Positions 1 through 64,000 of a DNA stretch of 64,000 nucleotides are shown one piece after another. Made by a program: the position numbers and the translations under genes. This DNA is from an uncultured Clostridia bacterium (GTDB lineage: Bacteria; Bacillota; Clostridia; TANB77; CAG-508): NCBI GenBank assembly GCA_947581825.1, contig CANPVP010000009.1:10366-74365 (forward strand). The letters are read 5' to 3'. The notes below the pieces were generated by a model, which made no database searches, was not told the origin of the DNA, and saw only the letters and a program-made list of their open reading frames with translations. Numbering within the stretch: the first letter of the stretch is position 1; the number at the start of each line of letters is the position of its first letter.

Positions 1-850
1 ACACTGTTTTTGCATGTGTTGTACTTACTGGGATTCCATTAATACTTGCTACAAGTAACGTTAATACTGTTGTTAAGTCAGAAAATAATGCTTCTTCTTT
101 ATTTAACTCTACCATATCACTTCCAACTTTTTCTACTATTTTCTTTCCGCCAAAAGATGCTCCTATATACATTATTATTGCTACAAACAATATTGTCCAT
201 ATATAATTTATTGGATTAATATTTATTGGTACTTGCTGATTTTTTAATATACTTATAAATATTATTAGTATTCCTATAAATTTTTGACCATCTTGTGCAC
301 CATGCATAAATGACATACCACATGCCGATATTATTTGTGCTTTTTCTACATTTTTTTCTGATACTTTTCTTAATATATTCTTTAGCATCTTACTAGTTAA
401 ATAACTAATAATAAAAGTTCCTGCTATTGACCATATAAGTCCTATTATTACATTTTTCCATTCTGTTAAATTGACAGCTTCTATTCCATATATTGCTAAA
501 GCACTTCCTGTTAGCCCTGCAACCAATCCATGAGTTTCACTTGTTGGATTTCCAAAACGCAAAGCTACTAAAGCAAATATTACTACAGTTAATATTGCTG
601 ATGTCAGTCCCATCATTCCAATTATGCCATCATCTAACCTAACCATTGAGCTAATACAATTTGCCACTGATATATTAACAATACTCATAACTACTATTCC
701 AATAAAATTGAAAATTGCACTAAGTTTAGCTGCCTTTTTAAATTCCATAACTTTTGTTCCAACTAGTGTACAAATTGCATTGGGAGCATCTGTTATTGCA
801 TTTGTAAAAATAAGCAATGTTATAGTTATAATAGAAAAAATATACAGCAT
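1..850 (-). CDS. pit: PiT-family inorganic phosphate transporter (C-terminal end runs off the window)
   Basis: Own translation of the minus strand from ATG at 848-850 (RBS GAGGGAGG just upstream): MLYIFSIITITLLIFTNAITDAPNAI...GMSFMHGAQDGQK...INGIPVSTTHAKT, which are PiT/PHO4 signatures. The frame is open to position 1, so it is missing from the ORF track. The + ORF 624-938 is its shadow. Confidence 0.8.
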   Translation of the reverse strand, partial: MLYIFSIITITLLIFTNAITDAPNAICTLVGTKVMEFKKAAKLSAIFNFIGIVVMSIVNISVANCISSMVRLDDGIIGMMGLTSAILTVVIFALVALRFGNPTSETHGLVAGLTGSALAIYGIEAVNLTEWKNVIIGLIWSIAGTFIISYLTSKMLKNILRKVSEKNVEKAQIISACGMSFMHGAQDGQKFIGILIIFISILKNQQVPININPINYIWTILFVAIIMYIGASFGGKKIVEKVGSDMVELNKEEALFSDLTTVLTLLVASINGIPVSTTHAKTV

Positions 851-929
851 TTTTCCTCCCTCAATTAATATATATGTATTTATAATAATAGGAATCTTCT
901 CTTTTGAAAGAAAAAATTCCTACTATCAT

Positions 930-984
930 TTTTATTAAAAGATGATAAGTTCCTAATATCTTTTCACACTAGAACTTATCATTC
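930..984 (-). terminator. Likely intrinsic terminator of argS
   Basis: Minus-strand hairpin ATGATAAGTTC / GAACTTATCAT (11 bp, ~19-nt loop) followed by TTTTAATAAAAA, just downstream of the argS stop. Confidence 0.55.
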
Positions 985-1036
985 TTCTTTTATATATTAT
1001 ACTCTTGATTATTATAATTATTCCTTTACTATATTA

Positions 1037-2746
1037 TTACATTCTTTCTGGCATTTCTATTCCTAATAAATTCATTCCTACTTTTAAAACATTGCCTACT
1101 GCATATGTTAAAAGCAGCCTTGCATCAGTATTTTTTTTATCTTCAGAGATTATTTTATTAGAATCATAGAAACTACTATAACTTTGTGCAAGATCTATTA
1201 AATATCTTGCTAAAATTGATGTTTCATTTTTATTTGCTGTTGATACTACAATATCACTAAATTGATATAACAATTTAAAAACATTTAATGCTTCTTTATT
1301 ATTTAATATAGAAAAATCAACATCTTCTATTTTTGGCATATATCCTGCTTTTTCTAATACACTTTTTGTTCTTACATATATGTATTGAATATATGGACCA
1401 GTTTCTCCGTTAAAATTAAGCATTATATTCCAATCAAACACTACATCCTTTATTATTGTTGTAGATAAATTATTAAATATAACAGCACCAATACCTATCT
1501 TTTTAGCAATTTCCTCTTTGTTTTCCAAACTTGGATTTTTAGCTTCTATTATTTCTCTTACTTTATCTATAGCCTCGTTTAATAAATCTTGTACTTTTAT
1601 AATAGTTCCTTCTCTTGTAGACATTTTCCCTGTTGCTAACCTTACCATTCCATATGGTATATGAATTAAATTATTGGTTTTTTCTTCTCCTATTCCCAAT
1701 AGTTTTGCCACTTCAAAAATTTGTTTAAAGTGTAAATTTTGTTCATATGCTGTTACATATATTGCTTTTGCAAAATCATATGTTCTTGCCCTATATAGAA
1801 TTGCTGCTAAATCTCTCGTAGCATAAATGCTTGCTCCATTTGATTTGCATATTATACAAGGAGGCATTCCTTTATCTTCTAAATCGATTACTTTAGCCCC
1901 TTCTGATTCCACTAATTTTCCTGTTGCTTCTAATTTTTCTATAACTTCTCCCATTTTATCTATATAGAAAGATTCTCCATTCCAAGAATCAAACTTTGTT
2001 CCTAACATATCATATATCTTATTGAATTCTTTTATACTAACTTCTCTAAATTTTACCCAAAGCTCATGGCAATACTCATCACCTTCTTCAAGCTTTTTAA
2101 AGTTTTCTCTACATCTCTCTAAAACATTTTCATCTTCTTTACATAGCTCATTTATTCTTACATATATTTTCATAAGTTCTTCTATTGGATTTGAATCTAT
2201 ATCATATTCGTTTCCCCACAATTTGTATCCCTCAATTAATTTCCCAAATTGTGTACCATAATCTCCTAAGTGATTTATTCCAACTGAATGATAACCTATA
2301 AAATTATATATATTATATAAAGCTTGTCCTATAACTGTAGTACGTAAATGTCCTATATGAAATGGTTTTGCTATGTTTGGTGATGAATAATCTATTACTA
2401 CATTTCTTCCATTTCCTATATTAACTTTTCCATATTCTTCTTTTTTATTATTGATTTCTTTTAAAACTTCTTCTATGAGTAGTTGATTATTTATATAAAA
2501 GTTCAAATATCCTCCTGCTACTTCAACTTTTTCTATATAGTCTTTATTTAGTTCTATTTTTTCTTTTATTTCATTTGCAATTACAGGAGGTGCTTTTCTC
2601 AATTCTTTTGCCAATCTGAAGCATGGGAACGCATAATCTCCCATATTTGAGTCTTTTGGAATTTCGATATAATTTGATAGTTCATCTGGTTCTATATTTA
2701 TAACTTTTGATATACTGTCGGCAATATATTTTTTAAAATTTATCAT
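1037..2746 (-). CDS. argS: Arginine--tRNA ligase
   Basis: 569 aa. Class I HIGH motif (PFHIGHLR), GKMSTREG motif, typical ArgS N-terminus and length. Confidence 0.95.
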   Translation of the reverse strand: MINFKKYIADSISKVINIEPDELSNYIEIPKDSNMGDYAFPCFRLAKELRKAPPVIANEIKEKIELNKDYIEKVEVAGGYLNFYINNQLLIEEVLKEINNKKEEYGKVNIGNGRNVVIDYSSPNIAKPFHIGHLRTTVIGQALYNIYNFIGYHSVGINHLGDYGTQFGKLIEGYKLWGNEYDIDSNPIEELMKIYVRINELCKEDENVLERCRENFKKLEEGDEYCHELWVKFREVSIKEFNKIYDMLGTKFDSWNGESFYIDKMGEVIEKLEATGKLVESEGAKVIDLEDKGMPPCIICKSNGASIYATRDLAAILYRARTYDFAKAIYVTAYEQNLHFKQIFEVAKLLGIGEEKTNNLIHIPYGMVRLATGKMSTREGTIIKVQDLLNEAIDKVREIIEAKNPSLENKEEIAKKIGIGAVIFNNLSTTIIKDVVFDWNIMLNFNGETGPYIQYIYVRTKSVLEKAGYMPKIEDVDFSILNNKEALNVFKLLYQFSDIVVSTANKNETSILARYLIDLAQSYSSFYDSNKIISEDKKNTDARLLLTYAVGNVLKVGMNLLGIEMPERM

Positions 2747-2815
2747 AACTCTCCTCCTTTTTTATAATAGTATTTGTTTGTAAATTATACAACAAAATTG
2801 ATATATGTGCAAGGT

Positions 2816-2854
2816 AAAAGAGAACGGAACTAATATTAGTTCCGTTCTCTTTTC
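2816..2854 (-). terminator. Hairpin terminator downstream of the 2869-3576 gene
   Basis: AAAAGAGAACGGAAC-taatatta-GTTCCGTTCTCTTTT, a perfect GC-containing stem flanked by A/T runs (could act in both directions). Confidence 0.6.
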
Positions 2855-2868
2855 TTTACATTACATTT

Positions 2869-3576
2869 TTAGATGTAAATCTTTGCAAAACTTAATACAA
2901 AACCTACAAGTTCATATAATGCTATTATTAGTATATATTTTTTTATAAATTGCTTATCATCATTTTCATTAAATAATTTTTTAAATCCAAAGTATAGTAA
3001 TACAACTGTTAATGTAGATAATATACTTGCAATTGGACTTGTTAATTTGCTTATATCTAAAGAAATTAGAGTTAAAAGACTAATTACTCTACCTGCAATA
3101 ACTGGTAAATATGCTATTGTTACAACAGATATTACTTCTGGTAATTGTTTTTTATTGTTTTTGTTTAATACATATGCTATTACTGAATATACAATAATTA
3201 TTAATATAGGTGATATAATTGAGAATATAGTTGATTTTTCAAAAATAAAATTTTTAAACAAATATCCCAAATCTTTATCCCACTTACTTATAAATTGTAT
3301 TCCACTTACTAAACTTCTCAATAATACAGTTGCTGCCCAAACAATTATTAAGAATAAAGATGTTTTGAAGAACTTATTTTCTCTATCCTCTGCTACTCTT
3401 TCAACTGTTCCTATTGGATCTTTCCACATATCCATTATAGCACCTTTTGTAGCCATAGTTTCTTCTTTAAAGTTAACATTTTTCATTGTTTCTTTTACTT
3501 GCTTTGCAGTATTAACTGTTTGTTGTTTTAATTCGTCTGCATTAACTGATTTTTTTTCATTGTTATTCTCTTCCAT
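2869..3576 (-). CDS. Integral membrane protein, family uncertain (Yip1-like topology)
   Basis: 235 aa. Hydrophilic N-terminus followed by about 5 hydrophobic spans. RBS AGGAGA upstream of the ATG. The antisense ORF 3047-3643 is a shadow. Confidence 0.6.
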   Translation of the reverse strand: MEENNNEKKSVNADELKQQTVNTAKQVKETMKNVNFKEETMATKGAIMDMWKDPIGTVERVAEDRENKFFKTSLFLIIVWAATVLLRSLVSGIQFISKWDKDLGYLFKNFIFEKSTIFSIISPILIIIVYSVIAYVLNKNNKKQLPEVISVVTIAYLPVIAGRVISLLTLISLDISKLTSPIASILSTLTVVLLYFGFKKLFNENDDKQFIKKYILIIALYELVGFVLSFAKIYI

Positions 3577-3671
3577 TTTTCTTTCTCCTTTTTATTTATT
3601 TTTATATATTATATATATTAATTTTATCTTAGTCAATAATTAATATTTAATTTATATGCTACTATTTTTAT

Positions 3672-4145
3672 TTAATTATTAGTCGCCTTTTCTTCTAAAA
3701 ACATTTTTCTCGTAATAAAATTAAATACCATTACAACAGCTGTTGCAAATATTTTAGCTAACATATAATGTATACCTATTTTTTCTGATAATCCCCAAAC
3801 AATTAAGTCATTTAACATTAATCCTAACACACTAAAAAATATAAATAATATAAAACTTTTTTTCTTATCATTATTTTCACTTACATCAAATACCCATTTT
3901 GTACTTGCTATATAATTATATATTAGTGAAATTATAAAAGATAGTGTGTTTGCTAATACTATATTCAAATTTAAAATACTTTTAAAAATGAACAAAAATA
4001 CAAAATCTATTAGTGTTGCTATAACTCCTACTATAAAAAACTTGACTATTTGTATTAATAACTTTTTATGCTTTTCTTTTAAATTTAATTTTATTTTATT
4101 TAATATTTTATTTATCAAAACTTCTATTTTATCATTATTCTCCAT
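3672..4145 (-). CDS. GtrA-family membrane protein (lipid-linked sugar flippase candidate)
   Basis: Four TM segments and an FFIVGVIATLIDFVFLFIF-type GtrA N-terminal helix. I prefer the internal start MENNDKIE at 4145 (RBS AAGAGG 6 nt upstream) over the ORF-track start at 4175. Confidence 0.75.
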   Translation of the reverse strand: MENNDKIEVLINKILNKIKLNLKEKHKKLLIQIVKFFIVGVIATLIDFVFLFIFKSILNLNIVLANTLSFIISLIYNYIASTKWVFDVSENNDKKKSFILFIFFSVLGLMLNDLIVWGLSEKIGIHYMLAKIFATAVVMVFNFITRKMFLEEKATNN

Positions 4146-4215
4146 AAAAAACCTCTTTAAATTATTAATTAACATTTACTATATTTTTTTATTATTTGCT
4201 TCTTCATTTATTGTT

Positions 4216-6360
4216 TTATACTATTATCTCCTTATTTTTCTTGATGTATGGATAAAATACATAAAATTCCATTACAATTATAAAGATGCTTAAAAATAAA
4301 TATAAAGTTTTAGAAATATATGTTCTTTCTATTTTGTTTTCAACCTTAAATACAATATCTCCATTGTATTTTTCACCATTTACTATTAAATCACCTTCTG
4401 GATATATATTAAATTTAGTTATGTCAGAATAAAGCCTAACTCCAAGTAAACAGTAATCTTCTGAGTTGTTCTCTGCAGATAATTTTATTTTATATTTTGT
4501 TCTTCCTCTTGGTTGAATATATTCAAAATCAAATGTTTTATATTCTCTATTTTTAACAGAATCACTGTAAAACTCCTTCTTTACAAGTTCGTTTCCATTT
4601 TCATCTGTTAAAATAAAATTATATTTATTATTTTTCTTTTTATTATTTTTTGTAAATTTAATTGATACAGAATTAAACTTTTTATCTGCGATAAACTCTT
4701 GTTCTATTTCGTTATTAGCAATATCATTATATGTATTATAAGAATTTAATTGCATCGCTATTTTATCATATTCTATGTTTTTATGTATACAATACTTATC
4801 TGCATTAATTACTAATAAACAAATAGTACTAATTAATATTGTTATACAAACATATCTAATTGCTTTTTTAAAATCAATTATTTTAGTTTTATCTGTATCT
4901 AATTTTATTTGCTTTATTTTCAAAACTTGTTCTAATCTTTCAATTCCAATTGAGAATAATAGAATCATTATAGGCATACATGAAAGACTATACCTTCTAC
5001 CAACTTCCCAAATCATATAAAATAAAAAGAATCCAAAAACTGATATGAAAATAAATTTATAGTTTTTTTCTTTTCTTATTTCATCTAGTATAGCTATTGT
5101 AAACATCACATATAATATAGCTTTGCAAATTTGCAAATAATATATTAAAAATACTTTTCTATTACCCACTATAAATTCATATAAATCGTTCATTTCTTCT
5201 ATATCGTAAAATTTATTATTGAATTCATAATCTCCATTAGACCAATTAACTTCTAATTTCTTTTTTTGCAATTCAAATAATCTGGACAATCCCATATTTT
5301 TTATTCTCAATATTGTCCTTTTTACATTTTTTTCAATCTTCTTTTCATAATTACCTGCATTAAAAGTATAGTTATAATCATCATTATTAAATCTGCCATC
5401 CGTTTTCTCGTTTACTGACATCATTATCCAGTGAGTAGGAGGAAATTCCAAATCTTTATTTCTTACAGTTTCAAAATTTTTGGCAATTATCTTATAACTC
5501 AGCAATCCACATAAAAATCCTAATAGCATAAATATAAAAATTATAATTCTACTTTTGACTTCTTTTTTTTGAAAAAATACTGCCAACATAATACCAATCA
5601 AAACAATTCCAACAATGACTCTTATTTTAAAACCAAAAGCTAGAACCAAACCAGATATAACAGACAAAATAACTCTATTTTTTATGTTACGACTTTCATT
5701 TGCACAAATAAATAAATAAATTGAAATTATTGCAAAAGGCATACATAAAGTATCTGTATAGTAATATGATGCATATAGATAAAATATTGGATTTATAACA
5801 AAAAAAATTAAAGTTAATAAACCGAACTTATCTCCCTTTAATTTTTTTGATGTCATAAATACAAAAAAAGCTGTTATTGCTATAAACATTGAATTAGTTA
5901 TTATCAATAAATTAGGAATTTTAAAAAAGCTCCCTATTTTATTTATATAAAATACCAATAACATTAGCGGTATTTGATTTGCATATTTAGCAAAATATTC
6001 TTTAGTTTCAATATGCCCACCATTTTTTAGCATTAAATCTGCTTCACCTATTATTTGATCTAAATCGAAGTATGGCATTGATTTAAAATGCATACCAAAT
6101 ATCGTCATTGCACCAAAAAACAAAATACAAATTATTATTGCCATTATCATAATTTGATTTTTTGTCAAAGTATTTATTTTTTTATTTATTTTAACAAAAA
6201 ACATAGACATTACAATAATTCCAATAATTATAACAAATGGTTGTAATATTTCCGTTGCATTATATATTTTATAAATAGAACAATATGTTACATATACCAT
6301 CAATACTAATAGGATAATTAGTATTGCTTTATATGATATTTGTTTAATTTTTTCTAACAT
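4216..6360 (-). CDS. GT-C fold glycosyltransferase (PMT_2/ArnT-like, polytopic membrane protein with extracytoplasmic C-terminal domain)
   Basis: More than 10 TM N-terminal region, then a ~200-aa soluble C-terminal domain. Start moved to MLEKIKQ at 6360 (RBS GGAGGGG), which removes the overlap with the upstream LCP gene. Confidence 0.65.
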   Translation of the reverse strand: MLEKIKQISYKAILIILLVLMVYVTYCSIYKIYNATEILQPFVIIIGIIVMSMFFVKINKKINTLTKNQIMIMAIIICILFFGAMTIFGMHFKSMPYFDLDQIIGEADLMLKNGGHIETKEYFAKYANQIPLMLLVFYINKIGSFFKIPNLLIITNSMFIAITAFFVFMTSKKLKGDKFGLLTLIFFVINPIFYLYASYYYTDTLCMPFAIISIYLFICANESRNIKNRVILSVISGLVLAFGFKIRVIVGIVLIGIMLAVFFQKKEVKSRIIIFIFMLLGFLCGLLSYKIIAKNFETVRNKDLEFPPTHWIMMSVNEKTDGRFNNDDYNYTFNAGNYEKKIEKNVKRTILRIKNMGLSRLFELQKKKLEVNWSNGDYEFNNKFYDIEEMNDLYEFIVGNRKVFLIYYLQICKAILYVMFTIAILDEIRKEKNYKFIFISVFGFFLFYMIWEVGRRYSLSCMPIMILLFSIGIERLEQVLKIKQIKLDTDKTKIIDFKKAIRYVCITILISTICLLVINADKYCIHKNIEYDKIAMQLNSYNTYNDIANNEIEQEFIADKKFNSVSIKFTKNNKKKNNKYNFILTDENGNELVKKEFYSDSVKNREYKTFDFEYIQPRGRTKYKIKLSAENNSEDYCLLGVRLYSDITKFNIYPEGDLIVNGEKYNGDIVFKVENKIERTYISKTLYLFLSIFIIVMEFYVFYPYIKKNKEIIV

Positions 6361-6391
6361 TTCCCCTCCGATTATTGTATAATCCAAATTT

Positions 6392-7513
6392 TTAGCGTAT
6401 TTGTGTATCATTTATAATTAAATTACTTATCTCTTTTACTTGTTTTGTTGGTTCATAATCCTCTTGATCAAAAAGTTCTTTGTGCAAATCTTTAACATTT
6501 TTTTCTAAATTAACAGGTACTCCATACCATCTATCTAAAGTTATACCTTTAACTTCGTATGGCCATCCTATACTTGTTGTAATATTACATGAAATAGCTT
6601 TTGGAATTAATTTAGTAATTTCTTTTGAAGATACATTAGTTTCTACATTTTCACATAATGTATCTGCCATTTCGTTTAATTTCATTACATTCGTTTTTTT
6701 AGCTTTGTTTAATGTTTCTTTAAGCACAGTTCTCATTCTTTCGGTTCTTTTATAATCTCCTCCAGTTGTTTTTCTTATTCTTGCATATGTTACCGCTTGT
6801 ACACCATCTAAATGTTGTAAACCAGATGAAGTAATATTCGTAGATTTCATTCCTATATTTTTTGAAGTATCTTTTATATATTTGTTCATTTGAGAAATTT
6901 CGTAATCTTCTATATTTATGTCTATTCCACCTAAAGAATTTACTATATTTGCTACACTTGCAAAGTTAACTGTTGCATACTCTTTAATATTTAAATCTAA
7001 GTTTTCATTTAACACTTTTATAGCTAATTCTGGACCTCCATATGCATACGCATGAGTTATTTTATCTAAACCATGTTCGTCATCTATTTTTACATATGTG
7101 TCTCTATAAACAGAAACTAGTTTTACTTCTGATGTTTTTTTGTTAATACTTACTATTATTATTGCGTCACTTCTAGAACCTTTATTATTAGTAATATCTC
7201 TAGTATCTACTCCAAATAATACTATGTTTCTAAAATTATCTAATTCGCTATCTACTTCATTACTAATTCCTAAATTAGCAATATTAAGTTCTTTATAATT
7301 AATTCTATCAAATTTATCTCTTACTAACGCAATTACTATTCCCATTGAAATTACTAGAAGTATTATAAAAATAATCAATATATTCCTAATAAATCTAAGA
7401 AGTTTCATGAAAGGGCTTCTCTTTTTCTTCTTTCTCTTTGCTTTCTTATTTTTGGAAACAGTTCTTTCATTTTTAATATTATAATTTTGATTTTTCATTT
7501 GTGTATTTTCCAT
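6392..7513 (-). CDS. LytR-CpsA-Psr (LCP) family cell-wall polymer ligase
   Basis: 373 aa. Basic N-terminus plus a single TM. LCP core motifs (FGVDTR..., GSRSDAIIIVSINKKT, ITHAYAYGG). Confidence 0.85.
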   Translation of the reverse strand: MENTQMKNQNYNIKNERTVSKNKKAKRKKKKRSPFMKLLRFIRNILIIFIILLVISMGIVIALVRDKFDRINYKELNIANLGISNEVDSELDNFRNIVLFGVDTRDITNNKGSRSDAIIIVSINKKTSEVKLVSVYRDTYVKIDDEHGLDKITHAYAYGGPELAIKVLNENLDLNIKEYATVNFASVANIVNSLGGIDINIEDYEISQMNKYIKDTSKNIGMKSTNITSSGLQHLDGVQAVTYARIRKTTGGDYKRTERMRTVLKETLNKAKKTNVMKLNEMADTLCENVETNVSSKEITKLIPKAISCNITTSIGWPYEVKGITLDRWYGVPVNLEKNVKDLHKELFDQEDYEPTKQVKEISNLIINDTQIR

Positions 7514-7536
7514 ATATACCCTCTTTATTCAAAAAT

Positions 7537-8265
7537 TTATAAAGTATTATTATAATATTCTATTGCCTCATCAATACTAGCATCTAGTTCAACTTTTCCT
7601 TTTTTCATTACTATTCCTCTAGTACAGAATTCTTTTGCTACCCCTGTAGCATGAGTTACAAACAATAGTGTCACTTCTTCTTTGCTAACAATTTCGTTAA
7701 CTTTAGCCGTACATTTTCTTTTAAAAGCTTCGTCTCCGACACTTAAAGCCTCATCTATTATAAGTATTTCAGGTTTTATATTTACATTTATTGCAAATCC
7801 TAGCCTTGCCTTCATACCACTAGAATATGTACGTACTGGTTGATCTATATATTCTTCTAATTCTGCAAAATCTATAATACTTTGTTCTAATTCTTTAATT
7901 TCTGAATCTTTTAGTCCTAATATTTGTCCTTTTAGATATATATTATCTCTTCCTGAAAATTCAGGGTCGAATCCAGATGTTAATTCCAAAAGAGCACTTA
8001 CCCTTCCTTTAACATATATCTCTCCTTTATTTGGAAATGAAACACTTGTTATCATTTTTAGTATTGTCGATTTTCCTGCACCATTTTTTCCAAATAAAGC
8101 TACTGTTTCTCCTTTTTTTATTGTAAAACTAACATTGTCAACAGCTTTTTTTTCTTGATATTTAATTTTTTTAAAAATTGCCCCTAAAACCCTTTGCTTA
8201 TCATTTTTATATAATTTATATGTTTTAGTTACATTTTTAAATTGAATAACAATATCTTCCTTCAT
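7537..8265 (-). CDS. tagH: Teichoic-acid/polysaccharide export ABC ATP-binding protein (short TagH type)
   Basis: 242 aa. Walker A GKNGAGKST, signature YSSGM, Walker B ILIIDEALS. Paired with an ABC-2 permease two genes upstream. Confidence 0.85.
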   Translation of the reverse strand: MKEDIVIQFKNVTKTYKLYKNDKQRVLGAIFKKIKYQEKKAVDNVSFTIKKGETVALFGKNGAGKSTILKMITSVSFPNKGEIYVKGRVSALLELTSGFDPEFSGRDNIYLKGQILGLKDSEIKELEQSIIDFAELEEYIDQPVRTYSSGMKARLGFAINVNIKPEILIIDEALSVGDEAFKRKCTAKVNEIVSKEEVTLLFVTHATGVAKEFCTRGIVMKKGKVELDASIDEAIEYYNNTL

Positions 8266-8280
8266 AAATTCTCCCCATTT

Positions 8281-9216
8281 TTATTCTATGTTTATCTTTT
8301 TTTCAATTATATATTGTGGTCTTGATTTTCCTTCTTCATATATTCTTGCAACATATTCTGCCATTATCCAAATTGATAATAGTTGTATACCAGAGAAAAA
8401 TGTTACTGTGACCATTATTGATGTCCAACCAGCTGTCAAGTTATTTAAGTTAAAAATAAATGATACAAGTGAATATATTAAAATAACAAAAGATATCACG
8501 ATAGATGTTAATCCTAATACTCCAACTAGTTTTAATGGTTTACTCGAAAAACTGATTATTCCATCAGATGCTAATTTTAACATTTTCTTTAATGGGTATT
8601 TTGTTTTGCCAGCATATCTTTCTTGCCTTTCATATTCAAAAGGTATTTGTTTAAACCCAATCCAACTGAATAAACCTCTTAAAAATTTATTGTGTTCTGG
8701 CATTTCATTTAAAACTTCTACAACTTGTCTATCTACTAATCTAAAATCCCCAGTATCTTTTGGAATCTCAATATCTGACAATCCATTTAATACTTTATAA
8801 AACATTTTTGCCGTTAATAATTTAAAAACAGATTCTCCTTTTCTTTTTTTACGCTTTGCATATACAACTTTATTGCCTTCTTCCCATAATTTAATCATAT
8901 CTTTTATTAATTCTGGAGGGTCTTGCATATCTGCATCAATAATAACAATTGCATCACCTGTTACATATTTAAGTCCAGCTGTAACTGCTGCTTGATGTCC
9001 AAAGTTTCTTGAAAACGATAATACTTTTACATCTTTGTCTTTTCCACTTATTTCTTCTAAAATTTCAAGAGTTTTATCTTTGCTTCCATCATTAACAAAA
9101 ATTATTTCTGATTCATAGTTTTCTATGCTATCTAAAACCTCTTTTACTCTTTTATAACATTCATTTGCTACTTCTTCTTCAAAATACATTGGTATTACTA
9201 CAGATATTTTTTTCAT
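8281..9216 (-). CDS. Family-2 glycosyltransferase with C-terminal TM pair (GtrB/CsbB-like polyprenyl-phosphate sugar synthase)
   Basis: 311 aa. SVVIPMY...VNDGSKDKT...DADMQDPPE (GT2 DXD) plus two C-terminal TM helices. Confidence 0.8.
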   Translation of the reverse strand: MKKISVVIPMYFEEEVANECYKRVKEVLDSIENYESEIIFVNDGSKDKTLEILEEISGKDKDVKVLSFSRNFGHQAAVTAGLKYVTGDAIVIIDADMQDPPELIKDMIKLWEEGNKVVYAKRKKRKGESVFKLLTAKMFYKVLNGLSDIEIPKDTGDFRLVDRQVVEVLNEMPEHNKFLRGLFSWIGFKQIPFEYERQERYAGKTKYPLKKMLKLASDGIISFSSKPLKLVGVLGLTSIVISFVILIYSLVSFIFNLNNLTAGWTSIMVTVTFFSGIQLLSIWIMAEYVARIYEEGKSRPQYIIEKKINIE

Positions 9217-9256
9217 TTCTTTACTCCTTTTTTATTTTCTGTGCTATTTTTATACC

Positions 9257-10063
9257 TTATAACACATCTGGTATTTCTTTTCTGAACTTTTTATAACTCC
9301 AAATTGCTAATATCCACATAATTATTGTTGCAATTGCAAAATACATAAATCTTTTTGGTTGTTCCCAGAACCAGATTCCTTCAATAAAACAACTTCTAAA
9401 TCCATTTACTATATAAGTTACAGGGTTTAGCCTTAATAACTTCTTAAGCCATAAAATCTGAATTCCTTCTGAATTCCATAATATTCCTGATAGCCATAAT
9501 ACAGCAGGAATAAACGACTTAACTAGATTTGCAAAGTCTTTACTAATTGCTGCAATATTAGCAGCAAATAAAGCCCAACCTGTAAAAAGTATAAAAGAAA
9601 AAAGAATAAATATTGGTATCTGCAAATAATATATTGTTGGTTTGAAACCAAAAGCCATAAAAATTATTATTGCAATAACTAATAATATCGTATTTATTAT
9701 CATCTTTGAGAGACTTACAAAAGTCGATATAGTTGATACTGGAAATTTCATTTTTGTAATTAAATAACTATATTTTCTAAAACATTCTGTTCCTTGTGAT
9801 AACATATCACTTATGTAAAACCATGGTATTATTCCTGCTATTAACCATAAAAAGAATGGAAAACCATTTACTGGCTTTGAAGCTCTAATTCCAATTTCAA
9901 AGGCAAACCAATATACAAATATTGTTACTGTTGGTTTTATTATTGCCCAAGACCAACCTAAAGCTGCTCCTCTATATGTTTTTGCTATATCTGCCTTTGC
10001 TAGTTTTATTATTTGCCTTCTATATTCAATATGAGCTTTAATTATTTCTATTAGAGTTTTCAT
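9257..10063 (-). CDS. tagG: ABC-2 type polymer export permease (TagG-like)
   Basis: 268 aa, six hydrophobic spans. Sits in the same locus as tagH. Confidence 0.8.
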   Translation of the reverse strand: MKTLIEIIKAHIEYRRQIIKLAKADIAKTYRGAALGWSWAIIKPTVTIFVYWFAFEIGIRASKPVNGFPFFLWLIAGIIPWFYISDMLSQGTECFRKYSYLITKMKFPVSTISTFVSLSKMIINTILLVIAIIIFMAFGFKPTIYYLQIPIFILFSFILFTGWALFAANIAAISKDFANLVKSFIPAVLWLSGILWNSEGIQILWLKKLLRLNPVTYIVNGFRSCFIEGIWFWEQPKRFMYFAIATIIMWILAIWSYKKFRKEIPDVL

Positions 10064-10076
10064 ATATATTCTCCTC

Positions 10077-10514
10077 TTATATTTTGGGTGTTGGTATTTG
10101 ATTTATATCATTTTTAGCTACTTGAAGTTTTAAATCTCTTTTAATTTTTGTTGTAGATATTCCTTCTGTTCTTGGAAGATATACTACTTCGCAGTAATCT
10201 TTTAGAATTTCAAATTTTTCATTGCCTGTCCAATCATCTCCCATAACAACTGTATCTACATAATAGTTTTTAACATCATTTATTTTTTGTTCCCAGTTAT
10301 TTTCTGGTATAACTAAATCTACATATCTTATTGCTTCTAGCATTTTTTTTCTAGTTTCGTAATTGTGATATGCTTTTTTATGTTTTATTGCATTAAATTC
10401 ATCTGTAGATAGTGCTACTATTAAATAATCTCCTAACTCTTTTGCTCTTTTTAATATTCTTATATGTCCATAATGTAATAAATCAAATGTTCCATATGTT
10501 AATATTCTTTTCAT
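10077..10514 (-). CDS. tagD: Glycerol-3-phosphate cytidylyltransferase
   Basis: 145 aa. YGTFDLLHYGHIRIL (HxGH nucleotidyltransferase motif) and RTEGISTT motif. Confidence 0.9.
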   Translation of the reverse strand: MKRILTYGTFDLLHYGHIRILKRAKELGDYLIVALSTDEFNAIKHKKAYHNYETRKKMLEAIRYVDLVIPENNWEQKINDVKNYYVDTVVMGDDWTGNEKFEILKDYCEVVYLPRTEGISTTKIKRDLKLQVAKNDINQIPTPKI

Positions 10515-10547
10515 AATCTTTCCTTTCTTAAAATATGATATTAATAT

Positions 10548-13007
10548 CTATTTTACTATACTATGAAATTCTTTTTCAGCTTTTTTATTGAATTCTTCTG
10601 GATTAAATTTTTTAATTTTAGTTATTTTTCCATTTTTAAAATCTTTCAATCCATTTGCTAAACCTTCGATTGAATTTTCTACCAAATAACCATATCCTTT
10701 TTCTAAAAATTCTCTGGGACCTATAATGTTTGTAGATATTACTGTTTTTCCCAATATTAAAGCTTCCATTATCGTCATTGGTAATCCCTCATATATAGAT
10801 GATAATACAAAAGCATTACACTTATTTAAAATAGGATACGGATTCATTATTGATTTTATAATTATTACATTTTCTATTTTTACAGTTCCATCTACTTTTT
10901 GTATCATATTTAATATGTTTTTAAATTCTTTACCATATCCACCGATTATTATTAAATATGCTTTTTTATCATTTTCTGTTCTATATTTATCAAATGCTTT
11001 TATTAGTCTATCTAATCCCTTTTCTTTTGAAAATCTAGCTATATTGATAAATTTTGTGATTTCTTTATCATTCAGAATTCTGTTTAATTCTTCAATTTCC
11101 ACATTACAATATGTAGAATCTTGAAACTCCACTTCTTTTTGGGCTTTTTCTTTTATCCCATCTATATCATTAATATTATGAACTACTACAATATTTTCTT
11201 GTTGAGAACTTTTTATGTACTTTTTTAGTTCTTCTTTCATACTTTCTCTTACTACAACTATTTTATCAAATGTATTGTATGAATTTTTTAATGAATTCTT
11301 ATGAAAATTGCCCTTTAACTTTTCTTCTTTATACATATTATTATGTGCCCAAATAATTTTTTTTGTATTCATGCTAGAAATCATATGCATAATATTAGAT
11401 TCATATCCTGAAAAATGAATTGCATATTCGAAATCTAAGTTTGGATAAATTCTTTTTATTTCTCTATCAAAAATGTTCTTTATTTTTTTTCTAATAAATT
11501 TTGTATTAAATTCACATTTAAAATATAAAAAATGGCATAAAGCTTCTGAAAAAGTCATATTTTTCTGGCCTTGAATTACAAGGTAATCATAATCCTTTTC
11601 CACAAATTCTTTAACATAATCCAAATTATTTTTTACTTTGTTTTTATAAAAAGTAATTAAATAATTTTTATTATCTTTTCTATTTACACTATCTATTAAA
11701 CTATTAAAAGCTGTTGTTATACCATTTTTATTTAATACTCCTGGGAACATTAAAACATTCTTTTTACCATTAGCGAAACTCTCACCTTCAATTACTTCAA
11801 TACTTGAGTCTAATTGTTTTTTTAATATATAATTACAAATCTTTTTTGACACATTAATGTCATCATATGCTATATAGTGATTCATTTTCTTAGAATAGTC
11901 TTGATAAATATCTATATTATTAATTTCATCAATTAATTCTATAGAATTATATGTTAATGAAAAAGGTAATGATTTAAAATCTAAGTACATTCCTCTTTCA
12001 TCCATATACTTATCTAAGTCATATGCATATAAAATTATCTTTTTTTGTGTATTCATAAAATCAAAAAACACACTAGAATAATCTGTAATTAAACAATCTG
12101 CTATATTCAAAAATTCATATGTTTCATATTCATGTGGTATTTCTTTTATCTTGTTTAATTTATTCAAATCTAAAGTTTGTTTTACATAGTTGTGCAGTTT
12201 TACATAAACAACTATATTATCATTTAATTTTGCTTCCATTTCATAAATTGCTTGTTTTATATAAGCCATTTGCTGATCGACATTTTTTGTTTCTAAAGTT
12301 CCTTTCCATGTTGGCATAAAAACTGCTATTTTCTTATTCTCTAACTTATACTTTTTTATTATTTGCTCCTTTTTTTCTTCATCAAAAAAAGCTTCATTTC
12401 GTGGATATCCTGATATTAAATATTTTCCTTTGAAAAGATTATCTAACATGTAATCTTTTTTCATTCTTTCAAAAGTAAATTTATTTGGATAAAGCAAATA
12501 ATCTGCCATCATAAAATTTCTTTGCGTATTTCCTATTTCATTTGGTGCAGCTTTTATTCTTTTTCCTAAAGTTTTTAATGGTGTTCCATGCCATGTATTA
12601 AGATAAATTTGTCCTTCTTTCTTTATAAAATATACTGGAAATGTTGAATTATTTATAAGATAACTAGCAGTTGCTAAAATTTTACAATATTTTGCTGAGT
12701 GAATTTTTACAACTTCAACATTTTTCCAACCATTTCTTTCTATCTGCTCTCTTATTACATTTTCTGAAAGTACCCTATCTACTACTACTTTTCTATATTC
12801 TTCATATTCTGGATTTTCACATAATTCTTTTAATAAATAATATGGATTACCTGATATACTGCTACCATCATAAGATTGAATCAATATTAATTTTTCTTCA
12901 ATAGGTAGTTTCTCATAATACTTTGTATAAGTAAATTTTGCTCTGAAATCTCCCCTTCGTATGTATCTATCAAGGTTCTTCTTTATAGTGTTCAAAATTT
13001 TGTTCAT
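10548..13007 (-). CDS. Fusion protein: CDP-glycerol glycerophosphotransferase (TagF-like) N-terminal part plus GT4 (glycos_transf_1) C-terminal part
   Basis: 819 aa. NTWHGTPLKTLGK and ITDYSSVFFDF (TagB/F family) in the first half. EGLPMTIMEALILGKTVIST (GT4 E-x7-E region) near the C-terminus. Confidence 0.8.
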   Translation of the reverse strand: MNKILNTIKKNLDRYIRRGDFRAKFTYTKYYEKLPIEEKLILIQSYDGSSISGNPYYLLKELCENPEYEEYRKVVVDRVLSENVIREQIERNGWKNVEVVKIHSAKYCKILATASYLINNSTFPVYFIKKEGQIYLNTWHGTPLKTLGKRIKAAPNEIGNTQRNFMMADYLLYPNKFTFERMKKDYMLDNLFKGKYLISGYPRNEAFFDEEKKEQIIKKYKLENKKIAVFMPTWKGTLETKNVDQQMAYIKQAIYEMEAKLNDNIVVYVKLHNYVKQTLDLNKLNKIKEIPHEYETYEFLNIADCLITDYSSVFFDFMNTQKKIILYAYDLDKYMDERGMYLDFKSLPFSLTYNSIELIDEINNIDIYQDYSKKMNHYIAYDDINVSKKICNYILKKQLDSSIEVIEGESFANGKKNVLMFPGVLNKNGITTAFNSLIDSVNRKDNKNYLITFYKNKVKNNLDYVKEFVEKDYDYLVIQGQKNMTFSEALCHFLYFKCEFNTKFIRKKIKNIFDREIKRIYPNLDFEYAIHFSGYESNIMHMISSMNTKKIIWAHNNMYKEEKLKGNFHKNSLKNSYNTFDKIVVVRESMKEELKKYIKSSQQENIVVVHNINDIDGIKEKAQKEVEFQDSTYCNVEIEELNRILNDKEITKFINIARFSKEKGLDRLIKAFDKYRTENDKKAYLIIIGGYGKEFKNILNMIQKVDGTVKIENVIIIKSIMNPYPILNKCNAFVLSSIYEGLPMTIMEALILGKTVISTNIIGPREFLEKGYGYLVENSIEGLANGLKDFKNGKITKIKKFNPEEFNKKAEKEFHSIVK

Positions 13008-13034
13008 TACTTGATTCCTCTTTTCTGTATTGTA

Positions 13035-14288
13035 CTACTCTTTATTGATAATTTTTTCTATTACCCTTTTACTTGCATTTCCATCATCTAAATAATTATA
13101 TGTTTCATTGAATTTTTTATATTTTTCATCATATTTAAAATTCTTTATTAAATCTTCTATTTTATTAATTAGTTCATCTTCCGTTCTTACTATTGGTCCT
13201 GGTAATTCGCTTATGTCAAAATAAAAACCTCTAATGTCATCTCTATAAGCTTCTAAGTCATACATATAAAAAATTATTGGTCTTTTTAAATTTGCATAAT
13301 CAAAGAATACACTTGAATAGTCTGTTATTAATATATCTGATATAATGTACAATTCATTTATATCATCAACCTTTGAAACATCATATATGAAATTAGAATA
13401 TTTGTCAAACTCAAAGGAATTAGAAACTAGGTAATGTGCTCTAAATAAAATAATATACTCTTTTTCTAGATTTTGCTTCATTTTATCAAAATCTACTTCT
13501 GTTTTATATGTATATCCAACAGTAGCTGTATGTTGATTATCTCTCCATGTTGGTGCATACAAAATTATTTTTCTATTGTCATTTTCTAGTCCTAGTTTTT
13601 TCTTGATTTTTTTCACATCAGCATCAGTATAATTATATAAGAAATCATTTCTTGGATATCCTTGTTCTATAATAACATTCTCTTTTTTGAATTCTTTTAA
13701 GTTCCACGCAGATGTGAATTTTTCGCTTGCAAATTTTGATGGTGATATAAAATATTTGAATTTTTTAGCATCTAATTCATATTTTTTCCTTATTTCATTT
13801 CTAGAATTCATTGCATTATCTGTATGTTCTAAATCATATCCTAATCTTTTTAGTGGAGTTCCATGCCAACATTGTATAAATATTTGATTTTCTTTGGGGA
13901 AAATATAATCCCTTGGTCTATAGTTAAAAATCCAATACTTAGCAGATGCCAAATACTTTTGATATTCTTTACTCATAAATTTTACTATTATTGTATTATC
14001 GTTATCTGCTATTTTTTTATGTTCTTCTAAATCCTTAAATCCCCATACAAAAGTATAATTTTTGAATTTCTCATCTTTAAGCATTTGTTCATAAATAGCT
14101 TTCGGACTACATGAATATGATTTACCGTTAAATGACGTAAATATTATTAGTTTATCATCAACTTTTATTCCTAATGAATTTAATTTATATTGAATTTTTC
14201 GTTTAAGATTTCTTAATCCTCTAACACATTTTCTTAAAATTACATTTTTTTTAGCGGTATCAAGTATAACCTTTTTTAACTTTCCCAT
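13035..14288 (-). CDS. CDP-glycerol glycerophosphotransferase (TagB/TagF family)
   Basis: 417 aa. QCWHGTPLKRLGYD and ITDYSSVFFDY motifs. The start overlaps the stop of the upstream gene (TAATG). Confidence 0.85.
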   Translation of the reverse strand: MGKLKKVILDTAKKNVILRKCVRGLRNLKRKIQYKLNSLGIKVDDKLIIFTSFNGKSYSCSPKAIYEQMLKDEKFKNYTFVWGFKDLEEHKKIADNDNTIIVKFMSKEYQKYLASAKYWIFNYRPRDYIFPKENQIFIQCWHGTPLKRLGYDLEHTDNAMNSRNEIRKKYELDAKKFKYFISPSKFASEKFTSAWNLKEFKKENVIIEQGYPRNDFLYNYTDADVKKIKKKLGLENDNRKIILYAPTWRDNQHTATVGYTYKTEVDFDKMKQNLEKEYIILFRAHYLVSNSFEFDKYSNFIYDVSKVDDINELYIISDILITDYSSVFFDYANLKRPIIFYMYDLEAYRDDIRGFYFDISELPGPIVRTEDELINKIEDLIKNFKYDEKYKKFNETYNYLDDGNASKRVIEKIINKE

Positions 14289-15415
14289 TATATCACCCTT
14301 TTTATATTTCTTAAAACAAATTTTGCTATTTCTTCAGTATTATTGGTATTCTTAGTTTCTATATATTTTTCTACAAATTTATTTAGTTCTTCATAATTAT
14401 ATTTATCACTTTCTATTTTGTTTATAATATTTTTTGCTTCTTTTGAAGTTGATGATGACATTTCTTCAAATAAATTTATATTTAAGCCCCTATTTTTTTG
14501 ATATTCTTCAATATCATATAAGTAAAAATATGTTGGCTTGTTTTTTAGTGCTGCTTCAAAAGCTATTGCAGAATAATCCGTTATTATGTAATCTGCTATA
14601 TCAAGCCAATCAATTGAGCCATATTTATTATCAACGATACAACCTTCGCTATCTTCTAACTTTTCAGAAGGGTGTTTTTTTATAATTAAATTATACTTGT
14701 CCATATTAACAGCTTTTATTAATTCTTCAGCTTTTATTTGCTGATTTTTTCTAAAAGTTGGTACATATAATATATTTTTTTTGTTTTTTAATTCTGGATA
14801 ATCATTTAATATTTGTTTTTCAATATCTGGATTTTTTTTCAGTAAATAATCTATCCTAGGCATTCCCATTATTAAAATTTTTTCCTTGGCAACATTAAAT
14901 GCTTTTTGATAAAAAATTTTAGTTGCATTACTTGGAGCTATTATATATGTATAATTTTTATGCATATTCATCGCATCAGATATATCTTTATCTCTTCCTT
15001 CTTTTGTTCCAAGGGATTGATATCCAAATTTTTTGATAGCTCCTAAAGCATGCCATATTTGTATTACTACTAGTTCTTTTCTTTGTTTTAATATCGAAAC
15101 AGGAATAGAATATCCATCTATTATACAGACTTTTGAATTTGCTAAATTAGCCATAATTTTTAACATATAAATACTGTAGCTTAATTTTTTTACAATGCCT
15201 TTTTTTATTGTTTTGCAAAATATTTTTATTTCTACAGTATTATCTTGATTTTTTATTTCTTGTTCAAGCATTTTAAAATCAAGAGATGGATAATCAACCT
15301 GTCTGCTTATTAATATAACTTTGTTTTTCAATTTACTTTTTTTCATGAAAAAATACATTACATTTAAAAAGCATTTCATTATAACTATTAAAATTTTTAT
15401 CAAAAACTTTTTCAT
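14288..15415 (-). CDS. CDP-glycerol glycerophosphotransferase family protein (TagB-like)
   Basis: QIWHALGAIKKFGYQ and ITDYSAIAFEA motifs. Start moved to MKKFLIK at 15415 (RBS GAAGGA 8 nt upstream). Confidence 0.8.
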   Translation of the reverse strand: MKKFLIKILIVIMKCFLNVMYFFMKKSKLKNKVILISRQVDYPSLDFKMLEQEIKNQDNTVEIKIFCKTIKKGIVKKLSYSIYMLKIMANLANSKVCIIDGYSIPVSILKQRKELVVIQIWHALGAIKKFGYQSLGTKEGRDKDISDAMNMHKNYTYIIAPSNATKIFYQKAFNVAKEKILIMGMPRIDYLLKKNPDIEKQILNDYPELKNKKNILYVPTFRKNQQIKAEELIKAVNMDKYNLIIKKHPSEKLEDSEGCIVDNKYGSIDWLDIADYIITDYSAIAFEAALKNKPTYFYLYDIEEYQKNRGLNINLFEEMSSSTSKEAKNIINKIESDKYNYEELNKFVEKYIETKNTNNTEEIAKFVLRNIKRVI

Positions 15416-15469
15416 ATATATTCCTTCTATATAATAATTCATTTATTATATATTTTTCATTATTATTGC

Positions 15470-18049
15470 TTATTCTGTTCTTAAAGCTTCTACTGGATCC
15501 TTTTTAGCTGCCATCTTTGCTGGGATTAATCCTGCAACTACTGTTAGTATCATACTTATGATTATTAATGCTATAGCTCCTACTGTTGGCAATTTTGCTA
15601 GATTTGAAACGTCAGCTAGAGCTTTAATTATTGAATTTGCTGGTATCAATAACAATAATGTAACTCCAATTCCTATTGCTCCTGCTAACACACCAACAAT
15701 AAATGTTTCTGCATTGAACACTCTTGAAATGTCTTTCTTTGATGCTCCTATACTTCTTAGTATTCCTATTTCTTTAATTCTTTCTAAAACAGAAATATAT
15801 GTTATAATTCCAATCATAATTGATGAAACTACTAAGCTTATTCCAACAAATGCAATTAATACATAACTTATCATATCAACAATAGATGTTACAGCATTTA
15901 GCATTATTCCTATATAATCTGTATATACAAGCTTATCTTCTTCTTTTCCTGCATCAATCATTTTTTGATTATAATTTTCTATTTCATCACTAATTAGATT
16001 TTTTGTTTCAAAATCTTTTGGATAAATACTTATCATTGACGGATCATCTAAATCAACTATTCCTAATTTTTTTAAATTATCTTCATATGTTGCACCATAT
16101 GTATCAGAATAATTTGCCATAAATTCTGCCAATTCTTCTTGTGATAATGATGCTATATAAGCTTTTTGCTCGTCTGTTAAATTTGAATAATCTGCTTTTT
16201 TACTATCGACAAACTTAGCACCAGTAAATACATTAATTTTCTTGTTTTTTAACTGTTCTTTTGCTATATCAGTTTCATTTATTTTATTAATTACATATTC
16301 TGTCAAAGCATGTGTATATCCTACATTTCCAGTAATTGATCCCGAAGTAGCTTCTGGATTTTGTTTTATAATTCCTACTACTTTAATTTCTATGGCATTA
16401 TCTAATTTTTTATTTAGATATTTTTCATCATTTTCCTTGTTTACCCACATATTGCTTTCTTTTTTATAATAATCTGTATTTAATAAAACTTTGTACTTCA
16501 AATTTAATAATTCATCATATGTATATGTACTTACTTCTGCCTCTTCTACTTTTTCACCCTTTAGCAATTTTTTATATGCTTTATTAAACTCTTCTACATC
16601 TTTTAATCCTAAAGCATATAAAGAGTAATCTGTTATTTTATTATTATCATCCACTTTTATAACAATTTCATTATAAGCTTTTGGCCATCTTCCTGCTAAT
16701 AAATCGAATTGTGATTCTAGCAAGTTTTGATTATCAAGCATTTCTTCCCAAACAGTTGCATTCATCATCGTTTCAGGAGTCATATTACTGTTAGCTCCAT
16801 TTACTTCATCAAAAACTTTTGTTGGTTGAACCTGCTCATACTTTCCATCGTCTTGTTTTTTATATATGTTTAAATCTAGATTATAGCTATATTTTATAGC
16901 TGTGCTATTTTCTCTAATTTTACTCTCATCACTTTCAATATATTTTTTGAATTTTTCTAGATTATTTTCTGTACGTTCTGCTGATAAAGTTTCCATTAAA
17001 TCCATCATTATATTTTGTGATGTTACAACATTTTCTTTTGTTTCTTCATTTGTTTGTTTTTCATTGCTTTCTTGCATTTCTTCAATCATTGAACCCATAT
17101 CTACAGTAGTTGATTCAATTGTAATTGGATATGACGATAAAGTATCTTCTTGTACTTTCTGAATATATTTATCAACACCATTTGATAATGACAATATTGA
17201 TGCAATTCCTATAATTCCTATACTTCCCGCAAAAGCTGTTAGGAAAGTTCTTCCTTTTTTTGTTAATAGGTTATTTAAGCTAAGAGATAAAGCTGTAAAG
17301 AAACTCATATGTGTTTTCTTCACTTCTTTCGCCTTCATCTTAGCTTCTTCAATTTCTTTTTCAGAAGCAGAATATGGATTTGAGTCATCTGTAATTTTTC
17401 CATCTAGCAATCTTACAATTCTTGTTGAATATTCCTGAGCAAGCTCTGGATTATGTGTTACCATTATTACTAATCTATCTTTAGCAATCTTCTTTAATAA
17501 ATCCATTATTTGAACAGATGTAGCTGTATCTAATGCTCCTGTAGGTTCATCAGCTAAAAGAATATCCGGATTTCCAACTAAAGCTCTCGCAATAGCTACT
17601 CTCTGCATTTGTCCACCTGACAATTGATTTGGTTTCTTATGTATTTGTTCTCCTAATCCTACTTCTTTTAATGCATTTATAGCTCTTTTTCTTCTCTCTT
17701 TTTTTCCAATACCTGCTAGAGTTAATGCCAATTCAACATTTGAAAGTATAGATTGATGACTTATAAGGTTATAGTTTTGAAAAACAAACCCAATCGAATG
17801 ATTTCTATATGTATCCCAATCTCTGTCTTTGAATTTTTTAGTTGATTTTCCATTTATAATTAAATCACCTGTTGTGTATTGGTCCAATCCACCTATAATA
17901 TTAAGTAGTGTTGTCTTTCCACAACCACTTTGACCAAGGATTGATACAAATTCATTTTCTCTAAATTCAATATCTATTCCTTTTAGAGCTTGCACTTTCC
18001 TATTATCATCGTTACCATATGTTTTCGTGATATTCTTTAGTTGTAACAT
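15470..18049 (-). CDS. Fused ABC ATPase / FtsX-type permease (MacB-like) with large extracytoplasmic domain
   Basis: 859 aa. N-terminal Walker A GQSGCGKTT, LSGGQ, Walker B LLADEPT. After that come a TM, ~430 aa of hydrophilic sequence, then 3 C-terminal TMs (FtsX fold). Confidence 0.85.
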   Translation of the reverse strand: MLQLKNITKTYGNDDNRKVQALKGIDIEFRENEFVSILGQSGCGKTTLLNIIGGLDQYTTGDLIINGKSTKKFKDRDWDTYRNHSIGFVFQNYNLISHQSILSNVELALTLAGIGKKERRKRAINALKEVGLGEQIHKKPNQLSGGQMQRVAIARALVGNPDILLADEPTGALDTATSVQIMDLLKKIAKDRLVIMVTHNPELAQEYSTRIVRLLDGKITDDSNPYSASEKEIEEAKMKAKEVKKTHMSFFTALSLSLNNLLTKKGRTFLTAFAGSIGIIGIASILSLSNGVDKYIQKVQEDTLSSYPITIESTTVDMGSMIEEMQESNEKQTNEETKENVVTSQNIMMDLMETLSAERTENNLEKFKKYIESDESKIRENSTAIKYSYNLDLNIYKKQDDGKYEQVQPTKVFDEVNGANSNMTPETMMNATVWEEMLDNQNLLESQFDLLAGRWPKAYNEIVIKVDDNNKITDYSLYALGLKDVEEFNKAYKKLLKGEKVEEAEVSTYTYDELLNLKYKVLLNTDYYKKESNMWVNKENDEKYLNKKLDNAIEIKVVGIIKQNPEATSGSITGNVGYTHALTEYVINKINETDIAKEQLKNKKINVFTGAKFVDSKKADYSNLTDEQKAYIASLSQEELAEFMANYSDTYGATYEDNLKKLGIVDLDDPSMISIYPKDFETKNLISDEIENYNQKMIDAGKEEDKLVYTDYIGIMLNAVTSIVDMISYVLIAFVGISLVVSSIMIGIITYISVLERIKEIGILRSIGASKKDISRVFNAETFIVGVLAGAIGIGVTLLLLIPANSIIKALADVSNLAKLPTVGAIALIIISMILTVVAGLIPAKMAAKKDPVEALRTE

Positions 18050-18301
18050 GGTTTTATCCCTCCAGTTTTATTTTATATGATACATATATAATATATTTTA
18101 TTTCTTATATTACTACTCTTTTTATAAAAAATTTTTTCTACTTTTTTAGAATAATATTATACTCCTATATACTATCAATTATGTGGTGGTTTGTCAATTT
18201 CCAAGAAATAAATTCTACAAATTTTATACCTATTTTTTATATTATTGGTAATACTAAAATATATATGCAAAATCAGCATATATATTTTTAAGGAGGTATT
18301 T

Positions 18302-18499
18302 ATGAAAGTTATTAATTGTATTGCACTTACTTTGGTAATAATAGGTGCTCTTAATTGGTTGCTTGTTGGATTATTTTCTTTTAATCTTGTTGATACTCTA
18401 TTTGGTGTATCTTCAATAATTTCTAGAATTATTTATATTTTAGTAGGAATATCTGGTATATGGTCTCTCGTATTCTACTCTAAAGTATTAGAAGACTAA
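18302..18499 (+). CDS. DUF378-type small membrane protein
   Basis: MKVINCIALTLVIIGALNWLLVGLF... (GxLNWxLVG motif). RBS AAGGAGG 6 nt upstream of the ATG at 18302. The ORF-track start at 18245 is less likely. Confidence 0.7.
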   Translation: MKVINCIALTLVIIGALNWLLVGLFSFNLVDTLFGVSSIISRIIYILVGISGIWSLVFYSKVLED

Positions 18500-18519
18500 C
18501 ATAGCTACAAGATTGAAAC

Positions 18520-18580
18520 AAAACAACATTAGCATGATAAGTAATATAAAAAAATACTTTTAGAATGCTAATGTTGTTTT
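18520..18580. terminator. Bidirectional hairpin between convergent genes
   Basis: AAAACAACATTAGCAT ... ATGCTAATGTTGTTTT (16-bp arms, ~29-nt loop containing AAGTA/TACTT), flanked by A and T runs. Confidence 0.55.
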
Positions 18581-18592
18581 ATTTCATTTTTT

Positions 18593-19390
18593 CTACATCA
18601 TATTAGTATGTACCACTACTTGCTTATATGGTATTTGTATATTGTTTTTATCTAATTCAAATTTTATTATTCTATTTGCCTCTGCTCTAACTTGTAATTT
18701 TGTTTCGGGTTTGCAAAAAATTCTTATTTTATAGTATAATGCATACTCACCAAATTCATACAACCCCTTGTATTCCGCTTCTGTAACATTTTCTATCTGC
18801 TTTATATTATTAATTATTTTTTCTATTATTTTCTCTATTTTTTCAATCGACTCTTCATATGGTAATGGTAAATCTATATCTATTTGATTTGATATCGTTA
18901 ACGCTTCTGTTATACTTCTATTCGAAATTGTTAATGTATTTCCATTATTGACATCTTTTAATTTTGTAGACTTTAATCCTAGTTCTATTATTTTTCCCTG
19001 CACTTGTCCTATTTGCAATACATCTCCTACTGAAAAATAATCATCAACAATAATATTGAATCCCATTATAATGTCCTTAAGAGCATCTTGAAGTGCTAAA
19101 CCTGCAATTACAGACACTAATCCTAATCCTGCTACAATTGATGTGACGTTTACTCCATTTACTTGCAATACTGCAACACAAACTATTATTAAAATTACAT
19201 ACTTTAAAATACTATTTATTAATCGTATATATGTTCTTTTTCTTTTATTTAAACTTGGGTTATTTTTATTCTTTTCTATCATTCTTTTCATAATATGCTT
19301 CGTTATCATATATGTTATTATTCCCACAACTATGATAGCAATTGATATATATATATTTTTGTTAGTTATAAATTCTATAATTTGTTTCAT
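18593..19390 (-). CDS. Small-conductance mechanosensitive channel (MscS family)
   Basis: 265 aa. 3 TMs followed by VGDVLQIGQVQGKIIELGLKSTKL, the beta-domain motif. Confidence 0.85.
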   Translation of the reverse strand: MKQIIEFITNKNIYISIAIIVVGIITYMITKHIMKRMIEKNKNNPSLNKRKRTYIRLINSILKYVILIIVCVAVLQVNGVNVTSIVAGLGLVSVIAGLALQDALKDIIMGFNIIVDDYFSVGDVLQIGQVQGKIIELGLKSTKLKDVNNGNTLTISNRSITEALTISNQIDIDLPLPYEESIEKIEKIIEKIINNIKQIENVTEAEYKGLYEFGEYALYYKIRIFCKPETKLQVRAEANRIIKFELDKNNIQIPYKQVVVHTNMM

Positions 19391-19463
19391 CTTTACTCCC
19401 TTTATTAATACGTTTTTTATTTAAGTTCTACAGAATTTTATCATAAATGCAAATATTAATCAA

Positions 19464-20411
19464 TTATTTTACAAATAAACTCAACATGTACGAAAAATAT
19501 ATTACACAATATATAAAACCATTTTCTCTACTTATTTTATTTTTAGGTGGTATGATTGGCAATATAACTAAACCAAATGTTGCTAAAATTAATATTAGCA
19601 TTTCAATATTATAACTTATATTATAAATAATTGGTCTAATTAGTGCTGCTGTTCCTGTTATTAATAATAAATTGAACATATTCGAACCCAATACATTTCC
19701 AATTACAATATCATTTTTACCTTTTATAGCTCCTGCTATACTTGTTACTAATTCTGGCAAACTTGTTCCTATTGATAAAATTACAATACTCATTATTTTC
19801 TCACTCAAATAAAAAAAAGTAGCAAGCTTATACGCATTATCTACTGTTAAATCTCCTCCTAGTTTTAATAATATAATACCTATTATAACTAATAGGAAAT
19901 CTTTAACTATAGTTTTATCAAGTTGTTCAAAATTTTTTTCGTTTTTATTAATTCTTTGCTCTTTGCTTGATATTCTAATAGTAAACCACATAAATATTAT
20001 AAATAAAGTAAGCAGTATAATAGCATCAGTTCTAGACACGCTTTGGTCTATATTGCATAAAACCATAAAAATAATAGCAACTGCAAATGACATTGGAATT
20101 TCCATTACCTTTGTTTCTTTTTTTAAGTATATAGGTCTAATAAATGCTGATATTCCTAAAATCATAAGTATATTAGAAATATTACTTCCTACAACATTTC
20201 CAACTGCCACATCAGAATAGCCTTTTAATGCAGACGTTATACTCAATAATAATTCTGGCATTGATGTTCCTATAGAAACAATAGTCAAACCTATTATGAA
20301 TTCTGATATATTAAGCCTTTTTGCAATTTTACTTGAACCATTTACTAATAAATTAGCTCCTTTGATTAATAATGTAAAACCCAATATTATTAGTAATATT
20401 GATAGAAACAT
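19464..20411 (-). CDS. Ca2+/Na+ antiporter (CaCA/YrbG family)
   Basis: 315 aa. Duplicated alpha-repeat motifs GTSMPEL...GNVVGSNISN and GTSLPEL...GNVLGSNMFN. Confidence 0.85.
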   Translation of the reverse strand: MFLSILLIILGFTLLIKGANLLVNGSSKIAKRLNISEFIIGLTIVSIGTSMPELLLSITSALKGYSDVAVGNVVGSNISNILMILGISAFIRPIYLKKETKVMEIPMSFAVAIIFMVLCNIDQSVSRTDAIILLTLFIIFMWFTIRISSKEQRINKNEKNFEQLDKTIVKDFLLVIIGIILLKLGGDLTVDNAYKLATFFYLSEKIMSIVILSIGTSLPELVTSIAGAIKGKNDIVIGNVLGSNMFNLLLITGTAALIRPIIYNISYNIEMLILILATFGLVILPIIPPKNKISRENGFIYCVIYFSYMLSLFVK

Positions 20412-20543
20412 AATTATATACTCTCCTTACTTTTTGTATAATAATTATTATTTCCATATTACTATATGTTATTTATATAGTTTATTTCAAATTTATATTT
20501 AATTATTTCACTTAACATATTTTCTTATTTATTACATTAAATT

Positions 20544-21731
20544 TTATTTTTTAATCTCATCATATAGTTTTTTAAATTGTGGTAATGCTCTTTTTATCAT
20601 TTCATTTTCTACACAATAAGAAATTCTAACATATCCTGGGTACGCAAAAGAACTACCTGGCACCATTAATATATTATATTTTTTTGCAATTTTGCAAAAT
20701 TCTTTTTCATCCTTTATTGGGGATTTTAAAAATAAATAAAATGATCCTTGAGGTTTAATACATTCAAATCCATATTCTATTAAGCCATTATATAATAAAT
20801 CTCTGTTTTTCTTATATTCATTAATATCTACTGTTAAGTCTGCGCATTCTCCAACTACTTTTTGCATAAGTGATGGTGCATTAACACACCCTATAACTCT
20901 ATTTGATATCGTTACTGCTTCAATAACTATTTTACTATCTGCCATTTCATCAGGAATTACCACGTATCCAATTCTTTCTCCTGGTAATGATAATGACTTA
21001 CTGTATGAATATACTACAAACGTATTATCATAATATTTTGTGATATATGGTACTTGTATATCATCATAAACTAATTCTCTGTATGGTTCATCTGATATAA
21101 GAAAAATAGTATTATTATATTCTTGTTGTTTCTTTCTCAATATTTCAGCAATTTCTTTGATAATATCTTCTGAATATACAACTCCTGTAGGGTTATTAGG
21201 TGTATTTATAATAACTGCTCTTGTTTTTGAACTTATTTTTTCTTCAAACTCTTTAAGGTTCGGTTCAAAAGTTTTATCATTACATAAAACTTCAATAATT
21301 TTTCCATCATAATTTTTTATATAATTTCTATATTCAACAAAATATGGTGCAAAAACAATTACTTCTTCTCCTGGATTTAATATTGATTTTAGAACTATAT
21401 TTAATCCACTTGCAGCACCAACTGTCATAATAATATTATTTTCGTTAAAATTTGTTTCAAATCGCTTATTAATTGAAGTAGCAATTTTTAATCTTACATC
21501 TTCAAAGCCACTATTGCTCATATATCCGTGAAGTTTGCAAGCATCTTCAGTATTTAATATGTTTTTTATTGTTTCATTAATCTTATCAGGTACTGGAACA
21601 CTTGGATTTCCTAAGCTAAAATCATATACATTTTCTTTTCCATATATTTTTTCTAACCTTTTTCCTTCTTCAAACATTTCTCTTATTACAGAATTATTAT
21701 TAACTAAATCTTTCATCTTTTCAGCTATCAT
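20544..21731 (-). CDS. PLP-dependent aminotransferase, class I (aspartate aminotransferase-like)
   Basis: 395 aa. NPTG and YSYSKSLSLPGERIGY (PLP lysine) motifs. Starts 13 nt after the copA stop. Confidence 0.85.
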   Translation of the reverse strand: MIAEKMKDLVNNNSVIREMFEEGKRLEKIYGKENVYDFSLGNPSVPVPDKINETIKNILNTEDACKLHGYMSNSGFEDVRLKIATSINKRFETNFNENNIIMTVGAASGLNIVLKSILNPGEEVIVFAPYFVEYRNYIKNYDGKIIEVLCNDKTFEPNLKEFEEKISSKTRAVIINTPNNPTGVVYSEDIIKEIAEILRKKQQEYNNTIFLISDEPYRELVYDDIQVPYITKYYDNTFVVYSYSKSLSLPGERIGYVVIPDEMADSKIVIEAVTISNRVIGCVNAPSLMQKVVGECADLTVDINEYKKNRDLLYNGLIEYGFECIKPQGSFYLFLKSPIKDEKEFCKIAKKYNILMVPGSSFAYPGYVRISYCVENEMIKRALPQFKKLYDEIKK

Positions 21732-21744
21732 AAAAACTCTCCTA

Positions 21745-23952
21745 TTAACCTTTTATTTTTCTTAATCTTAAAGCATTTAATATAACTGTTATACTGCTTA
21801 ATACCATTGCTAAGCTTGCTATCATTGGTGTAATTGAAATTCCTATAGGTTTTAATATTCCTACTGCTATTGGTATCATTAATAAATTGTAAAAAAATGC
21901 CCAGAATAAATTTTGTTTAATATTTCTAATTGTTTTTCTACTTATATTTATTAAATTGATTATACTCTTTAAATCATTTCTTGTAAGTATTACATCTGAT
22001 GAATCTATTGCAATATCGGTTCCTGTATTTACACTTACTCCAATATCACTTACAGTTAATGCAGGACTATCGTTGATTCCATCTCCGCACATCATTACAA
22101 ATTTATTTTCTTTTTTTAGCTTATTAATCATATTTGCTTTCTCTGTTGGCAATACATTTGCAATTACTTTTGTTATTCCAAGATTGTTAGCAATTTTTTC
22201 TGCAGTTTCTTTATTATCACCTGTAAGCATTATTGTTTGAATTTTTCTTTTATTTAACTCTGCCACAACCTCTTTCGCATTTTCTCTTACTATGTCATTT
22301 ATCCCTATAATTCCAACTATTTGTTGATTTTTCACAACGTATACAATGCTATTTCCATTTTCAGCTAATTTTTTTTCATCTTCTTCATGAGAATTTTCTA
22401 TATTATATTTTTGAAGTATTTTTGCATTTCCAAGTAAAAAGTCATTATCATCTATTTTTGCTTTTATTCCCAATCCAGCAATATTTTCAAGATCAGATAT
22501 CTTTAGTGTTTGTAATTTTTTATCTTGCAAATAATCTGTAAATGCTTTTCCTATTGGATGTGTAGATTTTGATTCTATACTTCCAACTTCTTGTATTAAT
22601 TGTTCTTCTTCCATATTACTATAATTTATAATTTTAGCTATTTTTAGCTTTCCATAGGTTAAAGTTCCTGTTTTATCAAATACTATTGTATCTACTTTTT
22701 GTGCATTTTCTAATATTTCACTTTTCTTAACTAATATTCCTTTTTCAGCACATAGTCCTTCTGCAACTACTATAGCAAGAGGAGTAGCTAAGCCTAAACT
22801 ACATGGACATGCAACTACTAATACAGTAACAAATGTAGTAAGTGCTATTTCTAGTCCCTGTCCTAAAATTAAATATACAATAAAACTTATAATAGCAATA
22901 AGCATAACTAATGGAACAAATATCCCTGACACTTTATCTGCTATTTTAGCAATAGGTGCTTTAGTATTACTTGCTTCTACAACCAATCGTACAATTTCAG
23001 ATATTGTTGATTCTTTACCAATTCTTTCTGCCTTATATTCTATATATCCATCATAATTTATACTTCCTGCAATAACTTTACTCCCAATTTCTTTTGAAAC
23101 AGGTTTACTCTCTCCTGTGATAAAAGATTCATCCAAATGAGTTTTACCAACTATTATTTCTCCATCTACTGCAATCTTATCTCCTGGTTTTGCTACTACT
23201 ATATCGCCTTTATTAATTTCATCTAAAGTTACTTTCTTTTCTTCTCCATTAATCTTAATTACAGCTGAGTTTGGTGTTATTTCTACTAATTTTTGTATTG
23301 CTTCTTTAGTTTTGTCTTTACTAATTCCATCAATATATCTTCCTAATTTTATGAAATAAATAACTATTGCTGATGATTCAAAATATAAATTCATAACTTG
23401 ATGATGATTTACTGTTAGTGTCATATACATATTATAAATACTATACAAAAAGCTAGACATTACACCTATAGCCACTAAGGTATCCATATTAGGAGTTTTA
23501 TGCACTAGATTTTTATATCCATTTTTTAGTATATCGAATCCATAGAATAAGAAAGCAATTGTTAAAATCAACAAACTTGTCATGTAGATAGCTGTATTTT
23601 CATGCGGATCAAAAATTTTAATTGTAGGTAAATTAATCATATGTCCCATTGAAATATACATTAAAATAATTGCAAGTATCGTAAAAATTATAAATTTTAC
23701 CTTTTCTTTCTTATTTTTCTTTTCGGTTTTTATTTCCTTAAATTCACCTAAACTTTTAAAACCTGCTTGTTTAACAAACTCTTCTAATTTTTCCAAATTT
23801 AATAATTTTTCATCATACTCAATACTAGCATTAGCCATTACAAGGTTAACACTTGCTTCTTTTATACCTTTTTGCTTATTTAAGTATTTTTCTAATCCGT
23901 TAGAACAAGCTGAGCATGTCATGCCTTCAATAGATAAAATTACTTTTTTCAT
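21745..23952 (-). CDS. copA: Copper-translocating P1B-type ATPase
   Basis: 735 aa. N-terminal HMA GMTCSACS, a CPC TM motif, DKTGTLT, GDGINDSPAL. Confidence 0.95.
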   Translation of the reverse strand: MKKVILSIEGMTCSACSNGLEKYLNKQKGIKEASVNLVMANASIEYDEKLLNLEKLEEFVKQAGFKSLGEFKEIKTEKKNKKEKVKFIIFTILAIILMYISMGHMINLPTIKIFDPHENTAIYMTSLLILTIAFLFYGFDILKNGYKNLVHKTPNMDTLVAIGVMSSFLYSIYNMYMTLTVNHHQVMNLYFESSAIVIYFIKLGRYIDGISKDKTKEAIQKLVEITPNSAVIKINGEEKKVTLDEINKGDIVVAKPGDKIAVDGEIIVGKTHLDESFITGESKPVSKEIGSKVIAGSINYDGYIEYKAERIGKESTISEIVRLVVEASNTKAPIAKIADKVSGIFVPLVMLIAIISFIVYLILGQGLEIALTTFVTVLVVACPCSLGLATPLAIVVAEGLCAEKGILVKKSEILENAQKVDTIVFDKTGTLTYGKLKIAKIINYSNMEEEQLIQEVGSIESKSTHPIGKAFTDYLQDKKLQTLKISDLENIAGLGIKAKIDDNDFLLGNAKILQKYNIENSHEEDEKKLAENGNSIVYVVKNQQIVGIIGINDIVRENAKEVVAELNKRKIQTIMLTGDNKETAEKIANNLGITKVIANVLPTEKANMINKLKKENKFVMMCGDGINDSPALTVSDIGVSVNTGTDIAIDSSDVILTRNDLKSIINLINISRKTIRNIKQNLFWAFFYNLLMIPIAVGILKPIGISITPMIASLAMVLSSITVILNALRLRKIKG

Positions 23953-23967
23953 ATATAAAAGCTCCTT

Positions 23968-24174
23968 CTATTCTTTTATTGAATAACCTATATCATCTAT
24001 TTTATCCTTTATAACTTTTTCGTCTATATCTTTATTTAAAGTCACTGTAACAGTTCCATCAACATGGTTTGCAACAACTTTCTCTACTCCTTCTACTGTT
24101 TTTAATGCATTTTGCACTCTGTTCTCACATCCACTACACATCATACCTTCTACTTTAATTACTAATTCTTTCAT
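23968..24174 (-). CDS. copZ: Copper chaperone (HMA domain)
   Basis: 68 aa with a GMMCSGCE metal-binding motif. Confidence 0.9.
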   Translation of the reverse strand: MKELVIKVEGMMCSGCENRVQNALKTVEGVEKVVANHVDGTVTVTLNKDIDEKVIKDKIDDIGYSIKE

Positions 24175-24200
24175 TTTATTTCCACCTTTCTTTTTTTATT

Positions 24201-24617
24201 TTATTCTTCCAATAAATTTTGAAATTTATTACTAAACTCTGGAGCATATTTTTTCAAATTTATTGGTTTTAAACTTTTATCTGTGAAACAATGCTTTGTT
24301 TCTCCTGTTAAAAATAATTTGCCTGTTTCTTTATCTGTCATTTCATATCCAACTGTCATTCTAACTCCTGAATATTCTTTCATATACGCCTTAATTAATA
24401 TAGTATTTCCAAAAGTAGCATGATATTTATAATTACAACTTACACCTAATACTGGAATTGTTATTTGATTTTCTTCTAAAACTTCAAAAGGCATATCTAT
24501 ACTTTCTAACCAATAGCATCTTGCTTCTTCCATAAATCTAATATAATTTGAATGATGTACTACTCCCATTTTATCTGTTTCATAATAATTAATTTTTCTT
24601 TCAAAAATAAAACTCAC
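24201..24617 (-). CDS. Hotdog-fold acyl-CoA thioesterase (YbgC/4HBT family)
   Basis: 138 aa. YYETDKMGVVHHSNYIRFMEEAR motif. GTG start with RBS AAAGGAAG. Confidence 0.8.
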   Translation of the reverse strand: MSFIFERKINYYETDKMGVVHHSNYIRFMEEARCYWLESIDMPFEVLEENQITIPVLGVSCNYKYHATFGNTILIKAYMKEYSGVRMTVGYEMTDKETGKLFLTGETKHCFTDKSLKPINLKKYAPEFSNKFQNLLEE

Positions 24618-24632
24618 TTTTTCTCTTCCTTT

Positions 24633-24935
24633 CTATGCTTTATTAAATCTTTTAAATAAACTAATTAATTCATCTATTATTTCTAAATTTCCATCTTCCA
24701 AATCCTTTGTAACACAGCTATATAAATGTTTTTCTAATATATGATTTGATAGACTCTTAACAGAATTTTCGATAGCCGACAGTTGAACTAAAATATCATT
24801 ACAATATGCTTCTTCACTAACCATCCTTCTTATACCTTGTAATTGTCCTTCTATTCTGCTGATTCTATTATTTATGACTTTCTTTTCTTCTTCAGTTCTA
24901 TGAGTTGTCTTTTTACAACATTGCTTATTATCCAT
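24633..24935 (-). CDS. csoR: CsoR-family copper-sensing transcriptional repressor
   Basis: 100 aa. DUF156-type helices with Cys/His ligands (YCNDIL...HILEKHLYSC). Confidence 0.9.
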   Translation of the reverse strand: MDNKQCCKKTTHRTEEEKKVINNRISRIEGQLQGIRRMVSEEAYCNDILVQLSAIENSVKSLSNHILEKHLYSCVTKDLEDGNLEIIDELISLFKRFNKA

Positions 24936-24958
24936 AAAATTATCACCTGCAAGTTATT

Positions 24959-24998
24959 ATATACCCTTATGGGTATTTTGTAAATATGGGGGTATATA
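24959..24998 (-). promoter_or_regulatory. Putative CsoR operator(s) in the cop promoter region
   Basis: ATACCCTTATGGGTAT (24961-24976) and ATATGGGGGTATAT (24984-24997). These are GC-tract pseudo-palindromes of the TACCC-N-GGGTA type immediately upstream of csoR. Confidence 0.65.
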
Positions 24999-25055
24999 GA
25001 AAAAAAAATTCCTACTATATAAAAAAGAAAAGCATTGTAACTTTTCTTCTAACTA

Positions 25056-25808
25056 TTATTTATTAATTATATCTTTTATTACTTCTCCTGCAATGATTAA
25101 TCCTGCAACTGATGGTACAAAAGATATACTACCAGGAACTTGATTTCTTATTGAGCATTTTCTCTTTGTATCAGGTGGACATATGCAATTATTTTTACAA
25201 CTAGAATTTGAAGTCTCATCTATTTTTACAGGTTCTTCTTTAGAATACACAACCTTTAATTTTTCTATTCCTCTTGCTCGCAATTCTTTTCTCATAACTT
25301 TTGCTAAAGGACATACGCTTGTTTTATAAATATCTGTTACTTCAAATTTTGTTGGATCTAATTTATTTCCTGTTCCCATGCTAGATATTATTGGAATATT
25401 TAACTTGTTTGCTCTTATTACTAGTTCTATTTTTGCAGTAACAGTATCAACACTATCTACTACATAATCTACAGTTTCATCTAATATTTCTTTGCTATCT
25501 GGCATAAAAAATTCTTGATGTATTTCTACATTAGCATCTGGATTTATTTCTAAAATTCTCTCTTTCGCAACATCAACTTTATTTTTTCCAACTGTATTTC
25601 TTGTTGCAATTATTTGTCTATTAAGATTTGTTAAACAAACTTTATCATCATCTACTAGAATAAAATTTTCTATACCTGCTCTTACCAATCCTTCAACAAC
25701 AAAAGAGCCAACTCCTCCAATACCAAATACAGCGACTTTAGCTTTGTTTAATTTTTCTATTCCTTCTTTTCCTATTAATAATTCTGTTCTAGAAAATTGA
25801 TTTAACAT
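25056..25808 (-). CDS. tcdA: tRNA threonylcarbamoyladenosine dehydratase (ThiF/E1-like)
   Basis: 250 aa. VAVFGIGGVGS dinucleotide-binding motif, LVDDDKV, typical TcdA length. Confidence 0.8.
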   Translation of the reverse strand: MLNQFSRTELLIGKEGIEKLNKAKVAVFGIGGVGSFVVEGLVRAGIENFILVDDDKVCLTNLNRQIIATRNTVGKNKVDVAKERILEINPDANVEIHQEFFMPDSKEILDETVDYVVDSVDTVTAKIELVIRANKLNIPIISSMGTGNKLDPTKFEVTDIYKTSVCPLAKVMRKELRARGIEKLKVVYSKEEPVKIDETSNSSCKNNCICPPDTKRKCSIRNQVPGSISFVPSVAGLIIAGEVIKDIINK

Positions 25809-25867
25809 TTTACAAAATCTCCTTATAATCTTATTTTATAGCATTTATACAAATATTTGTCAAATAA

Positions 25868-25900
25868 TATGAATCGGGCGACCACTGGTCGCCCCTACAT
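25868..25900 (+). repeat. GC-rich hairpin repeat, copy 1 (REP-like: stem GGGCGACC/GGTCGCCC followed by CTAC)
   Basis: TATGAATCGGGCGACCACTGGTCGCCCCTACAT, identical over 33 nt to 26109-26141. Confidence 0.85.
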
Positions 25901-25984
25901 ATATGTTATTTTGTTTCATATTTTTTTGCATCATTATAATAATACATTTGTATTGAATTAACATCTCTACTGTTAATATTTTTA

Positions 25985-26060
25985 CGGGTCGTCGGTGCTG
26001 AGGCTGTTAAGGCTTTGCCTGTTACAGCCTCAGTATGCCTGCTGGACGCCGACCCCTACA
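25985..26060 (+). repeat. Extended GC-rich hairpin with the same feet as the REP-like repeats
   Basis: ACGGGTCG...CGACCCCTACA encloses CTGAGGCTGT/ACAGCCTCAG (10 bp) and an apical AGGC-TTT-GCCT. Confidence 0.75.
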
Positions 26061-26108
26061 GAATTGCAATTCATTCACATTGCAGTCCATAATTAATAAT
26101 GCATAATT

Positions 26109-26141
26109 TATGAATCGGGCGACCACTGGTCGCCCCTACAT
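26109..26141 (+). repeat. GC-rich hairpin repeat, copy 2
   Basis: Identical 33-mer to 25868-25900, same orientation, 241 bp downstream. Confidence 0.85.
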
Positions 26142-26167
26142 TTATTCAATATTTTGCAATATTTAAT

Positions 26168-26324
26168 AAAATTTTCTATGTTTTTTCGTAGCGAGCTTGT
26201 GTGGGGACCGACTAGTTAGAAACAGTTAAGAAAATATCGAAGCAATCGCTAGCGAAATTGCAAGAATATTTTCTATACGGTTTCTACTAGTTGGGACGAG
26301 CGAGAAAAAAGCATAGAAAATTTT
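26168..26324. repeat. Foldback element copy 1 (113-nt conserved core 26191-26303 plus copy-specific complementary arms)
   Basis: The core matches the reverse complement of 41446-41558 with 5 mismatches and no gaps (manual alignment). The arms AAAATTTTCTATGTTTTTTC and GAAAAAAGCATAGAAAATTTT are complementary apart from a 1-nt bulge. Confidence 0.85.
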
Positions 26325-26329
26325 AGCAT

Positions 26330-26368
26330 GAAAAAAAGAAAATTAGAAATGCAAATTCTAATTTTCTT
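26330..26368 (-). terminator. Intrinsic terminator of dprA
   Basis: AGAAAATTAGA / TCTAATTTTCT, an 11-bp stem followed on the minus strand by a 7-T run. Confidence 0.7.
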
Positions 26369-26446
26369 TTAATAAAATTCAAGGGGATATTTGTGCTAAT
26401 TCTTATTAGTACATTTTTAATATATTAGTTATACCTTAAAATATTA

Positions 26447-27091
26447 TTAAAAATCTTCTAAAATATCAGATATATTTTGTACTAATTTCGCCCCTTCTTT
26501 TATTAAATTATTTGTACCTATCGAGTTTGAAGAATTGATATTTCCTGGTACTACAAATACGTTTTTTCCTTGATCTAATGCAAAATCTACTGTTATAAGT
26601 GTTCCACTTTTTTCTTTAGCTTCAATTACTAACACGCCATCTGATATGGCACTTATAATACGGTTTCTTGCTGGAAAATGATATTTTAATGGCTTAGTTC
26701 CTAAAGGATATTCAGATATTATCAAACCTCCTTCTTTTATAATTTTATTGTATAACCATTTATTTTCTTCTGGATAAACTATATCCAATCCAGAACCTAT
26801 AACAGCAATAGTTTTTCCTCCAGCATCTATACAAGCATTATGTGAAAAACTATCTATTCCTTTTGCTAACCCACTAACTATAACTATATCTTTTTTAGCT
26901 AACTCCGATGCAAAATAATTTGCACAACTTCTACCATATTCACTATATTTTCTACATCCAATTATTGCAATTTTTGTTTTATTTAAAAGACTATAATCTC
27001 CTACTAGATATAATTTCATTGGTGGATCAAATATATTTTTTAAACTTTCTGGATATTCCTTATCAAAAATAGAAATCTCTTTAAAATTCAT
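26447..27091 (-). CDS. dprA: DNA-processing protein DprA (short form, Rossmann-like core only)
   Basis: 214 aa. IVSGLAKGIDSFSH..., SGTLITVDFALDQGKNVFVVPG motifs. RBS AAAGGAGA. Confidence 0.8.
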   Translation of the reverse strand: MNFKEISIFDKEYPESLKNIFDPPMKLYLVGDYSLLNKTKIAIIGCRKYSEYGRSCANYFASELAKKDIVIVSGLAKGIDSFSHNACIDAGGKTIAVIGSGLDIVYPEENKWLYNKIIKEGGLIISEYPLGTKPLKYHFPARNRIISAISDGVLVIEAKEKSGTLITVDFALDQGKNVFVVPGNINSSNSIGTNNLIKEGAKLVQNISDILEDF

Positions 27092-27159
27092 CTTTTTTTC
27101 TCCTTTCTTGCATAAAAAGAGAGCTATTTTTTAGCTCTCTTTCTTTTTACTTTTCTCAT

Positions 27160-28002
27160 TTAGTTTTTTTTTGCTGCTTTTACTACATTTGACATTAGCA
27201 TCGCAACTGTCATCGGTCCAACTCCCCCTGGAACCGGTGTTATATATGACGCTTTTTTCTCAACATTTTCAAAATCTATATCTCCAACAATTTTTCCATT
27301 ATCTAGTCTATTTATTCCTACATCTATTATTACACTACCTTCTTTTACCATATCGCCCTTAACGAAATTAGGTTTTCCTAAAGCTGCTATAACTATATCT
27401 GCTTTTTGTGTTATTTTTTCTATATCTTTTGTTTTTGAGTGACATACTGTTACTGTTGCATTTTTATTTAATAAACATTGCACTAATGGTTTTCCAACGA
27501 TATTGCTTCTACCTATTATAACTGTATTTGCTCCTTCTGTAGGAATATTATATTCCTCAAGCATTTTTACTACTCCATTTGGTGTACATGACACAAAGCC
27601 ATCTTGATTTAAACACAATTTTCCAACATTTACTGGATTGAATCCGTCAACATCTTTATCTGGTGAAATTTCTCTAAAAGCCTCATCTATATTCAAATGT
27701 TTTGGTAATGGACTTTGAAGTAATATTCCATGTATTTTATCATCATTGTTTAATTTATGAATTAAATTTAATAATTCCTCCATTGTTGTTTCTTCTTTTA
27801 ATAGGTATTCTTCATATTCAATTCCAAGTTCTTCACATGCTTTACTCTTATTTTTTACATATATTTTTGAAGCTTTGTCCTCTCCTACCATTATAACAGC
27901 AAGTTTTGGTTGTATTCCATTCTTTTTTAAATCTTCAACTTCACTTTTTAAGTTACCTCGTATCGTTTTTGCAAGTGCTTTTCCATCAATTATTTTGGCC
28001 AT
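27160..28002 (-). CDS. folD: Bifunctional methylenetetrahydrofolate dehydrogenase/cyclohydrolase
   Basis: MAKIIDGKALA..., VGEDKASKIYVKNK, GRSNIVGKP, TPVPGGVGPMT. Start set at ATG 28002 (RBS GGGAG 5 nt upstream) rather than 28014. Confidence 0.95.
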   Translation of the reverse strand: MAKIIDGKALAKTIRGNLKSEVEDLKKNGIQPKLAVIMVGEDKASKIYVKNKSKACEELGIEYEEYLLKEETTMEELLNLIHKLNNDDKIHGILLQSPLPKHLNIDEAFREISPDKDVDGFNPVNVGKLCLNQDGFVSCTPNGVVKMLEEYNIPTEGANTVIIGRSNIVGKPLVQCLLNKNATVTVCHSKTKDIEKITQKADIVIAALGKPNFVKGDMVKEGSVIIDVGINRLDNGKIVGDIDFENVEKKASYITPVPGGVGPMTVAMLMSNVVKAAKKN

Positions 28003-28222
28003 ATTTACTCCCATTCCTTCCTATGCACACTCTCAAATTTATCTCATCTTTAGTTTTTATCATTCTATAATAACCCTATTAATTTTGCAATACATTTTCT
28101 ATTTATATTTTATTTGATATAATTTTACATTTATATTTCTTTTTCTTAAAATATCTTTTATTTTTTTCCTTTTTATGATAGAATTCACTAAAAGATAAAT
28201 ATAAATTTATGGAGGTTTCATT

Positions 28223-28507
28223 ATGGAATTTAAAAAATGTAATCGTTGTGGTTGTTTCTTTACTTCTGATGGAGATACTTGTGTCAATTGTTCTCCAAAG
28301 GATAAATTAGAAATTAATAAATTAAAAAATTTCTTAGACGGAGCTACTCCTGATGATGAAACAAATATTGATGCAATTTCATACAATACTGGAATTACAA
28401 TAAAAAACTTAAATAGGTTTTTAGAATCTGATGAATTTTCTGGAATTGTAAAAGAACTTGGAATTTTGAGTGCTGAAAAAGGTGTTGCAGGAAATATAGA
28501 ATGCTAA
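28223..28507 (+). CDS. Small zinc-ribbon protein (CxxC...CxxC; YvyF/TIGR03826-like)
   Basis: 94 aa. CNRCGCFF...CVNCSP N-terminus. RBS GGAGG 7 nt upstream. Confidence 0.6.
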   Translation: MEFKKCNRCGCFFTSDGDTCVNCSPKDKLEINKLKNFLDGATPDDETNIDAISYNTGITIKNLNRFLESDEFSGIVKELGILSAEKGVAGNIEC

Positions 28508-28552
28508 ATAATAATAAGCAAACAGTAAAGCTTCTCTATAAATTAGAGAAGC

Positions 28553-29458
28553 TTAAAATTTTGGAACATAATTCTCTTCATTATCGTTTGAGTTATACTC
28601 TTGTATGTATCCATTTTCTATTTCTAATATTTCTAAGAACTTTTCTATTTCTTTATATTCTTTTCTTGTTATTTTTCTATTAATCAATAAATCTTCCTTT
28701 GCCAAATAGGTTGGAAAATATTGTGACATTATACTAACATATATATCATCTGGCATATTGTTTTTTATCCATTTTAATACATTTTTCGTATTTAAGATAT
28801 GATTTGGTAATATTAGGTGCCTTATTATTACACCTTTCTTTATCATTCCATTATCATCTAATTCTACATTTCCAACTTGGTTATACATTTCCTTTATAGC
28901 TTCTGTTGCAAACTCAAAATAATTATTTACATTTGAATATTTTTTAGCAATCTCGTTATTAGAATATTTTAAATCTGGTAAGTATACATTTATGTAGCCT
29001 TTTAAAGATTTTATAGTTTCTACATTTTCATATCCATTTGAATTATATATTATTGGAATATTTAAACCTTTTTGTTTTGCTATATCTATTGCTAGTTTTA
29101 TTTGTTCTACATATATTGTTGGTGTAACTAAATTTATATTATGAACTTTATTTTCTTGCTGTTCTATAAAAATTTCTGCCAATCTTTCGATAGAAATTTC
29201 TTTTCCTTTTCCTTTTTGACTTATTTCATAATTTTGACAAAATTTGCAGTTCATATTACAGTTTGAAAAAAAGATTGTACCAGAGCCATGTTCTCCACTT
29301 ATACATGGCTCTTCGTACATATGAGAACTAACTAATGCAATTTTAATATTTGAATTGCTTTTACATCTTCCCAACTGATTATTATTTCTGTTAACCCTAC
29401 ATCTATGTGGACATACAGTACAATATTCCAATTGTTTTATTTTTCTAAGGCTGTCCAT
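28553..29458 (-). CDS. Radical SAM protein (PflX-like, pyruvate formate-lyase activase homologue)
   Basis: 301 aa. N-terminal Cys cluster CTVCPHRC...C and the radical SAM motif CNMNCKFCQN. Confidence 0.8.
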   Translation of the reverse strand: MDSLRKIKQLEYCTVCPHRCRVNRNNNQLGRCKSNSNIKIALVSSHMYEEPCISGEHGSGTIFFSNCNMNCKFCQNYEISQKGKGKEISIERLAEIFIEQQENKVHNINLVTPTIYVEQIKLAIDIAKQKGLNIPIIYNSNGYENVETIKSLKGYINVYLPDLKYSNNEIAKKYSNVNNYFEFATEAIKEMYNQVGNVELDDNGMIKKGVIIRHLILPNHILNTKNVLKWIKNNMPDDIYVSIMSQYFPTYLAKEDLLINRKITRKEYKEIEKFLEILEIENGYIQEYNSNDNEENYVPKF

Positions 29459-29459
29459 A

Positions 29460-30266
29460 TTACTTCCTATCTTTCTTCTTAGAGTTTATTTTATTTTTGA
29501 ATTCTGCTTTAATTTCTTTCATCTTTTCTTCATCTTTTTTAAGAGTTTTCTTCATTGCTAAAATTATAAAAAATACTGCTGTTACAAACAAAATATACTG
29601 TATTTGAATGTTTACAAAATAAATAGTTCCATATGCCAATATAAGAGTTACCATTTGCACCAATTCTATCGAAACTATTGAGCATACTAAAGCTATAATA
29701 TACATAACCAATCCTTCTTTTATATTAGTTGGTTCTTTTACAGAAAACATAAATATAATTATACCAACAACCATTCCGTAAATTGCTGAAGCACATAGTG
29801 TTTCAATTTGTACTTCGCCTCTTGTCATTGTCATTGAATAAAATACTACTCCCATTGGATAGTCTTTTGCCAATTCGTACATATTTTCATATTTTTTTTC
29901 TTCTTCTTTCTTTTCTTCATCTTTATCTTCATCAGATTGCTTGTCACTATTTTTCTTCGTTGTATTTTTACTTTCATCAGTCTGCTTGTTATTATTTTCT
30001 GTACTATTATTTTCTTTTTCATCTGTTTTTTTATCTTCTGTTGCTTCACTATTATTATTATTTGAAGCTTCTTCATCTGCTTGCAAAGTCTTTTTAAAAT
30101 CTTCTTCTACTTTTTTTGAATATGCTACTACATCTGTTTCAGAACCATGTTTTATAAAATCAACTGTCATTCTAACATTTTCTACATTATTTAAATTACT
30201 TATCAAAAAATACGTAACGCATGTTGACAATATAACATATAATAATAATCTTCCAATTTTTTTCAT
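29460..30266 (-). CDS. Membrane protein with low-complexity acidic/Lys/Asn-rich extracytoplasmic linker
   Basis: 268 aa. N-terminal TM, ~70 aa of E/D/K/N-rich sequence, then 4 TMs. Overlapping ORFs in other frames are low-complexity artefacts. Confidence 0.6.
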   Translation of the reverse strand: MKKIGRLLLYVILSTCVTYFLISNLNNVENVRMTVDFIKHGSETDVVAYSKKVEEDFKKTLQADEEASNNNNSEATEDKKTDEKENNSTENNNKQTDESKNTTKKNSDKQSDEDKDEEKKEEEKKYENMYELAKDYPMGVVFYSMTMTRGEVQIETLCASAIYGMVVGIIIFMFSVKEPTNIKEGLVMYIIALVCSIVSIELVQMVTLILAYGTIYFVNIQIQYILFVTAVFFIILAMKKTLKKDEEKMKEIKAEFKNKINSKKKDRK

Positions 30267-30268
30267 TT

Positions 30269-30514
30269 TTATTCCTCCATAACTCTTACTTTATATTCTA
30301 CTTCTTCCATAAATGGATATATTTCATGTAATCTTTTTCTTGTTATCATTGATATTTTGGGTTGTGGGTTTTTATCATTTTTAGATATTAGCTTTTGTGT
30401 ATAGCAGTTATCTGATGTTTTAAAGACTAAATACCTATTTCTAACATAAGTAAAATATACCTGAAATCCATTTTCTAATTCTTTTTCAAATTGTTCAAAA
30501 GTTTTATCTTGCAT
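30269..30514 (-). CDS. Hypothetical 81-aa protein
   Basis: ORF tightly packed between ligA and the downstream gene (16-nt and 2-nt gaps). No recognisable motif. Confidence 0.5.
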   Translation of the reverse strand: MQDKTFEQFEKELENGFQVYFTYVRNRYLVFKTSDNCYTQKLISKNDKNPQPKISMITRKRLHEIYPFMEEVEYKVRVMEE

Positions 30515-30530
30515 GATTAGCTCCTTATAT

Positions 30531-32558
<2,028 letters not shown>

Positions 32559-33161
32559 CTAACTTTTAAATAAGTCTTTTCCTTTACTCAAATAATCCCA
32601 ACCTGAAAAAACTGTTGCAATTACTGAAATTGTTAATAAAACCGTAGTTATTATATTTATTATTAATTCTATTCCTGTTAAATTAGTATTTACAAAATTA
32701 GCAAATATATTTGTTCCATTTATATTAATTAAAGCAAATATTATAGCCAACATTTGTGTAACGGTTTTTAACTTTCCCCATATTGATGCTGCTACTACTT
32801 TTCCGCCTTTTTCTACTGCAACTAGTCTATAACCTGATACTATAAACTCTCTCGCCAATACTATTATTGGAATCCAAGCTGGAATCATGCCTTTCTCAAC
32901 AAGAATAAGCATAGTACTTAGTACTAATATTTTATCTGCTAAAGGATCTAAAAACTTTCCAAATGTTGTTATTTGATTTCTACTTCTTGCTATATAACCA
33001 TCTAATTTATCTGTTATGGAAGCAATTATAAAAATTAAATTCATTATCCAAAAAGTTATTCCAATTCCAAGCCATGTACCTTGTATATTTATTAATGAAA
33101 CTACAACTATTATTGGTACTAGTATCATTCTAAATACTGTTAATTTATTCGCTAAATTCAT
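32559..33161 (-). CDS. pgsA: CDP-diacylglycerol--glycerol-3-phosphate 3-phosphatidyltransferase
   Basis: DKLDGYIARSRNQITTFGKFLDPLADK (CDP-alcohol transferase motif). Start MNLANKLT at 33161 with RBS GGAGG. Confidence 0.9.
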   Translation of the reverse strand: MNLANKLTVFRMILVPIIVVVSLINIQGTWLGIGITFWIMNLIFIIASITDKLDGYIARSRNQITTFGKFLDPLADKILVLSTMLILVEKGMIPAWIPIIVLAREFIVSGYRLVAVEKGGKVVAASIWGKLKTVTQMLAIIFALININGTNIFANFVNTNLTGIELIINIITTVLLTISVIATVFSGWDYLSKGKDLFKS

Positions 33162-33218
33162 TTTTCCTCCTTTGCATAAATATATTTGTATCATTATATA
33201 CAAAAACGAAAAAAAAAT

Positions 33219-33250
33219 AAATAGCAAAAATGCTATTTATTTAGAAAATT
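33219..33250 (-). terminator. Intrinsic terminator downstream of nifU
   Basis: AAATAAATAGCA-nnn-TGCTATTTATTT stem followed on the minus strand by a T run. Confidence 0.6.
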
Positions 33251-33307
33251 GTTACACGATTTATTTCATTTTTCTATTTATAACTTTTATTAATAATCGT
33301 TTCTATT

Positions 33308-33751
33308 TTAATACTCTTTACTATAAGCATGACTGCATCCTTCACATACTTTTATGTCTTTGATTTCTAAATCTGATGTATCTTTTCCTTGTTTTTTATA
33401 GTAATCTATTATTGCTGTTTTCACAGCTTCTTCTGCCAATATTGAACAATGCATTTTTACTGGTGGAAGTCCATCTAAAGCTTCTGCCACTGCCTCGTTT
33501 GTTAACTTTAAAGCTTCTTCGATTTTTTTCCCTTTAATCAATTCTGTTGCCATACTACTTGTTGCAATTGCTGCTCCACATCCAAAAGTTTTAAATTTAA
33601 CATCCACAATTACATCATTTTCTATTTTTAAATATATTTTCATTATATCTCCACAAACTGGACTTCCCACTTGTCCTATGCCGTCTGCATTTTCTATTTC
33701 ACCCACATTTCTTGGATTTTGAAAATGATTTATAACTTTTTCTGAATACAT
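33308..33751 (-). CDS. nifU: Fe-S cluster scaffold protein (NifU/IscU N-terminal type)
   Basis: MYSEKVINHFQNPRNVG, GSPVCGD, FGCGAAIA, MHCS motifs. Start at 33751 with RBS AAGGAGA. Confidence 0.9.
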   Translation of the reverse strand: MYSEKVINHFQNPRNVGEIENADGIGQVGSPVCGDIMKIYLKIENDVIVDVKFKTFGCGAAIATSSMATELIKGKKIEEALKLTNEAVAEALDGLPPVKMHCSILAEEAVKTAIIDYYKKQGKDTSDLEIKDIKVCEGCSHAYSKEY

Positions 33752-33764
33752 GCCTTTTCTCCTT

Positions 33765-34946
33765 TTATCCATTATTTTTAACAAAATCTTCATATAAAGG
33801 TGACATATTACGCAATTTCTCTACTATACCTACTAATATATTTACTAAAAATTCTACATCTTCTTCTGTATTCTCTTCCCCAAAAGTAATTCTTAATGAT
33901 CCATGAGCCATATCATGAGGAAGTCCTATTGCTAAAAGTACATGTGAAGGATCTAAAGAACCTGAAGTACATGCTGAACCACTTGATGCACAAATTCCGT
34001 TCATGTCTAGATTTAACAATAATGATTCTCCTTCTACAAATCTAAATGATATGTTTGCATTTCCTGGTAATCTTTTTTCTCTATCTCCATTTAATTTTAC
34101 ATATGGAATTTTCTTTTCAATTTGTTCTATATATAAATCTCTTAATTTTGTTAGTTTAGCATTGTATTCATCTATATTTTCATATGCTAGTTCTATTGCT
34201 TTTCCTAGTCCAACTATTCCAGGCACATTCTCTGTACCTGCTCTTTTATCTCTTTCTTGATGTCCTCCATCCTGTATTTTGTTGAATTTAACATTTTTGC
34301 TTACATATAAAGCTCCAACACCTTTTGGTCCATAGAATTTATGGGCAGATAGTGATAATAAATCTATTCCTAATTCTTTAACATTTATTTTTACATTTCC
34401 AACTGCTTGAACTGCATCTGTATGGAAATATATTCCATTCTCTTTTGCGATTTTTCCTATCTCTGTAATTGGCTGTATTGTTCCTATTTCATTATTAGCA
34501 AACATTATACTTATTAGTATTGTTTTATCTGTAATTGAATTTTTAAGTTCTTCTAAATTTATTTTTCCATTCTCATCAACGCCTAAATAAGTGACTGCAA
34601 AGCCTTCTTTTTCCAATGTTTTACAAGTATTTAAAACTGCTGGATGCTCAATCTTTGTAGTTATAATATGATCACCTTTTTCTCTATTCGCATATACTAC
34701 GCCCTTAATAGCTAGATTATCACTTTCACTACCACATCCAGTAAAATATATTTCTTTGCTATCTGCTCCTAAAGCTCTTGCTACTTTTTCTCTTGCATCT
34801 TCTATTGCTTTCTTATTTTTTCTTCCTAAACTATATATTGATGATGCGTTTCCATAACTTTCTGTAAAATATGGTATCATCTCTTTTACAACTTCTTCTT
34901 TTACAGCGGTTGTTGCAGCATAATCAAAATATCTTATCTTTGCCAA
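33765..34946 (-). CDS. nifS: Cysteine desulfurase (NifS/IscS class)
   Basis: 393 aa. SAHKFYGPKGVG (PLP Lys) and SSGSACTSG (active-site Cys). Confidence 0.95.
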   Translation of the reverse strand: MAKIRYFDYAATTAVKEEVVKEMIPYFTESYGNASSIYSLGRKNKKAIEDAREKVARALGADSKEIYFTGCGSESDNLAIKGVVYANREKGDHIITTKIEHPAVLNTCKTLEKEGFAVTYLGVDENGKINLEELKNSITDKTILISIMFANNEIGTIQPITEIGKIAKENGIYFHTDAVQAVGNVKINVKELGIDLLSLSAHKFYGPKGVGALYVSKNVKFNKIQDGGHQERDKRAGTENVPGIVGLGKAIELAYENIDEYNAKLTKLRDLYIEQIEKKIPYVKLNGDREKRLPGNANISFRFVEGESLLLNLDMNGICASSGSACTSGSLDPSHVLLAIGLPHDMAHGSLRITFGEENTEEDVEFLVNILVGIVEKLRNMSPLYEDFVKNNG

Positions 34947-35039
34947 TTTATATTATCTCCTTTCTAATTTTCTTTGTATTACTACTATTATATGCCATAA
35001 ATATAAATTTAGCCCCTGAAAATTTCTGCTATATAAAAC

Positions 35040-35065
35040 GGGCGAGCATTGCTCACCCTTGTACA
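35040..35065 (-). terminator. ileS terminator that is also a variant member of the GC-rich hairpin family
   Basis: The minus strand reads TGTACAAGGGTGAGC-AAT-GCTCGCCC then GTTTTATAT. It lies 42 nt downstream of the ileS stop. Confidence 0.65.
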
Positions 35066-35106
35066 GATTAATTCAAAATATTATTAATTCAAAAATAATT
35101 TATCTA

Positions 35107-37884
35107 CTATTTTAAAGCTTCGCTACATCTCTTACAAATTGTAGGATTTTCTTTATCTTCTCCTACAGTTTCTGAGTACATCCAACATCTTTCGCATTTT
35201 TCTCCCGGTGCTTGTTCAACTTTTACTCCTATCTCTACTTCTTCATCATCGTTTCTTCTATTTCCACTTACTTCAACAGCAGATACAATGAATATTTGTT
35301 TCAACAATTCTTCTTTATCCTTTAGGAATTCATAGTCTGGTTCTTCTACATATATTGTTACTTTTGCATTTAGTGAATGTCCTATTATTTTTTTATTTCT
35401 TGCTATTTCTAATTCTTTTGCCACTTCATTTTTTATTTTTATTAATTTTTCCCATTTTATTTCTAATTCATGATTATCATACTCTGGATTTTCCTTTGGA
35501 TAGTATGAAAGCATAACACTATCTAATTTTTCTCCATCTGGATGTGGCATATATTGCCAAATTTCATCTGCAGTATACACTGTCATCGGAGCTAAAATTC
35601 TAACTAAAGTTTGCAATATTTTATACATTGTTGTTTGTGCAGAACGTCTTTTTATATCATCTGGTTTTGATGTATATAGTCTATCTTTTATTATATCTAG
35701 ATAAAAATTACTCATTTCTACAACGCAGAAATTATTTATTGCTTTATATGCCTTATTAAATTCATATCCATCAAATGCTTTTGTACATTCTTTAACTAAT
35801 TTATTTAATTTTAATAAAGCCCATTTATCAATTTCTTCTAATTCTTTGTATTCTACTAGCTTATTTACATCTAAGTCATATATATTTCCTAATATATATC
35901 TTGCAGTATTTCTTATCTTTCTATATACTTCCATAACTTGTTTGAAAATTCCCTTTGAAACATGGACGTCTGATGTATAATCTGATGATAAAACCCATAA
36001 TCTTACTATATCTGCTCCAGATTCATTTACAACTTCCATAGGATCTATTCCATTTCCTAAAGACTTAGACATTTTTCTGCCTTGTTCATCAACAGTATAT
36101 CCATGAGTTACAACCTCTTTATATGGTGCTATACCTTTTGTTGCAACAGAAGTTAACATAGATGATTGGAACCAACCTCTATATTGATCGCTTCCCTCTA
36201 AATAAAGATTTGCTGGTGGTAATCCTCTTTCGGCTAAAACAGATTCATGAGTTGAGCCTGAATCAAACCATACATCCATTATATCTGTTTCTTTTTTGAA
36301 TTTTGTACAACCACAACTACATTTTGCACCTTCTGGTAGTAATTCTTCAGCTGGTAAATCAAACCATGCATTGCTTCCTTTTTCTTTAACTATTGCTTGT
36401 ACTTTTTCAAAGCTTTCTGGTGTAGCATATTCTTTTTCACAATTTTCACAATAGAATATTGGAATTGGAACTCCCCAAGTACGTTGTCTTGAAATACACC
36501 AATCATTTCTTTCTTCTACCATTTTAGTTATTCTTTCTTCTCCCCAAGCAGGATACCATTTAACTGTTTTTATAGCTTCTAATGTTGGTTTTCTAAATCC
36601 GTCAACAGATGCAAACCATTGATTTGTTGCTCTAAATATTATTGGCTTTTTACATCTCCAGCAATGTGGATAAGAGTGTACTATTTCTTCTTTTTGAAGT
36701 AATAGTCCGTTTTCTTCTAGCCATTCTACTATTGCTTTATTAGATTTTGCATAATACATTCCTGTAAATGGCCCAGCACCTTCTGTTTGTACTCCTTTGC
36801 TATTAACTGTTACTACTATTTCTAAATTATTCTTTAATCCACACAAATAGTCTTCTTTACCATATCCAGGTGCAGTATGAACAGCTCCTGTACCTGTATC
36901 TAATTCAACAGGAAGTGTATCATCACTACCTAAAACTACTCTTGATATTCTATCTAAGAAAGGATGTTTACACAAAACTCCTTCTAATTCTTTTCCTTCA
37001 AATTCTTGTAATTTTTTATACTCTGTAATTTCTGCTTGATTCATTACTTTTTCAACTAATTCAGAAGCTAATATTAATTTTCCTTTATTTGTTTCTACTA
37101 TAGAATATTTATAATCAGAACCTATTGTTATTCCCATATTTCCTGGTAAAGTCCATGGTGTTGTTGTCCATATTACAAAATAAGTATTTTCTACATCAAA
37201 CAAACCTTTACTATCTGATACTGGGAATTTAACAAAAGCTGATAAAGATTTATGGTCTGCATATTCTATTTCGGCTTCTGCTAAAGCAGTTTCACAATCT
37301 GTACACCAATAAACTGGTTTCAAGCCTTTATATATATATCCTTTTTTATACATATCAGCAAAAACTCCAATTTGTTTTGCTTCCATTTCAGATTGATATG
37401 TTATATATGGATTTTTCCAATCTCCTAAAACTCCTAAACGCTTAAATCCATTTATTTGTAGCTGCATATATTTCTTATTAAACTCTTTACATGTATCTCT
37501 AAATTGTGATACAGACATTTCTTCTCTATTTAACCCTAATTTTTCAATTGCTTTTTTTTCTGTTGGCATACCATGCGTATCAAATCCTGGGATAAAAGGA
37601 GTATAAAATCCTTGTAAATTTTTATAACGAACAACTGCATCTTTTAAAACTTTATTTAATGAGTGTCCTATATGAATCTCTCCATTTGCATATGGAGGTC
37701 CATCGTGAAGTACAAATGGTTCTTTCCCCTTATTTTTTTCTAACATTTTTTCATATAAATCATTTTCGAAAACCTTTTCCAAAATCTTTGGTTCATTTTC
37801 TGGTAAATTTCCTCTCATAGGGAAATCAGTTTGTGGTAAATTCAAAGTTTTTCCATAATCTTTTTTTTCACAATTATCACACAT
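35107..37884 (-). CDS. ileS: Isoleucine--tRNA ligase
   Basis: 925 aa. HIGH (GEIHIGHSLNK), KMSKS, an editing domain and C-terminal Cys4 clusters. Confidence 0.97.
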   Translation of the reverse strand: MCDNCEKKDYGKTLNLPQTDFPMRGNLPENEPKILEKVFENDLYEKMLEKNKGKEPFVLHDGPPYANGEIHIGHSLNKVLKDAVVRYKNLQGFYTPFIPGFDTHGMPTEKKAIEKLGLNREEMSVSQFRDTCKEFNKKYMQLQINGFKRLGVLGDWKNPYITYQSEMEAKQIGVFADMYKKGYIYKGLKPVYWCTDCETALAEAEIEYADHKSLSAFVKFPVSDSKGLFDVENTYFVIWTTTPWTLPGNMGITIGSDYKYSIVETNKGKLILASELVEKVMNQAEITEYKKLQEFEGKELEGVLCKHPFLDRISRVVLGSDDTLPVELDTGTGAVHTAPGYGKEDYLCGLKNNLEIVVTVNSKGVQTEGAGPFTGMYYAKSNKAIVEWLEENGLLLQKEEIVHSYPHCWRCKKPIIFRATNQWFASVDGFRKPTLEAIKTVKWYPAWGEERITKMVEERNDWCISRQRTWGVPIPIFYCENCEKEYATPESFEKVQAIVKEKGSNAWFDLPAEELLPEGAKCSCGCTKFKKETDIMDVWFDSGSTHESVLAERGLPPANLYLEGSDQYRGWFQSSMLTSVATKGIAPYKEVVTHGYTVDEQGRKMSKSLGNGIDPMEVVNESGADIVRLWVLSSDYTSDVHVSKGIFKQVMEVYRKIRNTARYILGNIYDLDVNKLVEYKELEEIDKWALLKLNKLVKECTKAFDGYEFNKAYKAINNFCVVEMSNFYLDIIKDRLYTSKPDDIKRRSAQTTMYKILQTLVRILAPMTVYTADEIWQYMPHPDGEKLDSVMLSYYPKENPEYDNHELEIKWEKLIKIKNEVAKELEIARNKKIIGHSLNAKVTIYVEEPDYEFLKDKEELLKQIFIVSAVEVSGNRRNDDEEVEIGVKVEQAPGEKCERCWMYSETVGEDKENPTICKRCSEALK

Positions 37885-37974
37885 ATTTCATCTCTCCTTT
37901 TTTTATAAAAGCGGATTAACAAATTCCTAATAACAAGTTATTAAAATTTGTGAAATTCGCATAATTATCTTGCA

Positions 37975-38236
37975 CAGTTAAAAAAAATCCATTTCAGTCT
38001 TTTAGGACGAAATGGATTTATATTTCCGCGGTACCACCTAATTTAAAAATAATTTTCTTGCAAATTATTTTTCACTCGAACTCTTTAACGCAGATATACG
38101 TCTTAAACTACTGCATTTTTCATTTAAGCAACCATAAGGTGATAACATATATACTATTCTTACTGGTTCTCAGCAAAATCCAGTTCTCTGTAAAGTATTC
38201 ATATATATATTGTATCCTTATCTTTGTTTTTCATTT
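37975..38236 (-). promoter_or_regulatory. T-box leader (Ile specifier) controlling ileS
   Basis: On the minus strand: AGAGA/GNUGNGA-like stem I elements, a candidate specifier ATC followed by A (plus 38141-38143), an AGTA box, GCGTTA, and the T-box core AGGTGGTACCGCG (plus 38027-38039). The terminator is AATCCATTTC...GAAATGGATT followed by T8. Confidence 0.9.
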
Positions 38237-38242
38237 TTTTAA

Positions 38243-38271
38243 ATTTTAACACTTAATTTTATACTTTTCAA
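38243..38271 (-). promoter_or_regulatory. Sigma-A type promoter of the ileS T-box leader
   Basis: Minus strand TTGAAA - 17 nt - TAAAAT. Confidence 0.6.
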
Positions 38272-38300
38272 GTATAAATAATAAATTTTTATTTCAAGCC

Positions 38301-39629
38301 TTAATTATCTTCTGCTTCCTCTTCAGCTTTTTCTTCTGGCTTTGGATTGTTTTTACAAACTTTTATTAAAAAGATTCTTTGATCTTTATATTTTTCAATT
38401 TTATATGTTGCATTTTCTGTTTCAATTACAGGCTTTTCTTTATCTTTTGGAATTCTTCCTAGTTGATCTATTAAGTATCCTGAGATAGTATCATAATCTC
38501 CTTCTGGAATAGTTATTTTAACTATTTTCTCAAAATCATATATACTCATATTACCATTTATTCTAAAAGTGTTATCATCTAATATTTCGTATTCAATTTC
38601 ATCATCATCATACTCATCAAGGATGTTTCCAACTAGCTCTTCAATTATATCTTCCATTGTTATTATTCCAGCTGTTCCACCATATTCATCTACAACAATT
38701 GCTAATTGAACCTTATTGGTTTGCAATTCTTTAAACACTTGATTAATTGGTTTATTTTTAGATACAAAGTATGCTTTTCTTAACATATCTTTTACTTTTA
38801 TTTTTTTGTTTGAACGAATATATTTAAACAAGTCTTTTACATATAAAACACCTTTTATATTATCTATCGTCTCTTCATAAATAGGAACTCTACTATATTT
38901 GTATTCATCTAACTTATCCAACATTTCTCCTATATCTGAATTAATTTCCATTCCAAATACTTCTGTTCTATGTTTCATAACTTCTGAAGCAACTTTGTCA
39001 TTAAATTCAAATACATTGTTTATCATTTCTTTTTCTTGTTCTTCTATTGTTCCATCTTCTTCTCCTGCATCTACCATATCTCTAATATCTTCTTCTGTTA
39101 CAATTTCTTCCTCATTTTCTGATACACCAAATAACTTAGATATAGTATTTGTTGAAAATGTTAAAAATTTTACAAATGGACTAGCTATTACAGCTAAAAC
39201 TCTAATGAAGCCTACTGCTGCTCCAGCAACTTTGCTTGAGTATTTCATCGCTAATCTCTTTGGTACTAATTCTCCAAATACCAATGAAAAGTAAGATAAT
39301 ATTAATGTTACTATAATTATTGATACTGGATTCCAAAAAGATATTCCTAGAGGAAATAGTTTATCTAATACTGGTGCTAATTTTGATGCAAAAGCATCTG
39401 ATGCAAAAGCACTTGATAAAAATCCTGCAAGTGTTATTCCTATTTGTATTGTTGCCAAAAAACTACTTGGATCTTGCAACATTTTTTTTATTTGCTTTGC
39501 CTTTTTATCTCCTTCATTAGCCTGTTTTGATATTTTTGCATCATTTATAGATATAAATGCGATCTCTGTTGCAGCAAAAAAAGCATTTATTCCAATTAAT
39601 ACAACTAAAACTGCGAGTTGTCCTATCAT
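38301..39629 (-). CDS. CNNM/TlyC-family protein (DUF21 - CBS pair - CorC_HlyC)
   Basis: 442 aa. 4 N-terminal TMs, CBS-pair region and a C-terminal transporter-associated domain. Confidence 0.85.
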   Translation of the reverse strand: MIGQLAVLVVLIGINAFFAATEIAFISINDAKISKQANEGDKKAKQIKKMLQDPSSFLATIQIGITLAGFLSSAFASDAFASKLAPVLDKLFPLGISFWNPVSIIIVTLILSYFSLVFGELVPKRLAMKYSSKVAGAAVGFIRVLAVIASPFVKFLTFSTNTISKLFGVSENEEEIVTEEDIRDMVDAGEEDGTIEEQEKEMINNVFEFNDKVASEVMKHRTEVFGMEINSDIGEMLDKLDEYKYSRVPIYEETIDNIKGVLYVKDLFKYIRSNKKIKVKDMLRKAYFVSKNKPINQVFKELQTNKVQLAIVVDEYGGTAGIITMEDIIEELVGNILDEYDDDEIEYEILDDNTFRINGNMSIYDFEKIVKITIPEGDYDTISGYLIDQLGRIPKDKEKPVIETENATYKIEKYKDQRIFLIKVCKNNPKPEEKAEEEAEDN

Positions 39630-39816
39630 CTTTTTATTAATTCATTCCTTATATAAATATTTAGGTTTTTTTAGGTTTTACCTATAAACCTTTTAATCGT
39701 AAAACATTATATCATTAAGTAATTTATTAATCAATGTATTTTTTTTATATTTTATATGTTATTAAATTGCTTTTATAAATAACACTTTCTATTTATTTAA
39801 CTATATAATTTTTATA

Positions 39817-40617
39817 TTAACTTCTTAGTGCAATATTGTTGCCTGATTCATATTTTTTCATTGCAAATTTGAACATTAAATTTGCAACAACAGCAAAAAA
39901 TATAGTAGCAATTATTACTATCACTAAATATTTAAAATTGAAATTAAACAATATTTTTATTGGCATATGTACCATGTATCCTGCTGGTATTACAGTATAC
40001 ATTAAAAATTTTGTTACCTTGCCAAAAATCTGCTCTGGATATGTCATAAAAGTTATTAATAAGCTATTTTCATAAACATGTGCCACATTTTCTACATCGC
40101 CTACCCATATTGCTAATAATCTAATTATTGTTGTTGCACTGCAAAATATTATCATTCCCATAATAGCAAAAAATACTATTGATAAAAAATCTAATATTGT
40201 ATCGCTTACATATATTCCAAGAACAATTCCATACAACATATCACCTGCTGCAGCAAATGAACATTTAGATGTTGCAACTGCCAACAAAGTATTCTGTGGT
40301 TGGATTATGTATGTATCTAATTCCCCTGATATAATGTATTTATTTAATTTACTAATACCATTAAAGAAAAAATCTGCAAGTCCAACTGCTAGAGTTGGTA
40401 TAGACCAAATATATAATATTTGCTTCATATCTATTCCTGATGTATTTTCTTCTCCTACACCTATCACCACTAACCAAAAGATCAGAAAAAATCCATTATT
40501 TACAAACATAAATATTGTTTGCATAATAAAACTCTTTTTGTACTCAAATGCTGATTTTATATTATATTTAGTGCTTATTAATAAAAATTTAATTAATTTT
40601 TTAACCTCCATTAACAT
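39817..40617 (-). CDS. ABC-2 family permease (second permease of the operon)
   Basis: Polytopic membrane protein. The likely start, MLMEVKK (40617) or MEVKK (40611), overlaps the stop of the upstream permease. Confidence 0.7.
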   Translation of the reverse strand: MLMEVKKLIKFLLISTKYNIKSAFEYKKSFIMQTIFMFVNNGFFLIFWLVVIGVGEENTSGIDMKQILYIWSIPTLAVGLADFFFNGISKLNKYIISGELDTYIIQPQNTLLAVATSKCSFAAAGDMLYGIVLGIYVSDTILDFLSIVFFAIMGMIIFCSATTIIRLLAIWVGDVENVAHVYENSLLITFMTYPEQIFGKVTKFLMYTVIPAGYMVHMPIKILFNFNFKYLVIVIIATIFFAVVANLMFKFAMKKYESGNNIALRS

Positions 40618-41374
40618 TGATTTTTTCCACCCCTCTTCTATATAAAATTCTTGCAAAAACTACCAGTACAATAAAAGCCACTGCTTGGCAAGTCAATATC
40701 TCTATTGATTCATTCATTTCAAATTTTGAAAATATTCTTGCAGGAGCATACGTTATGTATGTTGTTGGCAAAACTGAAAAGATATTTTTTACAACACTTG
40801 GGTAAAATTCTAATGGTGTAAAAACTAATAATAGCATCATTTTTTGTGTAACTAACCAAAAAGAATCATTTTCTTCTGTGTAGAAAGCTAATAATCCTAT
40901 AATTAGCTGTATGTATATTCCCATCATAACTGATATAGCTACAGAAACCATAGTTACTATTATACCTGTTGCTGTTAAATCTATTGGTCCAGCAAATACA
41001 ATTCCCAAAACAATTGCAAAAATCACATTAATTGTAAATCTAACTAATACAGATAAATCTTCAGCTACTGTATATTTTATAAAATCAACTGGTCTCACTA
41101 GCATATTAGCAATTTGTCCACTTTTTACTTGATCTGCAATATAATCATATTTTTTATTACAGCTATACATTATAAATTCTCCTAGAATTATGTACCAAAT
41201 CAATTGTGGCTTTGTATATCCTGCAATATTCTCTTTTCCTTGTAAAATATAATCCCACAATTCATTAAATACAAATACATGTATAGCAAATGAAACTAAT
41301 AAAACTATATAGTCGAATATGAAATTTATTTTTGTTTTTAAGCTATATTTAAATATTTCAAAATATTTTCTCAT
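40601..41374 (-). CDS. ABC-2 family permease (first permease of the operon)
   Basis: Polytopic membrane protein. Start MRKYFEIF at 41374 with RBS AAGAGGTG 6 nt upstream. Confidence 0.7.
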   Translation of the reverse strand: MRKYFEIFKYSLKTKINFIFDYIVLLVSFAIHVFVFNELWDYILQGKENIAGYTKPQLIWYIILGEFIMYSCNKKYDYIADQVKSGQIANMLVRPVDFIKYTVAEDLSVLVRFTINVIFAIVLGIVFAGPIDLTATGIIVTMVSVAISVMMGIYIQLIIGLLAFYTEENDSFWLVTQKMMLLLVFTPLEFYPSVVKNIFSVLPTTYITYAPARIFSKFEMNESIEILTCQAVAFIVLVVFARILYRRGVEKINVNGG

Positions 41375-41426
41375 CCAATGCACCTCTTTTGCTATTATAT
41401 ATATTCTAATAATTTTATTTATAATA

Positions 41427-41580
41427 CTAGATAATTATATTATTTTCGCTCGTCCCAACTAGTAGAAACCGTACAGAAAATATTCTCGCAATTTTGCTAG
41501 CAATTGCTTCGATATTTTCTTAACTGTTTCTAGCTAGTCGGTCCCCACACAAGCTCGCTTAAAATAATATAATTATCTAG
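41427..41580. repeat. Foldback element copy 2 (core 41446-41558, inverted relative to copy 1)
   Basis: The core is 108/113 identical to the reverse complement of 26191-26303. The arms CTAGATAATTATATTATTTT and AAAATAATATAATTATCTAG are perfectly complementary (20/20) and unrelated to the arms of copy 1. Confidence 0.85.
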
Positions 41581-41610
41581 CTATGAAAAAATTTACTATA
41601 TATAAAAAAT

Positions 41611-42576
41611 CTACTTAGTATAAATGTCGTAAATGACTTCTTCTAGTGGTAAAGGAAGTGCCTCCATGTCTATTATGTTTCCATATTTCATAAACTTTTC
41701 TAAAATCTCTGAAATTGTTATTCTTTTTGTATCTACTTTTAACATTATTTTATTTTCTGCTTTACTCATTATTGGATAGTCAAATTCAACATTTTCAATA
41801 TTATTATCATACATAATAGTTATAAATTTTTCTGATAAATATTCATGCTTTAAAGTCTCTATACTCTCATCTTTTATTATAGTTCCTTTATCAATTATAA
41901 TTATTCGTTCACAAACTTTTTCAATATCTCCTAAGTCATGGCTCGTTAAAAATATTGTAGTATTATATTTCTTATTAGTATCTAAGATTGCTTGTCTAAC
42001 TTTTTCTTTAACTACTATATCTAAGCCAATTGTAGGTTCATCTAAAAATAGGATTTCTGGTTTATGTAACATTACGGCTGCAATTTCACATATCATTCTT
42101 TGTCCTAATGATAATTTTCTTACTGGAACATTTATTATTTCTTGAAGATTAAAAAGTTCTACTAATTCATTTATTCTCTCTTCTAACTCTTGTTTTGGAA
42201 TATCATATACTGCTCCTAACAATCTATATGTATCTATTGCTGGTAAGTGCATCCATAAACTAGATTTTTGTCCAAACATACAGCCTATTTTATATCCTAA
42301 TACTTTTCTATCTTTTGTTGGATTTAATCCTAATACTTCTACATTACCTTCTGTTGGATGAATTATTCCTGTAAGCATTTTTATTGTTGTAGATTTTCCA
42401 GCTCCATTAGGTCCTACAAAACCCACTATCTCTCCATCTTTAATTTCAAAATTAATGTTTCTTACAGCTTCAAAATTCTTTTTTTCTCCTTTCACAAAAC
42501 CTAAAAAGCCCTTTTTTCTTATTTTCTTTGTGAAAGTTTTCTTTAGTCCTTCAACTCTAATCATATAAACATTCAT
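41611..42576 (-). CDS. ABC transporter ATP-binding protein
   Basis: 321 aa. Walker A GPNGAGKST, LSLGQ, Walker B ILFLDEPT. The start is ambiguous (ATG at 42576 or MIRVEGL at 42564). Confidence 0.9.
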   Translation of the reverse strand: MNVYMIRVEGLKKTFTKKIRKKGFLGFVKGEKKNFEAVRNINFEIKDGEIVGFVGPNGAGKSTTIKMLTGIIHPTEGNVEVLGLNPTKDRKVLGYKIGCMFGQKSSLWMHLPAIDTYRLLGAVYDIPKQELEERINELVELFNLQEIINVPVRKLSLGQRMICEIAAVMLHKPEILFLDEPTIGLDIVVKEKVRQAILDTNKKYNTTIFLTSHDLGDIEKVCERIIIIDKGTIIKDESIETLKHEYLSEKFITIMYDNNIENVEFDYPIMSKAENKIMLKVDTKRITISEILEKFMKYGNIIDMEALPLPLEEVIYDIYTK

Positions 42577-42604
42577 CCCCTTTACTTAACAATCCCATTT
42601 AAGT

Positions 42605-42782
42605 ATAAAAAAATAGAAAGCCTTATAAAGAAAATCTTTTAGTTCAAGACTCCTTAATAGGCTTTTCTTCCATTTTTTAAGTGTAAATATCTCTTTTTGA
42701 GAGACATCCTACATTGCTCGGACCGACACTATTTTTATAATAGTTGGAACCCTTAAATGTACTCTTGTTATAATGTTTAATA
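42605..42782 (-). promoter_or_regulatory. Structured leader: ykkC-like 5' domain plus terminator (candidate riboswitch)
   Basis: Minus strand TACATT-TAAGGGTTCC-[ACTATT ataaa AATAGT]-GTCGGTCCGAG-C-AATGTA, then TCTC-AAAAA-GAGA. A hairpin AGAAAAGCCT...AAGGCTTTCT plus T7 ends about 30 nt before the ABC ATPase start. Confidence 0.4.
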
Positions 42783-42810
42783 TTTTACCATATTTATATC
42801 TTTTTGTCAA
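42782..42810 (-). promoter_or_regulatory. Sigma-A type promoter of the ABC operon leader
   Basis: Minus strand TTGACA - 17 nt - TAAAAT. Confidence 0.65.
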
Positions 42811-42830
42811 ATTTTATAATTATTGCTTAA

Positions 42831-43379
42831 TTATCTTTCATCATATCCAAAATGTTTTGCTGGATAGGATCTTAATTTTCCATCATATATAAGATTAACA
42901 CCATCTAACATTTTGAAATCTTCTGGCTTTGGTACTTCTGGAATTGCAGATGTATCTATATCAGCTGTATTCATTATGTATTTTACAAATTGTGAACAAT
43001 AAAATTTATTTTCAGGCATATATTTTTTATTTATTCCCGCTAAAGCTAATCCTGCTATATTAAACCTATATTTTTCTTTATTGCTTTCCATTCTATATAT
43101 ATTTCGTTTTAATTTATCATATTGCTCATCAGAAATTTCTTTTTCATATATTTGTGATGCGGTTTCATAGAATCTTTTAAAAGTTCCAACTTCTATTCCT
43201 TCATGAACAAATCCTCCAATAAAAGCATTGTATGGATTTAACCTTCCAAAAGAATATAATTCTTTCAACTCTTCGTCTAAGGCTATCGAAACATGACTAA
43301 ATTCTTTTCGTGTCCACAGTTTAATTGTTTTTGATAAAAAAGTTCCTGTGTATGTCAATACTATATATATTTTTTTCAC
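42831..43379 (-). CDS. Permuted papain-like (YiiX/NlpC-P60-related) putative amidase
   Basis: 182 aa. An early SHVSIAL His segment and a late FYCSQFV Cys segment, which is the order typical of permuted papain-fold proteins. Confidence 0.5.
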   Translation of the reverse strand: MKKIYIVLTYTGTFLSKTIKLWTRKEFSHVSIALDEELKELYSFGRLNPYNAFIGGFVHEGIEVGTFKRFYETASQIYEKEISDEQYDKLKRNIYRMESNKEKYRFNIAGLALAGINKKYMPENKFYCSQFVKYIMNTADIDTSAIPEVPKPEDFKMLDGVNLIYDGKLRSYPAKHFGYDER

Positions 43380-43401
43380 TTTAAAACTCCCTTAGTCTTT
43401 A

Positions 43402-43926
43402 CTATTTTTCTTCATTTATAATTTTTAATATTTCTTCATTATTTTGCAATCTTGGTGTTGCATAAATAATAGTTTTTTTATCTCTTGTTATTGCTTCTTT
43501 CATTACTTCTTCATCATCTCTAAGTTCTTTACTTGCATATTTTACTATTATTGGTTTGTTTTTTACTGCCTCCAAAACAACATCTTTATCATTTCTTAGA
43601 TTTTTTGATGCATAATATAATCCTTGACCATTGCCTTTTACACTATTTAGCATTACATCTTTATCATCTCTTAATTTTTCAGAAGCATAACATACTGTCC
43701 ATGGTGCTGTTTTTAAAGCTTCTAAAACAACATCTTTATCATCTTTTAGTTCATCACTTACAAACTCCAAGGCTCTTCCGTCTAATTTTAATGCTTCCAT
43801 TACTATTTCTTTATCATTTTGTAAGCTTTCACTTATATTTTCTATTTGCATTGGATCTTCTTTAATTACTTGCATTATATATTCTTTATTATCTGTATTC
43901 TTCATAAATTCTTCTGTATTTATCAT
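43402..43926 (-). CDS. DUF4116 repeat protein
   Basis: 174 aa. Five tandem ~30-aa repeats of the type A/V-LK..G.AL.YAS..L+DDKDVVLEAVK. Confidence 0.7.
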   Translation of the reverse strand: MINTEEFMKNTDNKEYIMQVIKEDPMQIENISESLQNDKEIVMEALKLDGRALEFVSDELKDDKDVVLEALKTAPWTVCYASEKLRDDKDVMLNSVKGNGQGLYYASKNLRNDKDVVLEAVKNKPIIVKYASKELRDDEEVMKEAITRDKKTIIYATPRLQNNEEILKIINEEK

Positions 43927-43941
43927 AATTCTACTTCCATT

Positions 43942-45396
43942 TTATATATTTTTTATATCTTCTTTTTTAAATCTATATATAGATAATCCTATTAAAGCTG
44001 CAAGGTATATTATATATATTACTAAAGAAAATTTAAAATTTAAAAACTCGAATTGTGCTGGCTTTCCAAAATTATATATTGACAAGTCCCAATTTGGAGT
44101 TATAAAAAATTTTAAAAATCTATATTTTTTACCTGCACCCAATAAAGAATTAACAAATTCACCTGCTATTTGTCCTAATAAAGGTACTGCTACAGCAAGA
44201 GCTGTACCATTCGTTAAAGTACTAACGAACATTGCAATAGCTGATAGCATAATTAAGAATGGTAATTTACTTATAAGAATTATTCCTACATATTCAAAGA
44301 CATTCATACTATATGCACTACCACTATTATAATCATATACTCCTACATTGTAAATAGAAAAATCCTCAAAGCTAAAGAATACTCCAAATATTATTATTGC
44401 AATAATACTAATTAATAGCATCGAAATAATTGTTACAATTATAGTAGTTAAAAATTTTGCAAGCCATATAGTTTCTCTTTTATATGGTCTTATTAATAGT
44501 TGTTTTATAGTTCCTTTATTAAACTCTTCTGATATTATTGATGCTGCCACAACTATTATTATAACTGCTAATAACATTAGCCCAACAGATTCCATATATT
44601 GACTATATGCTCTGCTTGCATTTTTATAATTGAACAAGTCTTTTTCTGTATCTAAAGCATATTTTGCAATCATTGCATCTGCTCGTACCTCATTAAGTGC
44701 ACTTTGTGGTATTTCCTCATTATCATGCAAAACAGTTTGCATTCCACTAGAATATATATTTAATGCTTCATCCATATATGAACCATCATAAGGAATCTTT
44801 TTATTTAATCTTATTTCTAAACATTCTATTTCTAATTCATTACTTTCTACAATTTGCTCTTTTTCTTCTTTATTAATTGTTGTAGCATTTTCTAATTCCT
44901 TTTGGCTAACTTCTAAATCAGCTTTTGCTATTTCTAGTTTCTGTTTTGTGTATTGTTCCCAATCACCACTCTCTAACATATTTAAGAAATCATTATAATT
45001 TTCTTCTGCTTTCTTCAATTCTTTATCATTCTCTTTGGAACCATATTTAATTTCGTTTATATTATATATATAATCATACGCATTTTGCGTAATACATTCG
45101 AACTTCCATTTTTCTTCGTTTTTATATTCTTCCTCTAATTTTAATAATTCTACTTGTGATTTGTCCGAAATATATATTTCTCTTTCTTCTTCATTTTCAG
45201 GATTTAGGCTTTTTAATTCCTCTTCATAAAATTCTATTGTTGATGCATTATCATAATATGCCATTTGATATATCTCATCTTCATGTTTTACCATTATACA
45301 TTCAATTATCATAAGAATTACAGCCATTAATATTATTATTTTTATAGCCCATTTAGCAAATATTTTTTTTATTTCATTTCCTATTAAATTAACCAA
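43942..45396 (-). CDS. ABC-2 type permease with large coiled-coil-rich extracytoplasmic insert
   Basis: 484 aa. TM1, ~230 aa of hydrophilic E/K-rich sequence, then 5 TMs. It overlaps the upstream ATPase gene by 8 nt. Confidence 0.7.
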   Translation of the reverse strand: MVNLIGNEIKKIFAKWAIKIIILMAVILMIIECIMVKHEDEIYQMAYYDNASTIEFYEEELKSLNPENEEEREIYISDKSQVELLKLEEEYKNEEKWKFECITQNAYDYIYNINEIKYGSKENDKELKKAEENYNDFLNMLESGDWEQYTKQKLEIAKADLEVSQKELENATTINKEEKEQIVESNELEIECLEIRLNKKIPYDGSYMDEALNIYSSGMQTVLHDNEEIPQSALNEVRADAMIAKYALDTEKDLFNYKNASRAYSQYMESVGLMLLAVIIIVVAASIISEEFNKGTIKQLLIRPYKRETIWLAKFLTTIIVTIISMLLISIIAIIIFGVFFSFEDFSIYNVGVYDYNSGSAYSMNVFEYVGIILISKLPFLIMLSAIAMFVSTLTNGTALAVAVPLLGQIAGEFVNSLLGAGKKYRFLKFFITPNWDLSIYNFGKPAQFEFLNFKFSLVIYIIYLAALIGLSIYRFKKEDIKNI

Positions 45397-46297
45397 TTTT
45401 GTTACCTCCTGTTTTTTTCAAGAAAGCACTTTCTAGTGATATTTGCTCTTCCTCAATTTTGTATATATCAATATCAGCTTCAACCAATTTTCTAACTATA
45501 TTGGGTATTTCTGTTTTTTCACATTCAACTCTAATATTTTCTTTATCTATTATCTCTGCACCTTTTACTATTTTTATCACTTTCTTTGAATTGTTTGTTT
45601 CTATTATGTAAGTATTTCCGCTAATATCAGCTTTCAAGTCTTTTATTGTTGATGTTTCGACTATTTCTCCATTTTGTATAATAATTACTTTATTACAAAA
45701 CGTTTCTAATTCAGCTAAATTATGGCTAGATATAAGTATCCCCATATTTTCTTCTTTTGCTAACTTTATTAATAACTCTCTTACTTCTTTTATTCCTTCT
45801 GGATCTAATCCATTGTTTGGTTCATCTAGTATTAGTACATTAGGTTTATGCAATATTGCTTGTGCTATCCCTAACCTTTGCCTCATTCCTAATGAATATT
45901 TTGAAACTTTATCTTTTATTCTATTTTCTAGTCCTACTATTTTTACTACTTCATCAATTCTATCTCTACTCACATTGTTATATAATTTAGCAATCATTTT
46001 TAAATTCTCATATCCAGACATATACATATATAAATCTGGACTTTCAACAATTGCTCCTACTTTTTCAATAGCATTGCTAAATTCTTTCTGTATATTATAA
46101 CCATTAATTCTTACAGTTCCACTTGTTATTTTTTGTAGTCCTGTAATTAATTTTATTGTAGTTGTCTTTCCCGCACCATTTGGTCCTATGAAACCTACTA
46201 TATCTCCTTTACATACTTGCAAAGATACATTATTTAGAATCGTTTTATTGCCAATCTTTTTGTATAAATTCTCGCATTCGATCAAAGCGTTTTCCAT
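45389..46297 (-). CDS. ABC transporter ATP-binding protein
   Basis: 302 aa. GPNGAGKTT, YSLGMRQR, LILDEPNNGLD. Confidence 0.9.
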   Translation of the reverse strand: MENALIECENLYKKIGNKTILNNVSLQVCKGDIVGFIGPNGAGKTTTIKLITGLQKITSGTVRINGYNIQKEFSNAIEKVGAIVESPDLYMYMSGYENLKMIAKLYNNVSRDRIDEVVKIVGLENRIKDKVSKYSLGMRQRLGIAQAILHKPNVLILDEPNNGLDPEGIKEVRELLIKLAKEENMGILISSHNLAELETFCNKVIIIQNGEIVETSTIKDLKADISGNTYIIETNNSKKVIKIVKGAEIIDKENIRVECEKTEIPNIVRKLVEADIDIYKIEEEQISLESAFLKKTGGNKIG

Positions 46298-46420
46298 TAT
46301 TTATACCATTCCTTCCTGTAATTTTTTACTCTTGTTTATTATAAAACATACTATATTTTTTTACAATATTTATATAAAAAAAAGCGAACCTAAGATTTTT
46401 CTACAATATAAAAAGCGGAT

Positions 46421-46455
46421 AAAAAAAGATGATTAGTTTTAATAAACTAATCATC
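46421..46455 (-). terminator. Intrinsic terminator of the SCP-domain gene
   Basis: GATGATTAGTTT-atta-AAACTAATCATC followed by T7 on the minus strand. Confidence 0.8.
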
Positions 46456-46478
46456 CTTAAATTCTGTTTTTCCATATT

Positions 46479-47777
46479 TTAATATCCGAAAAGTTCTACC
46501 CAGAAATATTGACCATCAATAATGCAACATGCTGCTCCCATTGTTTTATATTTTTTATTTACCATATTTCTATAATGTGTTGGTGATTTAATCCAACCTT
46601 TATTTACACCATTTGCCGTAGAATATCCCATTCCTAAGTTTTCTCCATATACTGCATCATTAACTGTATAAAAACTAGATCCATTTGGTCTTGTATGTGA
46701 AAACTTATCAGATATTTCTTGTGCTCTTATTTTAGCTGCACTTTCTAATGTACTACTCCAAGCTAAGTTTCCTAAACCTTCTTCTTTTCTTGTTGCATTA
46801 ACTAATGTTATTAACTCTCTTGCACTAACATATGTAGCATTTTTCTTAGGTGTAACAACTTCAGTTTCTTTCTTCTCCTCTTTTTTTGGTTCTTCTTGTT
46901 TTTTAGGTGTAGCTGTTTCAGTAGCTTTTGTTTCTTGCTTTGGAGTATCCTTTCTACTAGTATCAGCTGTAGAACTTCTGCTAGTCTCAGTAGCATTGCT
47001 TCTACTTGTATCACTAGAACTTTTTCTGCTAACTACTGTTGTTGTTTGTTTTTGATTAGATGTAGTAGGTTCACTCTTAGTTGTTGTTTTAGCTACAATC
47101 TCTCTCTTTTCCACAGTGTTTTTATTAGTTGTTGATTTAGTCTCAGTAGTTTTATTATTTTCTACCTTAGGAGAACTTACTTTAACTGCATTTTCTGTTT
47201 CATTTTTTGTCTCTGTTTTTGTTTCATTCTCTACTTTAGCCACTGTTGTTTGCTTTGCATTTACTTTTAAAGTAAAATCTTTTTCTTCTATATTACCAGC
47301 TTTGTCCATAGCAACATATTTTAAGCTATATTCTCCTGGTTTATCTATATCATATTGTCCCTCAACTTTTACTTCTAAATCTTTATCTACATTATCACTT
47401 ACAGTAACTCCATCTAATAAATTAACACTATCTCCTTCTATTATTTCTAGAGATTCTTTTGCTAAGCTTATTTCAGGTTTTACTGTATCTACTACTTCTA
47501 ATATTTCATCGATTTTGGTTTCAGCTTCTTTCTTTTGTTCATTAACAAATTCAACATTTTTACTAAATGTTTTTTCCAATTTTTCTTGTGTACCTTTCTC
47601 TTCTACTTGGGAAATATTTTTTCTATTAATAGCTATACCAATGGTTGCCATACTAGTTGCAAACATCACCACTGTTAAAATAATAATTAAAACTACTAAA
47701 GTTCTCAAAATTACATTCCCATATTCTTTATCTTTTGGATTATTGCTTATATTTGGAAAATTAAATTTGTTTATCAT
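46479..47777 (-). CDS. Secreted/anchored protein: N-terminal TM, Ig-like domain, Thr/Ser/Lys-rich linker, C-terminal CAP/SCP (YkwD-like) domain
   Basis: 432 aa. A DUF5011-like segment (PEISL...DGVTVSDNVD...). The C-terminus has HYRNM... and the GxxxW patterns of SCP/CAP proteins. Confidence 0.7.
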   Translation of the reverse strand: MINKFNFPNISNNPKDKEYGNVILRTLVVLIIILTVVMFATSMATIGIAINRKNISQVEEKGTQEKLEKTFSKNVEFVNEQKKEAETKIDEILEVVDTVKPEISLAKESLEIIEGDSVNLLDGVTVSDNVDKDLEVKVEGQYDIDKPGEYSLKYVAMDKAGNIEEKDFTLKVNAKQTTVAKVENETKTETKNETENAVKVSSPKVENNKTTETKSTTNKNTVEKREIVAKTTTKSEPTTSNQKQTTTVVSRKSSSDTSRSNATETSRSSTADTSRKDTPKQETKATETATPKKQEEPKKEEKKETEVVTPKKNATYVSARELITLVNATRKEEGLGNLAWSSTLESAAKIRAQEISDKFSHTRPNGSSFYTVNDAVYGENLGMGYSTANGVNKGWIKSPTHYRNMVNKKYKTMGAACCIIDGQYFWVELFGY

Positions 47778-48057
47778 ATTTCCCCTCCTTTTCTTTTTTT
47801 ATTTTTAGTATAAGCATACTATTCCAAAACCTCTAATTTATTATAACATATTTTCGCATTTTTTTCTATACTTTTTGCCAATTTTGTTTGTTTTTTACCA
47901 GTATTTCAATATATGTTTTTTGTATTAACATAAAAAAGCGGTCATTTTAGCTCATTTCAGGTTTTCCATAGCATATGCTTTCTATCAAAGTTTTTTGAAT
48001 TTTTTAATTGATTTTTAGTATTTTTCTTTATATAATTATAAATTAAGGTGATTAATT

Positions 48058-48936
48058 TTGATATTGATATATACTATAAACTCAAATGATAATTATATAA
48101 ATTTAAAACAAGTTTTAAAAGAAGAATTTTTTATATCTAATAGACTTATTTTAAAACTAAAAAATCACAAACAATTTTTCTTGAATAATGAAAATGTTTA
48201 TATCTCGCACTCTGTTAAAGAAAATGATGTCGTAAAAGTTGATCTTGATTTTAAAGAATCTTCTGATAATATTATTCCCAGTCCTATGAAACTTATTATA
48301 CTTTATGAAGATGATGCACTTTTAGTTCTTAACAAACCTGCTGGTATTGCCATTCACCCTAGCCACTCTCATTTTGATAATAGTCTGTCAAATGGTGTTA
48401 AATCTTACTTTCAAGAAATTAATTTAAAGAGAAAAATTCGCCCTGTAAATAGATTAGATAAAGACACCTCTGGTGCTGTTATTTTTGCAAAAAATGAATA
48501 TATTCAAGAATGTCTATCTAGGCAAATGAAAAATAATATCTTTAAAAAAGAATATATTGCTTTTTTAGACGGAAAAGTTGAAAATAAAACTGCTACAATC
48601 ACAGCTCCAATTGCCCGAAAAAATAACAGTATTATTAAAAGATGCGTTCGTGATGATGGTGATTTTGCCATTTCCCATTACGAAGTCTTAAAATATTATA
48701 ATCAATTTACACTGGTAAAATTTCTAATTGAAACTGGTAGAACTCATCAAATTCGTGTTCATTCTAATTATATTGGCCATCCAGTTTTAGGAGATACTTT
48801 ATATGGAAAGGCTTCTTCTCTAATTACTAGACAAGCCCTTCACTCTTATAAAGTTTCGTTTATTCATCCAATAACTAAAAAGCCTTTAGAAATTATTGCT
48901 CCTTTATTTGAAGATATGAATTTATTGTTAGAATAA
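48058..48936 (+). CDS. RluA-family pseudouridine synthase
   Basis: 292 aa. RPVNRLDKDTSG catalytic Asp motif and TGRTHQIRVH. TTG start with RBS AAGGTGA. Confidence 0.9.
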   Translation: MILIYTINSNDNYINLKQVLKEEFFISNRLILKLKNHKQFFLNNENVYISHSVKENDVVKVDLDFKESSDNIIPSPMKLIILYEDDALLVLNKPAGIAIHPSHSHFDNSLSNGVKSYFQEINLKRKIRPVNRLDKDTSGAVIFAKNEYIQECLSRQMKNNIFKKEYIAFLDGKVENKTATITAPIARKNNSIIKRCVRDDGDFAISHYEVLKYYNQFTLVKFLIETGRTHQIRVHSNYIGHPVLGDTLYGKASSLITRQALHSYKVSFIHPITKKPLEIIAPLFEDMNLLLE

Positions 48937-48954
48937 TATAAAATTAATTATAAC

Positions 48955-48985
48955 GAAAAAAGATAGGTTTTTCCTATCTTTTTTC
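48955..48985. terminator. Hairpin terminator between the pseudouridine synthase gene and the rnpB 3' end
   Basis: AAAAAAGATAGG-ttttt-CCTATCTTTTTT, with A/T runs on both sides. Confidence 0.75.
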
Positions 48986-48998
48986 ATGTATATAAATA

Positions 48999-49338
48999 AG
49001 TAAATCTGTAAGCCGGGTTCTGTCTAGAATAGCCATTTATCTAGGATATATATTACTATATACCTCAAGCCACCAATTCAAAAAGACGCCGAGCAGACTT
49101 AGCCTTTTTTATTAGGTGTTGCTCCAGATGGGGTTTACATTGTCCCAATATGTCACCATATCAGCGGTAAGCTCTTACCTCACCTTTTCATCCTTACCTA
49201 AAAATTAGGCGGTTATTTTCTGTTGCACTTTCCTTAAGGTTTCCCTCACTGGACGTTATCCAGCATCATTGCTCTATGGAGCCCGGACTTTCCTCTCGTA
49301 CAACCTTGCGGTTTATACCAGCGACTATTCAATTTACT
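48999..49338 (-). ncRNA. rnpB: RNase P RNA, type B (Firmicutes)
   Basis: The minus strand contains GAGGAAAGTCCGGGCTCC, GAAAGTGCAACAGAAA, TGTAAACCCC and ACAGAACCCGGCTTACAG. The P1 pairing AGTAAAT/ATTTACT defines the ends. It is a GC-rich island in AT-rich DNA. Confidence 0.93.
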
Positions 49339-49347
49339 CTAAATTTT

Positions 49348-49376
49348 ATTTTACTGTACTTATTCTAAAAAGTCAA
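49348..49376 (-). promoter_or_regulatory. rnpB promoter
   Basis: Minus strand TTGACT - 17 nt - TAAAAT, 7-9 nt upstream of the predicted RNA 5' end. Confidence 0.65.
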
Positions 49377-49583
49377 GGAAAATCTCTAAAATGCTACTTT
49401 CTCTGTTTTCTATGTCTATTAATTTTATTATTTTCTTTATGTAGTCTAATTTTTTTATTGACTGAATTTCTTTTCACATATAATTAATCTTTCAGTATAG
49501 TAATTTTACTATTTGTCAACAAATAAATTTTACATACTGTATATTTTTTAATTAAATTAATATAATAAGTGTAGGTGATTAAA

Positions 49584-49910
49584 ATGGATTATACTTTAAA
49601 TTTATATAGTACTAATAAAGACGATATTTCTAAATTTTTAAATTCTTTTTATGAAACAAACAATAACATACCAGACTGGGAAATAACCTTGCATCCACCT
49701 ATTAATAAACATAAAAGTCCAGTATATTTATATACAAAAAGAACTACAAATCCTATTGATTTTGTAGTTCTTCTTGGAGCATTAGCTGATAATAATACTA
49801 AATACAAGATAAATTCTTGGCTTAGTTTAGATAAAGATACATTTATCAACATAACACCTAATAACATTGACTCTATTATAAAATATATTTATGAACGATT
49901 TCCTTATTAA
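49584..49910 (+). CDS. Hypothetical protein (108 aa)
   Basis: ATG at 49584 preceded by RBS AGGTGA. No recognisable motif. Confidence 0.5.
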   Translation: MDYTLNLYSTNKDDISKFLNSFYETNNNIPDWEITLHPPINKHKSPVYLYTKRTTNPIDFVVLLGALADNNTKYKINSWLSLDKDTFINITPNNIDSIIKYIYERFPY

Positions 49911-49913
49911 TTT

Positions 49914-50408
49914 TTACGCTTCCTCATCATCTTCTAAATCTTCTTCATAACTATTATTTTCAATCTCTTCATTCAAATCGAATTTCTCATTTTCTTCATC
50001 ATTCTTATTTGTATCTTGTTGTTCTTCTGAATTTTCTGATGCATTGTTTACTACTTTCCCGCAATTAGGGCAATAATTAAATTCTACATATATTTCTGAA
50101 TAACAATTAGGGCATTGTTTTTTATTATTTAATTCTAAAAGCTTCTTTCTACATTCTTCTATTTCATCTGCTAATTTATCTATTTTTTTACAATGTTCTT
50201 TTTTTCTGTCTTCGAAATCATCCATTTCTTCTCTTACATTATTCTCATATACGATTTTTCCTAATTCTGTATATAAATCATTTATTTTTGTTTTATAATC
50301 ACTCATTTTCCACTTCAATTTTGTTATTGATGCTAATCTATTTGTTTGTTGAGTTGTATATTTACATGTTTTATTTGCTACGTTTCCTAGCTTTTCAAAA
50401 AATTCCAT
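49914..50408 (-). CDS. Zinc-ribbon protein with coiled coil and acidic tail
   Basis: CPNC...CPNCG ribbon. Start MEFFEKLG at 50408 (RBS GGAGG 8 nt upstream). Confidence 0.6.
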   Translation of the reverse strand: MEFFEKLGNVANKTCKYTTQQTNRLASITKLKWKMSDYKTKINDLYTELGKIVYENNVREEMDDFEDRKKEHCKKIDKLADEIEECRKKLLELNNKKQCPNCYSEIYVEFNYCPNCGKVVNNASENSEEQQDTNKNDEENEKFDLNEEIENNSYEEDLEDDEEA

Positions 50409-50540
50409 ATTTCTTACCTCCAAAAATATTATATGTAAATCAACTTAAATTTATTCTGTATAAAATTATTATAAAAGTATAAAACTAGTTTTAATAGATT
50501 AAAAAACAAATTACATTATTTGTAATTTGTTTCCAATTTT

Positions 50541-51533
50541 TTATATTTGTTCTGACTTTTTAGTTCTAGTCATCAATTTATAAACTGCTTCATTTGCATC
50601 TAATTCATTGTATAAAACATCATATACTGTATTGATAATTGGTGTATCTAAATTGAATTTTCTTGACAATTCATAAGCAACATCAATATTATCTATGCTT
50701 TCTATTGTCATTCCAATTTCTTTTCGTACATCTTCTATTTTCATTCCTTTACCAACTAACTTACCAGCTCTTCTATTTCTACTATGTTCACTTCCACAAG
50801 TTACAATTAAATCTCCTAAACCTGTTAATCCATAAAAAGTTTCTGTTTTTCCTCCTAGTGCTGTACCTAATCTATTTATTTCTGCTAACCCTCTTGTTAC
50901 TAATGCAGCAAAAGAATTATCTCCCAAATTTAATCCTGTTGCAATTCCTGCACAAAATGCAATTATATTTTTTAAGCCTCCACCTAGCTCAACACCTTTT
51001 ATATCTGTTGATGTGTATACTCTCATATCTTTATTCATAAAAAGTTCTTGAATCTCGTCGTTTAATTTGGTGTCACTTGATGCTACTACCATTGCAGTAG
51101 GTATTCCAACAGACACTTCTTCAGCATGGCTTGGGCCTGCTAAAGCTCCTATTTTATTGTTTGGTAATTCTTGTCTTATAACTTCATCTAATGTTAGAAG
51201 TGTTTCTTTTTCAAAGCCTTTTGTACATATTATAATTGGTTGATTTTCTTTTACATATTGCTTATATTGTTTTACGGTATTTCTTGTAAATAGTGATGGT
51301 GTTACATGTAAAATTAAATCTGCACCTTCTATAACATCTTTATATTCTAAAGAGCAATAAATATTATCTGGTAAGGTTACTTCTGGTAAAAACTTACATT
51401 TTTTTTCATTATTTATTAAATCTGCTTCTTCTTTAGCAAAAGACCATACTCTTACATTATTTCCTTTCTTTGCTAAATGAATTGCCAAAGCTATTCCCCA
51501 GCTACCACTACCTATAATTGCTATATTTTTCAT
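50541..51533 (-). CDS. gpsA: NAD(P)H-dependent glycerol-3-phosphate dehydrogenase
   Basis: 330 aa. IIGSGSWG dinucleotide fold and GLKNIIA motifs. Confidence 0.95.
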   Translation of the reverse strand: MKNIAIIGSGSWGIALAIHLAKKGNNVRVWSFAKEEADLINNEKKCKFLPEVTLPDNIYCSLEYKDVIEGADLILHVTPSLFTRNTVKQYKQYVKENQPIIICTKGFEKETLLTLDEVIRQELPNNKIGALAGPSHAEEVSVGIPTAMVVASSDTKLNDEIQELFMNKDMRVYTSTDIKGVELGGGLKNIIAFCAGIATGLNLGDNSFAALVTRGLAEINRLGTALGGKTETFYGLTGLGDLIVTCGSEHSRNRRAGKLVGKGMKIEDVRKEIGMTIESIDNIDVAYELSRKFNLDTPIINTVYDVLYNELDANEAVYKLMTRTKKSEQI

Positions 51534-51579
51534 AAAAAAACCTCCATGTATAAATTTAATTATTTATATCTAATTTATT

Positions 51580-52221
51580 TTACTTTTTACTAAAGCTAAT
51601 CCTATTTTCTGTTCCATCTGCAATTCTTTTGATATTAGCTCTATGATTAAATATAACAATAACAGCTAATATAATGCTAAATATCAGATAACTCATTGTT
51701 TCTCCTGGTACTATAAAAAATTCCTTACCTATATACAAGGTCAAAACAGGAAATAAAATTGCAGCTGCGATTGATCCTACAGATACCATTCTAGTTAATA
51801 CTATTAATACTAATGCAAAAGTTAAACAAATAACTCCTATTTGCCAGTTAGTTATTAATAATACTCCTAATGATGTAGCAATTCCTTTGCCTCCTCTAAA
51901 GCCAAAGAATATAGGAAATGTATGTCCTATTATAACAAGTATTCCTGCTATTTGAATAAGCAATGATGGATTATCAATATCTTTCACATATTTTCCCATA
52001 AGAAAAGCTAATACAATAGCTACTATTCCTTTTAGAATATCTAAAATCAAGGTTATTAGAGCTGCCTTTTTTCCAACTGTTCTCAAAACATTTGTTGACC
52101 CTGCATTTCCGCTACCTTTTTCTCTTAAATCAAATCCTGCAAATTTTTTGCTAATTATAACAGAAAAATTTATACTTCCTATTAAATATGCCACTATTCC
52201 CATTACTATGTATGGTCCCAT
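51580..52221 (-). CDS. plsY: Acyl-phosphate:glycerol-3-phosphate acyltransferase
   Basis: GSGNAGSTNVLR and FRGGKGIAT motifs. Start MGPYIVMG at 52221 (RBS AAAGGAG 8 nt upstream). Confidence 0.93.
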   Translation of the reverse strand: MGPYIVMGIVAYLIGSINFSVIISKKFAGFDLREKGSGNAGSTNVLRTVGKKAALITLILDILKGIVAIVLAFLMGKYVKDIDNPSLLIQIAGILVIIGHTFPIFFGFRGGKGIATSLGVLLITNWQIGVICLTFALVLIVLTRMVSVGSIAAAILFPVLTLYIGKEFFIVPGETMSYLIFSIILAVIVIFNHRANIKRIADGTENRISFSKK

Positions 52222-52275
52222 ATTTATCACTCCTTTATCTCTTGTTTATATTAGTTTAATAACACAAAGTACTAG

Positions 52276-53598
52276 TTACTTTTCACTTTTTTCTCTTACA
52301 ATCATTCTAATTGGTGTTCCTTGAAGTCCAAATTCTTTTCTTATATGATTTATTAAGTATCTTTCATATGAGAAATGAAATAAATCTTTACTATTTACAA
52401 AAACCACAAAAGTTGGTGGCTTTGTAGAAGCCTGTGTCATATAATATACTTTTAATCTTTTTCCTTTATCTGATGGTGGTTGAACAATTGCTACAGCTTC
52501 ATTAAGCACTTGGTTTAACATTGATGTTGACACTCTCATAGCATTTTGATCTGCAACAAAGTTTATCAATTCATATAGTTTATTTATTCTCTGACCAGTT
52601 TTAGCAGAGATAAATAAAATTGGAGCATATGTTAAATATGATAATCTATTATATACTTCTTTTTTGAATTTTTCCATTGTATGGTCATCTTTTTCTATTT
52701 CATCCCATTTATTAACAATTAGAATTATACCTTTTCCTGCTTCATGTGCTTCTCCTGCAATTTTTGCATCTTGATCTGTAACACCTTCTGTTGCATCAAT
52801 CATCATCAAGCAAACATCAGATCTTTCTATAGCATATAAAGTTCTCATTACACTAAACTTTTCTATAGATTCATTAACTTTACTTTTTCGTCTGATACCT
52901 GCTGTATCAATAAAAACATATTTTCCAAATTCATTTTCATATTCAGAATCTATTGCATCTCTTGTAGTTCCTGCAATATCACTTACAATAACTCTAGACT
53001 CGCCTAATATTTTATTTACTAATGATGATTTTCCAACATTAGGTTTTCCTATAATAGCTACTTTAATAATATTATCTTCTTCTTCATTTTCGTTCTCTTC
53101 CGGTAAATTATTGTAAACCTCATCCAATAAATCTCCTATACCTAGTGCATTTGCAGCTGATACTGGAAATGGTGTTCCTAATCCCAAGTTATAAAACTCG
53201 TATATTTCATCTGATGTTTTTCCAAAATTGTCAGCCTTATTGCAAACTAGAATAACAGGCTTTTTTGATTTTCTTAATATTTGAGCTATTTCTCTATCTG
53301 CTGCTGTTATTCCTGCTTGAATATCTGTTAAAAACAAAATAACATCTGCGACTCCTATTGCAATATTAGCTTGTTCTCTCATTCCAGAGATTATTATGTC
53401 ATCTGTTTGCTCTTCTATTCCAGCTGTATCTATTAGAGAAAACTTTCTTCCTCTCCATTCTGCATCTGCATATATTCTGTCTCTAGTAACACCTGGGGTA
53501 TCTTCAACTATTGATATTCTTTGTCCTATTATATAATTAAAAAAAGTTGACTTTCCAACATTAGGTCTTCCTACTATTGCTACTGTTGGCTTTGACAC
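52276..53598 (-). CDS. der: Ribosome-associated GTPase Der (EngA), double G-domain
   Basis: 440 aa. Two GxPNVGKS P-loops, DTAG motifs, NKxD motifs and a KH-like C-terminus. Confidence 0.95.
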   Translation of the reverse strand: MSKPTVAIVGRPNVGKSTFFNYIIGQRISIVEDTPGVTRDRIYADAEWRGRKFSLIDTAGIEEQTDDIIISGMREQANIAIGVADVILFLTDIQAGITAADREIAQILRKSKKPVILVCNKADNFGKTSDEIYEFYNLGLGTPFPVSAANALGIGDLLDEVYNNLPEENENEEEDNIIKVAIIGKPNVGKSSLVNKILGESRVIVSDIAGTTRDAIDSEYENEFGKYVFIDTAGIRRKSKVNESIEKFSVMRTLYAIERSDVCLMMIDATEGVTDQDAKIAGEAHEAGKGIILIVNKWDEIEKDDHTMEKFKKEVYNRLSYLTYAPILFISAKTGQRINKLYELINFVADQNAMRVSTSMLNQVLNEAVAIVQPPSDKGKRLKVYYMTQASTKPPTFVVFVNSKDLFHFSYERYLINHIRKEFGLQGTPIRMIVREKSEK

Positions 53599-53650
53599 TA
53601 TTTCTCACCTCTATTCGTTATCGATTTACATTTTATAACATTTGAAATAT

Positions 53651-55234
53651 TTAGTCAATTGTTAATACTTCAATTGCACATTTAATTCCATCTACTGCTG
53701 CAGACATTATTCCTCCTGCATATCCTGCTCCTTCTCCACAAGGATATATTCCATCTATATTTGACACTAATCTCTCATTTCTTGGTATTTTAACAGGTGA
53801 TGAACTTCTTGTTTCTACACCTGTTAAAATAGCATCTTTATCTGCAAAACCCTTTATTCTTTTATCAAAATATACTATTCCTTCTTTTAATGTTTTTGAT
53901 ACAAAATCCGGCAATATTTCATTTAAATTAGAAAGCGTTACTCCTGGCATATAAGTTGGTTTTACTTCTCCTATAAATTCAGATTTTCTATTTTGAAGAA
54001 AATCTTCAACTCTTTGAACTGGTGCAAAATAATTTTTTCCACCTAATTTATATGCTTTTTCTTCTAAATCTTTTTGAAAATATATACCTTCTAATGGTGA
54101 ATCTCCTTTAAAATCATCTGGAGTTACATTTACTAATATTGCACTATTTGCATTTTCTCCATCTCTCGCAAATCTACTCATTCCATTTGTAACAACAGTA
54201 TGTTCATCACTAGATGAGCCTACTACTACACCACCTGGACACATACAGAAAGTATAACATGATCTACCATCTTCTCCATGATATGCTAGTTTATATTCTG
54301 CTGGTGGCAATTTCAATTTTGTTTTTTCAGAATATTGGGATTTATTTATCATTTCCTGTTTGTGCTCTATTCTTACACCTACTGAAAAATTCTTTTTTTC
54401 CATGTTAACACCTTTTTCATATAATTTTTCAAAAGTATCTCTAGCACTATGACCTATCGCTAATATTACAGTATCAGTTTCTATTTTTCTTTTATCAGAA
54501 ATTACTGACTTGATTCTATTATTTTCTATTTCAAAATCTATTGCCTTTTCATTAAATAAAAACTCTCCACCTGATCTTATTATCTCTTCTCTCATATTTT
54601 TTATTATATTTATTAAATTGTCTGTTCCTATGTGAGGTTTACTTATATATGCTATTTGTTTTGGTGCTCCAAAATTTATAAACTCTTCTATAACTTTACC
54701 GCAAAGTTTATTATTTATGCCTGTTGTAAGCTTTCCATCTGAAAAAGTTCCTGCTCCACCTTCTCCAAATTGAACATTAGATTTAGTGTTTAATTTTCCT
54801 GTTTTAAAAAATTCATCCACATCTTTTTTTCTTTCTTCAACTTTTTTCCCTTGTTCCAATATAATTGGCTGTATACCATTTTCTACAAAAGTAAGTGCAG
54901 CAAATAACCCTGCTGGTCCTGCTCCAATAATTACAGGTTTAAATTTACTTTTTCTCTTTACACTTATTGGCTTTACTTCTTGTTTTTCGATAATTTCTAT
55001 ATTATTTTTATTTTTTATACTTCTATAGATTATCTGTTCTTTTTCCATCATAACTTCTATATCTACAGAATAAGAATAATGGATATCATTTTTATCTCTT
55101 GCATCTATTGATTTCTTAAAAATACGCCAAGAAATTATAATTGATTTATCAATACCATATTTATCACAAATTAAATTAAAAACTTTTTCTTCTGAAATAT
55201 CCTCTCTAACTTTTATTTGTTTAAATCTTATCAT
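53651..55234 (-). CDS. FAD-dependent oxidoreductase (uncharacterised NAD(FAD)-utilising dehydrogenase family)
   Basis: 527 aa. GAGPAGLFAA dinucleotide motif after a ~90-aa N-terminal domain, and a C-terminal GEGAGYAGGI motif. Confidence 0.8.
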   Translation of the reverse strand: MIRFKQIKVREDISEEKVFNLICDKYGIDKSIIISWRIFKKSIDARDKNDIHYSYSVDIEVMMEKEQIIYRSIKNKNNIEIIEKQEVKPISVKRKSKFKPVIIGAGPAGLFAALTFVENGIQPIILEQGKKVEERKKDVDEFFKTGKLNTKSNVQFGEGGAGTFSDGKLTTGINNKLCGKVIEEFINFGAPKQIAYISKPHIGTDNLINIIKNMREEIIRSGGEFLFNEKAIDFEIENNRIKSVISDKRKIETDTVILAIGHSARDTFEKLYEKGVNMEKKNFSVGVRIEHKQEMINKSQYSEKTKLKLPPAEYKLAYHGEDGRSCYTFCMCPGGVVVGSSSDEHTVVTNGMSRFARDGENANSAILVNVTPDDFKGDSPLEGIYFQKDLEEKAYKLGGKNYFAPVQRVEDFLQNRKSEFIGEVKPTYMPGVTLSNLNEILPDFVSKTLKEGIVYFDKRIKGFADKDAILTGVETRSSSPVKIPRNERLVSNIDGIYPCGEGAGYAGGIMSAAVDGIKCAIEVLTID

Positions 55235-55351
55235 TTTTACCTCTAAACCCTTTAATTAATATGTAAAATTATACTATTATTGCTATGAATTTTCAAGTTA
55301 TATATATGTGAAATTTAATTATAACTATTTCATCTAATCATTGTATAAAAC

Positions 55352-55380
55352 TTGTAAATTTACATTATTTGTGATATAAT
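55352..55380 (+). promoter_or_regulatory. Sigma-A promoter with extended -10 upstream of the GC-rich cassette
   Basis: TTGTAA - 17 nt (ending TGa) - TATAAT. The sequence turns GC-rich about 12 nt downstream. Confidence 0.6.
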
Positions 55381-55467
55381 ATATTTTACATTCGCCGTAT
55401 CCCAAAATGTGGATACACCGCCCAGTGCCTTAAAAAGCACGCGCTTAGAGAAAGGAGCCAGAAGATT

Positions 55468-55743
55468 ATGGCAACGTTTGAATGCAGTGACCTTTTAGTT
55501 CACTTATTGGAAACCTTACCTCCCAGCAAATACTATCTCTTTGACTATCCTGAAGAGGAGAAGGTCGGTATCGTGGATGACCTGTATCACTTGAGTGATG
55601 CAGCCGTCATGATGTACATCACTATTGACTGTGATACAAAAAGTACATTTTTCGATGCCGTCCATGCGGCCTGGGAAAAAATTGAGACTGTCAGAGGTAA
55701 GCCGGTAAAGCACTATGCAGATAGTGCTTTACACACAAGCTAA
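55468..55743 (+). CDS. Orphan 91-aa acidic cytoplasmic protein, compositionally foreign
   Basis: RBS AAAGGAG 10 nt upstream and a strong terminator 7 nt after the stop. Many C/G-ending codons (GTC, GCC, GAC, CAC, CTG, CCG, AAG, GAG), unlike every neighbouring gene. No motif recognised. Confidence 0.7.
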   Translation: MATFECSDLLVHLLETLPPSKYYLFDYPEEEKVGIVDDLYHLSDAAVMMYITIDCDTKSTFFDAVHAAWEKIETVRGKPVKHYADSALHTS

Positions 55744-55749
55744 AAAACG

Positions 55750-55786
55750 AACAGGACCACCCTTCACGGGTAGTCCTGTTTGTTTT
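55750..55786 (+). terminator. GC-rich intrinsic terminator of the orphan gene (probably bidirectional)
   Basis: AACAGGAC-CACCC-ttcac-GGGTA-GTCCTGTT followed by TGTTTT. It abuts the stop of the convergent DUF3592 gene. Confidence 0.8.
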
Positions 55787-56234
55787 ATCTTGAAAAATTA
55801 GTTCCAAAAAAAACTATACTTATAGCTATAGCTCCCACAAGTGAAATGAATAAACCTGACCAATCATTTTTTTCAACATTGTCTGAGGGATCATCAGAAT
55901 TATACATTATTCTAACCTGCTTTCCTAGCTTTGGCTTTCCACTTGAAGCTACTTTTCTTACACATCTATATGTATTACCATCTACTTCAAATTCAATAAT
56001 AGGAGCATATGTAACACTTTCACCATAATAAGTATCATTTGTATTTCCTATCCTTATTGAAGTTCCTGACCCTGTACCATATCTATTATCATCCCTAGAT
56101 ACATGTCTTTCATAATCTACAATTGTTCCAATCGTTTCCCTAAAAGCTGGATTATTTACCTTCATATGATGTATAATTTGTTTTACTATTCCTGTAAAAA
56201 TTACTGCTCCACAAATAATATAAACTAACGTCAT
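55785..56234 (-). CDS. DUF3592-type membrane protein
   Basis: 149 aa. N- and C-terminal TMs flank a beta-rich domain (APIIEFEVDGNTY...GKQVRIMYNSDDP). Confidence 0.65.
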   Translation of the reverse strand: MTLVYIICGAVIFTGIVKQIIHHMKVNNPAFRETIGTIVDYERHVSRDDNRYGTGSGTSIRIGNTNDTYYGESVTYAPIIEFEVDGNTYRCVRKVASSGKPKLGKQVRIMYNSDDPSDNVEKNDWSGLFISLVGAIAISIVFFGTNFSR

Positions 56235-56274
56235 ATAATGCCAACTCCTTCTTATTACAACTATTTTTTTAATT

Positions 56275-57060
56275 TTATTTTCTTTTAATTCTTGGTATAA
56301 AATTCTCTGTAAACTTATATTTATCTCTATGCTTTATGTATAAATAACCAAATATTGAGAACGTCAATGCTCCTATAAAATTTACAATTAAATCTTGCAT
56401 TGTATCATTCAAACCAACATCCAAATATCCACCTTCTATTGTAGTTTCCTCAAGTTCTCCATTTTTATAAGTATACACTTTTGAAAATTTAATATTTTCA
56501 ATTTTCTCTGGTTCGTTAAGACCTTCTTTATTTAGAGAAACGGATTTTATTTGTGTTACTATTGAATCCTTTTGCATATCATGATTCGTAAAATTGTCTA
56601 CTCCGTATTCATAAAATTCCCATAATACACCTATTGTCATTGAAAAGCAGAATGCTAGAAGTGCAACAAAAACACTAGATAGATGCATATGAACTTTATC
56701 ATTTTGATTTAATATATCTACTAGAGAAAAACCTATTCCTGCACATATAAAACCATTTATTGTATGTAGAATTATATCCCAATATGGAAATACTTTATAG
56801 AAATAACTAATTTCTCCTAATATTAAAGATGCATATATAAATAATAATATAATTATTTCTAGAGTATTTGGTAGTTCTATATTAAATTTTCTATCTAATA
56901 TACTGGGTACTAGAAATAATAGCAAGGTTAATATGCATAAGAAAACATTATTCCAGTTTTTTAAAAATATTTGAATAATTAAAGCTACTATAACAAGAAA
57001 TCTTAATATTAAATAAACTATTATAACTTTTTTTTTGTTTTTAGCTATATTATCTTTCAA
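56275..57060 (-). CDS. Integral membrane protein (possibly DUF2238/YjdF-like)
   Basis: 261 aa, about 6 TMs, with a WDIILHTINGF segment. The family call is tentative. Confidence 0.5.
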   Translation of the reverse strand: MKDNIAKNKKKVIIVYLILRFLVIVALIIQIFLKNWNNVFLCILTLLLFLVPSILDRKFNIELPNTLEIIILLFIYASLILGEISYFYKVFPYWDIILHTINGFICAGIGFSLVDILNQNDKVHMHLSSVFVALLAFCFSMTIGVLWEFYEYGVDNFTNHDMQKDSIVTQIKSVSLNKEGLNEPEKIENIKFSKVYTYKNGELEETTIEGGYLDVGLNDTMQDLIVNFIGALTFSIFGYLYIKHRDKYKFTENFIPRIKRK

Positions 57061-57078
57061 ATTTATCCTCCATCAAAT

Positions 57079-57810
57079 TTAAACTACAAAAAAAAGCACA
57101 CATAAAACATGTAATAAACTTCCTAAAACACATGCCAAATGAAATATTGAATGCATCCATTTATGTTTTTTCCCTAATCCATACAATACAGCTCCTATTG
57201 TATATACAATTCCTCCTCCTACTAATAGAATAAAACCAGTTGTTCCTAATAGTTTTGGTAGTACATTTCCTTTTATAATTATGCACCACCCCATTGCTAA
57301 ATAGCATATCATAGAAAAAGTTTTGTATTTTTTCAAATCTATAGAATTAAAAACTACACCTAGAACTGCTAATCCCCACACAATACCAAAAATTGCCCAT
57401 CCTAAGGCGGTATTATACTCTCTTAGAGTACATAGGGTAAAAGGTGTATATGAACCTGCAATTAGTAAGAATATTGAACAATGATCTATTATTTGAAATA
57501 CTTTTTTTGCTTTTGATTTTGGCTTTAGTCCATGGTAAATACTAGACATTGTATATAAAGCAATTAGTGTAACTCCAAATATAGCACTTGATACTATTCC
57601 ATATACATTCCTATGAATTGCAGCAAATATAACACATAAAGTTAATGCAACAATTCCTAAAGCTCCTCCAACAATATGAGATACCATGTTAAAAACTTCT
57701 TCGCCTTTTGTGTATGTTGGCAGAATTCTATCAGCTAATTTTGTTCTAACCATATTTTTCTCCTTATCAAATATTTTCTTTATGTTATCATATGTAGAAA
57801 ATTTTTTCAA
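57079..57810 (-). CDS. Hemolysin III / PAQR family membrane protein
   Basis: 243 aa, 7 TMs, with SxxxH...D, HxxxH-type motifs (SSIYHGL, IDHCSIF, HSIFHLACV). Confidence 0.85.
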   Translation of the reverse strand: MKKFSTYDNIKKIFDKEKNMVRTKLADRILPTYTKGEEVFNMVSHIVGGALGIVALTLCVIFAAIHRNVYGIVSSAIFGVTLIALYTMSSIYHGLKPKSKAKKVFQIIDHCSIFLLIAGSYTPFTLCTLREYNTALGWAIFGIVWGLAVLGVVFNSIDLKKYKTFSMICYLAMGWCIIIKGNVLPKLLGTTGFILLVGGGIVYTIGAVLYGLGKKHKWMHSIFHLACVLGSLLHVLCVLFFVV

Positions 57811-57858
57811 TATACATATTAATAAAAACCTGTATACACAATACAGGTTTTTATTTTA

Positions 57859-60474
57859 TTATCCTAATATTTCTTTTAATGGTTTCATCAATTGTTTTAT
57901 ATCTATAGGCTTAGCAACATGTCCATTCATTCCTGCTTCTTTAGCCAATTTTTTATCTTCTTCAAAAGCATTAGCTGTCATTGCTATAATAGGAATATTA
58001 GCAATTTGTTTATTTGAAAATTTACGAATAGCCTTAGTAGCCTCATAACCATTCATAATTGGCATCTGAATATCCATTAGTACTAAATCAAAATATCCAG
58101 GCTTTGAATTTTTTAAAATATCACATGCTTCTTTTCCGTTTTCTGCACTCTCTACTGTGAATCCAAAATCTTTCATATATTCAGTTGCAATCTCACGATT
58201 CATCATATTGTCTTCTACTAATAAAATTCTCTTGCCAGTAAAATCGAATTTTTCTTCCTCTTCTTCTTTTCCTTTTTCTTCTATGCCAAATGATTTCATT
58301 AATATATTTCTTAAATCAGATGGGAAAAGTGGTTTACTAATAAATTCTGTAACTCCTGCTTCTTTTGCCTCTTGTTCTACCTCTGCCCAATCATATGCTG
58401 AAAGAAGAATTATTGGAGCTTCTTTTCCTACTATTTTTCTAATACGTCTAACTGTTTCAATTCCATTCATATCTGGCATTAGCCAATCTATAAAGTAAAC
58501 TTTAAATTCATCTTTCATTTGTAAAGCTTCTTTTGTACGTACTACAGCCTCTTTACCATACATTGTCCACTCTGATTTTAATCCTAATTGTCTAAGCATA
58601 TAAGCTAAACTTTGGCATGTATTCATATCATCATCTACTACTAATGTACGTATACCTTTCAAACTTTCAATTATTTCGATTTCTTTATGTTCTTCTTGAA
58701 GTTTAAAATCAAGTGTAACTGTGATTTCAGTTCCTTTTCCTTCTTTACTATCAATTTTGATTGTTCCACCCATCATGTCAACAATTTTCTTAGTAATCGC
58801 CATTCCTAAACCTGTTCCTTGAATTCCACTTACTGTTGAATTACGTTCTCTTGCAAAAGGTTCAAAAATTTCTTTTATGAATTGTTTACTAATTCCAATA
58901 CCTGTATCTTTTACTTTAAACTCATAAGTTCCATATCCTGCTTTCTGAACCTGCTTTTGTTTTATATGTAAAGATATTATTCCTCCAGGTTTAGTAAATT
59001 TTATAGCATTAGATAAAAGATTTATTAATATTTGATTTACTCTTAATTTATCACAATATATATTCTCATCTGTAATATTCATAGTATCAATTACAAATTC
59101 CATTTGTTTTGCATTTATATCTGCCTGTACTATATTTCTAATACTATGAAGCATATCTGCAAGGTTTTCTTGCTTTTCTTCTATATTTACCTTACCAGAT
59201 TCTATTCTACTCATGTCTAAAACATCATTTATTAAAGAAAGTAAATGATCTGATGATTGTTGAATTTTTTCAAGGTAATCCTTAACTCTTTCTTTATTAT
59301 CAATATGAGTTCTTGCTAAAGAAGTAAATCCTATAATTGCATTCATAGGCGTACGAATATCATGAGACATATTATTTAAAAATGTAGTTTTTGCTCTGTT
59401 TGCTTGTTCAGCTAATGCTAATGCAGATTTCAATTCATCTCCATGCTTTATTTCATACTTCATAAGATTTCTTTGTGATCTATTTCTTAACACTAATATA
59501 ACAACTACTACAATTATAGCCAAAATAACTCCTGTAAGAACTGTAAATAGTTCTAACAAATTATTAGCCCTATTTTGGAATATTTCCATTGGAACTGACA
59601 TAACGAAGTACCATCTTAAATCTTCCATAGGAGTACATAACATAAGACGGTCTTCTCCCTCTAATTCACATTGGAATGAAATTGGTTCTCTTGCAGATAT
59701 TTTCTCGTTTATTTCCTCTACTGTAACTCCATATTTTATATCAGCAGTTTTCATTATCTCGTAGAAGTTGTTTCTTTCAAAAGTAGTATTTTCTCTTTCT
59801 TCATACACTAAATAATCTCCTCTAGTATTGATAACACTACTATATCCATCTCCATTATAACTGTCTATTCTAAGTTCATCAGCTAATGTTCCTATATCAT
59901 AATAAGTTAACGCATATTCTATTTTGTCTCCATTTACAGTAAAAGGTTCTGTTTTTACTCCGATTAAAAGCATCTCTCTATCATTGTTAACATATTCTAT
60001 ATCGTCATTACTTATTCTATATACAAAATGTTCTTTAGACTCTTTACATAGTTCAAGAGATTTTTGCGCATCTTCTATTTTTTTACTACTACAAAAAGCC
60101 TTTCCATCTGATGAAATTAATGTATATTCAATACAATCTGTTGTACTTGCTCTAAGATTTAATATGTTTAACATTTCATCAACATCATTAATTTTTAATT
60201 TTCTTATTTCATCTGCTATACTTTCTACTTCTGACCATCTATGTTCAATCCCAGATAAAATAGATTTTTCATCATGTCTTGCTAATTCTTCCATATTTTG
60301 AACAGATGAGCTTACAACTCTTTCATAAATTGCATTTGAACATAATCTATAGCTAAACATTATTACTATTATCATAACTATTGCAATTAAAAATAAAATT
60401 ATATTATTTCTTCTAATTCTACGTTCTCTTGCTTTGATATCTTTATCAACATTTTTTTTCTTACCTTTTTTCAA
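57859..60474 (-). CDS. Hybrid sensor histidine kinase (TM - extracytoplasmic Cache-like domain - TM - HisKA - HATPase - REC - REC)
   Basis: 871 aa. H-box SHDIRTPMNAI, G-boxes DTGIGI / GTGLGMAI, and two receiver domains (DWLMPDMNG, DIQMPIMNG). Confidence 0.9.
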   Translation of the reverse strand: MKKGKKKNVDKDIKARERRIRRNNIILFLIAIVMIIVIMFSYRLCSNAIYERVVSSSVQNMEELARHDEKSILSGIEHRWSEVESIADEIRKLKINDVDEMLNILNLRASTTDCIEYTLISSDGKAFCSSKKIEDAQKSLELCKESKEHFVYRISNDDIEYVNNDREMLLIGVKTEPFTVNGDKIEYALTYYDIGTLADELRIDSYNGDGYSSVINTRGDYLVYEERENTTFERNNFYEIMKTADIKYGVTVEEINEKISAREPISFQCELEGEDRLMLCTPMEDLRWYFVMSVPMEIFQNRANNLLELFTVLTGVILAIIVVVVILVLRNRSQRNLMKYEIKHGDELKSALALAEQANRAKTTFLNNMSHDIRTPMNAIIGFTSLARTHIDNKERVKDYLEKIQQSSDHLLSLINDVLDMSRIESGKVNIEEKQENLADMLHSIRNIVQADINAKQMEFVIDTMNITDENIYCDKLRVNQILINLLSNAIKFTKPGGIISLHIKQKQVQKAGYGTYEFKVKDTGIGISKQFIKEIFEPFARERNSTVSGIQGTGLGMAITKKIVDMMGGTIKIDSKEGKGTEITVTLDFKLQEEHKEIEIIESLKGIRTLVVDDDMNTCQSLAYMLRQLGLKSEWTMYGKEAVVRTKEALQMKDEFKVYFIDWLMPDMNGIETVRRIRKIVGKEAPIILLSAYDWAEVEQEAKEAGVTEFISKPLFPSDLRNILMKSFGIEEKGKEEEEEKFDFTGKRILLVEDNMMNREIATEYMKDFGFTVESAENGKEACDILKNSKPGYFDLVLMDIQMPIMNGYEATKAIRKFSNKQIANIPIIAMTANAFEEDKKLAKEAGMNGHVAKPIDIKQLMKPLKEILG

Positions 60475-60480
60475 TTTTAC

Positions 60481-61560
60481 TCACCCTTCGCAATTATTTT
60501 CTAATATTTCAGCCATAAAATCATCTTTCGCATGATCAAGACATTCTAATATTCTAGGAGAAAAAACTCCACATTCTCCATTATTTATTTTTTCCAGTGT
60601 TTCATCATGTGAATATGAATTTTTATAAACTCTTTTACTTGTCATTGCATCATAAACATCTACAATCGACACAATCTGAGCACAAATTGGTATTTCTTCT
60701 CCCACTAATCCATCTGGATATCCTCTACCATCGTATCTCTCGTGATGATGTCTACATATATTATAACAATATTTGTAGAAATCATTTTCGGCTTGTTTAA
60801 ATTTTTCTAACATCTGACATCCATATATTGTATGCTTTTTCATTTCTTCATACTCTTCTTGAGTTAACTTGCCTGGTTTCAGCAAAATATTGTCTGGTAT
60901 AGCTATTTTTCCAATATCATGAAGTGCTGATGCATTTACTATTAAATCAATTTGTTCGTCTGAGAATTGATTTTCTCCATATAAAGCTCTCCAATGGTTT
61001 AATAATATTCTTGTATATTTTTTTACTCTCTGAATATGTTCTCCAGATTCTAAACTTCTAAATTCAACAACAGAACTTAATGCATTAATTATAAATTCAT
61101 TGTTTTGTTCTAACATTTTTTTGCTTTCTATCAATTCTTGAGTTCTTACTTCCAACTCTTTTTCTATAGATATTCTATGTTTAAACAGTTCTATTATATT
61201 TTTTGCTCTACGAATTACAACTGCTGGTTCAAAAGGCTTATAAATAATATCTGCTGCTCCTAATTCATATGCTTTAACGTCAGATTCTACTGTTGCCATT
61301 CCAGTAATCATAATTACTGGAATGGTTTTTAACATTCCATTTAAAGACATATGTTGCATTACTTCTAAGCCATTTTTCTTAGGCATTACTAAATCCAAAA
61401 AAACTAATGCAATTTCATCTCTATATTGGTCTAGTATTTCAGTTGCTTCTTCTCCGTTAGAAGCCTCAAGAATTGTATATGTTCCTGTAAAAATATCTTT
61501 TAACATTTCTCTATTAATCATTGCATCATCAACAATAAGTATTGTATCTTTCTTTTCCAT
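60481..61560 (-). CDS. Response regulator with HD-GYP phosphodiesterase output
   Basis: 359 aa. REC (DDAMINR..., DLVMPKKNG), then HD (ALHDIGK) and HHERYDGRGYP. Confidence 0.9.
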   Translation of the reverse strand: MEKKDTILIVDDAMINREMLKDIFTGTYTILEASNGEEATEILDQYRDEIALVFLDLVMPKKNGLEVMQHMSLNGMLKTIPVIMITGMATVESDVKAYELGAADIIYKPFEPAVVIRRAKNIIELFKHRISIEKELEVRTQELIESKKMLEQNNEFIINALSSVVEFRSLESGEHIQRVKKYTRILLNHWRALYGENQFSDEQIDLIVNASALHDIGKIAIPDNILLKPGKLTQEEYEEMKKHTIYGCQMLEKFKQAENDFYKYCYNICRHHHERYDGRGYPDGLVGEEIPICAQIVSIVDVYDAMTSKRVYKNSYSHDETLEKINNGECGVFSPRILECLDHAKDDFMAEILENNCEG

Positions 61561-61578
61561 AATATCTCCTCATTTATA

Positions 61579-61926
61579 CTACATAATTATTCTTTTTATT
61601 GCTTTGATTACTCTTTCATATTCTCTTTTCACGTCTAAAAATGTTGTTTCAGCTTTTTCCATATTATTTGCCCTTAATTCTTCAGTTATCTGTGATGCAA
61701 TCGTACTAAGATCAGTAAATGCCATATTTTGACAAACTCCTTTTAAAGTATGTGCACCATTAAAGGCCTCTTCACAATTTTTAGTTGCCATTCCATCTTC
61801 TAATTGATTATAAGATTCATCCATTAAAAAAAATTTTAAATACTTTTCTATTCTTTCATCGTTTTGCATTCTTGAAATTGCTTGTTTATAATCTCCACCT
61901 ATACTACTATATAATTCTTCTATCAT
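61579..61926 (-). CDS. Hpt (histidine phosphotransfer) domain protein
   Basis: 115 aa, four-helix pattern with GAHTLKG. Confidence 0.8.
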   Translation of the reverse strand: MIEELYSSIGGDYKQAISRMQNDERIEKYLKFFLMDESYNQLEDGMATKNCEEAFNGAHTLKGVCQNMAFTDLSTIASQITEELRANNMEKAETTFLDVKREYERVIKAIKRIIM

Positions 61927-62019
61927 AAGTTTACCTTCCTTTAATTTTTCTCACCTATAAAGTTACAATAACAATATAAAAAAGTCAATAAATTTATTGT
62001 TATCTTTTTTAATTTTTAA

Positions 62020-63330
62020 CTATAGGTTAAAATCTCCTATTCTTTCTCTAAAATTATTAAAATCTTTCATTTTCCACGACCAATTTTCTTTACTCATTGT
62101 TCCTGGTATATTAATTCTTGCACTATCATCTAAGCCTAATACATCTTGAACTGCTACTATAGCAATATTCGCTTTGCACTTCAAACAATATTGCATCATA
62201 CCATGATTTACATTTATATTATTGCACCCATTATTGCCTAAAAACATTTTCAATTTTTCTTTATTGTCATCACTCAAACTTTTGTACCATCCATATATTG
62301 TTTGACAATCATGGTTTCCAGGAGCTATTATTACATTTTCAGATTCATTATCTCTATCGTATCCTCCATATAAATCAATTGCAAATTGTAAAATTTTTTG
62401 TCTAGTAAAATCGTAATGTTCTCTTAATTTAACTGTTTCTTCCCTTATATCTCCCAAATCTTCAATAATTAAATTATCTTTCGTAATATTTTCCTCTTCA
62501 AATAATTTATCAAAAAATCCATAACTTACACCGTCTTCATAGCAACCAAACTTTCCTGATTTTTTCACTGGAATTTTATAAAAAGAATCATATCCTCTAA
62601 AATAATCTACTCTTACTTTATCAAAAAGTTTTAAATAATATTTATATCTATCTACTAAATATTTGAACTTATCCTTTTTTATATTTTTTATATTATATAC
62701 ATAGCTTCCCCATCTTTGGCCATTCTCATTAAAATAATCTGGCGGAGTACCTGCTTCGAATTCATAATCATAATATTTAGGATTGTACTCTGTTTCGGCA
62801 GAATCAAATGGAGGATATGCTGGCATATCTCCAATTATTTTTATTCCTTTAGAATTCGCATATATTTTTAAGTCCATCCATTGTTTAAAAGCTATATACT
62901 GCAAAAAAGAATAATATTCTTCGCTCTTCTTTGTTTTTTTACTCATATATGTACAGTATTTTTTTATCTCTTTATTTCTAGCAAACTCTTTATATTCATC
63001 ATTTTTTTTAAAATTATTAAAAGCTTCTTGAAAATATTTTTCTTTAAATTTACTATTAAGAATTCTATCCTCTGAATTTCTTTTTCTGGTAGCCTTTATT
63101 AATCCATCATCTTTTAATTTATCTAATGAAATATAAGACTCTTCTAAGGCATAATAGCTAATTGGAGAATATGGTAACCCCTTACAAGCATTTATTGGTA
63201 GAATCTCCCAATAATCCATTTTGTTTTCACTTAAAATATCTATAAATTCATATGCTTCATATCCAAAATCACCAATTCCATACTTAGATGGTAGTGAAAA
63301 AATAGGCAATAAAATTCCTTTTTCTTTCAT
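62020..63330 (-). CDS. malQ: 4-alpha-glucanotransferase (GH77 amylomaltase)
   Basis: 436 aa. GILLPIFSLPSKYGIGDFG N-terminus and catalytic-region motifs VDYFRG, EDLG, NHD. Confidence 0.85.
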   Translation of the reverse strand: MKEKGILLPIFSLPSKYGIGDFGYEAYEFIDILSENKMDYWEILPINACKGLPYSPISYYALEESYISLDKLKDDGLIKATRKRNSEDRILNSKFKEKYFQEAFNNFKKNDEYKEFARNKEIKKYCTYMSKKTKKSEEYYSFLQYIAFKQWMDLKIYANSKGIKIIGDMPAYPPFDSAETEYNPKYYDYEFEAGTPPDYFNENGQRWGSYVYNIKNIKKDKFKYLVDRYKYYLKLFDKVRVDYFRGYDSFYKIPVKKSGKFGCYEDGVSYGFFDKLFEEENITKDNLIIEDLGDIREETVKLREHYDFTRQKILQFAIDLYGGYDRDNESENVIIAPGNHDCQTIYGWYKSLSDDNKEKLKMFLGNNGCNNINVNHGMMQYCLKCKANIAIVAVQDVLGLDDSARINIPGTMSKENWSWKMKDFNNFRERIGDFNL

Positions 63331-63512
63331 AACTTTCTCCTTAGTATATAATTATTTGTATATATTCTAAACTAAATTTATTTAAATATCAATTATTATA
63401 TATCTTTTTATTTGACTTTTTTGTGATTATATTATTGTTAATATTTTCCATGATTCATCTTGTAAATGAATATATTTTAAAATAAAGCATCTCTACCTTC
63501 TATATAACAAAC

Positions 63513-63535
63513 GGGAGACCGATGGTCTCCCCTAC
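63513..63535 (-). terminator. nrdG terminator that is also a member of the GC-rich hairpin family
   Basis: Plus strand GGGAGACC-gat-GGTCTCCC-CTAC. On the minus strand the hairpin is followed by GTTTGTTATAT, 40 nt after the nrdG stop. Confidence 0.6.
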
Positions 63536-63576
63536 ATTTGTTCTGTATTTTGCTGTCATTCACAGAATTTTAAAAT

Positions 63577-64000
63577 TTAATCTAATAAAACGATTTTATT
63601 GCTATTTAAACTTTTTTGAACATCAATTACTCTTTGATTTTCCGAACCTTTCCATTTTAAGGTTGGATTATGTAATTCATCAACATATCTTCCATCAACT
63701 AATACATCTATATATTTTAATACCTCTTTATCTTTTAAGTCTTCATCAAATTTAAAACCTGACCATACCCATATATTTTTATTAGGATATTTTTCTTTGA
63801 ATTCTTTTGCCAGTTTTGTAGTAGCTTCTATATTCTTTGGATGCATAGGTTCTCCGCCTAAGATTGATAATCCTTTTATATGGTCTTTTCCACATAAATT
63901 AATAACTTCCTCTATTGATTCTTGTGTAAACTCTTTTCCTCCATCAAAATTCCAAGTTTCTGGATTAAAGCAGTTTTTACAATGAAATTCACATCCTTGC
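63577..64000 (-). CDS. nrdG: Anaerobic ribonucleotide reductase activating protein (N-terminus off window)
   Basis: Own translation of the minus strand from the window end: QGCEFHCKNCFNPETW...GLSILGGEPMHPKN... (radical SAM CxxxCxxC). This continues into the tracked ORF 63577-63846. Confidence 0.85.
   Translation of the reverse strand, partial: QGCEFHCKNCFNPETWNFDGGKEFTQESIEEVINLCGKDHIKGLSILGGEPMHPKNIEATTKLAKEFKEKYPNKNIWVWSGFKFDEDLKDKEVLKYIDVLVDGRYVDELHNPTLKWKGSENQRVIDVQKSLNSNKIVLLD

Follow-up and report, generated by a model that had tools for sequence, protein, structure and literature searches.

In the stretch of DNA analysed here, a 64,000-nt window from an uncultured Clostridia bacterium, a core of 113 nt occurs twice in opposite orientation, each time between flanks that can pair with each other. 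The question raised by this locus is what kind of element this is, and which part of it is the repeated unit. The window has a GC content of approximately 27% and carries nearly all of its genes on the minus strand. Upon realignment, positions 26191-26303 (plus strand) match the reverse complement of 41446-41558 over 113 nt without gaps, with five mismatches at 26216, 26247, 26254, 26262 and 26275, as had been stated in a preliminary description of this DNA. Identity is lost within 1-2 nt past either end of the core, which agrees with the sharp ends reported there. The two cores are 96% identical, and the arms around them are dissimilar. The mismatches at 26247 and 26254 belong to one and the same apical base pair; they are complementary and keep TCGCTAGCGA / TTGCTAGCAA palindromic, which confirms the compensatory change noticed before. 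A 25-mer from the core is found exactly twice in the window, compared to 0 expected occurrences based on 100 shuffles, and the longest inverted repeat reported for the window by a repeat finder is this copy pair (120 nt, 94%). The hairpin proposed for each copy was also recovered by folding. Both copies are predicted to form a single long hairpin, with -55.5 kcal/mol (z = -7.45) for copy 1 and -62.9 kcal/mol (z = -9.83) for copy 2, and in neither case was any of 200 shuffles as stable. An ABC ATPase gene and an ABC-2 permease gene are separated by a spacer of 236 nt, in which copy 2 is located. The parts of both copies are listed in Table 1.

Table 1. Positions of the two element copies in the window, with their parts and neighbours, and the loci occupied in the lineage of the window
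Feature	Position	Strand	Remarks
Copy 1, 5' outer arm (AAAATTTTCTATGTTTTTTC)	26168..26187	+	Pairs with 26305-26324; recurs with compensated differences in L002 and L006
Copy 1, Box L (GT-AGCGAG-CTT-GTGTGGGGA)	26188..26207	+	Longer strand of the internal loop, unpaired
Copy 1, inner hairpin (CCGACTAG...GCTAGC apex...CTAGTTGG)	26208..26294	+	Predicted to fold into an imperfect stem of about 30 bp
Copy 1, Box R ((GG)GACGAGCGAG)	26295..26304	+	Shorter strand of the internal loop, unpaired
Copy 1, 3' outer arm (AAAAAAGCATAGAAAATTTT)	26305..26324	+	Complements 26168-26187 except for one bulged G
Copy 2, whole element	41427..41580	-	Arms at 41561-41580 (CTAGATAATTATATTATTTT, minus strand) and 41427-41446 (perfect complement)
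Copy 2, Box L	41542..41560	-	
Copy 2, inner hairpin	41455..41541	-	
Copy 2, Box R	41447..41454	-	
ABC ATPase gene beside copy 2	41611..42576	-	
ABC-2 permease gene beside copy 2	40601..41374	-	
Window-lineage locus			Downstream of dprA, 360 nt upstream of a ThiF-family gene
Window-lineage locus			ABC ATPase gene / permease gene
Window-lineage locus			Manganese-efflux (MntP-family) gene / gene of unknown function

The repeat family is real and previously undescribed, and its repeated unit is the whole hairpin of 155-190 bp, not the 113-nt core. Each unit is composed of AT-rich outer arms of 20-33 bp, two boxes, an inner stem of around 30 bp and a variable apex. A scan of one genome per species with a pattern made of the two boxes resulted in seven loci, all in two uncultured Clostridia MAGs (Lapin-032 bin6 and BRZ_EA bin99), with at least three copies in one and at least four in the other. 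In a metagenome collection, four matches were obtained with the pattern, one of which is a true copy (L009) and three of which are due to chance, while the nine matches in a viral-contig collection were all GC-rich chance matches with no true copy among them. Since an exact match at 22-23 specified bases was needed in the genome and metagenome scans, the census is a lower bound. Further copies were found on contigs fetched via neighbouring proteins, and a diverged copy (L038, 83 bits) was detected by a profile search only, having been missed by the exact pattern. Between three and five copies were recovered per genome. Copies are thus present at unrelated loci, both in the two Clostridia MAGs and in several metagenome assemblies. 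The family is represented in CANQSV01, CALXPY01, ERZ27249221 (which contains the contig of the window, NODE_172), ERZ27249635 and GCA_964311455.1.

Outside these genomes, BLASTn with the core or the whole element gave no match in 72,556 plasmids, 50,697 phage records and 5,426 complete E. coli genomes. An Rfam 15 scan of the window at the gathering threshold identified RNase P and a T-box only, and permissive scans (E <= 10) of two regions yielded only noise, leaving the core region without an Rfam family at either setting. The earlier impression that the element belongs to no described family is in line with these searches. No small ORF, in either orientation, is common to the subfamilies. 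The family is rare and lineage-restricted, yet wider than the exact-match census shows; as far as searched, it is limited to a narrow lineage of uncultured gut Clostridia with a GC content of about 27%.

To describe the anatomy, 12 distinct copies from at least four lineages were used. Box L consists of AGCGAG, 3-5 variable nucleotides and GTGTGGGGA, with AGCGAG and GTGTGGGGA being invariant. Box R reads GGGACGAGCRAG, in which GGGACGAGC is invariant and is followed by (A/G)AG. Only 3 of the 19 columns vary in Box L and 2 of the 12 in Box R, compared to 65 of 95 in the inner hairpin and around 85% in the arms and flanks, so the internal loop is as conserved as had been proposed. The boxes are neither self-palindromic nor complementary to each other, and together form an asymmetric internal loop. 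They are as invariant in antisense copies as in sense copies, and the apexes of the antisense copies have diverged. Within the inner hairpin, the apex is the most variable part, and the sequence varies by lineage with the pairing being kept. One inner-stem position is a U-A pair in copy 1, whereas copy 2 and L002 have C.A and L001 has G-C. Over the predicted helices, 92% of the cells are standard pairs, against 42-52% with slid partners, and the observed level of covariation is reached by none of 500 shuffles. The strand carrying the boxes folds 5-16 kcal/mol better than its complement. G.U counts are similar on both strands without a clear strand bias, and therefore favour neither RNA nor DNA. 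Depending on the copy, a tag position is occupied by GTAG, GAAG, TAAG or TTAG.

The flanks had been described as self-complementary within each copy, but copy-specific and unrelated between copies. The first part holds for both copies, whereas the second is overstated: the arms are subfamily-specific, and those of copy 1 recur at the non-homologous locus L002. The arms of L002 differ from those of copy 1 by an A>G change, which has a T>C counterpart, and by a 1-bp deletion that the opposite arm mirrors. Copy 2 and its ortholog L001 differ by CTAG versus CATG on both arms. The inner 7-8 bp of the arms (TTTTTTC / GAAAAAA) together with one bulged base are found in copy 1, L002 and all BRZ copies, and the position of this bulge is kept in the W1, L002, type-A and type-B subfamilies. 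Type-A arms are common to L005, L007 and L038, copies that stand before different genes and in different species. Solo arms are located beside full copies in L002, L004 and L032. Overall, 14 of the 19 outer-stem pairs have changed on both sides, and the two arms do change in concert, which was one of the possibilities raised in the preliminary description.

Copies are gained by insertion into intergenic or leader DNA, as follows from the empty sites found at the copy 2 locus in relatives. In genomes with a 73-82% identical permease, the gap between ATPase and permease measures 18-49 nt, the element is absent and no palindrome of 2 x 20 bp is present. The copies occur in both orientations relative to their neighbours and decay to half-copies and solo arms. 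Among the decay products are a 3' half copy at L003:4963-5031 and leaders in L034-L037 that keep the 3' arm only (GAAAAAAGATATTATCACTATTGGG). Immediately outside the hairpin ends of copy 1, copy 2, L001, L002, L003 and L005, no direct target-site duplication was found. Conserved termini were not seen among the copies, the termini being the most variable part, and no parent IS was recovered. The absence of a duplication and the variable termini support the earlier view that this is not an ordinary MITE or IS with terminal inverted repeats and direct repeats.

On balance, and with modest confidence, the family can be described as non-coding, non-autonomous foldback (imperfect-palindrome) interspersed repeats similar to MITEs and REPINs. 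Its placement among the bacterial intergenic palindromic repeats (MITE-, REPIN- or ERIC-like) is based on dispersed non-coding copies, insertion polymorphism, decay, the occurrence of both orientations and clustering with small GC-rich palindromes. The boxes are probably a protein recognition site. They would be the sequence-specific part of the element, most likely recognised by a trans-acting protein that may move or maintain the element by acting on its folded single strand (DNA, possibly RNA), with the stems being constrained to pairing only. The arms are probably homogenised by recombination between them, as proposed here. Template switching at quasi-palindromes is an established mutational mechanism, and recombination or replication template-switching between the arms of one copy could flip the asymmetric centre. 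Exchange between arms would also copy changes from one arm to the other, so that the arms could drift fast yet stay complementary. Effects on host genes, for instance through stable hairpins in 5' leaders or in the space between cistrons, would be secondary.

Several observations weigh against this description. The mobilising activity is hypothetical, with no transposase, recombinase or reverse transcriptase adjoining any copy; an IS256-type transposase is located upstream in L031 only. Target-site duplications and conserved termini are lacking, unlike in classical MITEs. The number of copies recovered is also low, at 3-5 per genome in an incomplete census. The BRZ copies are all found in the leaders of one paralogous gene family, and might have multiplied with these genes or by leader recombination. 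Finally, invariant boxes with covarying stems also fit a functional structured RNA, as does the better fold of the box strand.

To our knowledge, small palindromic repeats are common in bacteria, while mobilising enzymes and gene effects are known for very few of them. The present family offers a clean split between arms and stems that only have to pair and two short boxes that must keep their sequence. With a documented gain, an apparent in-place flip and recognisable decay products, it is a tractable case. It raises the questions of how foldback repeats can spread when they lack conserved ends and target duplications, what makes the two arms of a palindrome evolve together, and whether variable surface-protein genes of uncultured gut Firmicutes have recruited such hairpins as their leaders. 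Even a passive repeat would be useful for annotation.

Compared to known systems, the element is related in form to several repeat kinds. REPINs are hairpin-forming REP doublets, and RAYT transposases mobilise them. They are single hairpins with conserved boxes in both arms and a less conserved, paired spacer, in which compensatory changes are common (PMC3116915). Like REPINs, the element is a short, non-coding, intergenic and multi-copy unit that folds as one long hairpin when single-stranded (DNA or RNA), displays compensatory changes and is inherited vertically within a lineage. Unlike in REPINs, its boxes are non-complementary and no small palindromes, conservation is lowest at its outermost ends, and only some copies have the GTAG tag. 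A REP doublet of short palindromes with a GTAG/CGTC tag was rejected, the boxes being neither complementary nor palindromic and the tag being variable. With classical MITEs, the element shares its small size, lack of coding capacity, multiple copies, terminal inverted repeats, insertion polymorphism and decay products. It differs from them in terminal repeats that vary by subfamily, in the absence of a target-site duplication and of an identified parent IS, and in conserved sequence that is subterminal and asymmetric.

ERIC/IRU of enterobacteria, Correia/NEMIS of Neisseria, BOX and RUP of pneumococcus and bcr1 of Bacillus cereus are palindromic intergenic repeats that are co-transcribed with genes. 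ERIC, Correia, BOX, RUP and bcr1 are imperfect palindromes of 100-200 bp in intergenic or untranslated regions, lie in either orientation, vary in presence and form stable hairpins in mRNA. The element is likewise a dispersed imperfect palindrome in either orientation with a presence that varies between relatives. Unlike these repeats, it has no TA or other target duplication, its termini are variable and its asymmetric internal loop is invariant. No sequence similarity to E. coli repeats was found by BLASTn against complete E. coli genomes.

Integron attC sites and the attP hairpin of CTX phage are recombination sites that act as folded single strands, where the protein reads unpaired features and the stems vary. 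As in these hairpins, the fold is imperfect, has asymmetric unpaired features and leaves the stems free to vary. However, CCGAC/GTTGG only resembles the R''/R' consensus of attC, which is missing from the hairpin base. Cassette arrays and an integrase gene are lacking as well, and the copies are scattered among housekeeping genes. An integron attC site was therefore rejected, as RYYYAAC / GTTRRRY is absent, the hairpin base is variable and AT-rich, and the window copies are 15 kb apart.

Retron ncRNAs contain a1/a2 terminal inverted repeats, msr hairpins and a long msd stem-loop, and are contiguous with a reverse-transcriptase gene (PMC7736814). Terminal repeats and a long stem-loop are shared with the element. 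A retron ncRNA was nevertheless discarded, since msr hairpins are missing (Box L consists of about 20 unpaired nucleotides), no reverse-transcriptase gene adjoins any of more than 10 loci and no Rfam msr match was obtained at E <= 10. Within Box L, UAGCGAG presumably resembles the msr of Ec86. A protelomerase or telomere-resolution site was also rejected, its defining features being missing. The element differs from the described repeat kinds by having no target duplication, by its least conserved termini and by a constraint that is found only in asymmetric subterminal boxes.

A functional structured RNA has a low but appreciable probability. The hairpin would then be a cis-acting leader or intercistronic element, or a small RNA, in which the asymmetric loop is a protein-binding site. 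In a K-turn-like version, tandem G.A pairs would lie by CCGAC/GUUGG, next to a bulged UGUGGG and a short GCUUG/CGAGC helix, and the stems would be a scaffold. Covarying stems around an invariant loop are consistent with this explanation, and the GUGUGGGGA-bearing strand always outfolds its complement. The genomic context in one lineage also points in this direction. In the BRZ lineage, every copy has a conserved promoter-like site (TTTACT-17-TATATT) on one side and the ribosome-binding site of a surface-protein gene on the other, so that it would be transcribed as a 5' leader. The host genes belong to a very large family with a pilin-like N-terminus (KRGITLIALAVTI...; 2,628 proteins at E <= 1e-5). 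Copy 2, in turn, is found between two cistrons of an ABC-transporter operon.

In contrast, the three loci in the lineage of the window are unrelated (Table 1), so a consistent gene class is not seen there. The box strand corresponds to the mRNA sense in L005, L007, L030, L031 and L038, but is antisense in L003, L004, L009, L032 and L033. Hence, about half of the copies are antisense to the host transcript with equally invariant boxes, and one and the same locus is inverted between sister genomes. Moreover, the G.U pairs lack a clear strand bias, L003 and L005 carry uncompensated breaks in the GCUUG/CGAGC helix, and L038 has lost the CCGAC/GUUGG helix. The lack of an Rfam match, even at E <= 10, is a further argument against a structured RNA.

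The inverted locus is that of copy 2. In L001, from the sister genome Lapin-032 bin6, the window sequences flanking copy 2 are retained in the same order at 92-96% DNA identity, while the 174-bp element between them aligns in reverse to copy 2 (41427-41580). Based on this alignment, the element appears to have been inverted in place. The inversion is taken as real because the final k-mer of the assemblers, as judged from the contig naming, exceeds the arms in length. At least 10 assemblies of the lineage of the window and a third permease lineage have the orientation of the window, and one lineage is flipped. Among near-identical permease loci, no orientation polymorphism was found within any lineage. 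The inversion therefore looks rare rather than phase-variable.

Invertons, such as the invertible promoter/leader switches of cwpV and flgB in Clostridioides difficile, offer another explanation, to which only a small probability is given. In this case, an inversion, either site-specific or driven by recombination, would use the arms as its inverted repeats and alter the input to the downstream gene, leading to phase variation of surface proteins. The signal could be a different leader RNA, or TTGGGA-16-TATTAT, a promoter-like sequence directed outwards from Box R via the adjacent arm. Resemblance to invertons lies in inverted repeats of about 20 bp around an asymmetric segment of 100-200 bp, in the position of copies, in both orientations, directly upstream of a hypervariable surface-protein family, and in the single inversion in place. 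The promoter-like sequence, spanning Box R and the arm, is a 9/12 match of sigma-70 type, which faces the gene in L005 but points the other way in L032. It is, however, marginal, no commoner than in shuffles and absent from copy 1 and L038. An internal sigma-70 promoter and an intrinsic terminator are both considered doubtful, as each is a marginal consensus match that is no commoner than in shuffles.

Unlike in invertons, the repeats are locus-specific, which does not suit recombinase-specific inverted repeats, and the segment itself is a hairpin. A mix of orientations within a population was not seen, with one lineage flipped against at least 10 assemblies that share one orientation. In addition, no invertase or other recombinase was recognised in the 64-kb window, the ORFs of which were read by eye, or among the called genes of the fetched loci. 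Depending on the assembly, essentially the same gene, encoding a 99% identical protein, has a leader of type A or of type B. Arms, apex and flanks all differ between these two types, which implies that whole leader cassettes were exchanged rather than simply flipped. A related and similarly speculative idea is that the hairpin could be a new kind of self-inverting element, in which a protein would read the invariant loop on the folded strand, flip the element and spread it, with the two orientations being alternative 5' leaders by which the host would diversify expression of the large pilin-like surface-protein family.

Another possibility, raised in the preliminary description and here considered highly doubtful, is that the mobile unit is the 113-nt core alone, inserting at the centre or loop of pre-existing AT-rich palindromes. 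A single-strand (HUH/Y1-type) transposase might then be the enzyme. The nearly identical cores between dissimilar arms in copies 1 and 2 would be explained in this way, as would the junctions, which read T-run / core / A-run in all copies, and one empty site (L028) holds a short AT palindrome, TATTTTATAAAATA. GTAG-tagged REP-like repeats in the same intergenic region also hint that this genome may encode a RAYT or IS200-like enzyme; a RAYT (Y1/HUH) transposase gene was found neither in the 64-kb window nor in loci of up to 20 kb. The linkers beside the hairpin foot are 20 nt and 11 nt long, which we take to resemble the 19/10-nt geometry of IS608 ends. Against an IS608-like geometry, the left and right junctions are without a common cleavage-type tetranucleotide.

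Against insertion of the core alone, core and arms have moved together to non-homologous loci (W1/L002; L005/L007/L038), and lineages share the inner 7-8 bp of the arms. No empty arm-arm palindrome of 2 x 20 bp was found in the window or the fetched loci, and the empty orthologous sites of 18-49 nt are too short. Solo arms and arm-only remnants exist, and indicate that the arms are part of the element.

The last explanation, a 15-kb inverted duplication or chance producing two sole copies, fits the presence of just two copies in opposite orientation in the window, but has a negligible probability given homology of only about 120 nt that ends sharply, the absence of matches in shuffles, and further copies at unrelated loci and in other genomes.

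The foldback repeats described here are accompanied by other small GC-rich palindromic repeats, and GTAG-tagged REP-like hairpins lie alongside copy 1. The family also explains contig breaks at element sites in assemblies.

A second family of repeats shares the architecture of the foldback element (a hairpin repeat of 155–190 bp) and invariably adjoins that element in the leaders of pilin-like genes. It is built from AT-rich palindromic arms of 16 bp and a stem of AAAAACA/TGTTTTT, and its core is GC-rich (CGGTCTCCAAGCTCACGGGTCACCCCCCGCC...). A CGGTC..CAAGCTC motif is common to this core and to the complement of Box L, one of the two near-invariant unpaired boxes of the foldback element. The pilin-like family itself is very large, with 2,628 matches at E ≤ 1e-5. 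Its members have about 75 N-terminal residues in common, including a prepilin-like hydrophobic segment, followed by a hypervariable remainder, and both promoter and leader are conserved among the paralogs. In a Pfam scan of five of these proteins, four were without a match at E ≤ 0.01, and the fifth (from L005) gave solely a sub-threshold PKD_4 hit, at 18.9 bits vs a cut-off of 27. A short upstream ORF with a (GA)n tract is located 5′ of the pilin-like leaders in L003 (~4040-4075) and L034 (~1710-1770); the tract is a candidate for phase variation by slipped-strand mispairing.

Features in the window and in loci from other genomes (L-numbers)
Feature	Location
Second repeat family	L038:5632-5732; L007:1118-1218; L009:3-103
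Pilin-like protein gene	L005:6716-7672; paralogs in L003, L004, L007, L034, L038
GC-rich hairpin GGGCGACCACTGGTCGCCC, then CTACA	window 25868-25900 and 26109-26147
Third, diverged copy of this hairpin	window 63505-63560
Nested GC-rich hairpin, 86 nt, terminus CCCCTACAG	window 25982-26067
T-box leader, upstream of isoleucyl-tRNA synthetase gene	window 38000-38233
Class A RNase P RNA	window 48993-49340

In the window, foldback copy 1 is found in one intergenic region with two GC-rich hairpins. Read on the minus strand, these hairpins and their CTACA become GTAG followed by a palindrome, an arrangement that resembles GTAG-tagged REP elements (cf. PMC3733652). Partial copies of the nested 86-nt hairpin lie 25-40 nt from the foldback element in the two loci with copy-1-type arms, L002 (4968-5030) and L006 (6966-7023), indicating that the two repeats tend to co-locate. 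The region adjoining copy 1 is a variable hotspot; the sister genome Lapin-032 bin6 carries a HicB-like antitoxin gene (L006:6194-6628) where the window has REP-like repeats (25845-26133).

At copy 2, seven independent Logan contigs (L013, L014, L044, L045 and L048-L050) all have their first base 8 nt before the 113-nt core shared by the two copies (TATTTTAAGCG...). This common start suggests a graph branch from another paralog with the same 30-mer, in which case the foldback copies per genome would outnumber those recovered. The T-box leader and RNase P RNA of the window are both ordinary.

Follow-up and report, generated by a model that had tools for sequence, protein, structure and literature searches.

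Organization of the locus

The window, i.e. the whole stretch of DNA that was analysed, comprises 64,000 nt and originates from a rabbit-gut Clostridia lineage. Between its DUF2238 and FAD-dependent-protein genes lie about 555 bp of lineage DNA (55235-55790), which house a short cassette transcribed against the flanking genes. The following features were assigned:

55268-55296, minus strand: divergent promoter (TTGAAA, 17-nt spacer, TATAAT; 11/12 matches) of the FAD-dependent protein gene/der operon
55352-55357 and 55375-55380, plus strand: predicted cassette promoter with -35 TTGTAA, 17-nt spacer and -10 TATAAT (consensus scan, 10/12 matches)
55353-55364: perfect 12-bp palindrome TGTAAATTTACA, overlapping the -35 region
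55372-55373, plus strand: TG of an extended -10 region (TGaTATAAT; consensus scan)
~55387-55388, plus strand: predicted transcription start
55388-55467, plus strand: GC-rich 5' leader of 80 nt with two small hairpins and a Shine-Dalgarno site
55451-55457, plus strand: Shine-Dalgarno sequence AAAGGAG, 10 nt 5' of the ATG
55468-55743, plus strand: predicted CDS of a 91-aa acidic orphan protein (MATFECSDLLVHLLETLPPSKYY...; ORF call)
55705-55732, plus strand: perfect 12-bp hairpin GTAAAGCACTAT-GCAG-ATAGTGCTTTAC at the 3' end of the CDS (100% complementary)
55744-55790, both strands: predicted bidirectional intrinsic terminator, a stem-loop with 19-nt arms (55744-55786) and T-runs on both strands
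55785-56234, minus strand: DUF3592 membrane protein gene (PF12158), the convergent neighbour, of host-like composition

The order of promoter, leader of approximately 80 nt, 276-nt ORF and terminator described in the initial annotation was recovered by the consensus scan and the ORF list. Judged by these consensus signals, the cassette is a complete monocistronic transcription unit, which would be read from a strong sigma-70-type extended -10 promoter through to the terminator. Promoter, Shine-Dalgarno site and terminator are of the kind usual in the host. The stop codon of the ORF sits immediately 5' of the terminator (fold z -7.2), which is common to the cassette and the convergent DUF3592/DUF2238 transcript. 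It is also present in strains lacking DUF3592 (L009, L013), there adjoining the stop codon of DUF2238. The divergent promoter is located within the lineage-specific intergenic DNA. A further ORF on the minus strand (55516-55713) was interpreted as the open antisense frame that coding regions usually show, and not as a gene.

Among the genes called within about 5 kb of the cassette there was no integrase, and the search for repeats at its flanks, whether direct or inverted, yielded AT-rich chance matches only, in line with what had been stated at the outset. An integron attC site was not found either, the sole 3' inverted repeat being a canonical terminator followed by a T-run. Integron gene cassettes are normally promoterless, whereas the present cassette carries its own promoter. 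The initial count of five plus-strand genes in the window has to be corrected, as the mechanical ORF list contains six plus-strand ORFs of at least 80 aa.

Base composition and codon usage

The GC content of positions 55388-55790 was determined to be 0.444, compared to a mean of 0.270 (sd 0.034) for all 403-nt segments of the window. This value exceeds the mean by 5.2 sd and is the top value among all 403-nt positions. The second GC peak of the window (0.39) is the RNase P RNA (48993-49340). The GC-rich stretch sets in at the predicted transcription start, give or take a few bases, and stops at the terminator. Thus, the jump to 40-45% GC from a surrounding level of about 25%, which had been estimated by eye, was confirmed by measurement, except that the flanks of the cassette range from 0.20 to 0.31 and are not flat at 0.25.

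The ORF itself showed a GC content of 0.431, with values of 0.489, 0.337 and 0.467 at the first, second and third codon positions, respectively. For the other 57 ORFs of the window (at least 80 aa, non-overlapping), GC3 lay between 0.092 and 0.200 in every case, which bears out the unusual preference for C/G-ending codons noted before. Compared to the host genome (GC 27%, GC3 ~0.13), the GC3 of the cassette is approximately three-and-a-half-fold higher. The encoded protein contains neither Asn (host 6.4%) nor Gln, while His accounts for 5.5% of its residues (host 1.2%). These data support the view that the cassette is compositionally foreign in nucleotides, codons and amino acids. No similarity of the cassette to the rest of the window or to 94 loci was found.

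Allele variation and coding capacity

Three natural alleles (A, B and C) were compared, and four haplotypes were used for the analysis of RNA pairing. The alleles differ from each other at 14-24 sites of the ORF, without any stop codon or frameshift, and 17 of the 29 variable sites are third codon positions. For the 91 codons, pN/pS ranged from 0.12 to 0.24 among the three alleles. Codons 1-48 exhibited six synonymous and no non-synonymous changes; the C-terminal half is variable. All haplotypes have the Shine-Dalgarno site at a distance of 7-10 nt from the ATG; the leader shows two to three substitutions and one 3-nt indel within the spacer between Shine-Dalgarno site and ATG. In the 153 bp of intergenic DNA ahead of the leader (55235-55387), alleles A, B and C do not differ at all (100% identity), whereas divergence in the neighbouring genes is 1-9%.

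The presence of the ORF alone is weak evidence, since 2.9% of the shuffled versions of the 403 nt likewise contained a complete ORF of 91 aa or more. It is the substitution pattern that points to coding, and on this basis the cassette ORF can be regarded as a genuine protein-coding gene under purifying selection. A look for the region in RNA-seq runs gave no match.

The 91-aa protein

The product is a protein of 91 aa with a pI of 4.7 and a charge of -9. A word-indexed protein search of 5.8 billion clusters disclosed only its own cluster and one 89% allele, and when 1.84 billion representatives were scanned in full with HMMER, the query itself was the sole match. Pfam (E up to 10, all alleles), NCBIfam and PADLOC did not contain a match to the protein, and the matches obtained with PHROG were at chance level (E 0.07 or worse). 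When the PDB was searched with the single sequence and with a profile of the three alleles, the best match was a haemagglutinin, a chance match with an E value of 0.85. Phage and plasmid records gave nothing significant with either blastn or tblastn, and the allele profile picked up no relative in the JGI metagenomes or in IMG/VR. The initial description of a small acidic protein matching no recognised family was therefore upheld by the family searches. As far as can be judged from these collections, the protein is an orphan and would represent a new family.

Modelling with AlphaFold2 and comparison of the model by Foldseek, as suggested in the initial annotation, gave pLDDT values of 53 (one sequence) and 51 (two sequences) and no match to PDB or BFVD structures at E 0.001 or better. 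The latter result was to be expected because the model is poor. We infer that the product is a soluble acidic protein of the cytosol, probably of helical structure, whose N-terminal half is constrained and whose C-terminal half changes fast.

Barstar, the colicin immunity proteins and the Ocr/ArdA-type mimics are small acidic proteins with which the predicted product may be compared. It shares with such inhibitor, immunity and DNA-mimic proteins a length of about 90 aa, a strongly acidic character, a cytosolic location and a variable surface region. By analogy, an acidic protein of this kind would bind and block a basic partner, either a protein or a nucleic-acid-binding surface, a role that we propose tentatively and regard as possible but doubtful. 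A partner gene does not exist within the transcription unit, which contains a single gene, and the PADLOC defence models matched neither the ORF nor DUF3592. Neither an operon partner nor a PADLOC match thus marks the protein as a type II antitoxin or anti-phage defence component, and the immunity, antitoxin or anti-defence role offered in the initial annotation is speculative. Barstar (PF01337) had come into consideration because of an LPxxYY-like motif. The cassette protein displays a short local resemblance to it (SDL..L...L...YY), which is not significant: Pfam revealed no match at E up to 10, and BLASTP gave an E value of 1.3 over 17 aa. Membership in the barstar family was rejected on these grounds. 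No cognate secreted ribonuclease or toxin gene adjoins the cassette, whose neighbours are DUF3592 and the FAD-dependent protein gene.

Folding of the transcript

The 403-nt transcript had an MFE of -136.6, while shuffled sequences reached -98.8 ± 5.6 (z -6.8). The ORF alone gave a z of -4.55 relative to dinucleotide shuffles. Against 500 synonymous-codon permutations, in which protein and codon usage were held constant, the ORF of allele A gave a z of -4.3, none of the permutations being as stable. For comparison, 47 host segments had a mean z of -0.6 (sd 1.3), and coding segments never fell below -2.4. Folding is better for the sense than for the antisense strand; the leader alone (z -1.3) is not exceptional. 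The main allele thus has an mRNA folded to a much greater extent than its choice of codons calls for. Strong folding of this kind would probably raise the stability of the mRNA, and it could be selected or not.

The excess stability depends on the allele, as it amounts to a z of about -4.5 in allele A, -3.4 in B and -1.9 in C. The hairpin at 55705-55732 belongs to the unusually stable fold of the allele A mRNA; in alleles B and C, two of its pairs are converted to G-U and two are lost. Out of 16-17 stem changes among the alleles, 9-10 retain pairing through G-U. Compensatory double changes were found at none of the 121 predicted pairs in the four haplotypes, seven pairs were broken and one hairpin was lost in allele C. 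A search of the cassette against Rfam at E up to 10, proposed initially to exclude a non-coding RNA at 55388-55790, matched no family; the best hit (23.8 bits against a gathering threshold of 53.1) covered the terminator hairpin only. Scanning the whole window with Rfam revealed only RNase P and a T-box, both elsewhere. The earlier suggestion of an unusual structural constraint is consequently supported in part, by allele A surpassing its synonymous permutations, but loses weight with the weaker signals of B and C and the lack of covariation.

These data bear on two rival explanations that centre on the RNA. According to one, the transcript has a dual function: it would encode the 91-aa protein and at the same time be selected as a structured RNA, so that selection and not transfer maintains its GC content. 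RNAIII/hld, SR1/SR1P and SgrS/SgrT are dual-function RNAs of this type, and the predicted cassette transcript resembles them in being a short, strongly structured, independently transcribed RNA with a small ORF. The z values of transcript, ORF and synonymous permutations, which lie below those of all host coding segments, the better folding of the sense strand, the coincidence of the GC-rich stretch with predicted start and terminator, the stem changes tolerated as G-U and the missing AT-ward drift (see below) agree with such a function. On the other hand, the structure signal of the cassette declines from allele A to allele C, compensatory changes are absent, pairs are broken, the leader is unexceptional, and unlike the known examples it has neither covariation nor a conserved RNA motif or Rfam family. 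Moreover, GC-rich comparator cassettes (L031, L041, L042) exhibit no excess structure (z ~0), so structure cannot be the general cause of GC-richness in this clade. We therefore consider a dual function unlikely, and judge in the same way its two variants, a stable regulatory RNA or an mRNA fold controlling its own stability or translation. Far less probable still is the assumption that the ORF is spurious and the region a non-coding structured RNA gene, like other GC-rich islands of AT-rich genomes. The cassette has in common with such islands, e.g. the RNase P RNA forming the second GC peak of the window, a sharp rise in GC at the transcript ends and a very negative z, and at 44% GC an ORF as long as this one is not very unlikely. 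It differs from them in its protein-type substitutions, evident from the third-position bias, the low pN/pS and the unchanged amino acids of codons 1-48, as well as in the well-placed Shine-Dalgarno site of all haplotypes and the stop codon directly preceding the terminator, while an RNA family match and covariation are missing.

Distribution and age of the cassette

In L024, L030 and L044, DUF2238 is directly followed by the FAD gene with only 47-108 bp in between, and the cassette is absent. The FAD proteins of these distant relatives show 65-68% identity; in closer species (70-76%) synteny has been lost, which makes them uninformative. Because relatives retaining the junction have only 47-108 bp at this place, the cassette is a lineage-specific insertion, which answers the initial question about synteny at this junction. 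Within the species it was present in every examined contig, and neither empty-site nor deletion joints were detected in the contigs of four runs. The cassette thus appears to be fixed in the species and not rare. The surrounding genes are der, plsY, gpsA, the FAD-dependent protein gene and genes of membrane proteins. DUF3592 is absent in L009, L013 and L015. It is hyperdivergent, its sequence being 93.8% identical to that of L001, compared to about 99% for the flanks, with a pN/pS of 0.84. It lies outside the cassette, yet is part of the same variable spot.

Between the window and L015, pS was 0.25 for the ORF, 0.22 for gpsA and 0.19 for der. Since the divergence of the ORF matches that of gpsA and der, the gene predates the split of the lineages. 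In both the window and L015, the GC3 of the ORF is still 0.47-0.49. Polarised substitutions comprised eight GC>AT and 12 AT>GC changes, whereas 61% GC>AT were expected (p 0.049); since they were polarised by majority rule with three alleles only, this test of amelioration has little power. The absence of an AT-ward drift fits a selection for GC as well as a relic of transfer.

Origin of the cassette

As the nucleotide, codon and amino-acid make-up is that of an organism with about 43-50% GC, the cassette was most likely acquired horizontally. A donor in this GC range would be unsampled, and the insertion between the DUF2238 and FAD genes would have taken place before the present species lineages diverged (pS ~0.2). 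No donor or homologue was found in any collection (clusters, representatives, phage, plasmid, IMG/VR, JGI), and the reading as a transfer is therefore based on the deviating composition and on relatives lacking the cassette. With somewhat better than even confidence, we favour the interpretation that the cassette is a genuine monocistronic gene, horizontally acquired before the lineages split, with a soluble acidic product.

The initial annotation had seen in it a recently acquired, moron-like gene from a higher-GC donor. The foreign composition, the orphan product and the absence from the junction of relatives agree with this description, but no donor was found and two of its terms were not supported. 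A recent arrival is contradicted by the pS of the ORF, similar to that of gpsA and der, and by its retained GC3. Like a prophage moron, the cassette combines a promoter and a terminator of its own around one gene of deviant composition. However, its flanks are housekeeping (der, plsY, gpsA, FAD-dependent protein) and membrane genes and not a prophage, and no phage match was obtained by DNA, protein or predicted fold, so that the term moron lacks support.

Instead of being transferred, the gene could have arisen within the lineage, de novo or by extreme divergence or remodelling of DNA present at the site, its GC content being produced and kept by selection. A native origin would account for the homologue missing everywhere searched and for the host-typical promoter, Shine-Dalgarno site and terminator. 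GC-rich DNA is poor in stop codons, so that ORFs open readily, as seen with the 2.9% of shuffles; in addition, a GC-rich small gene for a Cys-rich protein has been long-lived in this clade (see below). Species-specific orphans of the gut have been argued to be mostly native (PMC11293555), but according to the same study native or de novo orphans normally lie at or below the GC of the host (PMC11293555), and the GC3 of the present gene is 3.5-fold that of the host. Furthermore, a source of 44% GC is not evident in a genome of 27% GC, neither the window nor the 94 loci contain anything similar, the amino-acid composition is unlike that of the host, and strong purifying selection already acts on the N-terminal half. 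Overall, we hold a native origin to be rather improbable. An assembly chimera or contamination, by which foreign reads were joined into an AT-rich contig, would explain the abrupt change of composition and nothing else. It is practically out of the question and was refuted on two counts: a deposited MAG and at least 28 contigs, assembled independently from many samples, share these junctions and carry three alleles, and the contig depth over cassette and flanks is even in four runs.

Other GC-rich small genes of the clade

Acquisition by horizontal transfer, the reading preferred here, is in keeping with the occurrence of other GC-richer genes in the clade. These are a NUDIX gene with a GC content of 0.43 in L029, the gene of a small membrane protein of 100 aa in L055 and L033, and that of a Cys-rich protein of 69-70 aa in L031, L041 and L042. 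Hence, the clade acquires or retains GC-richer genes. The Cys-rich gene of the sister species stays GC-rich through near-saturated synonymous divergence, so a high GC content in this clade is by itself no proof of a recent arrival. It is conceivable, but distinctly unlikely in our opinion, that GC-rich minigenes extending from promoter to terminator and coding for unrelated orphan small proteins, such as the 91-aa, the Cys-rich and the 100-aa membrane protein, form a recurrent class in these low-GC gut Clostridia, whose GC is maintained by selection on the transcript, the cassette being a gene under dual RNA and protein constraint. Possible selective causes would be folding or stability of the RNA, or the evasion of RNases preferring A/U.

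As a class, the species-specific orphan genes (SSOGs) of the gut match the GC and GC3 of their genomes, those of phage or de novo origin being lower (Vakirlis & Kupczok 2024, PMC11293555). The cassette resembles SSOGs in being short, restricted to one species, devoid of homologues, under purifying selection and of low structural confidence. It differs from them by its GC3 of 0.47 in a genome of ~0.13 and because it appears fixed, not rare. Thus, it represents a clean species-restricted orphan under purifying selection that runs against the rule of gut orphans having a GC content at or below that of the host. If it is a relic of transfer, the rabbit gut would contain a pool of donors that has escaped sampling. 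If its GC is selected, selection at the transcript level would be strong enough to keep a gene about 30 GC3 points above a strongly AT-biased genome. Hints at a GC content maintained by selection are the absent AT-ward drift, the excess folding of the mRNA and the long-lived GC-rich comparator gene.

Composition and expression signals

Within the window, whose GC content is 27.0%, 403-nt windows gave a mean GC of 0.270 (SD 0.034). The maximum of all (0.444) was located at 55387-55794, exactly the region described as GC-rich in the initial annotation, and the second peak (0.39) was the RNase P RNA at 48993-49340. The cassette ORF at 55468-55743 (+) exhibited GC contents of 0.489, 0.337 and 0.467 at the three codon positions, while GC3 ranged from 0.092 to 0.200 across the other 57 non-overlapping ORFs with a length of 80 aa or more, which confirmed the deviant codon usage noted there. 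The promoter and terminator were likewise found in place:

55352-55357, -35 region TTGTAA of the cassette promoter, followed by a 17-nt spacer with TG before the -10 region
55375-55380, -10 region TATAAT, preceded by TG
10 nt upstream of the ATG of the ORF, Shine-Dalgarno sequence AAAGGAG
55744-55786, stem-loop with 19-nt arms and T-runs on both strands

The left edge of the GC-rich stretch lies within a few bases of the predicted start of transcription, and the terminator forms its right edge. The 153-bp promoter region (55235-55387) that separates the FAD gene from the cassette was 100% identical in the three ORF alleles identified, A (window), B (locus L001) and C (locus L015), while neighbouring genes differed by 1-9%. 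This identity suggests a strong constraint on its two divergent promoters. The region also carries a 12-bp palindrome without mismatches, TGTAAATTTACA, which overlaps the cassette -35 region and could be an operator.

Coding capacity and the 91-aa protein

At least 28 contigs of one rabbit-gut study and one deposited MAG were found to contain the cassette. Alleles A, B and C showed 14-24 differences per 276 positions, none of which created a stop codon or frameshift. Among them pN/pS amounted to 0.12-0.24, and 17 of 29 variable sites were third codon positions. Codons 1-48 disclosed six synonymous and no non-synonymous changes; the N-terminal half is thus tightly constrained, while the C-terminal third is variable (ten amino acid differences). 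This bias of the allele changes argues for a translated gene under purifying selection. Since an ORF of such length occurred in 2.9% of shuffles of the cassette region, the coding evidence is the substitution pattern and not the ORF itself. An Rfam scan of the cassette (E up to 10) gave only chance matches, to the terminator hairpin.

The protein (10.4 kDa, pI 4.7, net charge -9) contains no transmembrane segment and neither Asn nor Gln (6.4% and 2.7% in the host), while His makes up 5.5% (host 1.2%). Its orphan status, already proposed, was upheld by all searches made. A word-indexed search of 5.8 billion clusters yielded nothing beyond its own cluster and an 89% allele, and when 1.84 billion representatives were scanned in full with HMMER, the query itself was the only match. 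Pfam, NCBIfam, PADLOC and PDB gave no match, PHROG only chance-level matches, and phage records, plasmid records, IMG/VR and JGI metagenomes nothing significant. AlphaFold2 predicted a helical model (pLDDT 51-53), with which fold searches were empty, as expected. A suspected similarity to barstar proved not to be significant. As a tentative best guess, the product may be a small acidic protein that acts by binding or inhibition.

Locus context and age of the cassette

The DNA comes from an uncultured Clostridia species of the rabbit gut; the FAD protein of MAG Lapin-032__bin6 (L015) is 98% identical to that encoded here. The gene order on the minus strand is hybrid histidine kinase, HlyIII, DUF2238, DUF3592 (present or absent), cassette, FAD-dependent protein, der, plsY and gpsA, the cassette itself lying on the opposite strand. 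In the relatives L024, L030 and L044 (FAD proteins 65-68% identical) DUF2238 and FAD are still adjacent, with a gap of only 47-108 bp, so that approximately 555 bp (55235-55790, divergent promoter region and cassette) are lineage-specific. In species with 70-76% identity synteny is lost and uninformative on the site. Neither flanking repeats nor mobility genes were detected at the cassette. No empty site was found within the species: every contig examined carries the cassette, most having been retrieved via the protein itself, as does the species-representative MAG L015, and four runs revealed no joints skipping it.

Synonymous divergence between the window and L015 was 0.25 for the ORF, 0.22 for gpsA and 0.19 for der. 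These similar values indicate that the gene predates the split of the two lineages, which speaks against the recent acquisition initially proposed. GC3 of the three alleles was 0.47-0.49, and an A+T-ward bias was not apparent among 20 polarised ORF changes (8 GC>AT, 12 AT>GC; expected GC>AT 61%; p 0.049, low power).

L001 hardly differs from the window in the flanks (pS 0.02-0.05), but the 3' half of the ORF and the adjoining DUF3592 gene diverge by 6-15%, which identifies an imported recombination tract. Next to the cassette, the gene for the DUF3592 membrane protein (55785-56234, -) is present in some strains and missing from L009, L013 and L015, where the junction shows T-run microhomology. 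Its sequence differs by 6% between window and L001 (pN/pS 0.84; flanks approximately 99% identical), which marks a small hypervariable spot.

GC-rich genes in sister species and origin of the cassette

Sister species (25-27% GC) possess other GC-rich single-gene units with consensus promoter, SD site, small ORF and terminator. One encodes a Cys-rich orphan of 69-70 aa (CxxC...CxxC) at one conserved site, with the promoter TTGACA-17-TATTAT:

L031:3780-4130, Cys-rich cassette, GC 0.52
L042:40-400, Cys-rich cassette, GC 0.47
L041:3800-4140, Cys-rich cassette, GC 0.37
L037:4125-4290, empty site, gene deleted, terminator alone left

The three proteins are 35-58% identical, and approximately 55% of their identical-residue codons differ at the third base. 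Despite this near saturation GC3 is 0.36-0.63. In this clade, small genes can thus stay GC-rich over long periods, which weakens the earlier equation of GC-rich with recent. In relatives with 26-28% GC, homologous membrane proteins of approximately 100 aa are encoded at L055:11778-12089 (-) and L033:12209-12517 (-) (GC 0.43-0.46), and a NUDIX hydrolase at L029:10493-11059 (+) (GC 0.43). A recurrent class of GC-rich minigenes is hinted at.

We regard the cassette as a real, well-delimited, species-restricted and foreign-looking orphan protein gene. Most likely, it was acquired horizontally from an unsampled source of approximately 45% GC, at a time when the extant lineages had not yet diverged. 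A native gene whose GC is kept by selection is possible. Lineage-specific orphan genes are a known kind of thing; what sets this one apart is how far, and in which direction, its GC deviates, together with the excess mRNA folding and the hint of a recurrent minigene class. Orphan genes surveyed across 4,644 gut species usually had the GC of their host, and those of phage or de novo origin a lower GC (PMC11293555), contrary to the GC-rich cassettes described here.

An added RNA-level function of the transcript is also possible. Its fold (-136.6 kcal/mol) was compared with dinucleotide shuffles (-98.8 ± 5.6; z -6.8). After removal of leader and terminator the ORF alone still gave z -4.55, and z -4.3 against 500 synonymous-codon permutations retaining protein and codon usage, none of which was as stable. 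In 47 host segments the mean z was -0.6 (SD 1.3), comparable values being restricted to intergenic hairpin elements. However, excess folding of the ORF was lower in alleles B (z -3.4) and C (z -1.9), and none of 121 consensus pairs showed compensatory changes; 9-10 allele changes keep pairing via G-U and seven break it. The unusual structural constraint offered as an alternative in the initial annotation is therefore supported, but not decisively. The Cys-rich cassettes had no excess mRNA structure (z ~0), so folding is no general explanation of GC-richness.

Other elements in the window

48993-49340 (-), RNase P RNA class A, 299.8 bits
38000-38233 (-), T-box leader, 110 bits

In seven of 12 relatives scanned with Rfam, the RNase P RNA is found downstream of the gene for the FAD-dependent protein; in the window der, plsY, gpsA and further genes separate the two. 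The third-highest GC peak (0.377, fold z -5.4) is a 640-bp intergenic region (25809-26446) without Rfam match, harboring two longer hairpins and two copies of the GC-rich palindromic unit TGTAGGGGCGACCAGTGGTCGCCCGATTCAT, repeats which look REP- or MITE-like. A long bidirectional terminator hairpin of AT-rich sequence (GAAATAAAACAACATTAGCAT...ATGCTAATGTTGTTTTGTTTC) accounts for the fold z of -4.0 of the intergenic region at 18514-18586.
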